NCBI RefSeq assembly: GCF_017348835.2
Contig: NZ_CP071375.1
Strand: one strand, 5' to 3'
Length of the DNA stretch: 64,000 bases
Source of the DNA: Escherichia coli
GTDB lineage: Bacteria; Pseudomonadota; Gammaproteobacteria; Enterobacterales; Enterobacteriaceae
Under the pieces are notes generated by a model. The model did no database searches and was not told the origin of the DNA. It saw only the letters and a program-made list of their open reading frames with translations. Within the stretch, counting starts at the first letter, position 1. Each line of letters opens with the position of its first letter. Positions 1-64,000 of the stretch are shown piece by piece. The position numbers and the translations under genes were made by a program.

Positions 1-13413: not shown

Positions 13414-13562
13414 GACTCCTCCAGTGAGAAAATAGAGCAAAAAGATAAGTATAGATGCTGGAGGAGGGGCGATTTTAAATGAGAGGAATCTGGTGTGCCT
13501 CCCTTTCGGGTGAAAGGGAGGAAGGGATATTAAGCAGGTTGCTGACAACGTGCGGGCTTTTT

Positions 13563-13662
13563 TGCCGGATGCGGCGTGAACGCCTTATCCGTCCTACAAG
13601 TTCATGCAATTTTAATAAGTTGCCAGATATCCTGTAGGCCTGATAAGCGTAGCGCATCAGGC
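13563..13662. repeat. REP/BIME cluster between glnQ and ybiO
   Basis: gccggatgcggcgtgaacgccttatccg and gtaggcctgataagcgtagcgcatcaggc REP palindromes. Confidence 0.65.
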
Positions 13663-13673
13663 AATGTGTCTTA

Positions 13674-14396
13674 TTAAGAGACGTGCTGCAAAAATTCCTG
13701 CAAGCGCTGGCTCGGCGGGTTCTTGATCAACACCTGCGGGTCGCCATCTTCCGCAATTCGGCCTTTATCAATGAAGATAAGACGCGAAGCTACTTTCTCG
13801 GCAAAACCGATTTCGTGGGTCACGATCACCATCGTCATCCCTTCTTCAGCCAGATCCTGCATAACCTTCAGCACTTCATGGCGCAGTTCCGGGTCAAGAG
13901 CGGAAGTCGGTTCATCAAACAGCATCATTTTCGGCTTCACCGCCAGCGCACGGGCAATCGCCACACGCTGCTGTTGACCACCAGAAAGTTCGGAAGGGTA
14001 GTGATGTGCACGTTCTGCCAGACCGACTTTCGCCAGCAGCTCACGCGCCAGTTTTTCCGCCTCTTCTTTGTTCGCGCCACGCACGCGTAGCGGGCCAAAC
14101 ATGACGTTTTCCAGCGCCGTCAGATGCGGGAATATGTAAAACTGCTGGAACACCATACCTGCTTCCTGGCGAATCAGGCGCTCGTCAACTTTCGGATCGT
14201 TAACCTTCAGGCCATCGACAATCAGATCGCCGGAGGTGATTTCTTCCAGTTTGTTGATGCAGCGCAGCAGGGTCGATTTACCGGAACCGGACGGCCCGAT
14301 AATCACCACGACTTCGCCCTGAGCAATGTTCAAATCGATATTGTGCAGCACCTGGGTTGGACCAAAATGCTTGGAGACGTTTTTAAATTCAATCAC
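13674..14396 (-). CDS. glnQ: Glutamine ABC transporter ATP-binding protein GlnQ
   Basis: 240-aa ORF with Walker [10 protein letters not shown] and ABC signature LSGGQQQR. Confidence 0.93.
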
Positions 14397-15052
14397 AGGA
14401 TTTTCATCCTTCTTTCCAGACGACGCAGAATAAAGCTCAGCACCAGGGTAATAATCAGATAGAACACCGCCACGGCGCTCCAGATCTCAAGGGCGCGGAA
14501 GTTACCGGCAATAATTTCTTGCCCCTGACGGGTCAGTTCCGCCACGCCGATCACAATAAACAGCGAGGTGTCTTTAATGCTGATGATCCACTGGTTACCC
14601 AGCGGCGGCAGCATACGACGCAGTGCCAGCGGTAAAATGACGTAGCGAATGGTTTCCCAACGTGAAAGACCGAGCGCCAGTCCTGCTTCACGAAAACCTT
14701 TGTGGATAGACAGCACCGCACCACGCGTGATTTCCGCAATGTACGCGCCGGAGTTGATCATGATGGTGACCACCGCCGCAGTAAATGGGTCGATGCGTAA
14801 GTCGTTAAACGCCATCGGCAGGGCGAAATAAATAAACATCACCTGGACGACGATAGGTGTGCCGCGGATCACTTCAATAAAGACCAGCGCGACGTGGTTG
14901 GCTATCCAACCACCGAATGTGCGTGCAAAACCTGCCAGCAATCCGATTACCAGACCGCCAGCCAGACCGAGGACCGAAATCCACAGGGTCATTTTGGCAC
15001 CTTCAATCAGAAGCGGAATGGCAGGCCAGATGGCACTCCAGTCAAACTGCAT
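14393..15052 (-). CDS. glnP: Glutamine ABC transporter permease GlnP
   Basis: 219-aa membrane ORF, 4-bp overlap with glnQ. Confidence 0.93.
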
Positions 15053-15189
15053 ATGTTGTTCCTGTTACCGTGGTGTAAATAATCAAAGTTAGGGTAATTA
15101 ATGGCCCCGGAGCGGGTTTGCGCCTTCACCCTAATCCTCTCCCCAGAGGGGAGAGGGAACTGCCAGTGCGCTTTACAGGCGTAGCATTA

Positions 15190-15951
<762 letters not shown>

Positions 15952-15988
15952 CTATCCACGGGACGATCCCCTGCGTGACATTCACATA

Positions 15989-16006
15989 TATGAAAAAATC
16001 GTGCCA
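15989..16006 (-). promoter_or_regulatory. Sigma-54 (-24/-12) promoter element for glnH (glnHp2)
   Basis: Minus-strand TGGCACGATTTTTTCATA matches GG-N10-(G)C spacing, about 50 bp upstream of glnH start. Confidence 0.6.
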
Positions 16007-16039
16007 GTTTTGCAACTCATTGATTTTTCGAGATGCGGC

Positions 16040-16112
16040 AAAAACGTGATGCACGATTTATAGGGCAATACCCTGAAGATGCACCATTCTGGGGCACCAA
16101 ACTGGTGCGCTA
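16040..16112 (-). promoter_or_regulatory. NtrC enhancer sites upstream of glnHp2
   Basis: Overlapping matches to TGCACCA-N3-TGGTGCA: gcaccattctggggcacc and gcaccaaactggtgcgc. Confidence 0.55.
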
Positions 16113-16267
16113 AAATTGTGCACTCAACACAGTGATTATTTAGCGTAAAACCTGATGAAAAAACAATCTTTATGTAACGATTGTGTGATGATGTGGATAC
16201 AAAAAATTTACTTAACCAGCTGGAGATAGCAGATGGATGCACTAAATAAGTGCGTTGAGGCGGGCTG

Positions 16268-16300
16268 CAAAACAAAACGGCCTCCTGTCAGGAAGCCGCT
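16268..16300 (-). terminator. Candidate terminator downstream of dps
   Basis: Imperfect hairpin cggcctcctg/caggaagccg with T-rich tract on the minus strand. Confidence 0.45.
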
Positions 16301-16339
16301 TTTATCGTGTACTAAAGTTCTGCACCATCAGCGATGGAT

Positions 16340-16987
<648 letters not shown>

Positions 16988-17105
16988 TTAGATATATTGA
17001 TAAGAACAATTCTTATTTATTTGCTCGCCAGGAATTTTCGGAATAAATATGCTTTTGCATAATTCGATATATAAAGACGGTGTAGAGGAAAAGTAGCGAG
17101 AAATT

Positions 17106-17131
17106 CTGCATGGTTATGCATAACCATGCAG
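17106..17131. repeat. Perfect 26-bp palindrome ctgcatggttatgcataaccatgcag just 3' of rhtA
   Basis: Exact reverse-complement symmetry; possible rhtA terminator hairpin or dimeric protein-binding site. Confidence 0.7.
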
Positions 17132-17141
17132 AAATGTAAAT

Positions 17142-18029
17142 TTAATTAATGTCTAATTCTTTTATTTTGCTCTCTTTGCGTACTGTCAGCGTAGAACCCA
17201 TTGAAGCGGCGATAATCGCGCCGAGCGCCAGCAGCTGTATGGGTGTCAGTGTTTCTCCGAGGAAAATCATCCCGGAAACGGCAGCCAGCGCCGGTTCCAT
17301 GCTCATCAGCGTACCAAATGTCCGTGTTGGCAAACGGGTGAGGGCAATCATTTCCAGCGAATAAGGCAGAGCGGTCGAGAGAATAGCGACAGCCAGACCC
17401 AATGGAATAACCGACCAGTGCCAGAGTGCTTCACCAGCCTGAAGCGCTCCAATTGGCACGAAAATTAACGCTGCAATCAACGAACCAATTGCCACCGTCG
17501 CAGGGCCATGTTCCGCTCCTGCGCGTTGCCCACTTAAAATGTAAATAGCCCAACAAGCCCCGGCCCCCAGTGCCAGCGCACAGCCGGTTAAATCGACATG
17601 GGAAACGTCTTGCCCCAGAGGTAGCAGGAACCACAGACCAAGAACCGCCAGCACAACCCAGACGAAATCTACCGGGCGACGAGAAGAGAACAGCGCCACC
17701 GCCAGTGGTCCGGTGAACTCCAGCGCCACCGCAATACCCAGCGGTACTGTCTGAATAGAAAGATAAAAAAGATAATTCATCCCACCCAGCGAAACGCCGT
17801 AAAACAACAGCGGTAACCGTTGCTCTTTGGCAAAGCGCAGTCGCCATGGCTTAAAGAACGCGATGAGGATCAGCGTTCCTAATGCCAGGCGCAGCGCAGT
17901 GACACCCGGTGCGCCCACCAGAGGAAAAAGTGACTTAGCTAACGAGGCTCCACCCTGAATAGACGCCATGGCAACGAGCAATATGACTATTGGTAACCAG
18001 ACCGGCATTTTACGTAATGAACCAGGCAT
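17142..18029 (-). CDS. rhtA: Threonine/homoserine exporter RhtA (DMT/EamA family)
   Basis: ORF 17142..18041 trimmed to MPGSLRKMPVWLPIV start (295 aa). Confidence 0.88.
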   Translation of the reverse strand: MPGSLRKMPVWLPIVILLVAMASIQGGASLAKSLFPLVGAPGVTALRLALGTLILIAFFKPWRLRFAKEQRLPLLFYGVSLGGMNYLFYLSIQTVPLGIAVALEFTGPLAVALFSSRRPVDFVWVVLAVLGLWFLLPLGQDVSHVDLTGCALALGAGACWAIYILSGQRAGAEHGPATVAIGSLIAALIFVPIGALQAGEALWHWSVIPLGLAVAILSTALPYSLEMIALTRLPTRTFGTLMSMEPALAAVSGMIFLGETLTPIQLLALGAIIAASMGSTLTVRKESKIKELDIN

Positions 18030-18381
18030 CCTTTCTCCCACAAATATCTAGACTTAAGTAAAGCGTGGAGTGTACTGGATATACCCAATGCTGGTTGAGC
18101 ATTTGTTGAAAAAATTTTCCCCCGTTTTGACTAAAATGCGCCAGGATTGATGGAATCATTAGTCTGGTGATTAGGAATAATCTGGATGAATGACAGGGAA
18201 AACATGCGTAATACTTACGCAGTTCTCTGAAAAAGTGATTTAAATTTAGATGGATAGCGGTGTATGGAAACGTTCTGTTACATGAAATGGCCCGTTAGAC
18301 ATCACAAATCGCGAAGAGTTTCCCATTAATTTTTGATATATTTAAAACTTAGGACTTATTTGAATCACATTTGAGGTGGTT

Positions 18382-18897
18382 ATGAAAAAAATTGCATGTC
18401 TTTCAGCACTGGCCGCAGTTCTGGCTTTCACCGCAGGTACTTCCGTAGCTGCGACTTCTACCGTAACTGGCGGTTACGCACAGAGCGACGCTCAGGGCCA
18501 AATGAACAAAATGGGCGGTTTCAACCTGAAATACCGCTATGAAGAAGACAACAGCCCGCTGGGTGTGATCGGTTCTTTCACTTACACCGAGAAAAGCCGT
18601 ACTGCAAGCTCTGGTGACTACAACAAAAACCAGTACTACGGCATCACTGCTGGTCCGGCTTACCGCATTAACGACTGGGCAAGCATCTACGGTGTAGTGG
18701 GTGTGGGTTATGGTAAATTCCAGACCACTGAATACCCGACCTACAAACACGACACAAGCGACTACGGTTTCTCCTACGGTGCGGGTCTGCAGTTCAACCC
18801 GATGGAAAACGTTGCTCTGGACTTCTCTTACGAGCAGAGCCGTATTCGTAGCGTTGACGTAGGCACCTGGATTGCCGGTGTTGGTTACCGCTTCTAA
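18382..18897 (+). CDS. ompX: Outer membrane protein OmpX
   Basis: ORF trimmed to MKKIACLSALAAVLAFTAGTSVA signal peptide (171 aa); GAGG RBS. Confidence 0.93.
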   Translation: MKKIACLSALAAVLAFTAGTSVAATSTVTGGYAQSDAQGQMNKMGGFNLKYRYEEDNSPLGVIGSFTYTEKSRTASSGDYNKNQYYGITAGPAYRINDWASIYGVVGVGYGKFQTTEYPTYKHDTSDYGFSYGAGLQFNPMENVALDFSYEQSRIRSVDVGTWIAGVGYRF

Positions 18898-18911
18898 TCA
18901 CTTCGGTGATA

Positions 18912-18947
18912 TAAAAAATCCGCCTCTCGGGGCGGATTTTTTGTTTT
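18912..18947. terminator. Bidirectional rho-independent terminator between ompX and opgE
   Basis: Hairpin aaaaaatccgcc/tctcg/gggcggatttttt with A-run upstream and T-run downstream. Confidence 0.75.
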
Positions 18948-20529
18948 AAGGTTTCGGGTCGAAAATATCGGTTCCGAGATGGTTGTAATCCACCTTCTGT
19001 AACTGGAAGTTGGTGATGTATATCGGCCCGGCTTTCTTCTCAGATATAAACGGGTATTTGATGTTAATTTCCTTCGCTTTAATTCCCGTCCACTGGGAGA
19101 AAAAGCCTAAGAAGTCATTGGCTGAGCGGCGGGCTTTAATCACACGATGCGCTTTATCGTCGCTGGAAATGACCATAAAAGGCACCTGGAAATTTTGCTG
19201 ATATTTATCATCATGGGCAAGGTATTGCACGTCTTTGCCGCGCTCTTTAAAGGCCAGACCGTGGTCAGAAAAGTAAACCAGCGAGAAGCTGCTGCCGCTG
19301 TTGCGTAACTGATCGTACAGCTTGCGCAGTAAATCGTCCGTTTGCGTCATGGTATAGAGATAGCACGACGTTTCTTTCGATTGCACAAAGGTTTCGTATT
19401 TGCCTTGTGTCCGGTCGCAGGCCTGCGGATGTGAGCCCATCAGATGTAGAACAATCAGCTGCGGTTGCGAGTGCTCTTGCGCCAGCACTTGAGCGGTCAT
19501 ATCCAGTAACGCTTCGTCTTTGGTGTTTTTATCTGCTTCAAAATTACCTTCTTTCAGGAAGTACACTTCATCTGCTCGTTTGGCGATGCTGGCGATGGCG
19601 GTATCGTATTCGCCGATTTGACCCTGGTTGGAAAACCACCAGGTCTGGAAGCCCGCGCGATTTGCCAGGGTGACAAAGTTATCCTGAAACTGTGGCTTGC
19701 CATCGATAACGCGATTGAGCGTTAAGCCAAGCGATTTCTGCGTGGAGCCACTGGCGGCAATGTAGTCAGCAAATATCAAACCGTTAACGCTGCTGGCAAA
19801 CGGGGTATTGTCCCAGTGACCGCCAAAGGCACCGAGGGCATCGCGACGCGCGCTTTCACCGATCACCACCACATAGGTCTGATACTTCGGCTTAACGGCA
19901 GTGACCGTCCAGGTATCTTTCATTCCGGAAAGTTTTGCCATCCGTTCTTGCTCTTCAATCACCTCGTTATTATTGACGATGACATCCTTAGCAAAACGAA
20001 ATACCGGATAGCCAGTATCTTTCAGTTTAAATACGCCACCCCAGGCCAGGTTTTGCACGGGAGCAACAAAAAATGTCGCCACACTGAATACCAGACACAG
20101 GCTGTCGAAGGTATTCCAGCGCGCTTTTTCATTCTCTTTTTTTCGCCTGATTGCTATTACGCCGAGCGCAAAAATAAATAAGCCGACCAGGTAGCTGTAC
20201 CACGGAAAAATCGTCAGGATTTCGGTCGACTCTTCCATATTGGTGGAGTGCAATGCCAGCAATGTATTGAAATTAGGCGCGCCGTAGGCCTGAGCAAAAG
20301 GGAAATAACAAGCCGCCACCAGCGAACTGACACCGACCAGAACTTTTTGTACGCGAGGCAATGTTCGCCATAGCAAAAGCAAAATAGCCGTAAACGCAGC
20401 GGTGTAGAGCAAACTGAAGGGATAACCTAAGCCGAGGTTAATTAATAGCGACTGTAAAAAGTAGAACGCAGTCCACGGGCTAAATACCCGGCTACGGGTA
20501 ACAAGCGATTCTTTGAGGGTTAAATTCAT
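18946..20529 (-). CDS. opgE: Phosphoethanolamine transferase OpgE (YbiP)
   Basis: 527-aa ORF, N-terminal transmembrane segments plus sulfatase-like domain. Confidence 0.88.
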   Translation of the reverse strand: MNLTLKESLVTRSRVFSPWTAFYFLQSLLINLGLGYPFSLLYTAAFTAILLLLWRTLPRVQKVLVGVSSLVAACYFPFAQAYGAPNFNTLLALHSTNMEESTEILTIFPWYSYLVGLFIFALGVIAIRRKKENEKARWNTFDSLCLVFSVATFFVAPVQNLAWGGVFKLKDTGYPVFRFAKDVIVNNNEVIEEQERMAKLSGMKDTWTVTAVKPKYQTYVVVIGESARRDALGAFGGHWDNTPFASSVNGLIFADYIAASGSTQKSLGLTLNRVIDGKPQFQDNFVTLANRAGFQTWWFSNQGQIGEYDTAIASIAKRADEVYFLKEGNFEADKNTKDEALLDMTAQVLAQEHSQPQLIVLHLMGSHPQACDRTQGKYETFVQSKETSCYLYTMTQTDDLLRKLYDQLRNSGSSFSLVYFSDHGLAFKERGKDVQYLAHDDKYQQNFQVPFMVISSDDKAHRVIKARRSANDFLGFFSQWTGIKAKEINIKYPFISEKKAGPIYITNFQLQKVDYNHLGTDIFDPKP

Positions 20530-20800
20530 ATGCCACTATCGTAACAAACGCCATGTGCTTACCCTGGCGTCAAGGGTCAATACCTGCAAGAGTGCGTGAA
20601 GAGGGGAAAGGGGTCCGCATCCGCGAGCCGCAATATACGCAGGGCTGCAAGAAGATAGAGCGAGCCGCCGTTCAGGTCAACTACTGACGAACAAATCTTT
20701 TGCGAAGGGGATTGCAAATCCGACAAAAAGTGGGGTTTTTCAGACCAAAACGCGTTATGCCTGCATGAAAGCAGGAGGGAAGCGGCGTACCGCGACGCCG

Positions 20801-20929
20801 CTATTTATCGGAAGGTTTATCTTGCTGCGGTTTGTTGTTGACCATATCGCACAACATAGAGAGCAGCATTAACCGTACTTTAAAGGGAGAATGACTAAAC
20901 ACGCGCATACACCTCTTGAACTCATTCAT
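20801..20929 (-). CDS. mntS: Small protein MntS (42 aa), within the rybA transcript region
   Basis: Minus-strand ORF translates exactly to MNEFKRCMRVFSHSPFKVRLMLLSMLCDMVNNKPQQDKPSDK; too short for the ORF track. Confidence 0.85.
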   Translation of the reverse strand: MNEFKRCMRVFSHSPFKVRLMLLSMLCDMVNNKPQQDKPSDK

Positions 20930-20984
20930 AAGACCTCCTGACTTGCTAATCCCGTCGATCCTTGAGGGATGATTGCATTACATA

Positions 20985-21020
20985 CAGATATAGCACAGGC
21001 TATATTATATAGCTATTGCT
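20985..21020. promoter_or_regulatory. Candidate MntR operator upstream of mntS
   Basis: Palindrome atatagcacaggctatat plus adjacent atatagctat half-site, 60-90 bp upstream of mntS start. Confidence 0.5.
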
Positions 21021-21114
21021 AAAACGTTAATTTTTTGTACCTTCGCAACTCTGGTTTACAATGTGCGCACGAAATGAGAACGCTATGTATGCGTCACCAT
21101 AATGAGGAAGCACA

Positions 21115-21582
21115 ATGAGTCGTCGCGCAGGTACGCCAACAGCAAAAAAAGTGACGCAGTTAGTGAACGTGGAAGAGCACGTTGAAGGGTTCCGCCAGGT
21201 CAGAGAGGCGCATCGACGCGAGCTTATTGATGATTACGTTGAGCTGATTTCTGACTTGATCAGGGAAGTGGGGGAAGCTCGTCAGGTAGACATGGCTGCT
21301 CGTTTGGGAGTTTCGCAACCGACGGTGGCTAAAATGCTTAAGCGACTGGCAACCATGGGGCTGATTGAAATGATCCCCTGGCGAGGCGTGTTTTTAACGG
21401 CAGAAGGAGAGAAGCTGGCGCAGGAAAGCCGCGAGCGACATCAGATAGTCGAAAATTTCTTGTTGGTGTTGGGCGTCAGTCCGGAAATCGCCCGTCGCGA
21501 CGCGGAAGGCATGGAGCACCATGTTAGTGAAGAGACGCTCGACGCTTTTCGTTTGTTTACCCAGAAACACGGTGCCAAATGA
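21115..21582 (+). CDS. mntR: Manganese-responsive regulator MntR (DtxR family)
   Basis: 155-aa ORF; AGGAAG RBS. Confidence 0.92.
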
Positions 21583-22697
21583 GCCTGCCTTTTTTACGCA
21601 CGCTGCAAGGCGATCGTTTTTTTCAGTTATTAATTCTTGTTGGTATCGGATTAAGCTTTTTCGTGCCCTTTGCACCGAAATCCTGGCCTGCTGCTATCGA
21701 CTGGCACACCATCATCACATTAAGCGGCCTGATGCTGCTGACCAAAGGTGTGGAGTTAAGCGGTTATTTTGATGTGCTGGGGCGCAAAATGGTGCGCCGC
21801 TTTGCTACGGAGCGTCGGCTGGCGATGTTTATGGTGCTGGCGGCGGCGCTGCTTTCTACCTTTCTGACCAACGATGTCGCGCTGTTTATTGTTGTTCCGC
21901 TGACTATCACGCTAAAAAGACTGTGTGAGATCCCGGTTAATCGGCTGATTATTTTTGAGGCGCTGGCAGTCAACGCTGGTTCGCTACTGACGCCAATTGG
22001 CAACCCGCAAAATATTCTTATCTGGGGACGTTCTGGTCTTTCGTTTGCCGGATTTATTGCCCAAATGGCACCGCTGGCTGGCGCAATGATGCTGACACTC
22101 CTGCTGTTGTGCTGGTGTTGTTTCCCTGGAAAGGCGCTGCAATACCATACGGGGGTGCAAACACCGGAGTGGAAACCGCGGCTGGTGTGGAGTTGTCTGG
22201 GGCTGTATATCGTTTTTCTGACGGCGCTGGAGTTCAAACACGAGCTGTGGGGACTGGTGATTGTGGCGGCGGGCTTTGCGCTGCTGGCGCGTCGCGTGGT
22301 GTTGAGTGTGGACTGGACGTTGCTGCTGGTGTTTATGGCGATGTTTATCGACGTCCATTTACTGACCCAGCTTCCAGCGTTGCAAGACGTGTTGGGTAAC
22401 GTGAGTCATTTATCTGAACCCGGATTATGGTTAACGGCAATCGGTTTATCGCAGGTGATCAGTAACGTGCCGAGTACCATATTGTTGCTGAACTATGTGC
22501 CGCCGTCTTTATTACTGGCATGGGCGGTAAACGTAGGTGGCTTTGGGTTATTACCCGGATCGCTGGCAAATTTGATTGCGCTACGTATGGCGAACGATCG
22601 CCGCATCTGGTGGCGTTTCCATCTCTATTCAATACCGATGCTGTTGTGGGCGGCGTTGGTGGGATATGTTTTGTTAGTTATACTCCCGGCCAACTAG
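21579..22697 (+). CDS. ybiR: Putative anion permease YbiR
   Basis: 372-aa polytopic membrane ORF, 4-bp overlap with mntR. Confidence 0.88.
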
Positions 22698-22707
22698 GGT
22701 CTGGCAA

Positions 22708-22744
22708 ATAAAAAAGGCGGATTATGAGTCCGCCTTTTGCTTTA
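22708..22744. terminator. Bidirectional terminator between ybiR and ldtB
   Basis: aaaaaaggcgga/ttatgag/tccgccttttgcttt hairpin with A- and T-tracts. Confidence 0.75.
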
Positions 22745-22755
22745 AGTTTTGAAGA

Positions 22756-23676
22756 TTAATTCAGACGAACCGGCATCCCGGAGCGGTTTTTAATCGCTTC
22801 ATCAAGAACAACCTGGTCAACATCTGGCTGACCGGTCACTGTCTGCACGCTCTTCGTCAGGGTAATTGGCACAATTTCCTGACCTTCAAACTGGGCTTCG
22901 GTGGTAGACAGCGGGTTATGGACTTCAATGTAACGGCTGCCGTCTGGCTCGGTGGTCGCTTTTACCGGCTCATCAATAAACTGTACGCGGGTACCGACCG
23001 GTACTTTCTCGAACAGGAATTTGATGTCTTCGTTACGCAGACGCACACAACCATGACTTACACGCAGACCGATACCGAAGTTGGCGTTGGTGCCATGGAT
23101 AGCATACAGGCGACCGATGTAGAGTGCATACAGACCCATCGGGTTATCCGGACCTGCCGGAACCACAGCCGGTAGCGGTTCGCCCGCAGCGCGGTACTCT
23201 GCGTGCATTTTGGCGGTCGGCGTCCAGGTCGGGCCTGCTTTCTTACGCTCAACTTTGGTGGTCCAGTTGATAGGCGTGTCTTTGCCTAACTGACCAATGC
23301 CGATCGGCAGCACGATAACGGTGTTGGTCCCTTTCGGATAGTAATACAGACGCATCTCAGCACTGTTAATGACGATGCCTTCATGAACGGTATCCGGCAG
23401 GATCAGCTGCTGCGGAATGTTCAGTACAGTACCGCCTTTCGGCAGGAAGGTATCCACACCCGGGTTCGCTTCCATCATATTGGAAAGCCCCATCTGGTAC
23501 TCGGCGGCAAAATACTCCAGCGGCTGAGTGTTACCTTCAGGAATGGTGATCACCTGATTCTGACCAACCAGGCGACTCCCGTCGGTTGGCAGAGGATAAG
23601 TTACCGCAGAGGCGGTACTGCAAAAGCCGACAACAGCGAAGGCCGCTGCGAATAATGTTTTCAATTTCATATTCAT
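22756..23676 (-). CDS. ldtB: L,D-transpeptidase LdtB (YbiS)
   Basis: 306-aa ORF with signal peptide and YkuD-type catalytic HG..C region. Confidence 0.9.
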
Positions 23677-23894
23677 GTTAAGCGAGATTTTGTGCCTGGC
23701 AGGCCATTGGGTTGAGAATATTAGAGTATTGGAAGCGCATTATAAGTTCATTCCAGCTCACAGTGAAATCAGATGTGTACGAAATCACATTTTTTGCCTT
23801 TGGCTTGAGTGTAGACCTTAAGCGAGGAGCAGGATCTTCTTTCAGACTTATGGCATAATGCGCGGTTTGTCATATCTCTTTTCAGGATACGCCT

Positions 23895-25487
23895 GTGTTA
23901 GTTTCCAGTAACGTCACCATGCAGTTCGGCAGTAAGCCGTTGTTTGAAAACATTTCCGTCAAATTTGGCGGCGGCAACCGTTACGGCCTGATTGGCGCGA
24001 ACGGTAGTGGTAAATCCACCTTTATGAAGATCCTCGGCGGCGACTTAGAGCCGACGTTGGGTAACGTTTCCCTCGATCCCAACGAGCGCATTGGTAAGCT
24101 GCGTCAGGATCAGTTTGCCTTTGAAGAGTTCACTGTGCTGGATACGGTGATCATGGGGCATAAAGAGTTGTGGGAAGTGAAGCAGGAGCGTGACCGCATC
24201 TATGCTTTGCCGGAAATGAGTGAAGAAGACGGCTATAAAGTGGCCGATCTGGAAGTTAAATACGGCGAAATGGACGGTTACTCTGCGGAAGCTCGCGCCG
24301 GTGAATTGTTGCTTGGCGTGGGAATTCCAGTGGAACAGCACTACGGCCCGATGAGTGAAGTTGCTCCTGGCTGGAAGCTGCGTGTGCTGCTGGCGCAGGC
24401 GCTGTTTGCTGATCCGGATATTCTCCTGCTCGACGAACCGACCAACAACCTCGACATCGACACCATTCGCTGGCTGGAACAGGTGCTGAACGAGCGCGAC
24501 AGCACCATGATCATCATCTCGCACGACCGTCACTTCCTTAACATGGTCTGTACCCACATGGCGGATCTGGATTACGGCGAGCTGCGCGTTTATCCGGGTA
24601 ACTACGATGAGTACATGACGGCGGCGACCCAGGCGCGTGAACGTCTGCTGGCCGATAACGCCAAGAAGAAAGCGCAGATTGCTGAGTTGCAATCTTTCGT
24701 TAGCCGCTTTAGCGCCAACGCCTCGAAATCTCGCCAGGCAACTTCGCGCGCGCGCCAGATTGATAAAATCAAACTGGAAGAGGTGAAAGCCTCCAGCCGT
24801 CAGAACCCGTTCATCCGTTTTGAACAGGATAAGAAACTGTTCCGTAACGCGCTGGAAGTGGAAGGTCTGACCAAAGGGTTTGATAACGGTCCGCTGTTTA
24901 AAAATCTCAACCTGCTGCTGGAAGTGGGTGAAAAACTGGCGGTACTGGGTACCAACGGCGTCGGTAAATCAACGCTGCTGAAAACGCTGGTGGGCGATCT
25001 GCAACCGGACAGCGGCACCGTAAAATGGTCTGAGAACGCGCGCATTGGTTACTATGCTCAGGACCACGAATATGAGTTTGAAAATGATCTGACCGTGTTC
25101 GAATGGATGAGCCAGTGGAAGCAGGAAGGCGATGACGAGCAGGCGGTACGCAGCATTCTCGGTCGTTTGCTGTTCAGCCAGGACGACATCAAAAAGCCAG
25201 CTAAAGTGCTTTCCGGTGGGGAAAAAGGGCGGATGCTGTTTGGTAAGTTAATGATGCAGAAGCCGAACATTCTGATCATGGACGAACCGACCAACCACCT
25301 GGATATGGAATCCATTGAGTCGCTGAACATGGCACTGGAACTGTATCAGGGCACGCTGATCTTTGTTTCACACGACCGTGAGTTCGTAAGCTCCCTGGCG
25401 ACCCGCATTCTGGAAATCACCCCGGAACGCGTGATCGACTTTAGCGGTAATTACGAAGATTACCTGCGTAGTAAAGGGATCGAGTAA
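23895..25487 (+). CDS. ybiT: ABC-F family ATPase YbiT
   Basis: 530-aa ORF with two ABC cassettes (two Walker A, two LSGGE signatures), no membrane domain. Confidence 0.9.
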
Positions 25488-25496
25488 GTGATTATC

Positions 25497-25525
25497 CGTC
25501 ACCCCGATACTGTCGGGGTGACGGC
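25497..25525 (+). terminator. Hairpin just after ybiT stop
   Basis: Perfect 10-bp stem ccgtcacccc/ggggtgacgg; no T-run. Confidence 0.4.
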
Positions 25526-25547
25526 GGCTGATGACAAATGCAAAATA

Positions 25548-25648
25548 GCCTGATGCGCTACGCTTATCAGGCCTACGCAGTACCTGCAATATATTGAATC
25601 TGCAGGACTTTGTAGGCCGGATAAGGCGTTAACGCCGCATCAGGCATT
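25548..25648. repeat. REP/BIME cluster between ybiT and ybiU
   Basis: cctgatgcgctacgcttatcaggcctac and gtaggccggataaggcgttaacgccgcatcaggc REP units. Confidence 0.65.
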
Positions 25649-25727
25649 AACAAAGCGCATTTGTCAGCAATCTGAGTAACGTCGAATCGATTTTCTTAAT
25701 CCCACATCAATTCACTTCCATTAATTC

Positions 25728-26993
25728 TCAAACATCCATGCCCAACGCTCGCTTACCGTGAATGTTGAGGTCGGCAAGCGTAAAGCGTCCTTCCCAGTTT
25801 GTTTCATAGTCCTCGCGCGGGAAGTCGCCCGGCGATGCGCCTTTTTCCAGTGCGGCCTTCACCTTGTGCGCGTAGGCAAGATTTTTCTCGCACATCGGTG
25901 CCGCAGGAATGTACATCACGTTGCCCCAACCTTGTTGATTTTCAACGGGGGCAACGGAATGGATGACGTCGCAGTGCCACCAGACGGAGTCTCCGGCTTC
26001 GAGTTTTGGAATGCTGGTTAACGCCTCAATCAACAGTGGATGCCATTGCTCTGATACCGGCAATACTCTTCCGGGCGCTACGCCGCACAGTTCATCCTCC
26101 GGCACATCATCAAGCAGCGGACGTAACAGTACGTACGCCATAGCTTCAGGAATGGGCACGACGTGCAGCAGCCCCTGACCAGGCAGCATATCAGAGAGCG
26201 CTGTCCAGCCCTGGAATGTCCGAAACACGGAACATTTGGTGGTGTTGTCCACCGTGTACTCTTCAACTTCCGTACGATGTGCCGCATGCCAGGGATCATA
26301 TTGCGCCAGATTGCCATTAAAGACGTTGGCGAAAACGCGCTGATACGCTGGAAGCAGCCAGCGTTCCAGTGCCCCGGAGTCGGTATGCGCTCCAAGACCT
26401 TTGGAGGTCGTTCCGGGCGGACGGCGGCGGATACGGTCAGGGTAGATGACGCTCACATCCGGGTTAAACCATTGCTTTCCATCACTTTCAAATGTCCACA
26501 GACGATTGAGAAACGACTGCGCATTCGCCATTTCTTCACTCTGGCGAGCCTGCATTTGCGCCTGCGACCAGTAGATGGGGTAAATCTCGGGACGTGAAGC
26601 GCTGAGCGTCCCGAAGAAATTATCGCCGGGGCCTTTGTAGACCTCGTCAAAGCGGTTGCGGTCCAGATAGTCCAGCATCGACTGATCCCAGCCTAGCGCT
26701 TGTTCGCGGGGGAAATGGCCTTTTATCACCGCACAACCGCGACGTTTAATCTGTTCGCGCTGCTCTGCAGTAACATGACCTGCTTTGATATCGGCATAAG
26801 ACAGCACCGGCCAGACGGCATCGCCCTGTGCTTTGAGTGCGTTGATTTCAGCCACTCGCGTGGCAATGTCATCGCTTAGCTGATTAAAGATCTGCTGGAC
26901 GTCGCCAAGCTGCGCCCGCAGCGCGTGCTTCATCTGACGGATAGCTGCTTTGTGATCGGCAGGCAATGTGTCGCTGGTAAAAGTAGAAGCCAT
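25728..26993 (-). CDS. ybiU: DUF1479-family protein YbiU
   Basis: ORF 25728..26999 trimmed to MASTFTSD start (421 aa). Confidence 0.85.
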   Translation of the reverse strand: MASTFTSDTLPADHKAAIRQMKHALRAQLGDVQQIFNQLSDDIATRVAEINALKAQGDAVWPVLSYADIKAGHVTAEQREQIKRRGCAVIKGHFPREQALGWDQSMLDYLDRNRFDEVYKGPGDNFFGTLSASRPEIYPIYWSQAQMQARQSEEMANAQSFLNRLWTFESDGKQWFNPDVSVIYPDRIRRRPPGTTSKGLGAHTDSGALERWLLPAYQRVFANVFNGNLAQYDPWHAAHRTEVEEYTVDNTTKCSVFRTFQGWTALSDMLPGQGLLHVVPIPEAMAYVLLRPLLDDVPEDELCGVAPGRVLPVSEQWHPLLIEALTSIPKLEAGDSVWWHCDVIHSVAPVENQQGWGNVMYIPAAPMCEKNLAYAHKVKAALEKGASPGDFPREDYETNWEGRFTLADLNIHGKRALGMDV

Positions 26994-27144
26994 AACCACC
27001 TCGCATTAACTTTCATTCGAAACTATGATGATTTGCATGTGACAATATAAGTTATAAATAAGTTAATGCAAGTTTAATGATTTGATGTGATGTACAGGAT
27101 GTAAAAAGAAGGGAAAACCGGAGCGCATGGCTCCGGTAGAGAGG

Positions 27145-27960
27145 TCAGCTGTTAAAAGGGGATGTGTTATCCAGCACCGCCTGAATCACATTCAGCGCGC
27201 CTTCGTGATTATTATCATCGGTAGCGTAACGGGCGATTTGTTTAATGTTTTCCGCAGCATTGCCCATCGCAAAGGAATAACGCGCCATTTTCAGCATCTC
27301 CGCATCGTTACCGCTGTCGCCAATCGCTACCACATTTTGCGGTGACAGATCCCAGCGTTTCAGTAATCGCGAAATACCGTTTGCTTTATGTAGACCGGGA
27401 ATAATCAGGTCGATAAAGCCAAAACCACTGGTAACGGGTTTCATAATGCCATCCAGCGCTATGTGCAGTTTGTCGATCACTAACGGGATTTGTTCATCCG
27501 GCAGGTTGAGCGAAAACTTGAACAGTACGTCGTCAATTTCCTGATAATCTTTTACAGGTTTCAGGCGATGGTAGTGTTTTGCCATCAGTGCGACGAATGC
27601 TTCGGGGGCATTTTCGCTGACATATGCACTTTGCAGACCGCAGGCGACAAAATTGAGTTGCTTATCTTTTAGCAACTCGCCAATAACAATCCGCGATTCA
27701 TGTCGGGTCAGTTCGCCGTGGAACAACTGCTTGCCATGTTCGTAAACCAGTGCACCGTTTTCCGCGACAAAAGAGATCTCATCCTTTAGCTCAGGAAAGA
27801 ACGAAATAAGCTGGTAATACTGATTACCGCTGGCGACAACGAACTTAATGCCGCGCTTTTTCAGTTCCTGATATTGCGCCATAAAACGTGGTTGGTTGTA
27901 CGTTTTGGCGTCGTTAAGAAAAGTACCGTCCATGTCTGTGACGATAACTTTTACGCTCAT
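27145..27960 (-). CDS. ybiV: Cof-type HAD sugar phosphatase YbiV
   Basis: 271-aa ORF with DxD motif (TDMDGT) at N-terminus and GDSGND. Confidence 0.9.
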
Positions 27961-28105
27961 AGGTGTGCTCCTGGCTCGAAAATGAAACCGTAACAGTGTA
28001 ATAACAATGTGACGCAGAGCACAAATTATATTTCGAATGAAAGTGAGAGTGAAATTGATGGTGTGAATGATTTAGCCCGGCGACGTCTCCGCCGGGCTGA
28101 GGGGA

Positions 28106-30538
28106 TTACAGCATATGTTCGGTACGGGCGATGATATCGTCCTGAGCGTCTGGAGAGAGCGCGGTGAAGAAGGCGGAATAACCCGCGACACGCACTACCA
28201 GATCGCGATACTGATCGGGATGTTTTTTCGCATCCAGCAGCGTTTCGCGGGAAACGATGTTGTACTGAATATGCCAGCCTTTATGCACTTCAAAGAAGGT
28301 GCGCAGCAGGATCATCAGTTTCTGCTTGTCAGATTCGTTCTCCAGCGTCGCCGGATTCAGTTTCTGGTTGAGCAACACGCCGCCGAGGATCGCTGCCGTA
28401 GGCAGTTTACCCACCGAGCCAATGACCGCAGTAGGGCCAAGATGATCAGTACCGGAGGCCGGGCTTGCGCCTTCTGCCAGCGGGGTGTGGGCTTTACGTC
28501 CGTCCGGCGTTGCCATCGTCTGTGCGCCAAACGGCACGTTAGCGGAGATAGACGACGTACCCGCGTAATAGTTGCCGCCAACCGGACCACGACCGTAGCG
28601 CGGGTTATGGTACTGTTTCAGTTCGTCGATATAGGTCTGATAAGCGCGAGCCAGCAGCGTATCGACAGTATCATCGTCGTTGCCGTACTTCGGCGCACCG
28701 TTAATCAGCCGCTGACGCAGCTGCTCGTGAGTCAGGCCGTCGAAGTCATCCGCCAGTGCGACAGCCAGCTGTTGCTGACCAATCGCGCCCTGTTCAAATA
28801 CCAGTTTCTTCACTGCCGCCAGGCTGTTGCCGAGGTTGGCAATACCCACCTGTAAGCCAGAAACCCAGTCATATTTCGCGCCGCCTTGCTTGATACTTTT
28901 CGCTCGCTCAATACAGTCATCCACCAGCGCCGAGCAGAGAATATCGTGCACGTTCTCTTCCAGCATGGTATCGACGACATATTCGATTTCGATCGATTTG
29001 CGGGTGTAGTAACGGATTTGGGTATCCCACGCGTCCATCACTTCATCGAAATTGTTAAAGTTACCCGCTGACAACGCTTTTTCTTGTGGCAGAAACACGT
29101 TGCCGCTGGTGGCATCGCGACCGCCTTCCAGCGCTGCCAGCATCACACGGGCGAAGTTGATAAAGCTCATCCCGGTGCAGCGATAGCCCCATTTACCGCC
29201 AACGGCGGTTTCGATACAGCCAATCGCTGCGTAGTCGTAAGCGTCCTGCGGTTCAATACCGAGTTTGATAAATTCCGGGATGACGATTTCGTCGTTGTTG
29301 AAGGCGGGCATCCCGAAGCCGCAGCGGATCACCTGTACGCAGGCGTCGAGGAAATCATTACTCATCCCCGCATGGTAACGCACGCTGAGGTTAGGCTGAG
29401 TCGAACGCAGGCGACCGCAGGATTCGAGGATCGCATAAGAGAGCGGATTCACCGCATCCATCGGCTGACCATCAACCAGATTTTGCCCGCCAATGGTGAC
29501 GTTCTGATACAGCGGACTTCCCGCGGAGGCTTTTGAGTGCGAGCCGGAGCGGATCTTGTTCACTTCCAGCAGTTTCAACCAGCAGCTATGCAGCAATTCG
29601 ATGGCGTGTTCGCGATCCAGCGTCTGGTTCAGTTCAACATCACGGCGATAGTACGGGTAGAGATACTGGTCCATACGACCAAACGACACCGAGTGACCGT
29701 TAGATTCAATCTGCAAAATCAACTGGATGAAGTAGCACAGTTGCAGCGCCTGCCAGAACGTCTGCGGCGGCTGGTGGGCGATGAGGTCGCAGTTTTCTGC
29801 CATCGCCAGCAGTTCATCACGGCGGCTTTCGCGGGTTTCAGTCGCTGCCATTTCACGCGCCAGGGCAGCGAAACGTTCAATGTGTTCACTGACTGCCACC
29901 AGCACGATATCAATCGCTTTCAGGAATTGCTCACCGTGTAAATCTTCCAGCACCGTCAGGTTGATGCGCGAGCGACGTTCCGCTACTTTCTCGCGCAGAC
30001 CATCAAGCCCTTTTTCCAGCAGCAGCGGGAAATTGACCGCCAGGTGCGCATCGCCGGAGGTCATATTGCCTTCCGCTTTAATGATGCCGGTCGCCAGCAG
30101 ACCTTTTTGCTCATCGGTAAACATGCCGTAGCAGCGATCCTGTACGGTCTGACCGCGCCACCACGGGCACACTTCATGCAGAACGCGTTTGTTCTCTTCG
30201 CTCACCGCAAAGCCAGCACCGGGACGATCTGCCAGATCATCAATCTCTTTTTCGATCCACGAGACGGTATATTCCGGGAAGATCGGCGCGGCGCGAACTT
30301 CGCTTGCCTGGTTGCCAATGATCAACTCATCGTGTTTGATCCAGATGGTGCGATTCGCCAGGTGATGCGCCAGTGCCAGCGCGCGACGTACCGGGATCGG
30401 CTTATCGAGATGTTGTTGATACATCTCGGTATAGTGCTGCGCGCGCTCGGTACAGACTGGCGGTTTCACAATATGCACCAGCGCATTTTTGTGCGCTTTA
30501 ATGCGGTCGCTGAGCGTGTCCAGTTTCAGTGTGGTCAT
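28106..30538 (-). CDS. ybiW: Glycyl-radical enzyme (pyruvate formate-lyase-like) YbiW
   Basis: 810-aa ORF; C-terminal glycyl-radical motif RVAGYSA. Confidence 0.9.
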   Translation of the reverse strand: MTTLKLDTLSDRIKAHKNALVHIVKPPVCTERAQHYTEMYQQHLDKPIPVRRALALAHHLANRTIWIKHDELIIGNQASEVRAAPIFPEYTVSWIEKEIDDLADRPGAGFAVSEENKRVLHEVCPWWRGQTVQDRCYGMFTDEQKGLLATGIIKAEGNMTSGDAHLAVNFPLLLEKGLDGLREKVAERRSRINLTVLEDLHGEQFLKAIDIVLVAVSEHIERFAALAREMAATETRESRRDELLAMAENCDLIAHQPPQTFWQALQLCYFIQLILQIESNGHSVSFGRMDQYLYPYYRRDVELNQTLDREHAIELLHSCWLKLLEVNKIRSGSHSKASAGSPLYQNVTIGGQNLVDGQPMDAVNPLSYAILESCGRLRSTQPNLSVRYHAGMSNDFLDACVQVIRCGFGMPAFNNDEIVIPEFIKLGIEPQDAYDYAAIGCIETAVGGKWGYRCTGMSFINFARVMLAALEGGRDATSGNVFLPQEKALSAGNFNNFDEVMDAWDTQIRYYTRKSIEIEYVVDTMLEENVHDILCSALVDDCIERAKSIKQGGAKYDWVSGLQVGIANLGNSLAAVKKLVFEQGAIGQQQLAVALADDFDGLTHEQLRQRLINGAPKYGNDDDTVDTLLARAYQTYIDELKQYHNPRYGRGPVGGNYYAGTSSISANVPFGAQTMATPDGRKAHTPLAEGASPASGTDHLGPTAVIGSVGKLPTAAILGGVLLNQKLNPATLENESDKQKLMILLRTFFEVHKGWHIQYNIVSRETLLDAKKHPDQYRDLVVRVAGYSAFFTALSPDAQDDIIARTEHML

Positions 30539-30543
30539 GGTTG

Positions 30544-31443
30544 TTATCCTCGTAAGGTCGTGGTTAACCCTTTCTGGCAGGCATACTGCTGGGCAAAGTC
30601 GAGCAGTTCTGGCGCATCAAGCGGTTTTTCCGGGGCGTCATAGGGCAGATTAAGTAAGTGATATTTGTTGATGCCCAGCGTGTGGTAGGGCAGGAAATGA
30701 ATTTCGCCAACGTGCAGCTCGTCGGCGGCAAAATCGGTAATGGCTTTTACAGAGGTTTCGTCGGCATTAAAGCCCTGAATCAGTGGCACGCGGATAATGA
30801 TTTTTTTGCCCGCTGCGGCGAGTTTTTTCAGGTTATCCAGCACCCTGGCGGCGTTACCGTCGGTCCACTGTTTAAACGGCGCGTTGGCAACGTGTTTTAA
30901 ATCGGCAAGAAACAGATCGATATAGGGCAGAGAAGGGGCAATATATTTCCACGGCACATGCAGACAGGTTTCTACCGCAGTATGAATGCCAGCCTCGTGG
31001 CTGGCTTGCAGTAGCGCCATCGCCATTTCCGGCTGCATAAACGGTTCACCGCCAGAAAGCGTTAAGCCGCCGCCGCTGCGATCGTAAAACGGTTTATCGC
31101 GCAGAACGGTCGCCATGATCTCCTCAACGCTTTTCACTTCCCCACACACGGTTAACGCCTGTGTCGGGCAGCAGTCGGTTAACGCCGTCAGATGCTCCGG
31201 GGTTAACTTTTCCCGATGAATAAGCAAACCATTCAACGCACGCTCAATCACGTCCGGCGCGGCCTTAGCGCACAGCTCGCAGCCTTCCAGACACAGTCGT
31301 GCGTCATACAACAGATCCTGCGTGCGGGCGCGGCTTTCCGGGTTCTGACACCAGCGGCAGCCCAGCGAACAGCCTTTAAGAAATACGACCGTGCGGATAC
31401 CGGGGCCATCATGGGTCGAGTAGCGCTGAATATTGAAAATCAT
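30544..31443 (-). CDS. ybiY: Glycyl-radical enzyme activating enzyme YbiY (radical SAM)
   Basis: CxxxCxxC radical-SAM motif (CSLGCRWC); start placed at second ATG (MIFNIQRYS) which follows GAGAGG RBS. Confidence 0.8.
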
Positions 31444-31573
31444 AGTTGCCTCTCTGTTTCGTTCAAACATTAAAATACTTTCGAATGAAAGTTAGATTGA
31501 TGTGCGTCAACTGTTCAGAGAGTTTTCCCGTGATAGTCTACATTCAGACAAAAAGTACATTTTGAGGATGGTT

Positions 31574-32236
31574 ATGGAACTGTATCTGGATACTTCAGAC
31601 GTTGTTGCGGTGAAGGCGCTGTCACGTATTTTTCCGCTGGCGGGTGTGACTACTAACCCAAGCATTATCGCCGCGGGTAAAAAACCGCTGGAGGTTGTGC
31701 TTCCGGAACTTCATGAAGCGATGGGCGGTCAGGGGCGTCTGTTTGCCCAGGTAATGGCTACCACTGCTGAAGGGATGGTGAATGACGCGCTTAAGCTGCG
31801 TTCTATTATTGCGGATATCGTGGTGAAAGTTCCGGTGACCGCCGAGGGGCTGGCAGCGATTAAGATGTTAAAAGCGGAAGGGATTCCGACGCTGGGAACC
31901 GCGGTATATGGCGCGGCACAAGGGCTGCTGTCGGCGCTGGCAGGTGCGGAATATGTTGCGCCTTACGTTAATCGTATTGATGCTCAGGGCGGTAGCGGCA
32001 TTCAGACTGTGACCGACTTACACCAGTTATTGAAAATGCATGCGCCGCAGGCGAAAGTGCTGGCAGCCAGTTTCAAAACCCCGCGTCAGGCGCTGGACTG
32101 CTTACTGGCAGGATGTGAATCAATTACTCTGCCGCTGGATGTCGCACAACAGATGATTAGCTATCCGGCGGTTGATGCCGCTGTGGCGAAGTTTGAGCAG
32201 GACTGGCAGGGAGCGTTTGGCAGAACGTCGATTTAA
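31574..32236 (+). CDS. fsaA: Fructose-6-phosphate aldolase 1
   Basis: ORF 31502..32236 trimmed to [10 protein letters not shown] start (220 aa), transaldolase-like. Confidence 0.9.
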
Positions 32237-32311
32237 CCGGACGTTCTGCATCCTCATAAATTGCTGATGACGTGGCGGAGTGCCGCGTCTTATCAGGCCT
32301 GAAGGTGGCAA

Positions 32312-33061
32312 TTACTGCCCGCACACCTCACACCCCGGATTACTCATCAGTTTCATTTCGCGAAACTGACAGGTCATCGCATCGTACATGACGATTTTCC
32401 CGCTGGCCGGTTTACCATAACCTGCCAGCAGTTTGATCGCTTCCATTGCCTGCAATGAACCAATTACGCCGATCAACGGTGCCATCACGCCTGCTTCTAC
32501 GCAGGTTAACGCGTTCTCGCCAAACAAACGGCTAAGGCAGCGATAGCACGGTTCGCCGTCCTGATAAGTGAAGACCGTGATTTGACCTTCCATACGAATT
32601 GCCGCGCCGGAAACCAGCGGCACCTTCGCGGCAAAACAGCCTGCGTTCAGTTGATTACGTACCGCAACGTTATCCGTACAGTCGAGCACCAGATCGTGTT
32701 CAGCAATCAATGCTGCAAGTTCTGCGTCATCCAGCAGTGCATTGACTGGCGTAATCGCGATATGTGGGTTGATCCGCGCCAGGGCGTCACGGGCGGATTC
32801 CACCTTCGGTTGCCCGACCGTGGCATCACTGTGCAGCGTCTGGCGTTGCAGATTCGAGAGCGAAACCGAGTCGAAGTCGAGCAGCGTCAGGTTGCCGACA
32901 CCGGCGCTTGCCAGATACTGCGAAGCTGCGCAGCCGAGTCCACCGAGGCCGACTACCAGCACACGAGAATCTTTTAGCGCCTCCTGACCGTCAAAATCAA
33001 AACCGCGCAGAATGATTTGCCGGTTGTAGCGCAGCATCTCCTGATCGCTGAGTTCCGCCAT
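32312..33061 (-). CDS. moeB: Molybdopterin-synthase adenylyltransferase MoeB
   Basis: 249-aa ORF with ThiF/MoeB GxGxxG (VVGLGGLG) and C-terminal CxxC pairs. Confidence 0.93.
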   Translation of the reverse strand: MAELSDQEMLRYNRQIILRGFDFDGQEALKDSRVLVVGLGGLGCAASQYLASAGVGNLTLLDFDSVSLSNLQRQTLHSDATVGQPKVESARDALARINPHIAITPVNALLDDAELAALIAEHDLVLDCTDNVAVRNQLNAGCFAAKVPLVSGAAIRMEGQITVFTYQDGEPCYRCLSRLFGENALTCVEAGVMAPLIGVIGSLQAMEAIKLLAGYGKPASGKIVMYDAMTCQFREMKLMSNPGCEVCGQ

Positions 33062-34296
33062 TACAGGCCTCCGAACAACGCGTTAAACGGTTCTACTTCC
33101 ACCCATTCGCCCACTTCCACATTGCCGCGATCGCGTTCCAGCACGATAAAGCAGTTGCCGAGGCTAAAGGAGCTAAATATATGTGAACCCTGATGTCCGG
33201 TGGTCGTCACTTCAAGTTCACCGTCGGCGTTGTGTTGCAGCACGCCGCGCTGGAAATCAAGACGTCCTGGCGTTTTTTTCAGGCGGGACGCTGTGCGTAC
33301 GCGCTGGCGCGCGGGCAGGCCGCTGGCGGTGTTGCCACTTAGTTTTGCCAGCAAAGGCTGTACCAGTTGATAGAAGGTCAGCGTCGCTGAAACCGGGTTG
33401 CCCGGCAGGCCGCAGAACCAGCTATTGCTGAGTTTACCGAACGCGAACGGTTTACCTGGTTTAATCGCCAGCTTCCAGAAGGCGATCTCCCCCAGCTCTT
33501 CAAGAATCGTTTTGGTGTAATCCGCCTCACCAACCGAAACACCACCGGAACTGATCACCACATCCGCCTGGCTGTCGGCTTCAATAAATGCGGCGCGCAG
33601 GGCATGTGGATCGTCGCGAATAATCCCTAAGTTGATTACTTCACAACCCAGCTGTTCTAACATCAGGTGTACGGCGAGACGGTTGGTATCGTAGATTTGG
33701 CCGTCGCCCAGCGGCTGACCGGGCAACTGGAGTTCATCACCGGTAGAAAAAAGCGCTACACGCACTTTACGAATCACCGGAACTTCGGCAATCCCCAGTG
33801 AAGCAATCACTGGCAGTTCAGCGGTAGTCAGGCGAGTCCCCGCCGGGAAAACAACCGCACCCGCAGAGATATCTTCACCACGACGGCGAATATTTTGCCC
33901 GCTACGCACTTCAGCAGTAAAACGCACGCCATTGTCCGTTTGTTCAGTCTGTTCCTGCATCACCACCGCTTCGCAGCCTTCCGGCACCGGCGCACCGGTC
34001 ATAATACGAATGCAGGTGCCCGCAGGCCATTCACCATGATACGGCTGACCGGCAAAGGATTTACCGGCAACGGGCAGCGGTTGCCCGGAGGCAATATCGG
34101 CTAAACGCACCGCGTAGCCGTCCATAGCGGAGTTATCAAACCCCGGGACATCCAGCGGCGAAACGACATCGCTCGCCAGAATACGACCAAAACACTGAAC
34201 CAGTGGCAGCGTTTCCTGGGCGGTCAGTGGGGTGACGCGAGAAAGCATCTCATTAAGCGCGGTGTCGAGCGACATCAATCCGGTGGTAAATTCCAT
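33061..34296 (-). CDS. moeA: Molybdopterin molybdotransferase MoeA
   Basis: 411-aa ORF; stop overlaps moeB start (TAATG). Confidence 0.93.
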
Positions 34297-34499
34297 GAAA
34301 ACACTCCTGCGGAGGCAAAATCGAATTTGCCTATTATGTCAGAAAAACGCCACAGACTGTATGCCACCTCGGGCGTAGCGCTGGGTCCTGCCTTTACATG
34401 CCATATCCATCTTTCTATATTCAAAAATTGAATGAGTAATTCATAAAAATTCTGATATTTATAGCAAAAGTGGCGAACCACCCTTAATGGACGAATACT

Positions 34500-35465
34500 A
34501 TGGGCAAAGCAGTCATTGCAATTCATGGTGGCGCAGGTGCAATTAGCCGCGCGCAGATGAGTCTGCAACAGGAATTACGCTACATCGAGGCGTTGTCTGC
34601 CATTGTTGAAACCGGGCAGAAAATGCTGGAAGCGGGCGAAAGTGCGCTGGATGTGGTGACGGAAGCGGTGCGTCTGCTGGAAGAGTGTCCACTGTTTAAC
34701 GCCGGAATTGGCGCTGTCTTTACGCGTGATGAAACCCATGAACTGGACGCCTGTGTGATGGATGGTAACACCCTGAAAGCCGGTGCGGTGGCGGGCGTTA
34801 GTCATCTGCGTAATCCGGTTCTTGCCGCCCGGCTGGTGATGGAGCAAAGCCCGCATGTGCTGATGATTGGCGAAGGGGCAGAAAATTTTGCGTTTGCTCA
34901 TGGCATGGAGCGCGTCTCACCGGAGATTTTCTCCACGCCTTTGCGTTATGAACAACTACTGGCAGCGCGCGAGGAAGGGGCAACAGTCCTCGACCATAGC
35001 GGTGCGCCACTGGATGAAAAACAGAAAATGGGCACCGTGGGGGCCGTGGCGTTGGATGTAGACGGCAATCTGGCGGCAGCCACGTCCACGGGCGGAATGA
35101 CCAATAAATTACCCGGACGAGTTGGCGATAGCCCCTTAGTGGGTGCCGGATGCTACGCCAATAATGCCAGTGTGGCGGTTTCTTGTACCGGCACGGGCGA
35201 AGTTTTCATCCGCGCGCTGGCGGCATATGACATCGCCGCGTTAATGGATTACGGCGGATTAAGTCTCGCGGAAGCCTGCGAGCGGGTAGTAATGGAAAAA
35301 CTCCCTGCGCTTGGCGGTAGCGGTGGCTTAATCGCTATCGACCATGAAGGGAATGTCGCGCTACCGTTTAACACCGAAGGAATGTATCGCGCCTGGGGCT
35401 ACGCAGGCGATACGCCAACCACCGGTATCTACCGTGAAAAAGGGGACACCGTTGCCACACAGTGA
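34500..35465 (+). CDS. iaaA: Isoaspartyl dipeptidase/asparaginase IaaA (Ntn hydrolase)
   Basis: 321-aa ORF with autoproteolytic GTVGAV site. Confidence 0.92.
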
Positions 35466-37323
35466 TGAACTTGATGCCGGTAATGTGCTGGCGGTTGAAA
35501 ATCTGAATATTGCCTTTATGCAGGACCAGCAGAAAATAGCTGCGGTCCGCAATCTCTCTTTTAGCCTGCAACGCGGTGAGACGCTGGCAATTGTTGGCGA
35601 ATCCGGCTCCGGTAAGTCAGTGACTGCGCTGGCATTGATGCGTCTGTTGGAACAGGCGGGCGGTTTAGTACAGTGCGATAAAATGCTGTTGCGGCGGCGC
35701 AGTCGTGAAGTGATTGAACTTAGCGAGCAGAGCGCTGCACAAATGCGTCATGTGCGCGGTGCGGATATGGCGATGATATTTCAGGAGCCGATGACATCGC
35801 TGAACCCAGTATTTACTGTGGGTGAACAGATTGCCGAATCAATTCGTCTGCATCAGAATGCCAGTCGTGAAGAAGCGATGGTCGAGGCGAAGCGGATGCT
35901 GGATCAGGTACGCATTCCGGAGGCACAAACCATTCTTTCACGTTATCCGCATCAACTCTCTGGCGGGATGCGCCAGCGAGTGATGATTGCGATGGCGCTG
36001 TCATGCCGCCCGGCGGTGCTGATTGCCGATGAGCCAACCACCGCGCTGGATGTCACTATTCAGGCGCAGATCCTGCAATTAATCAAAGTATTGCAAAAAG
36101 AGATGTCGATGGGCGTTATCTTTATCACTCACGATATGGGCGTGGTGGCAGAGATTGCCGATCGGGTACTGGTGATGTATCAGGGCGAGGCGGTGGAAAC
36201 GGGTACCGTCGAACAGATTTTTCATGCACCGCAACATCCTTACACCCGTGCGCTGTTAGCTGCTGTTCCGCAACTTGGTGCGATGAAAGGGTTAGATTAT
36301 CCCCGACGTTTCCCATTGATATCGCTTGAACATCCAGCGAAACAGGAACCCCCCATCGAGCAGAAAACGGTGGTGGATGGCGAACCTGTTTTACGGGTGC
36401 GTAATCTGGTCACCCGTTTCCCTTTGCGCAGCGGTTTGTTGAATCGCGTAACGCGGGAAGTGCATGCCGTTGAGAAAGTCAGTTTTGATCTCTGGCCTGG
36501 CGAAACGCTATCGCTGGTGGGCGAGTCTGGCAGCGGTAAATCCACTACCGGGCGGGCGTTGCTGCGCCTGGTCGAATCGCAGGGCGGCGAAATTATCTTT
36601 AACGGTCAGCGAATCGATACCTTGTCACCCGGCAAACTTCAGGCATTGCGCCGCGATATTCAGTTTATTTTTCAGGACCCTTACGCTTCGCTGGACCCAC
36701 GTCAGACCATCGGTGATTCGATTATCGAACCGCTGCGCGTACACGGTTTATTGCCAGGTAAAGAAGCGGCTGCACGCGTTGCGTGGTTGCTGGAGCGCGT
36801 GGGCCTGTTACCTGAACATGCCTGGCGTTACCCGCATGAGTTTTCCGGCGGTCAGCGCCAGCGCATCTGCATTGCTCGCGCGTTGGCATTGAATCCAAAA
36901 GTGATCATTGCCGACGAAGCCGTTTCGGCGCTGGATGTTTCTATTCGCGGGCAGATTATCAACTTGTTGCTCGATCTCCAGCGTGATTTCGGCATTGCGT
37001 ATCTGTTTATCTCCCACGATATGGCTGTGGTAGAGCGGATTAGTCATCGTGTGGCGGTGATGTATCTCGGGCAAATTGTTGAAATTGGTCCACGGCGCGC
37101 GGTCTTCGAAAACCCGCAGCATCCTTATACGCGTAAATTACTGGCGGCAGTTCCGGTCGCTGAACCGTCCCGACAACGACCGCAGCGTGTACTGTTGTCG
37201 GACGATCTTCCCAGCAATATTCATCTGCGTGGCGAAGAGGTGGCAGCCGTCTCGTTGCAATGCGTCGGGCCGGGGCATTACGTCGCACAACCACAATCAG
37301 AATACGCATTCATGCGTAGATAA
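35452..37323 (+). CDS. gsiA: Glutathione ABC importer ATP-binding protein GsiA (two ABC cassettes)
   Basis: ORF 35344..37323 trimmed to TTG start giving (M)PHSDELDAG..., 623 aa; two Walker A motifs. Confidence 0.85.
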
Positions 37324-37342
37324 CATTCAGGCGGAGAATAAA

Positions 37343-38881
37343 ATGGCAAGAGCTGTACACCGTAGTGGGTTAGTGGCGCTGGGCATTGCGACAGCGTTGA
37401 TGGCATCTTGTGCATTCGCTGCCAAAGATGTGGTGGTGGCGGTAGGATCGAATTTCACCACGCTCGATCCGTATGACGCGAATGACACGTTATCTCAGGC
37501 CGTAGCGAAATCGTTTTACCAGGGGCTGTTCGGTCTGGATAAAGAGATGAAACTGAAAAACGTGCTGGCGGAGAGTTATACCGTTTCCGATGACGGCATT
37601 ACTTACACCGTGAAATTGCGGGAAGGAATTAAATTCCAGGATGGCACCGATTTCAACGCCGCGGCGGTGAAAGCGAATCTGGACCGGGCCAGCGATCCGG
37701 CGAATCATCTTAAACGCTATAACCTGTATAAGAATATTGCTAAAACGGAAGCGATCGATCCGACAACGGTAAAGATTACCCTCAAACAGCCGTTCTCAGC
37801 GTTTATTAATATTCTTGCCCATCCGGCGACCGCGATGATTTCACCGGCAGCGCTGGAAAAATATGGCAAGGAGATTGGTTTTCATCCGGTGGGAACCGGG
37901 CCGTATGAACTGGATACCTGGAATCAGACCGATTTTGTGAAGGTGAAAAAATTCGCGGGTTACTGGCAGCCAGGATTGCCCAAACTGGACAGCATAACCT
38001 GGCGTCCGGTGGCGGATAACAACACCCGCGCGGCAATGCTGCAAACCGGTGAAGCGCAGTTTGCTTTCCCCATTCCCTACGAGCAGGCCGCACTGCTGGA
38101 GAAAAACAAAAATATCGAGTTGATGGCCAGTCCGTCAATTATGCAACGTTATATCAGTATGAACGTGACGCAAAAGCCGTTCGATAACCCGAAGGTCCGT
38201 GAGGCGCTGAATTACGCCATTAACCGCCCGGCGCTGGTGAAAGTAGCCTTCGCGGGCTATGCAACGCCAGCTACTGGTGTGGTACCGCCGAGTATCGCCT
38301 ACGCGCAAAGTTATAAACCGTGGCCTTACGATCCAGTGAAAGCGCGCGAATTACTGAAAGAGGCGGGATATCCCAACGGTTTCAGTACCACGCTGTGGTC
38401 GTCACATAACCACAGCACCGCGCAGAAAGTGCTGCAATTTACCCAGCAGCAGTTAGCGCAGGTCGGGATTAAAGCCCAGGTGACTGCGATGGATGCCGGA
38501 CAGCGGGCGGCAGAAGTTGAAGGTAAAGGGCAAAAAGAGAGCGGCGTGCGGATGTTCTACACTGGCTGGTCGGCTTCAACCGGCGAAGCGGACTGGGCGC
38601 TATCGCCACTGTTCGCCTCGCAAAACTGGCCACCGACGCTGTTTAATACCGCATTTTACAGCAATAAACAGGTGGATGACTTCCTGGCTCAGGCACTGAA
38701 AACTAATGATCCGGCGGAAAAGACCCGCTTGTATAAGGCGGCGCAGGATATCATCTGGCAAGAGTCGCCGTGGATCCCGCTGGTGGTAGAAAAACTGGTG
38801 TCGGCACACAGTAAAAACCTGACCGGTTTTTGGATCATGCCAGACACCGGCTTCAGCTTTGAAGACGCGGATTTGCAATAA
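37343..38881 (+). CDS. gsiB: Glutathione-binding periplasmic protein GsiB
   Basis: ORF 37076..38881 trimmed to [14 protein letters not shown] signal-peptide start (512 aa); GGAG RBS. Confidence 0.9.
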
Positions 38882-38898
38882 GCAACGCAGGGAGTGGA

Positions 38899-39819
38899 AT
38901 GCTTAATTACGTTATCAAACGCTTACTGGGGTTGATTCCAACGCTGTTTATCGTCTCGGTGCTGGTGTTTTTATTTGTGCATATGCTGCCCGGCGATCCG
39001 GCGCGATTGATTGCCGGGCCCGAAGCTGATGCGCAGGTTATAGAACTGGTGCGTCAGCAGCTGGGGTTGGATCAGCCGCTGTATCACCAGTTCTGGCACT
39101 ATATCAGCAATGCTGTGCAGGGGGATTTTGGCCTGTCGATGGTGTCGCGTCGTCCGGTTGCCGATGAGATTGCCAGCCGCTTTATGCCAACGCTGTGGCT
39201 GACCATAACCAGTATGGTCTGGGCGGTGATATTTGGTATGGCGGCGGGAATTATCGCCGCCGTCTGGCGTAATCGTTGGCCGGATCGATTGAGTATGACC
39301 ATTGCGGTGTCGGGGATCTCGTTTCCGGCATTTGCTCTGGGGATGCTTTTAATTCAGGTATTCTCCGTTGAACTGGGCTGGCTGCCTACCGTGGGAGCAG
39401 ACAGTTGGCAGCACTACATTTTACCCTCCCTGACGCTCGGCGCGGCAGTGGCAGCCGTGATGGCGCGCTTTACCCGTGCGTCATTTGTCGACGTTTTAAG
39501 CGAAGATTATATGCGTACCGCGAGGGCGAAAGGGGTGAGCGAAACCTGGGTTGTCCTCAAACACGGGCTACGCAACGCGATGATCCCGGTAGTGACCATG
39601 ATGGGCTTACAGTTTGGCTTTTTGCTCGGTGGTTCTATCGTGGTGGAGAAAGTTTTCAACTGGCCCGGACTTGGACGCTTACTCGTTGGCTCCGTAGAAA
39701 TGCGCGATTACCCGGTGATTCAGGCGGAAATTCTGCTTTTCTCGCTGGAATTTATTCTTATCAACTTAGTGGTGGATGTGCTTTACGCCGCCATTAACCC
39801 GGCTATCAGGTACAAGTAA
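38899..39819 (+). CDS. gsiC: Glutathione ABC importer permease GsiC
   Basis: 306-aa membrane ORF, DppB/OppB-like. Confidence 0.92.
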
Positions 39820-39821
39820 GG

Positions 39822-40733
39822 ATGCGACTATTTAACTGGCGACGTCAGGCGGTGTTAAACGCCATGCCACTGGTCAAACCTGACCAGGTACGTACACCGT
39901 GGCATGAATTCTGGCGACGATTTCGCCGTCAGCATATGGCGATGACCGCCGCATTGTTCGTTATTTTATTGATTGTGGTGGCCATTTTTGCACGCTGGAT
40001 CGCTCCCTATGACGCCGAAAATTATTTTGATTATGACAATCTGAATAACGGACCTTCTTTGCAGCACTGGTTTGGCGTCGATTCACTGGGGCGTGACATT
40101 TTCAGCCGTGTCCTGGTTGGTGCGCAAATCTCGCTGGCGGCGGGCGTGTTTGCCGTGTTTATCGGTGCGGCGATCGGGACGTTGCTGGGCTTGTTGGCTG
40201 GATATTATGAAGGCTGGTGGGATCGGCTGATCATGCGCATTTGCGATGTGCTGTTTGCCTTCCCGGGGATTTTACTGGCGATCGCTGTTGTTGCGGTGTT
40301 GGGAAGCGGCATTGCTAACGTGATTATCGCAGTCGCCATTTTTTCCATCCCCGCGTTTGCCCGACTGGTGCGCGGCAACACGCTGGTGTTGAAACAGCAA
40401 ACCTTTATTGAGTCAGCGCGCAGTATTGGTGCCAGCGATATGACCATTTTATTGCGTCATATCTTGCCTGGGACCGTCTCGTCTATCGTGGTGTTTTTCA
40501 CCATGCGCATTGGCACCTCGATTATCTCTGCCGCCAGCCTGTCATTTCTCGGCCTCGGTGCGCAACCGCCGACACCAGAGTGGGGAGCAATGCTCAATGA
40601 GGCACGAGCGGATATGGTTATCGCGCCGCATGTCGCTATTTTTCCGGCCCTGGCTATTTTTCTGACCGTACTGGCGTTCAATTTGTTGGGCGATGGTTTA
40701 CGCGATGCGCTGGATCCGAAAATTAAAGGATAG
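39822..40733 (+). CDS. gsiD: Glutathione ABC importer permease GsiD
   Basis: 303-aa membrane ORF, DppC/OppC-like. Confidence 0.92.
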
Positions 40734-40909
40734 TTACGTTTGAATATTGCTTGAAAGAGTAATCACCTCACAGGAAATTATTGCCCTAAGCAAGTGTTGT
40801 AACTTTCTGCTGATTTTGTAGAATCGGGTAATTTGGTTAAAAAGCCGCAGCAAGGGACTGTTTTGCAGCGGCACAGCGTTCAGACAGTTATTTTGTTAAA
40901 TGTATTAAC

Positions 40910-43258
40910 ATGCTGAGTTTATACGAAAAGATAAAGATAAGGCTGATAATTTTATTTTTATTGGCAGCACTGTCATTTATTGGCCTTTTTTTCATCATTA
41001 ACTATCAACTGGTATCGGAACGCGCGGTAAAACGTGCCGATAGCCGCTTTGAACTTATTCAGAAAAACGTTGGCTATTTCTTTAAAGATATTGAACGTTC
41101 GGCCCTGACATTAAAGGACTCACTGTATTTATTAAAAAATACAGAGGAGATTCAACGCGCTGTGATCCTGAAAATGGAAATGATGCCATTTTTAGACTCG
41201 GTGGGACTGGTACTTGATGATAATAAATATTATCTCTTTTCGCGGAGGGCGAACGATAAAATCGTTGTTTATCATCAGGAACAAGTAAATGGACCGCTTG
41301 TCGACGAGTCAGGGCGGGTTATTTTTGCCGATTTTAACCCATCGAAACGACCGTGGTCGGTGGCTTCAGATGACTCTAACAACAGCTGGAATCCGGCCTA
41401 CAATTGCTTTGATCGTCCGGGTAAAAAATGTATCTCTTTTACGCTACGCATCAACGGCAAAGATCACGATTTGTTAGCGGTGGATAAAATTCATGTCGAT
41501 TTAAACTGGCGATATCTGAACGAGTATCTTGATCAAATCAGCGCTAATGATGAAGTTCTATTTTTGAAACAAGGCCATGAGATCATTGCCAAGAATCAAC
41601 TCGCTCGTGAAAAACTGATTATTTATAATAGCGAAGGTAATTATAATATTATTGATTCTGTCGATACTAAATATATCGAAAAAACATCAGCGGTGCCAAA
41701 CAACGCATTATTCGAAATCTATTTTTATTATCCTGCCGGTAATTTATTGAACGCGTCAGATAAACTTTTTTATTTACCGTTTGCTTTCATTATTATCGTA
41801 TTGCTGGTGGTTTATTTAATGACCACTCGTGTGTTCCGTCGGCAATTTTCTGAAATGACCGAGCTGGTTAATACGCTGGCATTTTTGCCCGACTCAACGG
41901 ATCAAATCGAGGCTCTGAAAATTCGCGAAGGCGATGCGAAAGAGATTATCAGCATCAAAAATTCGATCGCGGAAATGAAAGATGCCGAAATTGAACGGTC
42001 AAATAAATTGCTCTCACTGATCTCTTACGATCAGGAAAGCGGTTTTATTAAAAACATGGCGATTATTGAGTCCAACAATAATCAGTATCTGGCTGTGGGG
42101 ATCATCAAACTGTGTGGTCTGGAAGCCGTGGAAGCGGTGTTTGGTGTTGATGAACGCAATAAAATCGTCAGGAAATTGTGTCAGCGAATTGCCGAGAAAT
42201 ATGCGCAATGCTGCGATATCGTGACATTCAATGCCGATCTCTATTTACTTCTGTGTCGGGAAAATGTACAGACATTTACCCGTAAAATAGCGATGGTAAA
42301 CGATTTTGACAGCAGCTTTGGCTACCGCAATCTGCGCATCCATAAGTCTGCCATTTGTGAACCTTTGCAGGGGGAAAACGCCTGGAGTTACGCAGAAAAA
42401 CTGAAACTGGCGATTTCCAGTATCCGTGACCATATGTTCTCCGAGTTTATTTTCTGTGATGACGCGAAACTCAACGAAATAGAAGAGAATATCTGGATTG
42501 CGCGTAATATTCGCCATGCAATGGAAATTGGCGAACTATTCCTCGTCTATCAACCGATCGTTGATATTAACACCCGCGCCATTCTGGGCGCGGAGGCGTT
42601 GTGCCGTTGGGTGTCTGCGGAGCGGGGGATCATTTCACCGCTGAAGTTCATTACCATTGCTGAAGATATCGGGTTTATCAATGAGCTGGGTTATCAGATT
42701 ATTAAAACGGCAATGGGTGAATTCAGACATTTTAGTCAGCGTGCGTCGCTGAAGGATGATTTCTTACTGCATATTAATGTTTCGCCCTGGCAGTTAAACG
42801 AACCGCACTTTCATGAGCGTTTTACCACCATCATGAAAGAAAATGGCCTGAAGGCGAACAGCCTCTGTGTTGAGATCACTGAAACCGTGATCGAGCGAAT
42901 TAATGAACATTTTTATCTCAATATTGAACAACTGCGTAAACAAGGGGTACGGATATCGATTGATGACTTTGGCACCGGTTTGTCAAACCTGAAACGTTTT
43001 TATGAAATTAATCCAGACAGCATAAAGGTGGACTCGCAATTTACCGGCGATATTTTCGGTACTGCGGGAAAAATTGTGCGCATTATTTTCGATCTGGCAC
43101 GCTATAACCGGATCCCGGTGATTGCGGAAGGCGTAGAGAGCGAAGACGTTGCGCGCGAATTAATCAAATTAGGATGTGTTCAGGCTCAGGGGTATCTGTA
43201 CCAGAAACCCATGCCATTCTCCGCCTGGGATAAAAGTGGAAAATTAGTAAAAGAGTAG
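40910..43258 (+). CDS. pdeI: c-di-GMP phosphodiesterase PdeI (YliE), membrane-anchored EAL-domain protein
   Basis: 782-aa ORF; N-terminal TM segment, periplasmic region, C-terminal EAL domain (GAEALCRW). Confidence 0.88.
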
Positions 43259-43265
43259 TTTACGT

Positions 43266-44594
43266 ATGTCCAGAATCAATAAGTTCGTACTTACAGTCAG
43301 TCTGCTGATTTTTATCATGATTTCAGCAGTTGCCTGCGGGATCTACACTCAAATGGTAAAGGAACGGGTGTATGGCCTGAAACAGTCCGTTATTGATACT
43401 GCTTTTGCGGTGGCAAATATTGCTGAATATCGGCGTAGCGTGGCAATTGATCTTATCAATACGCTAAATCCCACGGAGGAACAGCTGTTGGTTGGCTTAC
43501 GCACAGCTTACGCTGACTCGGTTTCACCCTCTTACTTGTACGATGTGGGTCCTTATCTGATTTCCAGTGACGAATGTATTCAGGTAAAGGAGTTCGAGAA
43601 AAATTATTGTGCAGATATTATGCAGGTTGTGAAGTATCGACATGTCAAAAATACAGGGTTTATCTCTTTTGACGGTAAAACCTTCGTCTATTACCTCTAT
43701 CCGGTAACTCACAATCGTAGTCTGATATTTTTGCTTGGTCTGGAGCGTTTTTCTTTACTGTCAAAATCGCTGGCGATGGACAGCGAGAACCTGATGTTCT
43801 CTCTGTTTAAGAACGGTAAACCGGTGACCGGTGATGAATATAATGCTAAAAACGCCATCTTCACCGTTTCGGAAGCGATGGAACACTTCTCTTATTTGCC
43901 GACCGGATTGTACGTATTTGCGTATAAAAAAGATGTTTATTTGCGGGTCTGTACATTGATTATTTTCTTTGCCGCATTGGTGGCAGTGATATCGGGTGCC
44001 AGTTGCCTCTATCTGGTACGCAGAGTGATTAATCGTGGTATTGTGGAGAAAGAAGCCATCATTAATAACCATTTTGAACGCGTACTGGATGGCGGGCTTT
44101 TCTTTTCGGCTGCCGATGTCAAAAAACTCTACAGTATGTATAACTCGGCGTTCCTGGACGACCTGACCAAAGCAATGGGCAGAAAATCCTTTGACGAAGA
44201 TTTAAAAGCGCTGCCGGAAAAAGGCGGTTATTTGTGCCTGTTTGATGTCGATAAATTCAAAAACATTAACGACACCTTCGGTCATTTGCTGGGTGATGAA
44301 GTGTTGATGAAAGTGGTGAAAATCCTTAAATCACAGATCCCGGTAGATAAAGGTAAAGTCTACCGCTTCGGCGGTGACGAATTTGCGGTGATTTATACGG
44401 GTGGAACGCTGGAAGAGTTGCTATCGATTCTAAAAGAAATCGTTCATTTCCAGGTGGGAAGCATTAATTTAAGCACCAGTATCGGTGTAGCGCATTCAAA
44501 TGAATGTCCTACCGTCGAACGCTTGAAAATGCTGGCGGATGAGCGGCTGTATAAGAGTAAGAAAAACGGCAGGGCTCAGATTAGCTGGCAGTAA
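43266..44594 (+). CDS. dgcI: Diguanylate cyclase DgcI (YliF), GGDEF domain
   Basis: 442-aa ORF with intact RFGGDEF active-site motif and N-terminal TM segments. Confidence 0.88.
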
Positions 44595-44603
44595 TCATTA
44601 TTC

Positions 44604-44634
44604 GCAGGCCGGACAAATGATTTTGCCCGGCCTG
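44604..44634. terminator. Hairpin between convergent dgcI and rimO
   Basis: caggccgg...ccggcctg 8-bp stem with long loop. Confidence 0.4.
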
Positions 44635-44640
44635 AATTAA

Positions 44641-45966
44641 TTAAACCCGGCTACCCCACAAATCGTACTCATCGGCGTGCTCGACTTTCACACGCAGGAT
44701 ATCACCCGGCTTAACGTTGGTTTCACCATTGAGATAAACCGCACCGTCGATTTCCGGTGCATCTGCCATGCTGCGACCAATCGCGCCTTCTTCGTCCACT
44801 TCGTCGATAATCACCAGAATTTCACGGCCCACTTTTTCTTGCAGGCGCTCGGCGGAAATCTGCTGCTGCAGCTGCATGAAACGGTTCCAGCGTTCTTCTT
44901 TCACTTCTTCCGGAACCTGGTCAGGCAGGGCATTGGCGTCTGCACCTTCAACCGGGCTGTATTTAAAGCAGCCAACGCGATCCAGACGCGCTTCTTTCAG
45001 GAAGTCGAGTAGCATCTGGAAATCTTCTTCCGTCTCGCCAGGGAAGCCGACAATAAAGGTTGATCGTAGGGTCAGTTCCGGGCAGATTTCGCGCCACTGT
45101 TTGATGCGCGCCAGTTGGCGATCTACAGAACCCGGACGCTTCATCAGTTTGAGAATGCGCGGGCTGGCGTGCTGCAACGGAATGTCCAGATACGGCAGGA
45201 TTTTGCCTTCTGCCATCAGTGGGATGACGTCGTCCACATGCGGATAAGGGTAAACGTAGTGCAGACGTGTCCAGATCCCCAGTTTCGATAACTGTTCGCA
45301 CAGGCTGACCATGCTGGTTTTTACCGGCTCGCCGTTGTGGAAGCCAGTACGATGTTTAACATCAACGCCATAGGCGGAAGTATCCTGCGAGATCACCAGA
45401 ATCTCTTTAACGCCCGCATCTACCAGACGTTTCGCTTCACTTAACACTTCGCCAATCGGACGGCTCACCAGGTCGCCGCGCATAGACGGAATAATGCAGA
45501 AGGTGCAGCGGTGATTACAGCCTTCAGAAATTTTCAGATAGGCATAATGACGCGGCGTCAGTTTGACACCTTGTTCTGGCACCAGGCTCAGGAATGGGTT
45601 GTGTTTCGGTTTTGGCACGTAGTGATGAACGTGCTCCAGAACCTGCTCATAGCTATGAGGCCCGGTGATTTCCAGCACTTTCGGGTGGACTTCGCGGATC
45701 TGATCTTCTTTTGCCCCCAGACAACCGGTCACAATTACCTTGCCGTTTTCATTCAACGCTTCACCAATGGCTTCCAGTGATTCTTGTACCGCGCTGTCAA
45801 TAAAGCCGCAGGTGTTGACGATCACCATGTCCGCATCGTCATAGCTCGGTACCACGTCATAACCTTCAGTGCGTAGTTCGGTGAGAATACGCTCTGAATC
45901 GACAAGGTTTTTCGGACAGCCAAGGGAAACAAAGCCGATTTTCGGCTGGGGAGTTACTTTGCTCAT
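44641..45966 (-). CDS. rimO: Ribosomal protein S12 methylthiotransferase RimO
   Basis: 441-aa ORF; radical-SAM CxxxCxxC (CNHRCTFC) plus MTTase N-terminal cysteines. Confidence 0.93.
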
Positions 45967-46178
45967 AGCTTAAAAAATATTCAGTTACAGGAAAGGTCAG
46001 GGCAGGGATTCTACAGAGTTCTGGATAAAATTTGTATCGCAATCTCATTCGCTGGCGGAGGCGAAGGAAATGTAAATTTTGTTAATTCGGCGTGAAGAAT
46101 TGATCCTGGACAGCATTTTGCTCAAAAAATAGCCATACTATTTAATTGCAACAAGGCTGGAAAGAGGAGGATCGAAGT

Positions 46179-46562
46179 ATGTTCGTTGACAGACAGCGAA
46201 TCGATCTGCTGAACCGGTTGATCGACGCACGCGTTGACCTCGCCGCATACGTGCAACTGAGGAAGGCAAAAGGATACATGTCCGTCAGCGAAAGCAATCA
46301 TCTACGAGATAACTTTTTTAAACTGAATCGCGAACTGCACGATAAATCGCTGCGGTTGAATCTTCATCTGGATCAGGAAGAGTGGAGTGCTCTTCATCAT
46401 GCTGAAGAAGCATTAGCGACAGCCGCAGTATGTTTGATGAGTGGGCACCATGATTGCCCGACTGTTATTACCGTCAACGCCGATAAGCTTGAAAATTGTC
46501 TGATGAGCTTAACGCTGAGTATCCAGAGCCTGCAGAAGCACGCCATGCTTGAGAAGGCCTGA
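46179..46562 (+). CDS. bssR: Biofilm regulator BssR
   Basis: ORF 46146..46562 trimmed to MFVDRQRIDLL start (127 aa) after GAGGAGG RBS. Confidence 0.88.
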   Translation: MFVDRQRIDLLNRLIDARVDLAAYVQLRKAKGYMSVSESNHLRDNFFKLNRELHDKSLRLNLHLDQEEWSALHHAEEALATAAVCLMSGHHDCPTVITVNADKLENCLMSLTLSIQSLQKHAMLEKA

Positions 46563-46567
46563 AAACT

Positions 46568-46605
46568 AAGGGGGAGAAAGCGTCTCCCCCTTCATGTTTA
46601 AGTTT
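46568..46605 (+). terminator. Rho-independent terminator after bssR
   Basis: gggggagaaagcgtctccccc hairpin followed by T-rich tract. Confidence 0.6.
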
Positions 46606-46672
46606 TTGTAAAAATGAATTTGTTATCTCCTCCACTGACTACGCTTTAAGCCAGAGTCAATCCGGAGGCGTT

Positions 46673-47788
46673 ATGCATCGACAATCCTTTTTCCTTGTGC
46701 CCCTTATTTGTCTTTCTTCCGCTCTCTGGGCGGCTCCTGCAACGGTAAATGTCGAAGTACTGCAAGACAAACTCGACCATCCCTGGGCACTGGCCTTTTT
46801 ACCCGATAATCACGGTATGTTAATCACTCTGCGCGGCGGCGAGTTGCGTCACTGGCAAGCAGGAAAAGGATTATCTGCGCCGCTTTCCGGAGTTCCGGAC
46901 GTTTGGGCGCACGGGCAGGGCGGCCTGCTGGACGTGGTTTTAGCGCCTGATTTTGCTCAGTCTCGCCGCATCTGGTTAAGTTATTCCGAAGTTGGCGATG
47001 ATGGCAAAGCCGGAACTGCTGTGGGTTATGGCCGCTTAAGTGATGATCTCTCAAAAGTGACCGACTTCCGCACCGTCTTTCGCCAGATGCCAAAACTGTC
47101 TACCGGCAACCATTTTGGCGGGCGGCTGGTATTCGACGGTAAAGGTTATCTTTTTGTTGCTCTGGGCGAAAACAATCAGCGCTCGACGGCGCAGGATCTG
47201 GATAAATTACAGGGCAAACTGGTGCGTCTGACCGACCTGGGCGAAATCCCGGATGATAATCCTTTTATAAAGGAATCCGGTGTGCGCGCCGAGATCTGGT
47301 CTTATGGCATTCGTAATCCGCAAGGAATGGCGATGAATCCGTGGAGTAATGCACTGTGGCTGAATGAACATGGCCCGCGCGGTGGTGATGAAATTAATAT
47401 CCCGCAAAAAGGCAAAAACTACGGCTGGCCGCTGGCAACCTGGGGAATCAACTATTCAGGCTTTAAGATACCGGAAGCGAAAGGGGAGATCGTCGCGGGG
47501 ACCGAGCAACCTGTTTTTTACTGGAAAGATTCGCCCGCCGTGAGCGGCATGGCCTTCTATAACAGCGATAAATTCCCCCGGTGGCAGCAAAAATTATTTA
47601 TTGGCGCGCTGAAAGATAAAGATGTCATTGTGATGAGCGTCAACGGCGACAAAGTGACAGAAGATGGCCGTATTTTAACGGACAGAGGGCAGCGAATTCG
47701 TGATGTTCGCACCGGACCCGACGGTTATTTATACGTTCTCACCGACGAGTCCAGTGGGGAATTACTTAAAGTTAGCCCACGCAATTAG
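46673..47788 (+). CDS. yliI: Soluble aldose sugar dehydrogenase YliI (PQQ-dependent beta-propeller)
   Basis: 371-aa ORF with signal peptide. Confidence 0.9.
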
Positions 47789-48411
47789 CTAACGGGAATC
47801 ATCACCACTTTGCGCACTGCGGGGCGTTCAGTGAGTTGCTGATACCAGCGTTGCAGATTTGGACGCGGTGTCCAGGTCAGGCCAACGTTAAACAAATTGT
47901 AGATGAACGGTGCGATAGCGATATCGCCCACACCAAACTCGTCGCCAGAGAACCATTTTACTTTTGCCAGTTCCGCATCGAGCAGGGCAAACAGGGCGTC
48001 GCACTCTTTGCAACTGGCATCAATGGCGGCCTGATCGCGCTCTTCGGGTGGTGTTCTGACTAATCCCATCAGGATCCCGCGATGAGCATTACTGAGTGTC
48101 TGGTTTGCCCAGTCCATCCATTTTTCCGCTTCCGCACGACGTGCCGGTGAGTCGATCCACAGACGTTTTTGCCCGTACTGTGCCGCCAGATAGCGGACAA
48201 TGGCGTTTGATTCCCAAAGAATGAGATCACTTTCGTCGTCACGCAACAACGGCACCAGCCCGTTAGGGTTCATCGCCAGAAAATCAGCATCGTGATTTAT
48301 CCCAAACTCACGGCCCGCGAGAATTTGCTCATAAGGTAGTTCCAGTTCTTCGAGCGTCAGCAATACTTTTTTTACGTTAGTTGAATTATTCCGACCCCAC
48401 AGCGTAATCAT
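47785..48411 (-). CDS. gstB: Glutathione S-transferase GstB
   Basis: ORF 47785..48417 trimmed to [10 protein letters not shown] start (208 aa). Confidence 0.88.
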
Positions 48412-48658
48412 ACTCACCCCTTTTCCGACAGGCAGCCACAGGCTGAACAGGACTCCGATGGTGAAGTAAAGTTAACTTTTAAGCAACAGCTGGCAAAAAA
48501 ATGACACCAGGAGCAGCGAAGCGGCAGGATATTGCATAAACTTTAAAAACTTTACCAACTTACGGTTTCTTTAAGTTTGTGTGTGCGTTATTAATCACCG
48601 AACTTATCATACGGCGATATAACGTATTTTTTTTTGAATGGATACTCGGGTGGCATTT

Positions 48659-49861
48659 ATGACGCAATACTCCTCTCTCCTTCGTGGTCTTGCAGCGGGT
48701 TCTGCATTTTTATTCCTTTTTGCCCCAACGGCATTCGCGGCGGAACAAACCGTTGAAGCGCCGAGCGTGGATGCGCGTGCATGGATTTTAATGGATTACG
48801 CCAGCGGTAAAGTGCTGGCAGAAGGCAATGCGGATGAGAAACTGGATCCCGCGAGCCTGACTAAAATCATGACCAGCTATGTGGTTGGGCAGGCGCTTAA
48901 GGCCGATAAGATTAAACTCACCGATATGGTGACGGTCGGTAAAGATGCCTGGGCGACGGGAAATCCGGCACTGCGTGGTTCATCAGTAATGTTCCTCAAA
49001 CCGGGCGATCAGGTTTCGGTGGCAGACTTGAACAAAGGTGTGATTATCCAGTCCGGTAATGACGCCTGTATTGCGCTGGCCGATTACGTTGCCGGGAGCC
49101 AGGAGTCATTTATTGGTTTGATGAATGGTTATGCCAAAAAACTGGGTCTGACCAACACTACCTTCCAGACGGTGCACGGTCTGGATGCGCCGGGGCAGTT
49201 CAGTACCGCGCGCGATATGGCATTGCTGGGCAAAGCATTGATCCACGATGTGCCGGAAGAGTACGCCATTCATAAAGAGAAAGAGTTCACCTTCAACAAA
49301 ATTCGTCAGCCTAACCGTAACCGTCTGCTGTGGAGCAGTAATCTGAATGTTGATGGCATGAAGACAGGAACCACGGCAGGCGCGGGATATAATCTGGTTG
49401 CTTCGGCTACCCAGGGCGATATGCGTTTAATCTCCGTAGTGCTGGGGGCGAAAACTGACCGTATCCGTTTTAATGAGTCTGAGAAATTATTGACCTGGGG
49501 TTTCCGCTTCTTTGAAACCGTGACGCCAATTAAACCTGATGCCACCTTTGTGACTCAGCGCGTCTGGTTTGGTGATAAGAGCGAAGTGAATCTCGGGGCA
49601 GGCGAAGCGGGATCAGTGACCATACCGCGTGGGCAGCTGAAAAACCTGAAGGCGAGCTACACGTTAACGGAACCGCAGCTTACCGCACCGCTGAAAAAAG
49701 GTCAGGTTGTCGGCACCATTGATTTCCAGCTTAACGGTAAATCCATTGAGCAGCGTCCGCTGATCGTGATGGAAAATGTGGAGGAGGGCGGATTCTTTGG
49801 TCGGATGTGGGATTTCGTGATGATGAAATTCCATCAGTGGTTCGGCAGCTGGTTCTCTTAA
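48659..49861 (+). CDS. dacC: D-alanyl-D-alanine carboxypeptidase DacC (PBP6)
   Basis: ORF 48638..49861 trimmed to [14 protein letters not shown] start (400 aa); SxxK active site (SLTK). Confidence 0.9.
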
Positions 49862-49869
49862 TCTTCTGA

Positions 49870-49900
49870 TAACCGGATGGCGCGAAACGTCATCCGGTTA
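49870..49900. terminator. Hairpin between convergent dacC and deoR
   Basis: taaccggatg/gcgcgaaacgt/catccggtta stem-loop; no clear U-tract. Confidence 0.4.
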
Positions 49901-49907
49901 TACATCA

Positions 49908-50666
49908 TTAATACATCAACTTAATACGCTGCGTCTGCGCGTACTTCACATACTCATCTTCCGGGCAACAATCGCTCACCACAATATCAAAGCGTTTCAG
50001 GTCACCCATGCGCGCCGGACGCACCTTGCCAAATTTACTGTGGTCGACAACCAGCACATGCTTTTGCGCCATCGACATGGCCCAGTGTTTTACCGGCAAC
50101 TCTTCAAGATTAAAACAGGTAGCGCCTTTACTGACATGCACACCCGCCGCAGAATAAAAAGCGATATCCGGGCAAAAATTATTCAGCGTTTGCTGAAAAT
50201 CGATGGGTTTGAAAATGGCGTTGCTGGCGTGAAATTCACCACCGCAAAGAAACGCGCGGCAATGGGGTTTCTCTTTCAGCGCCAGAAAGGTATTTAGCGA
50301 ATAACAAACGGCGGTGAAAGGTATTTCATTATCAATCGCTTCAATAATCCACGGCGTGGTGGTGCCACAGTCAAAAAAGAGGGTCTGATCGGGTTCTACC
50401 AGCGTCGCAGCCAGTTTTGCCGCCCGGCGTTTTTCTTCCACTAGGCGGGATTTTTGATCGCTTAACAGGTAATGGCTGGCACTGCGCGGTTCCAGAACAA
50501 TATAGCCGCCGAGCAAAACGACGGGCGCACTGTGGTTGTTCAAATCGCGACGAATCGTCATCTCCGAAACCCCAAGCAGGGCGGCGGCGTCTTTAAGATG
50601 TAACTTATCGCTGCGTTTTAATTCTTGCAGCAGCTGCCCGATACGCTCTTCGCGACGTGTTTCCAT
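49908..50666 (-). CDS. deoR: DNA-binding transcriptional repressor DeoR
   Basis: 252-aa ORF with N-terminal HTH. Confidence 0.92.
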   Translation of the reverse strand: METRREERIGQLLQELKRSDKLHLKDAAALLGVSEMTIRRDLNNHSAPVVLLGGYIVLEPRSASHYLLSDQKSRLVEEKRRAAKLAATLVEPDQTLFFDCGTTTPWIIEAIDNEIPFTAVCYSLNTFLALKEKPHCRAFLCGGEFHASNAIFKPIDFQQTLNNFCPDIAFYSAAGVHVSKGATCFNLEELPVKHWAMSMAQKHVLVVDHSKFGKVRPARMGDLKRFDIVVSDCCPEDEYVKYAQTQRIKLMY

Positions 50667-50723
50667 AATCCCTCTGAATAGTTATTGAAGCGAGCCGCTC
50701 AATACTACACTTTTTAGCAGAGA

Positions 50724-51320
50724 TCAGTCACGCACCCAGCCTTTGCGGATCGGTAATGCAAAACAGAAGCGATACCACGATTGCAGACGTTGATAGAGTT
50801 TATGCCCTGTCGCTTGCCAGATAATCTGGGCGCTAAGGCAGCCAATCATACCTGCCAGCAATCCACCGAGCATATCCAGCGGCCAGTGGACGCCAAGATA
50901 AACGCGCGACCAGGCAATGACGAAGGCCAGCGCCATTAAAAGTGAGCCGGACCACAGGCGATGCCAGCATAAAAATGCCAGTGCAAAGGTGAAAATCACC
51001 GTACCGTGGTCGCTTGGGAATGAGTCATCCGCCGCATGATGCAGGAAGTTATAGCCGATATTTTCGACAAATGGTCGGTCGTGCGGAAAAAGATGTCCCA
51101 TCGTCCAGGACACAAACAGGCTGACCGCCAGCGCGATAGCGATTTTTATCACCAGTTGCCGTTGTGCTGTAAGCCCCCACAACCAAAGTACCGCGGCCAG
51201 CAGCGGCACCACGGTAATCAAATCTTTAGCAATAAAAATCGCCAACGAGATCATCCACGGAGCCGAGTCTGGCGTCGCGTTAATAAGAGAGAATAGAGAG
51301 AGATTCAAATTTTCCAGCAT
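50724..51320 (-). CDS. ybjG: Undecaprenyl-pyrophosphate phosphatase YbjG (PAP2 family)
   Basis: ORF 50724..51335 trimmed to MLENLNLSLF start (198 aa). Confidence 0.85.
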   Translation of the reverse strand: MLENLNLSLFSLINATPDSAPWMISLAIFIAKDLITVVPLLAAVLWLWGLTAQRQLVIKIAIALAVSLFVSWTMGHLFPHDRPFVENIGYNFLHHAADDSFPSDHGTVIFTFALAFLCWHRLWSGSLLMALAFVIAWSRVYLGVHWPLDMLGGLLAGMIGCLSAQIIWQATGHKLYQRLQSWYRFCFALPIRKGWVRD

Positions 51321-51604
51321 AACTTCCCGACGCAAAGTGATTAAAAGGGAGCCAATACAGGCAAGTCGTTGAGAATAAAGTGCAGGTTAAACTGGGTAAA
51401 GCGGCATCGTCTTATTTCCCTCAAGCGGCCTGTTTACGGTGGGTGATTGTAACGGGCATAGGTTAAATAAAACTTAAAGAAAGCGTAGCTATACTCGCAA
51501 TAATGTAAGAATGTGCTTAACCGCGGTTTCAGCTACAAAATTCGCTTTCTCGTTAGCTGCGCTTTTATTAAACTTTGCGCGATTATTATTGGCGAAGAAA
51601 TTGC

Positions 51605-52837
51605 ATGCAAAATAAATTAGCTTCCGGTGCCAGGCTTGGACGTCAGGCGTTACTTTTCCCTCTTTGTCTGGTGCTGTACGAATTTTCAACCTATATCGGC
51701 AACGATATGATTCAACCCGGTATGTTGGCCGTGGTGGAACAATATCAGGCGGGCATTGATTGGGTTCCTACTTCGATGACCGCATATCTGGCGGGCGGGA
51801 TGTTTTTACAATGGCTCCTGGGGCCGCTGTCGGATCGTATTGGTCGCCGTCCGGTGATGCTGGCGGGAGTGGTGTGGTTTATTGTCACCTGTCTGGCAAT
51901 ATTACTGGCGCAAAACATTGAACAATTCACCCTGTTGCGCTTCTTGCAGGGCATAAGCCTCTGTTTCATTGGCGCTGTGGGATACGCCGCAATTCAGGAA
52001 TCCTTCGAAGAGGCGGTTTGTATCAAGATCACCGCGCTGATGGCGAACGTGGCGCTGATTGCTCCGCTACTTGGTCCGCTGGTGGGCGCGGCGTGGATCC
52101 ATATGCTGCCCTGGGAAGGGATGTTCGTCTTGTTTGCCGCATTGGCAGCGATCTCCTTTTTCGGTCTACAACGAGCCATGCCTGAAACCGCCACGCGTAT
52201 AGGCGAGAAACTGTCACTGAAAGAACTCGGTCGTGACTATAAGCTGGTGCTGAAGAACGGCCGCTTTGTGGCGGGGGCGCTGGCGCTGGGATTCGTTAGC
52301 CTGCCGTTGCTGGCGTGGATCGCCCAGTCGCCGATTATCATCATTACCGGCGAGCAGTTGAGCAGCTATGAATATGGCTTGCTGCAAGTGCCTATTTTCG
52401 GGGCGTTAATTGCGGGTAACTTGCTGTTAGCGCGTCTGACCTCGCGCCGCACCGTACGTTCGCTGATTATTATGGGCGGCTGGCCGATTATGATTGGTCT
52501 GTTGGTCGCTGCTGCGGCAACGGTTATCTCATCGCACGCGTATTTATGGATGACTGCCGGGTTAAGTATTTATGCTTTCGGTATTGGTCTGGCGAATGCG
52601 GGACTGGTGCGATTAACCCTGTTTGCCAGCGATATGAGTAAAGGTACGGTTTCTGCGGCGATGGGAATGCTGCAAATGCTGATCTTTACCGTCGGTATTG
52701 AAATCAGCAAACATGCCTGGCTGAACGGGGGCAACGGACTGTTTAATCTCTTCAACCTTGTCAACGGAATTTTGTGGCTGTCGCTGATGGTTATCTTTTT
52801 AAAAGATAAACAGATGGGAAATTCTCACGAAGGGTAA
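51605..52837 (+). CDS. mdfA: Multidrug efflux MFS transporter MdfA (Cmr)
   Basis: ORF 51575..52837 trimmed to [20 protein letters not shown] start (410 aa). Confidence 0.9.
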
Positions 52838-52841
52838 AAAA

Positions 52842-52871
52842 ATGCCTGATTGCTTTGTACGATCAGGCATT
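52842..52871. terminator. Bidirectional terminator between mdfA and ybjH
   Basis: 10-bp stem aatgcctgat/atcaggcatt with A-run upstream (T-run on minus strand). Confidence 0.6.
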
Positions 52872-52877
52872 CTCGAA

Positions 52878-53162
52878 TTAATGGTGATGGTCGTCAATCT
52901 GGTGTTCGATAACCATCCCTTCACCTACGCTGGCAAGATGGCGAACATAAGGATGCGGGCGGTAAGCCGGAGCTGGCGCAGGAGCCACATAGACGGTTTG
53001 CGGCACAGTCGCGACGCTGACCGCTTGTGGAACGCTGACTGAATCAGGAACCACAACCACTTTGTATCCACTCGGCACATCGACGGTGACACTTTGCGCC
53101 ATCGCCACACCAGTAAAGCCCATTAAAAGCGCGCCCAACAGTAGACAATTTTTCATAATCAT
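52878..53162 (-). CDS. ybjH: Small secreted protein YbjH, function unknown
   Basis: 94-aa ORF with N-terminal signal peptide. Confidence 0.8.
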   Translation of the reverse strand: MIMKNCLLLGALLMGFTGVAMAQSVTVDVPSGYKVVVVPDSVSVPQAVSVATVPQTVYVAPAPAPAYRPHPYVRHLASVGEGMVIEHQIDDHHH

Positions 53163-53246
53163 TTCGCCTGAAATAATGCAGCGGGTTAATTTCCGCGAAT
53201 TATGCAGCCTTCATTCAGGTATTGTGTTGCCGGGCGTGCTGCCGTT

Positions 53247-54062
53247 TTATTGGTTAAATGGCGCTTCGTGTTTAAGCACTTTATCGATCACATCCAGTAC
53301 GCCTTCACGGTTATTGGAGCCTGCCCGGTATTTTGCCGCTGCGACGACCGCGCTGCCGGCATTTTCCATTGCAAAACTAAAGCCTGCCTGACGCAGCATC
53401 TCAATATCGTTACCGCCATCGCCAAAGACCACCACTTCGCTGTCGTCTATTCCCCATAATTTCTGCAGTTGGCGAAGGCCATTGGCTTTATGTACGCCGG
53501 GGATAATCAGATCGATGCTGCCGTTGCCGGTGTGGACCGGCACCATAATATCGCCGATGGCCTCATGTAATGCTTTTTGTACTTGTGGAATCAGTTCATC
53601 GGAAAGATTCAGGCCAAACTTAAAGAAGATATCTTCTAAGTTGTCAAAGTTATCGACGTATTCCAGACGGTGATAATACATTTCCGCCACCGTTTTCATG
53701 GCATCGTCATATTTTTTGAGCGTATAGGCGCTATTTTTTCCACAGGCAATAATTTCCACTTCCGGGCGCGTCAGCAAATGTTCCACGACAGTAGTAAACG
53801 CATCCTTCGACAGCTCGCCATTAAAAACATCTTTGCCTTCACTCACTACCCAGCCGCCGTTTTCAGCCACAAAGGCAATTTCATTAGCAATTTCAGGGAA
53901 GAAAGAGATCAACTGATAATATTGATTCCCGCTGGCGACCACAAAGCGAATGCCTTGTGCTTTCATTTGCTGATACTGAGCCATAAACCGCTCACGGTTA
54001 TAGGTTTTTTGATCGCTTAAGAAAGTACCATCCATGTCTACCGCAATTAATTTAATGCTCAT
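53247..54062 (-). CDS. ybjI: Cof-type HAD phosphatase YbjI
   Basis: 271/272-aa ORF (two adjacent ATG) with DMDGT motif; paralog of ybiV. Confidence 0.85.
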   Translation of the reverse strand: MSIKLIAVDMDGTFLSDQKTYNRERFMAQYQQMKAQGIRFVVASGNQYYQLISFFPEIANEIAFVAENGGWVVSEGKDVFNGELSKDAFTTVVEHLLTRPEVEIIACGKNSAYTLKKYDDAMKTVAEMYYHRLEYVDNFDNLEDIFFKFGLNLSDELIPQVQKALHEAIGDIMVPVHTGNGSIDLIIPGVHKANGLRQLQKLWGIDDSEVVVFGDGGNDIEMLRQAGFSFAMENAGSAVVAAAKYRAGSNNREGVLDVIDKVLKHEAPFNQ

Positions 54063-55270
54063 CAACTATTCTCCATCGCCGTCTGCGTTTTGGTATCGGG
54101 TTTGGCGACGGCTTTCGCGACAATAGCCGCGAGAATAACCAGCGCCAGTACAACCAGCATTGCACTACGTAATCCATAATGTTCGCCGAGATAGCCCAGT
54201 AGCGGCGGCCCGACGAGGAAAGCCAGATAACCGGTCGTTGCTACCACACTGACGCGGGTTGGTGCATCGGGGCCGGTATCGCTGGCGGCAGAAATGGTCA
54301 GCGGGAAGCCCAGCGAGGCACCCAGTCCCCAGAGTACAACAGACACCCCAGCGACCCAGGCGCTATCGACAAAAATAATCAGCCCAATACCCAACGCCCC
54401 CATTAGCGCACTGGCCCGAACCACGGCAACGCGACTGTAACGGTCGATGAACCAACCGCCGGTGAAGCGTCCAACGGTCATCCCAAGGGTAAAACCGGCA
54501 TAAATCAGCGAGCCGGAAGTAGGGCTAAAACCGTGACCGTCAACCATTAATAAGGGTAACCAGTCGTTGGCAGAACCTTCGGCAAAGGCCATCGCCAGCA
54601 CCACAACACCAATCAGCAGCAACTGGATATCGCGATAAAAAGGTACGCCTTTTTCGCCATGCTGGGTGCCATCGGCAGCATTTTTGCCCGTACCGTCAGG
54701 GATTGCCTGAATGGCGATATAAATAGGCGCGATGCCTACCAGCGCCGCCAATAAAATGTGCACCGTTGCCGGAACGCCAAAGGCCGTCAGTGCCATCCCG
54801 ACACCTGCGCCTGCCAGCGTACCCAGGCTATAAAAACCGTGCATCATCGGCAAAACCGTCTTATTCATTTCTCGCTCAACGGCAGCACCTTCAACGTTTA
54901 TCGCCACTTCCGCAGAACCAAAACTTGCCCCAAAGACGCCGAGACCAACCGCGAAGAGCAGGGGCGATGTCAGCCAGAGTGCCAGACTTAATATCATCAT
55001 CCCGACCAATGCGCAGGACATGGTGACCAGGATGACATTACGTGTTCCAAAGCGTTTCACTAACCACGCCGAGCAGAGAATACCGCTCATCGAACCGATC
55101 GACAGACCAAAGAGAACACCGCCCATTTCAGCGATCGAGACAGAGAGAATATCGCGGATAGCAGGCGTACGGGTTGCCCAGGACGCCATTAACAGGCCTG
55201 GCAAAAAGAAGAACATAAACAGCGCCCAGGTTCGGCGTTTCAATGCATTACGTGAAGAATTTACGGTCAT
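54062..55270 (-). CDS. ybjJ: MFS transporter YbjJ
   Basis: 402-aa polytopic membrane ORF. Confidence 0.88.
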
Positions 55271-55353
55271 AGATCACGTCAAAATAAGAAGAGGGAAGAC
55301 AACATTAGCAAGGTTGTGTACATTTGTACACAATTGCAGACAGAGGAAATGAC

Positions 55354-55890
55354 ATGCGTCGCGCTAACGATCCGCAACGGCGAGAAAAAATTATCCAGGC
55401 CACGCTGGAGGCGGTGAAACTTTACGGAATACATGCTGTTACGCACCGCAAAATTGCTACCCTTGCCGGGGTACCGTTGGGATCGATGACCTACTATTTT
55501 TCAGGAATTGATGAGTTGTTGCTGGAGGCGTTCAGCAGTTTTACTGAGATCATGTCCCGGCAATATCAGGCATTTTTTAGCGATGTTAGTGATGCTCAAG
55601 GCGCATGCCAGGCTATCACCGATATGATCTACAGCTCACAGGTGGCAACGCCGGATAACATGGAGCTGATGTACCAGCTCTACGCGCTGGCTAGCCGAAA
55701 ACCGCTATTAAAAACGGTAATGCAAAACTGGATGCAGCGTAGTCAGCAAACGCTCGAACAATGGTTTGAACCCGGAACCGCCCGCGCGCTTGATGCGTTT
55801 ATTGAGGGGATGACGCTGCATTTTGTCACCGACCGTAAGCCGCTATCGCGCGAGGAGATTTTGAGGATGGTTGAGAGGGTTGCTGGGTAG
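55354..55890 (+). CDS. rcdA: TetR-family transcriptional regulator RcdA (YbjK)
   Basis: ORF 55324..55890 trimmed to [15 protein letters not shown] start (178 aa). Confidence 0.88.
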
Positions 55891-55907
55891 TAGATAAATT
55901 TTAGGCA

Positions 55908-55988
55908 ACAAAAAACCCACCAACCTTGAACCGAAATGGCGGGGTTGATGGGCTCCACAAAATGGGGACATCAAAGAAAAGCAGTGGC
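55908..55988 (-). ncRNA. rybB: Small RNA RybB (sigma-E-dependent, Hfq-binding)
   Basis: Minus strand reads gccactgcttttctttgatgtccccattttgtggagcccatcaaccccgccatttcggttcaaggttggtgggtttttt, matching RybB from memory, including terminator hairpin and U-tail. Confidence 0.9.
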
Positions 55989-56024
55989 ACTAATTAAGAC
56001 TGATGCCCTGCGGAAAAGTTCTGC
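55989..56024 (-). promoter_or_regulatory. Sigma-E promoter of rybB
   Basis: Minus-strand GAACTT (-35) about 16 bp upstream of a TCTTAA -10-like element, immediately 5' of the RybB +1. Confidence 0.55.
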
Positions 56025-56064
56025 GGTTGTGCAAAAAAATTTCATTTTCAGGGCAACTTCAGTT

Positions 56065-57750
56065 TTATCCTAATCCAGGCCATACCATGACGATGATTGT
56101 CCCTGCCAGCGTCAGCAGAACGTTGGCGATTGCGTAGGTGCCCGCATAGCCCAGCGCCGGGATGTTACTGCGAGCTGTATCACTGATGATCTCCATTGCC
56201 GGCGCGCAGGTGCGTGCGCCCATCATTGCGCCGAACAACAGTGCGCGGTTCATTCGCAATACATAAGCACCGAACAAGAAACAGATAACCACGGGCACCA
56301 GACTGACAATCAATCCGGCAATCAACATTTGACCGCCAATCGCGCCCAGACCGTTATTAATACCGCTACCGGCGCTCAGACCAACGCCTGCCATAAACAC
56401 CATTAAGCCGAACTCTTTCACCATGCTTAATGCACCCTGCGGAATGTAACCGAAGGTCGGGTGGTTAGCACGCATAAAGCCCAGCATAATTCCGGCGAAT
56501 AACAACCCGGCAGCGTTCCCCATGCCGAAACTGAATGTGCTGAACTGGAATGTGATCATCCCGATCATCAGCCCAATAACAAAGAAGGCGCAGAATGCCA
56601 GCAGGTCAGTGACCTGGCTGTGAATCGAGATAAAGCCGATGCGATCGGCGATAGTTTTTACGCGGCGGGCATCGCCGCTGACTTGTAAAACGTCACCTTT
56701 GTTAAGCACGACGTTGTCATCTATCGGCATCTCAATCTGGCTACGAATGACGCGGTTAAGGAAGCAACCGTGATCGGTCAACTTCAGTTGTGCGAGACGT
56801 TTACCTACAGCGTTATGGTTTTTAACGACCACTTCTTCAGTGACGATACGCATGTCGAGAAGGTCACGATCGAAAACTTCTTTACCGTTACGGAAGCTGG
56901 GATCGAGTCGGGCATGGGCGTCGGGATAGCCTACCAACGCTATTTCATCGCCCATTTGTAGCACGGCATCACCGTCTGGATTTGCCAGAATCCCGTTACG
57001 TCGAATACGTTCAATGTAGCAGCCGGTTTGTCGATAAATACCCAGTTCACGCAGATTTTTGCCGTCGGTCCAGGCCACCAGCTCCGGGCCGACGCGATAG
57101 GCGCGGATCACCGGTAAATAAACCTTACGGTTGGCATCAGTGTCCAGGCCACGTTCGCGGGCTATTTGCTGGGCGCTGGTCTGTAAGTCCTGATGCTGCA
57201 ATTTCGGCAAGTAACGCGCACCAACAATCAAACTCACCAGACCGATTAAATAGGTTAAGGCATATCCGAGGCTCAGATTATCCAGTGCCAGTGAGAGCTG
57301 CCTGCTTTCCATACCGGAATGACGCAGTGTATCGCCAGCACCGACCAGAACCGGTGTCGACGTCATAGAGCCTGCTAACATACCGGCCGTCAGGCCAATA
57401 TCCCAGCCAAACAGCTTACCTAACCCTAAGGCGATCACCAGCGCACTGCCAACCATCACCAGTGCTAACATTAGGTAATTTTTCCCATCGCGAAAAAAAA
57501 TGGAAAAAAAGTTCGGTCCGGCTTCAACCCCAACACAGAAAATAAACAGCATAAAGCCAAGATTAAGCGCATCGGTGTTAATGCTGAAATGTTGTTGGCC
57601 TAATAACAGCGATACGACTAAAACGCCAATGGAATTACCCAGTTGGATCGAACCAAGTCGTAACTTTCCGAGACATAGCCCAAGCGCGAGGACCACAAAT
57701 AATAACAGAATGTAATTCCCATTTAACAATTCGGCGACGTTTATATTCAC
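56065..57750 (-). CDS. ybjL: AAE-family putative transporter YbjL
   Basis: 561-aa ORF with two membrane domains flanking TrkA-C-like regions. Confidence 0.88.
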
Positions 57751-58019
57751 GGAGGCTAACTTCTTGTTTACTAGTAAGCTGTTGAAAGAAATGGTAATTT
57801 ACGATAATGTTTTTTACCAGAATTCAGGGCGCAGATTCATTCAGCGCACCTAAACGATAGTAAAGTAACAATATATTTTACTAGTGTAATCACATTAGGT
57901 ATCAACGGCTATATGAATTGCGTTGGCCTATATTAGCATGGAATGCGAAGCGGCTTTATCTTACTAAACGCCACACTGGCGAAAAATGTGTTCGATAGAC
58001 GCAGTGTCAGGAGGAACGA

Positions 58020-58397
58020 GTGAAACATAAACAACGTTGGGCGGGGGCAATCTGCTGTTTTGTCCTCTTCATTGTGGTGTGCCTTTTTCTGGCGACGCAC
58101 ATGAAAGGCGCTTTTCGGGCTGCCGGGCATCCTGAAATCGGCTTGCTGTTTTTCATTCTTCCTGGAGCAGTTGCCAGTTTCTTTTCACAGCGTAGAGAAG
58201 TCCTGAAACCTCTATTTGGCGCAATGCTGGCGGCACCCTGTTCAATGCTTATTATGCGGCTGTTTTTTTCACCGACCCGCTCATTCTGGCAAGAGCTGGC
58301 ATGGTTACTAAGCGCGGTGTTCTGGTGTGCGCTGGGGGCACTGTGTTTCTTATTTATCAGTAGTTTGTTTAAACCACAGCACAGAAAAAATCAGTAA
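58020..58397 (+). CDS. ybjM: Inner membrane protein YbjM
   Basis: 125-aa hydrophobic ORF. Confidence 0.8.
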   Translation: MKHKQRWAGAICCFVLFIVVCLFLATHMKGAFRAAGHPEIGLLFFILPGAVASFFSQRREVLKPLFGAMLAAPCSMLIMRLFFSPTRSFWQELAWLLSAVFWCALGALCFLFISSLFKPQHRKNQ

Positions 58398-58426
58398 AGC
58401 CCTCAACGCGAGGGCTTGTCAGACGA

Positions 58427-58684
58427 TCAGGCGTCCAGATTTTCTTTCACCCATGCAGCAAAATCGGTATAGCCGCCGATATGTTGCTGATCGACAAAAA
58501 TCTGCGGCACGGTTTCTACGGGTTTACCTGCCTTTTGTTGTAGATCTTCTTTAGTGATCCCTTCCGCACGAATATCTACATACTGATACTGAAAATCATC
58601 GCGTTCATTGCTCAATTTCTCAGCCAGATCTTTTGCACGCACACAGTAAGGGCAACCCGGACGACCAAAAATAACGGTTTGCAT
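58427..58684 (-). CDS. grxA: Glutaredoxin 1
   Basis: ORF 58427..58699 trimmed to MQTVIFGRPGCPYCVRAK start (85 aa); CPYC active site. Confidence 0.93.
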   Translation of the reverse strand: MQTVIFGRPGCPYCVRAKDLAEKLSNERDDFQYQYVDIRAEGITKEDLQQKAGKPVETVPQIFVDQQHIGGYTDFAAWVKENLDA

Positions 58685-58843
58685 TATTTCTCTCCTCATA
58701 GATTTATGCCTGTAATGATCACGCTAAAATGTATTCGCTGAAAGTAGGTTTAACCTGTTGCATTAATTGCTAAAAGCTATAACTGTTAAACACAATACAG
58801 TGAAAAGTTTTAGACTGAAGGCTCACTTTGCAGAGGGAAGCGT

Positions 58844-59131
58844 ATGCGCGCGATCGGTAAATTGCCTAAAAGCGTGTTGATACTGGAATTTATCGGAATG
58901 ATGTTGCTGGCGGTGGCGCTGCTGTCGGTAAGCGACTCCCTGTCGCTGCCTGAGCCATTTTCTCGGCCAGAAGTGCAGATTCTGATGATTTTTCTCGGTG
59001 TTTTGCTCATGCTTCCCGCTGCGGTGGTGGTTATTCTTCAGGTGGCAAAACGTCTTGCCCCACAGCTGATGAACCGTCCACCGCAATATTCACGTTCAGA
59101 AAGAGAAAAAGATAATGACGCCAACCATTGA
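58844..59131 (+). CDS. ybjC: Small membrane protein YbjC
   Basis: 95-aa ORF overlapping nfsA start by 17 nt. Confidence 0.82.
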   Translation: MRAIGKLPKSVLILEFIGMMLLAVALLSVSDSLSLPEPFSRPEVQILMIFLGVLLMLPAAVVVILQVAKRLAPQLMNRPPQYSRSEREKDNDANH

Positions 59132-59837
59132 ACTTATTTGTGGCCATCGCTCCATTCGCCATTTCACTGATGAACCCATTTCCGAAGCGCAGCGTGAGGC
59201 GATTATTAACAGCGCCCGTGCGACGTCCAGTTCCAGTTTTTTGCAGTGTAGTAGCATTATTCGCATTACCGACAAAGCATTACGTGAAGAACTGGTGACG
59301 CTGACCGGCGGGCAAAAACACGTAGCGCAAGCGGCGGAGTTCTGGGTGTTCTGTGCCGACTTTAACCGCCATTTACAGATCTGTCCGGATGCTCAGCTCG
59401 GCCTGGCGGAACAACTGTTGCTCGGTGTCGTTGATACGGCAATGATGGCGCAGAATGCATTAACCGCAGCGGAATCGCTGGGATTGGGCGGCGTATATAT
59501 CGGCGGCCTGCGCAATAATATTGAAGCGGTGACGAAACTGCTGAAATTACCGCAGCATGTTCTGCCGCTGTTTGGGCTGTGCCTTGGCTGGCCTGCGGAT
59601 AATCCGGATCTCAAGCCGCGTTTACCGGCCTCCATTTTGGTGCATGAAAACAGCTATCAACCGCTGGATAAAGACGCACTGGCGCAGTATGACGAGCAAC
59701 TGGCGGAATATTACCTCACCCGTGGCAGCAATAATCGCCGGGATACCTGGAGCGATCATATCCGCCGAACAATCATTAAAGAAAGCCGCCCATTTATTCT
59801 GGATTATTTGCACAAACAGGGTTGGGCGACGCGCTAA
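59115..59837 (+). CDS. nfsA: Oxygen-insensitive NADPH nitroreductase NfsA
   Basis: 240-aa ORF; recognised sequence. Confidence 0.93.
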   Translation: MTPTIELICGHRSIRHFTDEPISEAQREAIINSARATSSSSFLQCSSIIRITDKALREELVTLTGGQKHVAQAAEFWVFCADFNRHLQICPDAQLGLAEQLLLGVVDTAMMAQNALTAAESLGLGGVYIGGLRNNIEAVTKLLKLPQHVLPLFGLCLGWPADNPDLKPRLPASILVHENSYQPLDKDALAQYDEQLAEYYLTRGSNNRRDTWSDHIRRTIIKESRPFILDYLHKQGWATR

Positions 59838-59897
59838 AACCGCCACGTCGATGTATGATACGCGGGCTTTTGACCAGGTCTGACAGAGAGGTGCAGG

Positions 59898-60800
59898 GTG
59901 AAAATTGCCATATTGTCCCGGGATGGAACGCTCTATTCGTGTAAGCGGCTGCGTGAAGCCGCTATACAGCGCGGTCACCTGGTTGAAATTCTTGATCCGC
60001 TTTCTTGCTACATGAACATAAATCCTGCGGCGTCTTCTATTCACTACAAAGGCCGCAAGTTACCCCATTTTGACGCAGTGATCCCGCGTATTGGCACCGC
60101 CATTACCTTTTATGGGACGGCGGCACTGCGCCAGTTCGAGATGCTGGGGAGCTATCCGCTCAATGAGTCGGTCGCCATTGCCCGGGCGCGTGACAAATTG
60201 CGTTCCATGCAACTGCTGGCGCGTCAGGGCATCGACCTGCCTGTCACGGGCATTGCGCATTCGCCGGATGATACCAGCGATTTAATCGACATGGTCGGTG
60301 GTGCGCCGCTGGTGGTCAAGTTGGTTGAAGGCACGCAGGGAATTGGCGTCGTGCTGGCGGAGACGCGTCAGGCGGCGGAAAGCGTGATTGACGCTTTCCG
60401 CGGTCTGAACGCGCATATTCTGGTGCAGGAATATATCAAAGAGGCGCAAGGGTGCGATATCCGCTGTCTGGTTGTTGGCGATGAAGTGGTCGCTGCGATT
60501 GAACGGCGGGCGAAAGAGGGCGATTTTCGTTCCAATTTGCATCGTGGCGGCGCGGCAAGCGTCGCCAGTATCACACCACAGGAGCGTGAAATCGCGATAA
60601 AAGCCGCGCGAACGATGGCGCTGGACGTTGCTGGTGTGGATATTCTGCGTGCTAATCGCGGGCCGTTGGTGATGGAAGTGAATGCGTCGCCGGGGCTGGA
60701 AGGAATAGAAAAAACCACCGGTATCGACATCGCGGGTAAAATGATCCGCTGGATCGAACGCCACGCTACGACAGAATATTGCCTGAAAACGGGTGGTTAG
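59898..60800 (+). CDS. rimK: Ribosomal protein S6 glutamate ligase RimK (ATP-grasp)
   Basis: 300-aa ORF. Confidence 0.93.
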
Positions 60801-60887
60801 TCGCAATCACATTACTGATCATGGTTTTGCCTGCGCTTTTTGCGTAAGCTGTGCCGGTCTTTTTATCGAAAGAGGTTGTACAAAATT

Positions 60888-61364
60888 ATGACATCGCTGG
60901 TCGTTCCTGGTCTGGATACGCTGCGTCAATGGCTCGATGACCTGGGGATGAGTTTTTTTGAATGTGATAACTGTCAGGCTCTGCATCTGCCCCATATGCA
61001 GAATTTCGACGGTGTCTTTGATGCCAAAATCGATCTGATCGATAACACGATCCTGTTTTCTGCCATGGCGGAAGTCCGACCTTCAGCCGTATTGCCGCTG
61101 GCGGCGGATTTATCTGCCATCAATGCCAGTTCGCTGACCGTGAAGGCATTTCTTGATATGCAGGATGATAATCTGCCAAAGCTGGTGGTTTGCCAGTCTT
61201 TATCCGTTATGCAGGGCGTAACCTATGAGCAGTTTGCATGGTTCGTGCGTCAGAGCGAAGAGCAGATTTCGATGGTCATTCTTGAAGCTAATGCCCATCA
61301 ACTGCTGTTACCGACTGACGATGAAGGGCAAAACAACGTTACCGAAAACTATTTCCTCCACTGA
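60888..61364 (+). CDS. ybjN: YbjN (putative sensory transduction regulator family)
   Basis: ORF 60840..61364 trimmed to MTSLVVPGLD start (158 aa). Confidence 0.85.
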   Translation: MTSLVVPGLDTLRQWLDDLGMSFFECDNCQALHLPHMQNFDGVFDAKIDLIDNTILFSAMAEVRPSAVLPLAADLSAINASSLTVKAFLDMQDDNLPKLVVCQSLSVMQGVTYEQFAWFVRQSEEQISMVILEANAHQLLLPTDDEGQNNVTENYFLH

Positions 61365-61714
61365 TAACTCCTTTCGAGCACGCAGTCGCTGGTGCAGTGA
61401 CTGCGCGCTGCAAAATTATCTGCTGTTTTTAACCTTTTCTTAAAGATTATTTCACTTCTCTTGTGTCGATTTGGCTTTATCACATAGAGCAAATACGCAT
61501 AAAAATTTGTTAAATACCGTTTTTTAATCCGAGCTATAGTCTCAAACCCTGGCTAAAGTTATTCTTGCGATGCTTTTATATAGCGAGCAGTGCTGGCCGG
61601 GAGAGAGTTCTCTTTTCTTACACCGCGCCGATAAAAAATATGCACGTTTATTGCATATCTTTCAGTGTGACAACTTTTGTTCGTTTGTTAACGAACTTTC
61701 AGAAGGAAAGAGAT

Positions 61715-62827
61715 ATGACCGCCTTAAATAAAAAATGGCTTTCGGGTCTGGTTGCGGGTGCTCTGATGGCCGTCTCTGTCGGCACGCTCGCGGCTGAACA
61801 AAAAACACTCCACATTTATAACTGGTCTGATTATATCGCCCCCGACACGGTGGCTAACTTTGAAAAAGAAACCGGTATTAAAGTCGTCTACGATGTTTTC
61901 GACTCTAACGAAGTACTGGAAGGCAAATTAATGGCCGGGAGCACCGGCTTTGACCTGGTGGTGCCGTCAGCAAGCTTTCTTGAACGCCAGCTGACAGCGG
62001 GAGTTTTCCAGCCGCTGGATAAAAGCAAATTGCCGGAGTGGAAGAATCTCGACCCGGAACTGCTGAAGTTGGTCGCCAAACACGATCCCGACAATAAATT
62101 TGCTATGCCCTATATGTGGGCGACGACCGGGATTGGCTATAACGTCGATAAAGTCAAAGCGGTGCTGGGCGAAAACGCGCCCGTCGATAGCTGGGACTTG
62201 ATCCTCAAGCCTGAAAATCTGGAAAAACTGAAAAGCTGCGGTGTATCTTTCCTCGATGCGCCAGAAGAAGTTTTTGCTACCGTGCTGAATTATCTCGGCA
62301 AAGATCCAAACAGCACTAAAGCGGATGATTACACCGGACCGGCTACCGATCTGCTGTTAAAGCTGCGCCCGAACATTCGTTATTTCCATTCATCTCAATA
62401 CATTAACGACCTGGCAAACGGCGATATTTGCGTCGCTATCGGCTGGGCAGGTGATGTCTGGCAGGCGTCAAACCGCGCGAAGGAAGCGAAGAATGGCGTG
62501 AATGTCTCGTTCTCGATTCCAAAAGAAGGGGCGATGGCGTTCTTTGATGTATTCGCCATGCCTGCGGATGCCAAAAATAAAGACGAAGCCTATCAGTTCC
62601 TGAATTACCTGCTGCGTCCTGATGTGGTGGCACATATCTCTGACCATGTGTTCTATGCTAACGCTAATAAAGCAGCCACGCCGCTGGTGAGTGCGGAAGT
62701 CCGTGATAACCCGGGTATTTATCCGCCTGCGGATGTCCGCGCGAAGTTGTTCACTCTGAAAGTACAGGATCCGAAAATCGACCGTGTGCGCACCCGCGCG
62801 TGGACCAAAGTGAAGAGCGGAAAATAA
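61715..62827 (+). CDS. potF: Putrescine-binding periplasmic protein PotF
   Basis: ORF 61565..62827 trimmed to MTALNKKWLSG signal-peptide start (370 aa); GGAAAGAG RBS. Confidence 0.9.
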   Translation: MTALNKKWLSGLVAGALMAVSVGTLAAEQKTLHIYNWSDYIAPDTVANFEKETGIKVVYDVFDSNEVLEGKLMAGSTGFDLVVPSASFLERQLTAGVFQPLDKSKLPEWKNLDPELLKLVAKHDPDNKFAMPYMWATTGIGYNVDKVKAVLGENAPVDSWDLILKPENLEKLKSCGVSFLDAPEEVFATVLNYLGKDPNSTKADDYTGPATDLLLKLRPNIRYFHSSQYINDLANGDICVAIGWAGDVWQASNRAKEAKNGVNVSFSIPKEGAMAFFDVFAMPADAKNKDEAYQFLNYLLRPDVVAHISDHVFYANANKAATPLVSAEVRDNPGIYPPADVRAKLFTLKVQDPKIDRVRTRAWTKVKSGK

Positions 62828-62921
62828 TCCGCAGCCTTAGATGCCGGGCGGGAGCGCCACTCCCTCCGGCAATTCGCACCAACATGGTGCGCTTGCACAC
62901 ATTTAATGCCGGAGAGCAGCC

Positions 62922-64000
62922 GTGAATGACGCTATCCCTCGCCCCCAGGCGAAAACCCGTAAGGCGCTGACCCCGCTATTAGAAATCCGCAATCTGACCA
63001 AATCCTACGATGGTCAGCATGCGGTTGATGATGTCAGCCTGACCATCTACAAAGGTGAAATCTTTGCGCTGCTGGGCGCATCCGGCTGTGGCAAGTCCAC
63101 GCTGCTGCGTATGCTGGCAGGTTTCGAACAACCTTCTGCCGGACAGATAATGCTTGATGGCGTCGATTTGTCACAGGTTCCGCCTTACCTGCGCCCCATC
63201 AATATGATGTTTCAGTCTTACGCGCTGTTTCCGCATATGACCGTGGAACAGAACATTGCTTTTGGCCTGAAACAGGACAAACTACCGAAAGCGGAAATTG
63301 CCAGCCGGGTCAATGAGATGCTCGGCCTTGTGCATATGCAGGAGTTCGCCAAACGCAAACCGCATCAGCTTTCCGGTGGTCAGCGACAGCGTGTGGCCCT
63401 GGCCCGAAGCCTTGCCAAACGCCCGAAACTATTACTGCTCGATGAGCCGATGGGCGCGCTGGATAAAAAGCTGCGTGACCGGATGCAGCTTGAAGTGGTG
63501 GATATTCTGGAGCGCGTCGGTGTGACCTGCGTGATGGTTACTCACGATCAGGAAGAGGCGATGACCATGGCGGGGCGCATCGCCATTATGAATCGTGGGA
63601 AATTTGTCCAGATTGGCGAACCGGAAGAGATCTACGAGCATCCGACCACCCGCTATAGCGCTGAATTTATCGGTTCGGTTAATGTCTTTGAAGGTGTACT
63701 CAAAGAGCGTCAGGAAGATGGTCTGGTGCTTTATTCGCCGGGGCTGGTGCATCCACTGAAAGTCGATGCGGATGCTTCAGTGGTCGATAACGTGCCGGTA
63801 CACGTAGCGCTGCGTCCGGAAAAAATCATGCTTTGCGAAGAGCCGCCCGCCAATGGTTGTAACTTCGCGGTGGGGGAGGTGATACACATTGCCTATCTCG
63901 GCGATCTTTCGGTGTATCACGTTCGTCTGAAAAGTGGGCAGATGATTAGCGCCCAGCTACAAAACGCCCATCGTCATCGTAAAGGGTTACCGACCTGGGG
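62922..64000 (+). CDS. potG: Putrescine ABC transporter ATP-binding protein PotG, 5' portion (3' end lies beyond window)
   Basis: GTG start giving (M)NDAIPRPQAKTRK; Walker A GASGCGKST and LSGGQRQR signature; frame open to window end. Confidence 0.85.
   Translation, partial: MNDAIPRPQAKTRKALTPLLEIRNLTKSYDGQHAVDDVSLTIYKGEIFALLGASGCGKSTLLRMLAGFEQPSAGQIMLDGVDLSQVPPYLRPINMMFQSYALFPHMTVEQNIAFGLKQDKLPKAEIASRVNEMLGLVHMQEFAKRKPHQLSGGQRQRVALARSLAKRPKLLLLDEPMGALDKKLRDRMQLEVVDILERVGVTCVMVTHDQEEAMTMAGRIAIMNRGKFVQIGEPEEIYEHPTTRYSAEFIGSVNVFEGVLKERQEDGLVLYSPGLVHPLKVDADASVVDNVPVHVALRPEKIMLCEEPPANGCNFAVGEVIHIAYLGDLSVYHVRLKSGQMISAQLQNAHRHRKGLPTW

Follow-up and report, generated by a model that had tools for sequence, protein, structure and literature searches.

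Where can the transcripts of two convergent genes end when no DNA lies between them, and does the one transcript disturb the other? Escherichia coli yliI and gstB, which lie on opposite strands, tail to tail, both in the list of open reading frames and in the RefSeq annotation, raise this question. We analysed the pair in a stretch of 64,000 nucleotides of E. coli DNA (hereafter the window, to which all positions refer unless stated otherwise). The two genes and their junction are:

46673..47788, + strand: yliI coding sequence, PQQ-dependent aldose sugar dehydrogenase, 371 aa (ORF list, RefSeq, PDB 2G8S)
47785..48411, - strand: gstB coding sequence, glutathione S-transferase, 208 aa from the RefSeq ATG (ORF list, RefSeq, PDB 4KH7)
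47785..47788, unstranded: 4-bp overlap of the two stop codons, TTAG, one of the four permitted tetramers (direct reading)

The shared stop codons and the spacing of the pair

Read directly, TTAG at window positions 47785-47788 holds the yliI stop (TAG at 47786-47788, + strand) together with the complement of the gstB stop (TAA on the - strand, the complement of TTA at 47785-47787), and exactly 4 bp are common to the two coding sequences. The initial annotation had described such a 4-bp overlap of stop codons, and the sequence, the reading frames and the RefSeq annotation of both K-12 and strain PE164 agree with it. In MG1655, RefSeq places yliI at 878742..879857 and gstB at 879854..880480, which is the identical overlap, and the 4-bp overlap is annotated in PE164 (100% identical) as well. 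Between 47200 and about 48634 the two sequences are colinear, with point differences only, and a window coordinate equals the MG1655 coordinate minus 832069. Of 5426 complete E. coli genomes, 5424 were matched by a 1.9-kb query that spanned the junction; the listed records annotate yliI and gstB there, and the 60-nt junction was invariant in 5230 of the 5424.

The overlap would disappear if the end of yliI or gstB had been mis-called and the true genes did not overlap. The probability of such an annotation artefact is practically nil, no evidence having been found in its support. Stop codons, unlike start codons, are unambiguous, and both reading frames in the ORF list are unbroken up to their stops. 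Crystal structures cover the C-termini of both proteins: PDB 2G8S matches YliI residues 21-370 of 371 (E=4e-242), which backs its C-terminus, and PDB 4KH7, a Salmonella GstB homologue of equal length, aligns end to end with GstB. The orthologues of both genes stop at equivalent positions in 59 species. A change in the tetranucleotide itself bears on the same point. In nine complete genomes of an O121 Shiga-toxin lineage (e.g. L084, NZ_CP022407.1), at least four of which carry O121 or O121:H19 in their name, TGAG replaces TTAG (window position 47786). This single T-to-G change abolishes both stops and lengthens both proteins, YliI to 389 aa and GstB to 228 aa, as expected with two real stops; gstB in these genomes is a pseudogene according to RefSeq. 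The artefact is already refuted by this evidence. The proviso of the initial annotation, that corrected gene ends could remove the overlap, does not apply, since both ends are well supported by structures and orthologues, and the overlap stands.

The genetic code forbids convergent stop overlaps of 1, 2 or 3 bp, so that 4 bp is the minimum, and it allows a 4-bp convergent overlap only as TTAA, TTAG, CTAA or CTAG. Lillo and Krakauer (2007; PMC2174442) give the identical four tetramers, find that the length distribution of convergent overlaps jumps at length 4, count 58 convergent overlaps in E. coli and already ask where terminators sit in such pairs. The yliI/gstB junction is like these minimal prokaryotic overlaps in its opposite strands, its length of exactly 4 bp and its permitted tetramer, and its orientation, tetramer and genuine gene ends together place it in the class. 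It is a plain member without any difference, and the spread of spacings across the family, given below, is the sole addition. Of the three frames in which the + strand can be read into the end of gstB, two reach a stop within 8 nt. Among the 13 convergent protein-gene junctions of the K-12 stretch equivalent to the window, two are 4-bp overlaps and the remaining ones have spacers of 29-240 bp. The yliI/gstB overlap is an ordinary minimal tail-to-tail case that was already known. It carries little weight in itself, since it is annotated, catalogued and common, and the way the genetic code is built accounts for it. Our own contribution is small and consists of the near-zero spacing seen throughout the family, the position of the published gstB 3' end next to a strand-specific stem within yliI that shows constraint at synonymous sites, and the loss of both stops in the O121 lineage.

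The second 4-bp convergent overlap of the window, TTAA at 11188-11191, joins rlmF (+) and ybiO (-), a pair that is also found in a published excludon list (PMC12288877). A GC-rich inverted repeat, CCCCCGGC...GCCGGGGG, at 11202-11229 lies 11 nt past the rlmF stop, within the last ybiO codons. As a hairpin it was no more stable than shuffled versions of its GC-rich sequence, and it was rejected.

A scan for GstB with one genome per species yielded 80 loci, and a yliI orthologue was convergent to gstB in 59 of them. The spacing between the two stops was distributed as follows:

-4 bp: 6 species (Escherichia species, S. enterica arizonae, C. koseri and one further Enterobacteriaceae)
0 bp: 21 species (Enterobacter, Lelliottia, Trabulsiella and others)
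1-5 bp: 21 species
8-20 bp: 6 species
65-68 bp: 3 species (Citrobacter, with an intergenic inverted repeat)
>1 kb: 2 species (other genes inserted)

In 50 of the 59 species the spacer is between -4 and +9 bp, and we therefore regard tight packing as ancestral and -4 as one of its variants. The YliI tail past 'KVSP' differs in length and sequence among the orthologues while the GstB end is fixed, and it is this variable tail that makes the spacing vary among species.

Several loci of the scan depart from the common arrangement. In three Citrobacter strains, NCU1 (L013), R56 (L015) and Awk4 (L022), the 65-68 bp spacer (about 3628-3695) holds the inverted repeat GGGTTAGTCTGTGAGCCACAGGCTAACCC, possibly a hairpin element that was inserted there, or else a genuine terminator between the genes. 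In C. amalonaticus ku-bf3 (L011) and Superficieibacter electus (L053), 1.3 kb and 2.5 kb of extra genes split the pair, and the two inserts begin with similar ORFs. No C-terminal match to yliI was found in the Escherichia sp. MOD1-EC7003 locus (L005), yet about 20 nt that match the yliI 3' end (TTGCGTGGACTAAC, about 2840-2865) still adjoin the gstB stop; the sequence suggests that yliI was deleted or replaced there and that the junction was spared. Halomonas/Vreelandella loci (L061, L065, L069, L073-L075, L077 and L080) encode GstB homologues at about 70% identity with no adjoining yliI, a high identity for a group as distant as the Halomonadaceae. The gstB-yliI locus of an assembly labelled 'Chryseobacterium sp. 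18061' (L071) is Enterobacteriaceae-like, and this assembly may be mislabelled or contaminated.

The ends of the two transcripts

Because no spacer separates the genes, the gstB and yliI transcripts must each end within the other gene. A terminator scan returned no terminator-like motif on either strand from 47440 to 48690, folds of both strands gave no hairpin followed by a U run at the junction, and no Rfam family reached its gathering score there, the only nearby match being at chance level (E=0.86). The initial annotation had claimed that the junction leaves no room for an intergenic terminator, with which the empty scan and folds accord. It had also claimed that transcripts end within the opposing gene, and for gstB this is confirmed by a published 3' end 78 nt inside yliI. 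The features that bear on the two transcript ends are:

48449 (MG1655 880518), - strand: published gstB transcription start, 38 nt upstream of the ATG (SMRT-Cappable-seq, PMC6131387)
47710..47756, - strand: stem-loop in the gstB 3' UTR, within yliI codons, with 11+4 pairs and a 15-nt loop
47707 (MG1655 879776), - strand: published gstB 3' end, 3 nt beyond the stem and 78 nt beyond the gstB stop codon (PMC6131387)
47600..47699, - strand: C-rich, G-poor RNA, candidate Rho loading (rut) region; GC skew of the + strand +0.29
47337 (MG1655 879406), - strand: published Rho termination region in antisense to yliI, 448 nt beyond the end of gstB (PMC7815308)
47856..47878, + strand: candidate stem-loop inside gstB, 69-91 nt past the yliI stop (dG -16.1, z -3.1)

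In the SMRT-Cappable-seq data (PMC6131387, Supplementary Data 1), the gstB unit has its transcription start at MG1655 position 880518 and its termination site, labelled 'novelTTS', at 879776. Of the 37 reads from the gstB start, 18 end at 879776, and 15 continue at least 50 bp past it, with a median extension of 80 bp. The curated E. coli Term-seq list of Adams et al. contains no peak at the gstB 3' end for this region, so that this end rests on one long-read data set of 37 reads. The TERMITe supplements held no further 3'-end data for gstB or yliI, and a rifampicin-decay data set gave only a non-significant entry for gstB. The Rho region reported by Adams et al. (PMC7815308, Supplementary file 2) is bicyclomycin-sensitive, with a Rho score of 3.76 and a significance of 1.4e-6 at 879406, and sits about 370 nt beyond the published gstB 3' end; its position is imprecise, because it was derived from 800-nt windows with low read counts (86/16 vs 190/133).

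The stem-loop that precedes the published gstB 3' end by 3 nt has an energy of -25.9 kcal/mol in the window and -26.6 in K-12, the window having C instead of T at 47713. The K-12 stem has a z of -4.5, and none of 200 shuffles folded as well. Among the 55-nt windows of both strands over the whole 64 kb, the one with the stem is in the top 0.27%. The RNA of the + strand from the same DNA folds more weakly (-21.8, z -1.7), since several pairs of the - strand stem are G-U. The bases that immediately follow the stem are CGAACAUCAC, and a U-tract is thus missing.

Dar and Sorek (2018; PMC6061677) described Rho-dependent 3' ends as precise and placed just past stable stem-loops without a U-tract, with an enrichment of C over G after the end, and found some of them inside downstream coding regions. 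The gstB 3' end is like these protected ends in that it is precise and follows a stable stem, has no U-tract, is followed by an excess of C over G, lies in the coding sequence of a neighbour and has a bicyclomycin-sensitive region downstream of it. It differs in that its stem is part of a convergent gene, falls among the last 26 codons of that gene and shows constraint at synonymous sites. By this analogy, the gstB 3' end agrees with the Rho-dependent type of end that a stem protects, with protection from exonucleases being putative.

For yliI, neither the Term-seq list of Adams et al. nor the SMRT-Cappable-seq data contain a mapped 3' end, and the latter have no yliI or bssR unit. The + strand RNA past yliI turns C-rich only from about 48100 onward. 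We infer, with little support, that yliI transcripts end inside gstB as those of gstB do in yliI. The candidate stem-loop at 47856-47878 was considered as a protective stem for yliI; it folds well, yet its codons show no synonymous constraint, and it was not adopted.

On the other side of yliI, some 100 nt upstream of the gene, the terminator scan flagged the inverted repeat GGGGGAGAAAGCGTCTCCCCC (46570-46590), which lies between bssR and yliI, in both orientations, with T-rich tails on either side; this hairpin is truly intergenic and looks bidirectional. Three small RNAs elsewhere in the window scored above the Rfam gathering score:

55907-55985, - strand: RybB sRNA, present in the K-12 annotation of the stretch
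4083-4153, - strand: naRNA4 (CssrE), absent from the listed K-12 features
25569-25611, - strand: ES036 (CssrF), absent from the listed K-12 features

Codon choice in the stem

We recoded the YliI peptide of the stem region synonymously 2000 times with the codon usage of the window. On the - strand, none of the 2000 recodings matched the native stability (native -25.8; recoded -10.9 ± 3.4, best -23.3), and on the + strand 6.2% of the 2000 folded as well as the native sequence. The orthologues were then clustered on the rest of yliI, with the stem excluded, into a group of Escherichia, Citrobacter and Salmonella (n=22) and a second group (n=35). In the former, the normalised synonymous codon entropy was 0.36 for the 11 testable arm codons vs 0.66 for the 162 remaining conserved codons (p=5e-4, one-sided Mann-Whitney, in a test that rests on 11 codons). 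When the arm codon pattern was slid over 350 codons of yliI, the real site gave the second lowest value of 256 placements, and the lowest was the stem site shifted by one codon. No arm constraint was seen in the second group, of Enterobacter, Klebsiella and others (0.72 vs 0.63).

Covariation in the E. coli-type stem was weak, with 77% of the cells paired and 11 cells changed on both sides, and in the counts for the E. coli-type and the Enterobacter-type stems most pairs were invariant or one-sided and the controls were modestly exceeded. For this reason we relied on the recoding and synonymous-diversity tests instead. In the comparison of hairpin strength across species, which are not independent, the median, once corrected for the taking of a minimum, was at the modest 10th percentile of the region minima. 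Because of the weak covariation and the modest hairpin percentiles, we grade selection as probable and not as proven: the stem is probably kept by selection on synonymous sites and not forced by the YliI peptide. In these comparisons, the stem is strand-specific and is the most synonymously constrained spot of yliI in the Escherichia/Citrobacter/Salmonella group, which is new.

Many members of the second group have a different 9-bp GC-rich stem, CGGACGGGC...GCCCGUCCG, which is present in Enterobacter, Lelliottia and Leclercia (L030-L062, e.g. L032:2354-2386), where the spacer is 0 bp. It begins 6-10 nt past the gstB stop, within the last 14 yliI codons, is followed by UUUCAUC or UCUCGUC, and has one arm in common with the E. 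coli-type stem. Since these genomes lack the E. coli-type stem, that element is not universal.

It is possible, if somewhat doubtful, that the stem in the last 26 yliI codons is a selected, strand-specific element of the gstB 3' end, and that the near-zero spacing has been kept by swapping hairpins embedded in the coding sequence. The same tentative reading would assign a type A hairpin to Escherichia, Citrobacter and Salmonella and a type B hairpin, directly past the gstB stop and with one arm in common, to Enterobacter, Lelliottia and Leclercia.

On the gstB side of the junction, the last 13 gstB codons (47788-47826) had a synonymous diversity of 0.38 vs about 0.57 gene-wide in the Escherichia/Citrobacter/Salmonella group, a value based on 9 codons.

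Explanations for the arrangement

We consider it likely that the junction is an ordinary minimal overlap, that gstB ends within yliI by means of Rho and the stem, and that the overlap of sense and antisense RNA is a by-product. The YliI frame would run on through its variable tail as far as the complement of the gstB TAA, which with one more base (TTA+G) supplies a TAG. The RNA polymerase that transcribes gstB enters yliI in antisense; about half of the full-length RNAs end there, 78 nt beyond the gstB stop codon, and the others continue. From the published observations on gstB, namely the position of the 3' end, the read-through and the effect of bicyclomycin, we infer two further steps. Beyond the gstB stop, where the antisense RNA is C-rich and untranslated, Rho would load on it and cause diffuse termination over some hundreds of bases, and 3'-to-5' exonucleases would trim the RNA back to the U-tract-less stem at 47710-47756, which would set the stable gstB 3' end. 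Transcripts of yliI may end by an analogous route, with Rho acting on the RNA antisense to gstB. Rho and the stem would keep the sense/antisense overlap short, with no dedicated regulatory device.

In terms of sequence, trimming to the stem and direct termination at the stem would look the same. The stem at 47710-47756 could itself be the terminator, of an intrinsic kind without a U-tract, or a pause site that positions collisions of polymerases, and not a stop for exonucleases. The distance of 3 nt between the stem and the gstB 3' end would suit such a role, and the Enterobacter-type GC-rich stem past the gstB stop, with UUUCAUC or UCUCGUC after it, comes nearer to an intrinsic terminator. 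However, the E. coli stem has CGAACAUCAC after it in place of a U run, its 15-nt loop and internal bulge are unlike those of canonical terminators, 15 of the 37 reads pass it, and a bicyclomycin-sensitive region lies downstream. We regard termination by the stem as unlikely for these reasons and since stems without a U-tract at 3' ends are a hallmark of Rho-dependent transcripts (PMC6061677). A bidirectional intrinsic terminator at the junction was considered as well and rejected, there being no spacer, no hairpin with a U run and no hit in the terminator scan from 47440 to 48690. Ju et al. reportedly found, in 2019, bidirectional intrinsic terminators between convergent genes. The yliI/gstB pair is like such terminators (Ju et al.; Wang et al., 10.1101/2022.10.23.513370) in its very short stopping space and in having a stem-loop of the nascent RNA near the boundary, but it has neither an intergenic hairpin nor flanking A or U tracts, and the E. 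coli stem sits within one of the genes, at a depth of 30-75 nt, and is markedly stabler on one strand.

A by-product of tail-to-tail packing is to be weighed against a functional convergent excludon, in which transcription of one gene lowers the other by collision of RNA polymerases or by cleavage of the duplex by RNase III. ExcludonFinder, applied to MG1655 (PMC12288877, Table 1), names yliI-gstB as one of 165 convergent excludons. The criterion was an overlap of RNA-seq coverage, and the listed pairs were found in no fewer than 50% of 58 E. coli samples. This membership speaks for an excludon, as do the lower co-expression of excludon pairs as a class in single cells and the conservation of tight packing across the family. 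However, the pair satisfies the coverage criterion trivially, because its coding sequences overlap. Although listed by overlapping coverage like other convergent excludons, it differs in that its transcript overlap is unavoidable and not informative, and mutually exclusive expression, the defining property of the class, is putative here. Capture of dsRNA with p19 gave no validation for convergent excludons (PMC12288877). Half of the gstB transcripts go just 78 nt into the 1116-nt yliI, and Rho would stop the rest. Transcripts of yliI were undetected in the long-read data set, and collisions would therefore be rare in those conditions. We know of no functional link between the YliI and GstB enzymes. 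Antisense interference between yliI and gstB, which the initial annotation had raised, is possible and unsupported, and we consider a functional excludon to be quite unlikely.

An ordinary overlap with gstB ending in yliI through Rho and the stem, which we favour, makes the pair a clean teaching case for the transcript ends of convergent genes without a spacer. The T-to-G change of the O121 lineage illustrates the cost of shared stop codons, two stops being lost at once. If the stem is confirmed, it would be one more documented case of selection on synonymous sites for an RNA element that serves a gene on the opposite strand. If the tentative reading of the stem and the hairpin swap is true, the last yliI codons would double as protein code and RNA signal, and the swap would be a worked example of how transcript ends are formed in convergent genes that have no spacer.

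Follow-up and report, generated by a model that had tools for sequence, protein, structure and literature searches.

The interval between rcdA and ybjL in the window, that is, the whole 64-kb stretch of E. coli DNA analysed here, raises the question of whether it holds a regulatory RNA gene with a promoter of its own, or whether its features are better read as the 3' end of a neighbouring message, a phage attachment site or a short coding region. The first-pass annotation had placed here, on the minus strand, a transcript of roughly 80 nt that it identified as RybB. This RNA is among the best-studied small RNAs of enterobacteria and has a central place in the envelope stress response, where it lets the activator sigma-E repress the synthesis of outer-membrane proteins (OMPs). 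Our analysis indicates that the element is almost certainly the chromosomal rybB gene of E. coli with its own sigma-E promoter, encoding an Hfq-binding small RNA that represses OMPs. No feature of the sequence speaks against this reading. Published work already describes the gene with its promoter and mechanism, and also the use of rybB for prophage attachment. We infer sigma-E dependence, Hfq binding, target repression and expression in this strain from what has been reported for K-12, whose promoter is identical and whose RNA is nearly so.

Identity and genomic context of rybB

An Rfam scan of the whole 64-kb window, the check that had been proposed for this locus, returned a full-length match to the RybB family (RF00110) at 55907-55985 on the minus strand, covering model positions 1-79 of 79 with a score of 104.1 bits, far over the gathering threshold of 40 (E 2.5e-20; posterior probability 1.00). 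The model begins at RNA +4 and extends 3 nt beyond the U-tail; the gene itself occupies 55910-55988, minus strand, with its 5' end (GCCACTGCTTTTCTTTGATGTCCCC...) starting at the +1 G at 55988 and its last nucleotide, the final U of the U6 tail, at 55910. The predicted unit of 79 nt agrees with the length and strand of the transcript claimed earlier. In the curated record of E. coli K-12 MG1655, rybB (b4417) is likewise a 79-nt ncRNA in the rcdA/ybjL interval, on the strand of ybjL, and the window RNA is identical to it at 78 of 79 aligned positions; the sole difference is RNA position 69 (55920, minus strand), a G in the window and an A in K-12. Family match and K-12 identity together bear out the naming of the element as RybB, and its location between rcdA and ybjL is that of the annotated b4417. 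K-12 RybB shares with the window its length, 5' seed, terminator architecture, promoter and genomic neighbours, and differs from it by the one RNA base and by four flanking positions within the attachment core described below.

The gene is nearly universal in the species: rybB together with its promoter was found in 5418 of 5426 complete E. coli genomes, and eight of the 5426 had no rybB match at all. The 801-nt stretch around rybB is 100% identical in E. coli PE164 and F2_81. A divergent copy occurs in E. coli AR_0017 (NZ_CP024886.1, 159372-159441), 87% identical over 70 aligned nucleotides of the 79-nt query, which suggests a deletion of roughly 9 nt in that sequence. Apparent plasmid-borne copies (7 places; 16 PLSDB records) were rejected as such, most of them being either records of 0.7-5.4 Mb or pieces of chromosome that bear a plasmid label; 14 of the 16 PLSDB records are typed as non-mobilizable.

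Upstream of rybB and on the same strand lies ybjL (56065-57750, minus), an aspartate:alanine antiporter gene assigned from the list of open reading frames and the annotation of an identical strain and of K-12; its TAA stop (56067-56065) precedes the rybB +1 by 76 nt. Downstream and convergent lies rcdA (55354-55890, plus), annotated as a TetR-family regulator, with its stop codon 19 nt past the RybB 3' end. Among the matches listed, 90 of 110 species carry a ybjL homologue immediately upstream of rybB and only 16 of 106 have rcdA in convergent orientation within 500 nt, so it is downstream that the neighbourhood varies. In E. coli at least, this variability can be ascribed to the prophage attachment site located there.

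The expectation that an annotation based on open reading frames would miss the gene was borne out in the strains considered, as the automatic PGAP RefSeq annotation of the E. coli genomes listed carries no rybB feature, which appears in the curated K-12 record only. Because the NCBI annotation of strains identical to the window places nothing between rcdA and ybjL, recognising rybB matters for annotation quality, while adding no new biology.

A conserved sigma-E promoter

On the minus strand, the promoter comprises GAACTT (56021-56016), a 16-nt spacer, TCTTA (55999-55995) with a G directly before it at 56000, a 6-nt discriminator and the +1 G at 55988. The -35 element AGAACTTT thus extends over 56015-56022 (-34 to -27) and the -10 element GTCTTA over 55995-56000 (-12 to -7), and further upstream an A3-T7 tract at 56033-56042 (-54 to -45) is a likely UP element, a role proposed on the conservation of its T-tract. 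The heptamer AGAACTT (56022-56016) matches the sigma-E sequence GGAACTT at six of seven positions, and the published sigma-E motifs, -35 GGAACTTTT and -10 GTCAAA, are near-perfect at rybB (PMC1804206). The region from -70 to -1 is identical to K-12 at all 70 positions.

Homologues were collected from one-genome-per-species contigs with an exact 20-mer (RNA +4 to +23), a search that yielded at least 120 loci, all from Enterobacterales or related MAGs, 115 of them with enough flanking sequence. The promoter alignment, anchored on the RNA start and gap-free on its upstream side, comprised 116 sequences, the window and 115 other species among the matches listed. In these 116 sequences from the matches listed, G-33, A-32, A-31, C-30, T-29, T-28 and T-27 are kept in 97-100%, with GAACTT conserved in 99-100% and the next T in 97%, so that GAACTTT stands at a fixed distance from +1. 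G-12, T-11, C-10, A-7, T-1 and G+1 to C+3 are invariant, positions -9 and -8 vary, and both the spacer between the -35 and -10 elements and the region from -44 to -36 hold almost no information. Within the T-tract, -48 to -45 are conserved in 82-90% and -50/-49 in 61-63% of these sequences, and the flanks of the tract are unconserved. This conservation does not reflect redundancy of the sample, since 110 distinct sequences from -50 to -1 occur among the 116. The invariance of +4 to +23 was fixed by the search pattern and is therefore ascertainment, not evidence; the invariant positions -1 to +3 lie outside the forced pattern. The combination of conserved -35 and -10 elements with a free spacer is, as judged from the alignment, the phylogenetic footprint of a sigma-E promoter.

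Across the 64-kb window, rybB is the only site of the composite pattern GAACTT-N14-16-GTCNNA; shuffled sequences gave a mean of 0.21 matches, with at least one match in 21 of 100 shuffles, and because of this expectation the count by itself is weak evidence. What places the promoter far beyond chance is its precise spacing to the RNA 5' end together with the conservation in 115 species, among the matches listed. Promoter fusions of rybB and micA drop to background in an rpoE deletion (PMC1804206), and sigma-E dependence of transcription has been published for the rybB promoter of both K-12 and Salmonella (PMC1804206, PMC3326320). The rybB promoter was part of the set of 60 used to model sigma-E core promoters and UP elements, where it is termed a strong competitor (PMC3326320), and another study counts it with the strongest of the sigma-E regulon (PMC4102768). 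The earlier assignment of GAACTT as a sigma-E -35 element is thus upheld by identity to K-12 from -70 to -1, by fit to the published motifs and by conservation across species. A sigma-70 promoter scanner, which is of the wrong sigma type for this promoter, did not report it at rybB. NsrR was considered as a direct repressor of the rybB promoter and rejected, as the 2025 study concerned itself reports no robust promoter binding (PMC12249550).

Structure of the terminator

The Rfam consensus structure and a minimum free energy (MFE) fold both place a Rho-independent terminator hairpin at 55914-55954 (minus), with a 12-bp stem in which 55954-55943 pairs with 55925-55914 and which encloses 17 nt, including a small inner helix. 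Six U residues (55910-55915, minus), read directly from the sequence, form the tail; this would be the Hfq-binding 3' end, as presumed from the literature, and it is kept as T5-T7 among homologues. The 79-nt RNA folds at -24.6 kcal/mol (z = -2.2 against shuffles), leaving the 5' part largely unpaired. Across 56 distinct homologous sequences among the matches listed, 97.2% of the cells in the stem are paired and 7 of the 12 stem pairs show compensatory changes, for example A-U to G-C and C-G to U-A. None of 500 shuffles reached the observed values, and sliding the partner strand by 1-3 columns reduced pairing to 15-50%. A few Yersinia rows are misaligned through a one-base bulge, an effect that can only reduce the covariation figures. 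The terminal hairpin and U-tail proposed in the first-pass annotation therefore correspond to a 12-bp stem backed by covariation and followed by six U at 55915-55910.

A simple terminator scanner did not report the RybB hairpin, because its rule permits loops of 3-8 nt and the stem encloses 17 nt; this result is uninformative for rybB. On the plus strand the same hairpin has no U-run after it, and it would make a poor terminator for the convergent rcdA.

Seed region and proposed mechanism of action

The first 16 nucleotides of the RNA, GCCACUGCUUUUCUUU (55973-55988, minus), are identical to K-12 and make up the 5' seed region. They include the seed CRCUGCUUUU common to sigma-E-dependent small RNAs, the 3' part of RybB serving as the scaffold for Hfq binding and termination (PMC6694218). 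In the MFE fold, nt 2-5 lie in a 4-bp helix and nt 6-16 are unpaired, leaving the seed largely single-stranded. The seed was folded against the leaders of K-12 target mRNAs, with shuffled seeds and the starts of 56 open reading frames of the window as controls. In the ompC 5'UTR, GCCACUGC pairs with GCAGUGGC over 8 bp without a mismatch, at a site that precedes the K-12 ompC start codon by about 50 nt (-17.4 kcal/mol; p 0.012 against shuffled seeds), and with codons 2-7 of K-12 ompW the seed pairs at -15.5 kcal/mol (p 0.034 against shuffled seeds). The background starts (n=56) average -11.6 with a standard deviation of 2.5, placing ompC and ompW in the tail; one background site reaches -17.8. 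By these predicted duplexes, the seed is complementary to the omp mRNAs ompC and ompW. A seed target inside the window was also sought; the lone non-self match to the 8-mer GCAGTGGC, at 39445 deep in gsiC, was rejected as chance, given an expectation of about 2 in 128 kb.

These features would be consistent with the following course of regulation. When unfolded outer-membrane proteins build up, the anti-sigma factor RseA would be degraded and sigma-E freed, and the freed sigma-E would steer RNA polymerase to the promoter at 56022-55995 (AGAACTTT, the 16-nt spacer, TCTTA and the upstream A/T tract). Transcription would start at the G at 55988 and stop at the hairpin and U6 tail at 55910, giving a 79-nt RNA that, going by the literature, would bind Hfq. 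Its single-stranded 5' end, GCCACUGCUUUUCUUU, could then pair with many OMP mRNAs, such as ompC and ompW, and the pairing would be expected to block translation and hasten mRNA decay. The resulting fall in envelope load would exert negative feedback on sigma-E. Hfq binding and Hfq-dependent repression of OMP mRNAs are known for RybB of K-12 and Salmonella (PMC1804206, PMC6694218).

A prophage attachment site at the 3' end

The 3' end of rybB overlaps an attachment core of P2/Fels-2-like (Felsduovirus) prophages, ATAAATTTTAGGCAACAAAAAACCCAC (55894-55920, plus), recognised from a repeat in E. coli PA45B and from the attP of phage KP12. The core of 27 bp consists of the last 11 nt of rybB and 16 nt downstream. 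Felsduovirus prophages are known to insert within rybB, hotspot #29 of the E. coli pan-genome (PMC10121019), and in Klebsiella a Fels-2-like island lies precisely within rybB, at Kpn38RybB (PMC4048246). In E. coli, the 801-nt region is split between 55890 and 55894/5 in approximately 1128 of 5422 genomes, or about a fifth. PA45B carries a 34-kb P2/Fels-2-like prophage between rcdA and rybB, with the integrase adjoining rcdA and ogr adjoining rybB, and bounded by the 27-bp direct repeat ATAAATTTCAGGCAACAAAAAACCCAT, which the window core matches at 25 of 27 positions. The same core is found as attP between ogr and int in Klebsiella phage KP12. As at the attachment sites in tRNA and tmRNA genes, the core overlaps the 3' end of an RNA gene, and the rybB-side junction of the PA45B lysogen restores an intact rybB because the phage supplies a replacement 3' end. 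In contrast to such occupied sites, the one in the window is empty: the gap between rcdA and rybB is 19 nt, with no insertion. A likeness of the attachment region to T4-like phages (25-nt match, E 0.4) was dismissed as a chance resemblance to their terminators.

Every local difference between the window and K-12 falls inside the 27-bp core, four of them in the 3' flank at 55894-55909 and one, 55920, at the core edge. The window core is a mosaic, with A at position 5 and GC at positions 13-14 as in PA45B, T at position 9 as in K-12, and C at position 27 (55920), which occurs in neither. It is conceivable, although we consider it rather unlikely, that Fels-2/P2-like prophages have integrated and excised here repeatedly and that these 3'-end strain differences are the trace they left. 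If true, phages would remodel the terminator and 3' flank of a core stress small RNA, which could tune its termination, stability or Hfq binding.

Alternative explanations

The RybB-like sequence might instead be the 3' end and terminator of the ybjL mRNA, with the small RNA arising by processing of read-through transcripts and having no promoter of its own. In 90 of 110 species (among the matches listed) ybjL immediately precedes rybB on its strand, which would fit this, as would a terminator scan of the interval between the ybjL stop at 56065 and rybB (55989-56064), which found no terminator-like site there; ybjL transcripts thus probably cross the rybB promoter and end at the rybB terminator. 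Selection on a ybjL 3'UTR alone, however, leaves the promoter footprint unexplained, in which the -35 and -10 elements are invariant at a fixed distance from T-1/G+1 while the spacer drifts (116 sequences, among the matches listed). The published promoter fusions are strictly rpoE dependent (PMC1804206), and rybB is kept without an upstream ybjL in about 20 species among the matches listed, all of which makes an origin from ybjL read-through highly improbable. It is less probable still, and extremely so, that the conservation reflects nothing more than a prophage attachment site and a terminator shared by convergent genes, with no regulatory RNA involved. The core at 55894-55920 does overlap the RNA 3' end, and P2/Fels-2-like prophages use it in about one in five E. 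coli genomes, but it spans only the last 11 nt of the RNA, and the strongest conservation lies well outside it, in the 5' 24 nt and the promoter. Moreover, the attachment site is polymorphic and the seed invariant, and the Rfam model matches from end to end. Least probable of all, to the point of being negligible, is a small protein encoded by the region. The mechanical list of open reading frames does contain 55743-55958 (minus), 55843-55974 (minus) and 55936-56073 (plus), but the homologue alignment has 1- and 2-nt indels within the RNA (columns 26-27 and the loop are examples) that would shift any frame, and variation tracks base-pair covariation, not codon periodicity. The two minus-strand frames also pass through the terminator into rcdA antisense, across a downstream flank that is unconserved between species.

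Under the favoured reading, an sRNA gene with its own sigma-E promoter, rybB could still be impaired in this strain if the A-to-G change at 55920 left it with a weaker terminator or Hfq-binding module. Position 55920 belongs to the 3' arm of the terminator stem, where the change turns a U-A pair into a U-G wobble, and the predicted hairpin is 0.6 kcal/mol weaker than that of K-12 (-20.5 for the window allele vs -21.1 kcal/mol). Nevertheless, U-G still pairs, and it occupies the 55920 pair in 3 of the 56 aligned sequences among the matches listed, the window included. The RybB allele of the window is found unchanged in 738 of 5420 E. coli records, or about 14% of complete records; the G at 55920 is for this reason a common minority allele and not a lesion, and a loss of function is very unlikely.

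Related sigma-E-dependent small RNAs

The micA gene lies between luxS and gshA and micL inside cutC, loci other than that of rybB, and the sequences and seeds of both RNAs are unrelated to RybB; neither family had an Rfam match in the 64-kb window. In their logic they resemble RybB, each being a short RNA that binds Hfq, is transcribed from a strong sigma-E promoter and represses abundant envelope proteins (PMC4102768; see also PMC1851643). MicV and VrrA of Vibrio cholerae have the CRCUGCUUUU seed, sigma-E control and OMP repression in common with RybB, and E. coli RybB can replace them (PMC6694218). They differ in belonging to other RNA families with other scaffolds, whereas the element of the window is the enterobacterial RybB itself.

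Other features of the window

The catecholate siderophore receptor gene fiu (5744-9464) is interrupted by IS4, leaving fragments at 5744-7732 and 9159-9464 on either side of a transposase gene at approximately 7747-9075 on the minus strand; the whole stretch is 100% identical to PE164. A role of fiu as a RybB target did not turn up in the literature searched, and we make no claim on it. At approximately 23914-23926, in the ybiT/ldtB interval, PE164 has an extra 8.9-kb island that the window lacks, encoding two recombinase-family proteins, an HNH endonuclease, a DNA methyltransferase and an HTH protein; the alignments on its two sides share 13 nt, suggestive of a short target repeat. A match to naRNA4 at 4083-4153 on the minus strand (RF02564, 72.3 bits), whose consensus resembles a REP-type palindrome pair, probably represents an ordinary repeat of the REP/BIME kind. 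A pair of intergenic repeats, each about 130 nt long, lies at 25545-25674 and 13535-13662, and the two are roughly 81% alike; the former is built of REP-like palindromes and includes an Rfam match to ES036 at 25569-25611 (41.6 bits, just over threshold).

Follow-up and report, generated by a model that had tools for sequence, protein, structure and literature searches.

The ybjC-nfsA-rimK-ybjN locus of an Escherichia coli strain: comparison with the K-12 transcription unit, control region and non-coding elements

The nitroreductase gene nfsA of E. coli K-12 lies in a string of four genes, ybjC-nfsA-rimK-ybjN (b0850-b0853; RegulonDB/EcoCyc). RegulonDB lists the string as a single transcription unit of that name, which SoxS activates (paraquat) and OxyR represses (PMC4207228; PMC3948049). 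OxyR is also curated as the activator of the divergent grxA (PMC4207228). A MarA ChIP-seq site with '+++' in-vitro binding has been described between grxA and ybjC (PMC5684230 Table 1), and ybjC is a SoxS ChIP-exo target as well (PMC5684230). The expression of nfsA is driven from the ybjC promoter (PMC6375286). In Salmonella, deletion of ramA lowers ybjC 2.9-fold, nfsA 3.2-fold and rimK 2.0-fold. The ybjC promoter and the co-transcription were reportedly mapped by Paterson et al. in 2002. Co-transcription of the four genes is taken here from secondary citations and database curation.

Two other described systems are close to parts of this locus. The promoters of fpr, zwf, inaA and micF carry an asymmetric 20-bp marbox (the MarA/SoxS/Rob box) upstream, have a poor -35 and have the box read along transcription. 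In overlapping gene pairs that are coupled by termination-reinitiation, the downstream start lies just upstream of the stop of the first gene, the second gene has no Shine-Dalgarno sequence, and the overlap is commonly 1 or 4 nt.

Here we compare a four-gene locus of E. coli with these systems. We hold with a probability of about 0.92 that it is the known ybjC-nfsA-rimK-ybjN operon of the MarA/SoxS/Rob regulon and that it is transcribed according to the full model proposed below. The operon, its regulation and the marbox are already documented and little here is new. Because the operon was described before, the analysis confirms the original prediction, which was made from the sequence, and adds little to it. 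It matters mostly as confirmation, the results being either established or incremental.

Gene content and conservation of the locus

The four genes lie in series on the + strand at positions 58844-61364 of the window, the whole 64,000-nucleotide stretch of DNA that was analysed (Table 1). They had been described as four co-oriented genes with short gaps; all are indeed on the + strand, with spacers of 60 nt (nfsA-rimK) and 87 nt (rimK-ybjN). The string sits between grxA and potF on one strand. Comparison with the orthologues of the K-12 unit found the genes, their order and their spacing all equal, and nothing substantial differs. The locus is 100% identical to that of E. coli PE164 and 99.5% identical to that of K-12 MG1655, with 15 SNPs across approximately 3 kb and none of them intergenic.

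The gene names proposed earlier agree with RefSeq, Pfam and NCBIfam. The RefSeq annotations of PE164 and K-12 use the same four names, and the products match the Pfam families DUF1418, Nitroreductase, RimK with Rimk_N, and YbjN. NfsA scores 438 bits against the NCBIfam equivalog NF008033 (cut-off 223). RimK scores 670 bits against the equivalog NF007764 (cut-off 331) and has the pre-ATP-grasp and ATP-grasp domains (PF18030 and PF08443). A ybjN start at TTG 60840, taken from a mechanical list of open reading frames, was rejected; RefSeq and conservation across genera favour the start given in Table 1.

RimK and YbjN are the same proteins as in K-12, YbjC differs by G10S, and NfsA differs by I117T and G187D, both of which have been reported to be functionally silent. 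Judged from an intact gene, these silent substitutions and regulatory DNA equal to that of K-12, the nfsA allele is functionally wild type. Nitrofurantoin is activated by NfsA, and loss of NfsA is the first step of resistance. The expression of nfsA through the ybjC promoter, and possibly through ybjC translation, is relevant to the interpretation of upstream mutations in clinical isolates.

At a coverage of at least 80%, the four-gene string was found in 5405 of 5426 complete E. coli genomes. The gene order and the ybjC/nfsA overlap also occur in other Escherichia, Citrobacter, Klebsiella indica and a 'Raoultella' MAG. The same 17-nt overlap geometry was present in 18 species genomes, a count from a scan that demanded the junction sequence and so measures the spread of this junction rather than the frequency of loci that lack the overlap; the order was sampled among close relatives only. 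Identical geometry was found in three loci (L002-L004) reached through YbjC protein look-ups, which are independent of the junction sequence. One of these, L002, has the NCBI protein name of Salmonella Derby, yet its DNA clusters with the Citrobacter youngae group, and it was not counted as Salmonella.

Table 1. Positions of genes and non-coding features in the window
Feature	Position	Strand	Description
OxyR-consensus site	58744-58780	.	3 mismatches; contains the marbox core
MarA/SoxS/Rob box (marbox)	58757-58776	+	core GCATTAATTGCTAAA at 58760-58774, equal to the published MarA ChIP-seq site
Candidate -10 of ybjC promoter	58811-58816	+	TAGACT
ybjC	58844-59131	+	ATG start, 95 aa, DUF1418, two hydrophobic segments
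ybjC/nfsA overlap	59115-59131	+	17 nt, nfsA ATG to ybjC TGA
nfsA	59115-59837	+	ATG start, 240 aa, oxygen-insensitive NADPH nitroreductase A
Conserved element of nfsA-rimK spacer	59852-59861	+	TGTATGATAC; -10-like TATGAT at 59854-59859; candidate internal promoter
rimK	59898-60800	+	GTG start, 300 aa, ribosomal protein S6 L-glutamate ligase
Unexplained non-coding block upstream of ybjN	60836-60858	+	CTTTTTGCGTAAGCTGTGCCGGT; first 17 nt invariant
ybjN	60888-61364	+	ATG start, 158 aa, YbjN family PF10722
10-bp hairpin	61381-61405	+	17 nt past the stop codon of ybjN; the operon probably ends here

Control region between grxA and ybjC

The divergent region between grxA and ybjC is 159 bp long and its intergenic DNA is the same as in K-12. 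A search for a mar/sox/rob box upstream of ybjC had been suggested, and GCATTAATTGCTAAA was located there. Recognition of this site by consensus is poor. A scan allowing up to 2 mismatches gave no match upstream of ybjC; at 3 mismatches to the degenerate 19-nt consensus the site is picked up, but as one of 141 matches against 137 expected, a result that is not significant alone. As the consensus does not discriminate, we accept the site solely for its equality with the published ChIP-seq site. The RE2 half of the marbox varies in Citrobacter, where regulation may perhaps proceed through another site.

The consensus for tetrameric OxyR, ATAGnTnnnAnCTATn7ATAGnTnnnAnCTAT, which is said to come from Toledano 1994, gave one match in the 64-kb window at up to 3 mismatches and none in 100 shuffles. 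The consensus positions of this match are those that are conserved across genera. The ybjC marbox resembles those of fpr, zwf, inaA and micF in its asymmetry, its upstream placement before a poor -35 and its reading along transcription. Unlike these, it lies wholly within the OxyR site of the divergent grxA.

Downstream of the marbox, the pattern TAnAnT of the hexamer TAGACT is kept in 18 of 18 aligned loci from Escherichia, Citrobacter and 'Raoultella', and we infer that this hexamer is the -10 of the ybjC promoter. It stands 34 bp from the marbox. Among the promoter classes of Martin and Rosner, we take this spacing to fit the class I type rather than class II.

Transcription of the four genes

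[quoted passage not shown] Transcription would begin in the grxA-ybjC region, from a sigma-70 promoter that needs an activator. MarA, SoxS or Rob would occupy the marbox and OxyR the site that overlaps it, from which OxyR would turn on grxA divergently; for ybjC it is curated as a repressor. The transcript would run through ybjC and nfsA, the 60-nt spacer, rimK, the 87-nt spacer and ybjN, and would end at or near the conserved hairpin. Some stress-independent expression of rimK and ybjN probably comes from a second, weaker promoter between nfsA and rimK.

The original prediction of an operon would fail if each gene had its own promoter and terminator, the four being merely neighbours. Such an arrangement would account for the RNA-polymerase peaks seen by gSELEX within the nfsA-rimK spacer, for the conservation of two elements, the TATGAT upstream of rimK and the 17-nt block upstream of ybjN, and for the absence of ybjN from the genes altered at least 2-fold by RamA. 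However, no promoter or terminator can part ybjC from nfsA because the two genes overlap, which rules out separateness for that pair. Neither spacer contains a terminator-like hairpin, and their folds do not stand out from shuffled sequences (z = +0.3 and -1.0). A scan of 58400-61800 for promoters and terminators returned 3 of each kind against 4.1 expected, with none in the spacers, and Rfam gave no match within 58600-61750 up to E = 1. The sole conserved hairpin, and the only strong one, follows ybjN. The curated RegulonDB unit and the joint response of ybjC, nfsA and rimK to RamA also speak for an operon, and separate transcription of the four genes appears very unlikely. Even less credence can be given to the overlap as an artefact of annotation, with ybjC no real gene or with an nfsA start further downstream. 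YbjC is indeed small, of unknown function, and only 51-65% identical between genera, compared with 81-92% for NfsA, RimK and YbjN. Yet it matches Pfam DUF1418 with E = 1e-42, and natural deletion alleles of ybjC remove 6 and 9 aa (18 and 27 nt); these natural indels stay in frame, which supports ybjC as a real coding gene. As for the nfsA start, residues 1-240 of NfsA align from the first residue to the 240-residue chain of PDB 1F5V with 2 substitutions, and MTPTI(E/D) is conserved. The next in-frame ATG of nfsA is codon 110, and most of the nitroreductase domain would be lost from there.

A different matter is why these genes would be kept in one operon. How the four products are linked in function had been called not obvious, which is still a fair remark. 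The products could form one module, for example in redox stress, where membrane quinone/nitro reduction would be coupled to S6 remodelling and the shared function would keep the genes together. The conserved order in Escherichia, Citrobacter and K. indica and the inducible promoter common to all four genes speak for this. The linkage is not obligate, however: Erwinia has nfsA-ybjN without rimK, and the ybjN neighbourhood of Yersinia lacks nfsA and rimK (PMC3181261). Moreover, the conserved order was sampled among close relatives by a junction-biased search, and a biochemical link was not found in the literature examined. The rimK gene of Pseudomonas belongs to another operon, rimABK, which also counts against a single module. 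We consider such a module unlikely as the reason for the operon.

Translation of nfsA and conserved non-coding elements

Within the operon the 17-nt overlap of ybjC and nfsA is exactly as first described. The ybjC stop (59129-59131) is 14 nt past the nfsA ATG and the nfsA frame is +1 relative to ybjC. No Shine-Dalgarno sequence was found for nfsA. Its anti-Shine-Dalgarno duplex of -2.9 kcal/mol equals the window background (mean -3.0), versus -6.3 to -7.8 kcal/mol for ybjC, rimK and ybjN, with rimK having a strong site (-7.8 kcal/mol). The pair combines an overlapping start with a weak downstream ribosome-binding site, and the missing Shine-Dalgarno sequence makes it plausible that the translation of nfsA is coupled to that of ybjC. 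The placement of the nfsA start just upstream of the ybjC stop and the missing Shine-Dalgarno sequence of the downstream gene are as in coupled pairs; the overlap of 17 nt exceeds the 1 or 4 nt that are usual. Most likely, ribosomes that end at the ybjC stop would re-initiate at nfsA, or nfsA would be translated by Shine-Dalgarno-independent loading on an A-rich, unstructured leader. The sRNA SdsN137 has been reported to repress NfsA synthesis; this counts against coupling, as it could suggest that nfsA initiation can be targeted by itself. If nfsA were translated through reinitiation from ybjC alone, the membrane protein YbjC, itself poorly conserved, would be mainly a translated leader that sets the level of NfsA and hence nitrofuran susceptibility.

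Both spacers contain conserved DNA. The element TGTATGATAC of the nfsA-rimK spacer is kept in 17 of the 18 aligned loci. The published gSELEX peaks assigned to this spacer are those of RpoD, RpoS and RpoN holoenzymes. The spacer contains neither a conserved -35 nor, despite the RpoN peak, a sigma-54 consensus. The peaks and the conserved TATGAT make an internal promoter before rimK likely. A hairpin at this element was rejected by eye on the alignment because the flanking arms show no covariation.

The block upstream of ybjN is the only unexplained item of the locus. The 17 nt that begin CTTTTTGCGTAAGCTGTGCCGGT are invariant in 15 loci; in these loci the longest invariant runs within the coding parts of nfsA, rimK and ybjN are shorter, at 11-16 nt. 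The block occurs once in the window and has no Rfam match and no conserved hairpin, a hairpin reading being rejected for want of a conserved 5' arm. Two stronger proposals can be made, either that nfsA is translated only by termination-reinitiation from ybjC or that the block at 60836-60858 is an undescribed operator or promoter through which ybjN would be regulated separately; taken jointly they are tentative, and we lean against them.

The hairpin after ybjN probably marks the 3' end of the operon. The 91 nt from 61360 to 61450, hairpin included, fold with -27.1 kcal/mol (z = -3.3); none of 200 shuffled versions was as stable. Eleven sequences keep the hairpin, and 2 of its pairs show compensatory changes, at one of them from C-G to U-A in 5 of the 11. 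The T-run of E. coli begins approximately 20 nt beyond the stem; in Citrobacter the DNA directly after the stem is U-rich. A simple terminator scan missed the hairpin because the U-tract is not adjacent to the stem in E. coli. Since no U-tract directly follows this stem in E. coli, the hairpin may terminate transcription inefficiently or may serve to stabilise the end of the mRNA.

Position 61400 of the hairpin is A here and G in K-12, so that a U-G pair is replaced by a U-A pair.

An operon already described

RegulonDB lists a transcription unit named 'ybjC-nfsA-rimK-ybjN', activated by SoxS (paraquat) and repressed by OxyR (PMC4207228). The four genes found here match the original prediction exactly in coordinates and description; that observation is confirmed, and its interpretation as an operon is supported. 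[quoted passage not shown] The string is a described operon, and all its essentials are already known.

RefSeq carries the same gene names and places the divergent grxA upstream of them and potFGH downstream. NfsA and RimK match their own equivalog models (438 bits, cut-off 223, and 670 bits, cut-off 331, respectively), YbjC matches the DUF1418 model and YbjN matches PF10722. PDB 1F5V aligns with NfsA across residues 1-240. E. coli PE164 carries the 2.8-kb stretch with 100% identity, and of 5426 complete E. coli genomes, 5405 have it at a coverage of at least 80%.

Features of the operon, its flanks and the rest of the window (anti-SD, anti-Shine-Dalgarno duplex in kcal/mol)
Feature	Position	Strand	Details
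naRNA4	4083-4153	-	Rfam 72 bits, above gathering score
ES036	25569-25611	-	Rfam 42 bits, above gathering score
RybB sRNA	55907-55985	-	Rfam 104 bits, above gathering score
OxyR-consensus match	58744-58780		3 mismatches
MarA site GCATTAATTGCTAAA	58760-58774		exact match
TAnAnT hexamer	58811-58816		TAGACT in E. coli
ybjC	58844-59131	+	ATG start, 95 aa; anti-SD -6.3
ybjC deletion region	58917-58949		6-aa or 9-aa in-frame deletions
CGCTGC repeats	58917-58922, 58944-58949		within ybjC
CTGTCG repeats	58922-58927, 58940-58945		within ybjC
ybjC/nfsA overlap	59115-59131		17 nt
nfsA	59115-59837	+	ATG start, 240 aa; anti-SD -2.9
NfsA I117T	59464		codon 117
NfsA G187D	59674		codon 187
TGTATGATAC	59852-59861		nfsA-rimK spacer (60 nt)
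TATGAT	59854-59859		within TGTATGATAC
rimK	59898-60800	+	GTG start, 300 aa; anti-SD -7.8
Conserved block	60836-60858		rimK-ybjN spacer (87 nt)
ybjN	60888-61364	+	ATG start, 158 aa; anti-SD -6.5
Hairpin	61381-61405		10 bp, 17 nt past ybjN stop
Sigma-54-like element ATGCACGTTTATTGCA	61640-61655		60 nt 5' of potF start

From grxA to the end of ybjN there are 15 SNPs relative to K-12 MG1655; the three intergenic stretches have none. The RimK and YbjN proteins are the same as in K-12, YbjC has the change G10S, and NfsA has I117T and G187D. Because complementation and enzyme assay found both NfsA changes to be functionally silent natural polymorphisms (bioRxiv 10.1101/2024.01.25.577238), this allele predicts nitrofurantoin susceptibility. 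Elsewhere, nfsA is broken at about codon 211 in the type-strain draft of E. albertii NBRC 107761 (locus L006, 2261-2981), and nfsA and rimK lie in several frames in the C. koseri NCTC10786 assembly (locus L021, 529-2206); these are either real frameshifts, with loss of the nitroreductase, or assembly errors.

A functional link between the four products had seemed not obvious, and no biochemical connection among YbjC, NfsA, RimK and YbjN was found in the literature consulted on the genes. Erwinia has nfsA-ybjN without rimK, and in Yersinia neither nfsA nor rimK lies beside ybjN (PMC3181261), so the linkage is not universal. The simplest reading is that the genes are co-regulated under redox or xenobiotic stress, rather than forming one pathway.

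The divergent control region

A scan with a degenerate consensus for the marbox, the MarA/SoxS/Rob binding site, was uninformative (141 matches at 3 mismatches vs 137 expected). The OxyR consensus has a single match in the whole window, between grxA and ybjC, and none in 100 shuffles. The original prediction had proposed looking here for a mar/sox/rob box, and the published MarA ChIP-seq site for this region, bound strongly in vitro (PMC5684230), is present. A SoxS ChIP-exo target has also been reported at ybjC (PMC5684230). The MarA box lies wholly within the OxyR match, so a stretch of about 37 bp serves grxA and ybjC, two divergent and differently regulated promoters. When 18 loci (Escherichia, Citrobacter and one 'Raoultella' MAG) are aligned, the columns conserved in this region are the OxyR motif positions, and Citrobacter has not kept the RE2 half of the marbox. 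The TAnAnT hexamer, kept in all 18, is a candidate -10 element of the ybjC promoter.

The ybjC/nfsA overlap and variation of YbjC

The ybjC stop lies 14 nt past the nfsA ATG, and nfsA is read in the +1 frame. The anti-SD duplex of nfsA is close to the window background mean (-3.0 kcal/mol), and nfsA is thus without a Shine-Dalgarno sequence; its start region is A-rich and unstructured (-7.2 kcal/mol, z = +0.5). These features fit termination-reinitiation from ybjC as well as SD-independent initiation, and do not prove coupling. The geometry is identical in three loci found through YbjC protein look-ups and in 18 species genomes (Escherichia spp., about 12 Citrobacter spp., Klebsiella indica and a 'Raoultella' MAG), the latter from a junction-pattern search that required the junction sequence and is therefore biased. 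The overlap-encoded D-x-N-H at the YbjC C-terminus is invariant.

Between genera YbjC is only 51-65% identical, vs 81-89% for NfsA, 87-92% for RimK and 84-88% for YbjN. Among the common ybjC alleles of E. coli are some shortened in frame by 6 aa or 9 aa; the 89-aa one was seen on 720 contigs. Short direct repeats border both deletions (18 nt and 27 nt), which points to replication slippage in the loop between the two YbjC hydrophobic segments.

Spacers and the 3' end

A scan found no terminator-like site in the nfsA-rimK or rimK-ybjN spacer, and the spacer RNAs fold no better than shuffles (z = +0.3 and -1.0). In Salmonella, ramA deletion lowers ybjC 2.9-fold, nfsA 3.2-fold and rimK 2.0-fold (PMC3139621), a pattern expected from a single promoter with decreasing polarity or from dilution by an internal promoter. 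An internal promoter is likely in the nfsA-rimK spacer, since Genomic SELEX found RpoD, RpoS and RpoN holoenzymes bound there, at a site assigned to 'rimK-ybjN' (PMC3946193, PMC5493296, PMC8743547). The TATGAT-containing element of this spacer is kept in 17 of 18 loci; no sigma-54 consensus occurs in the spacer. The corresponding K. indica spacer (locus L017, 1052-1169) is about 118 nt long, vs 60 nt in Escherichia and Citrobacter, and unrelated in sequence; it is without the TATGAT element, although rimK still has its Shine-Dalgarno sequence and GTG start.

No stretch of adjacent coding DNA is as well conserved as the block before ybjN, CTTTTTGCGTAAGCTGT(GCCGGT), in full CTTTTTGCGTAAGCTGTGCCGGT. 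Across 15 loci (Escherichia, Citrobacter and 'Raoultella') the first 17 nt of the block do not vary, whereas in the same loci the longest invariant runs within nfsA, rimK or ybjN are 11-16 nt and only 11-26% of third-codon-position columns are invariant; the block is therefore under selection. It has no conserved hairpin, Rfam match, clear promoter consensus or second copy in the window.

The 91-nt stretch with the hairpin past ybjN folds at -27.1 kcal/mol (z = -3.3; no shuffle as good). An equivalent hairpin occurs in related loci, with compensatory double changes at 2 of the 10 pairs among 11 aligned sequences. The E. coli U-run does not adjoin the stem, so the hairpin is a probable, not a certain, intrinsic terminator. 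Farther downstream, the sigma-54-like element before potF agrees with an RpoN gSELEX peak that has been published for the ybjN>potF spacer.
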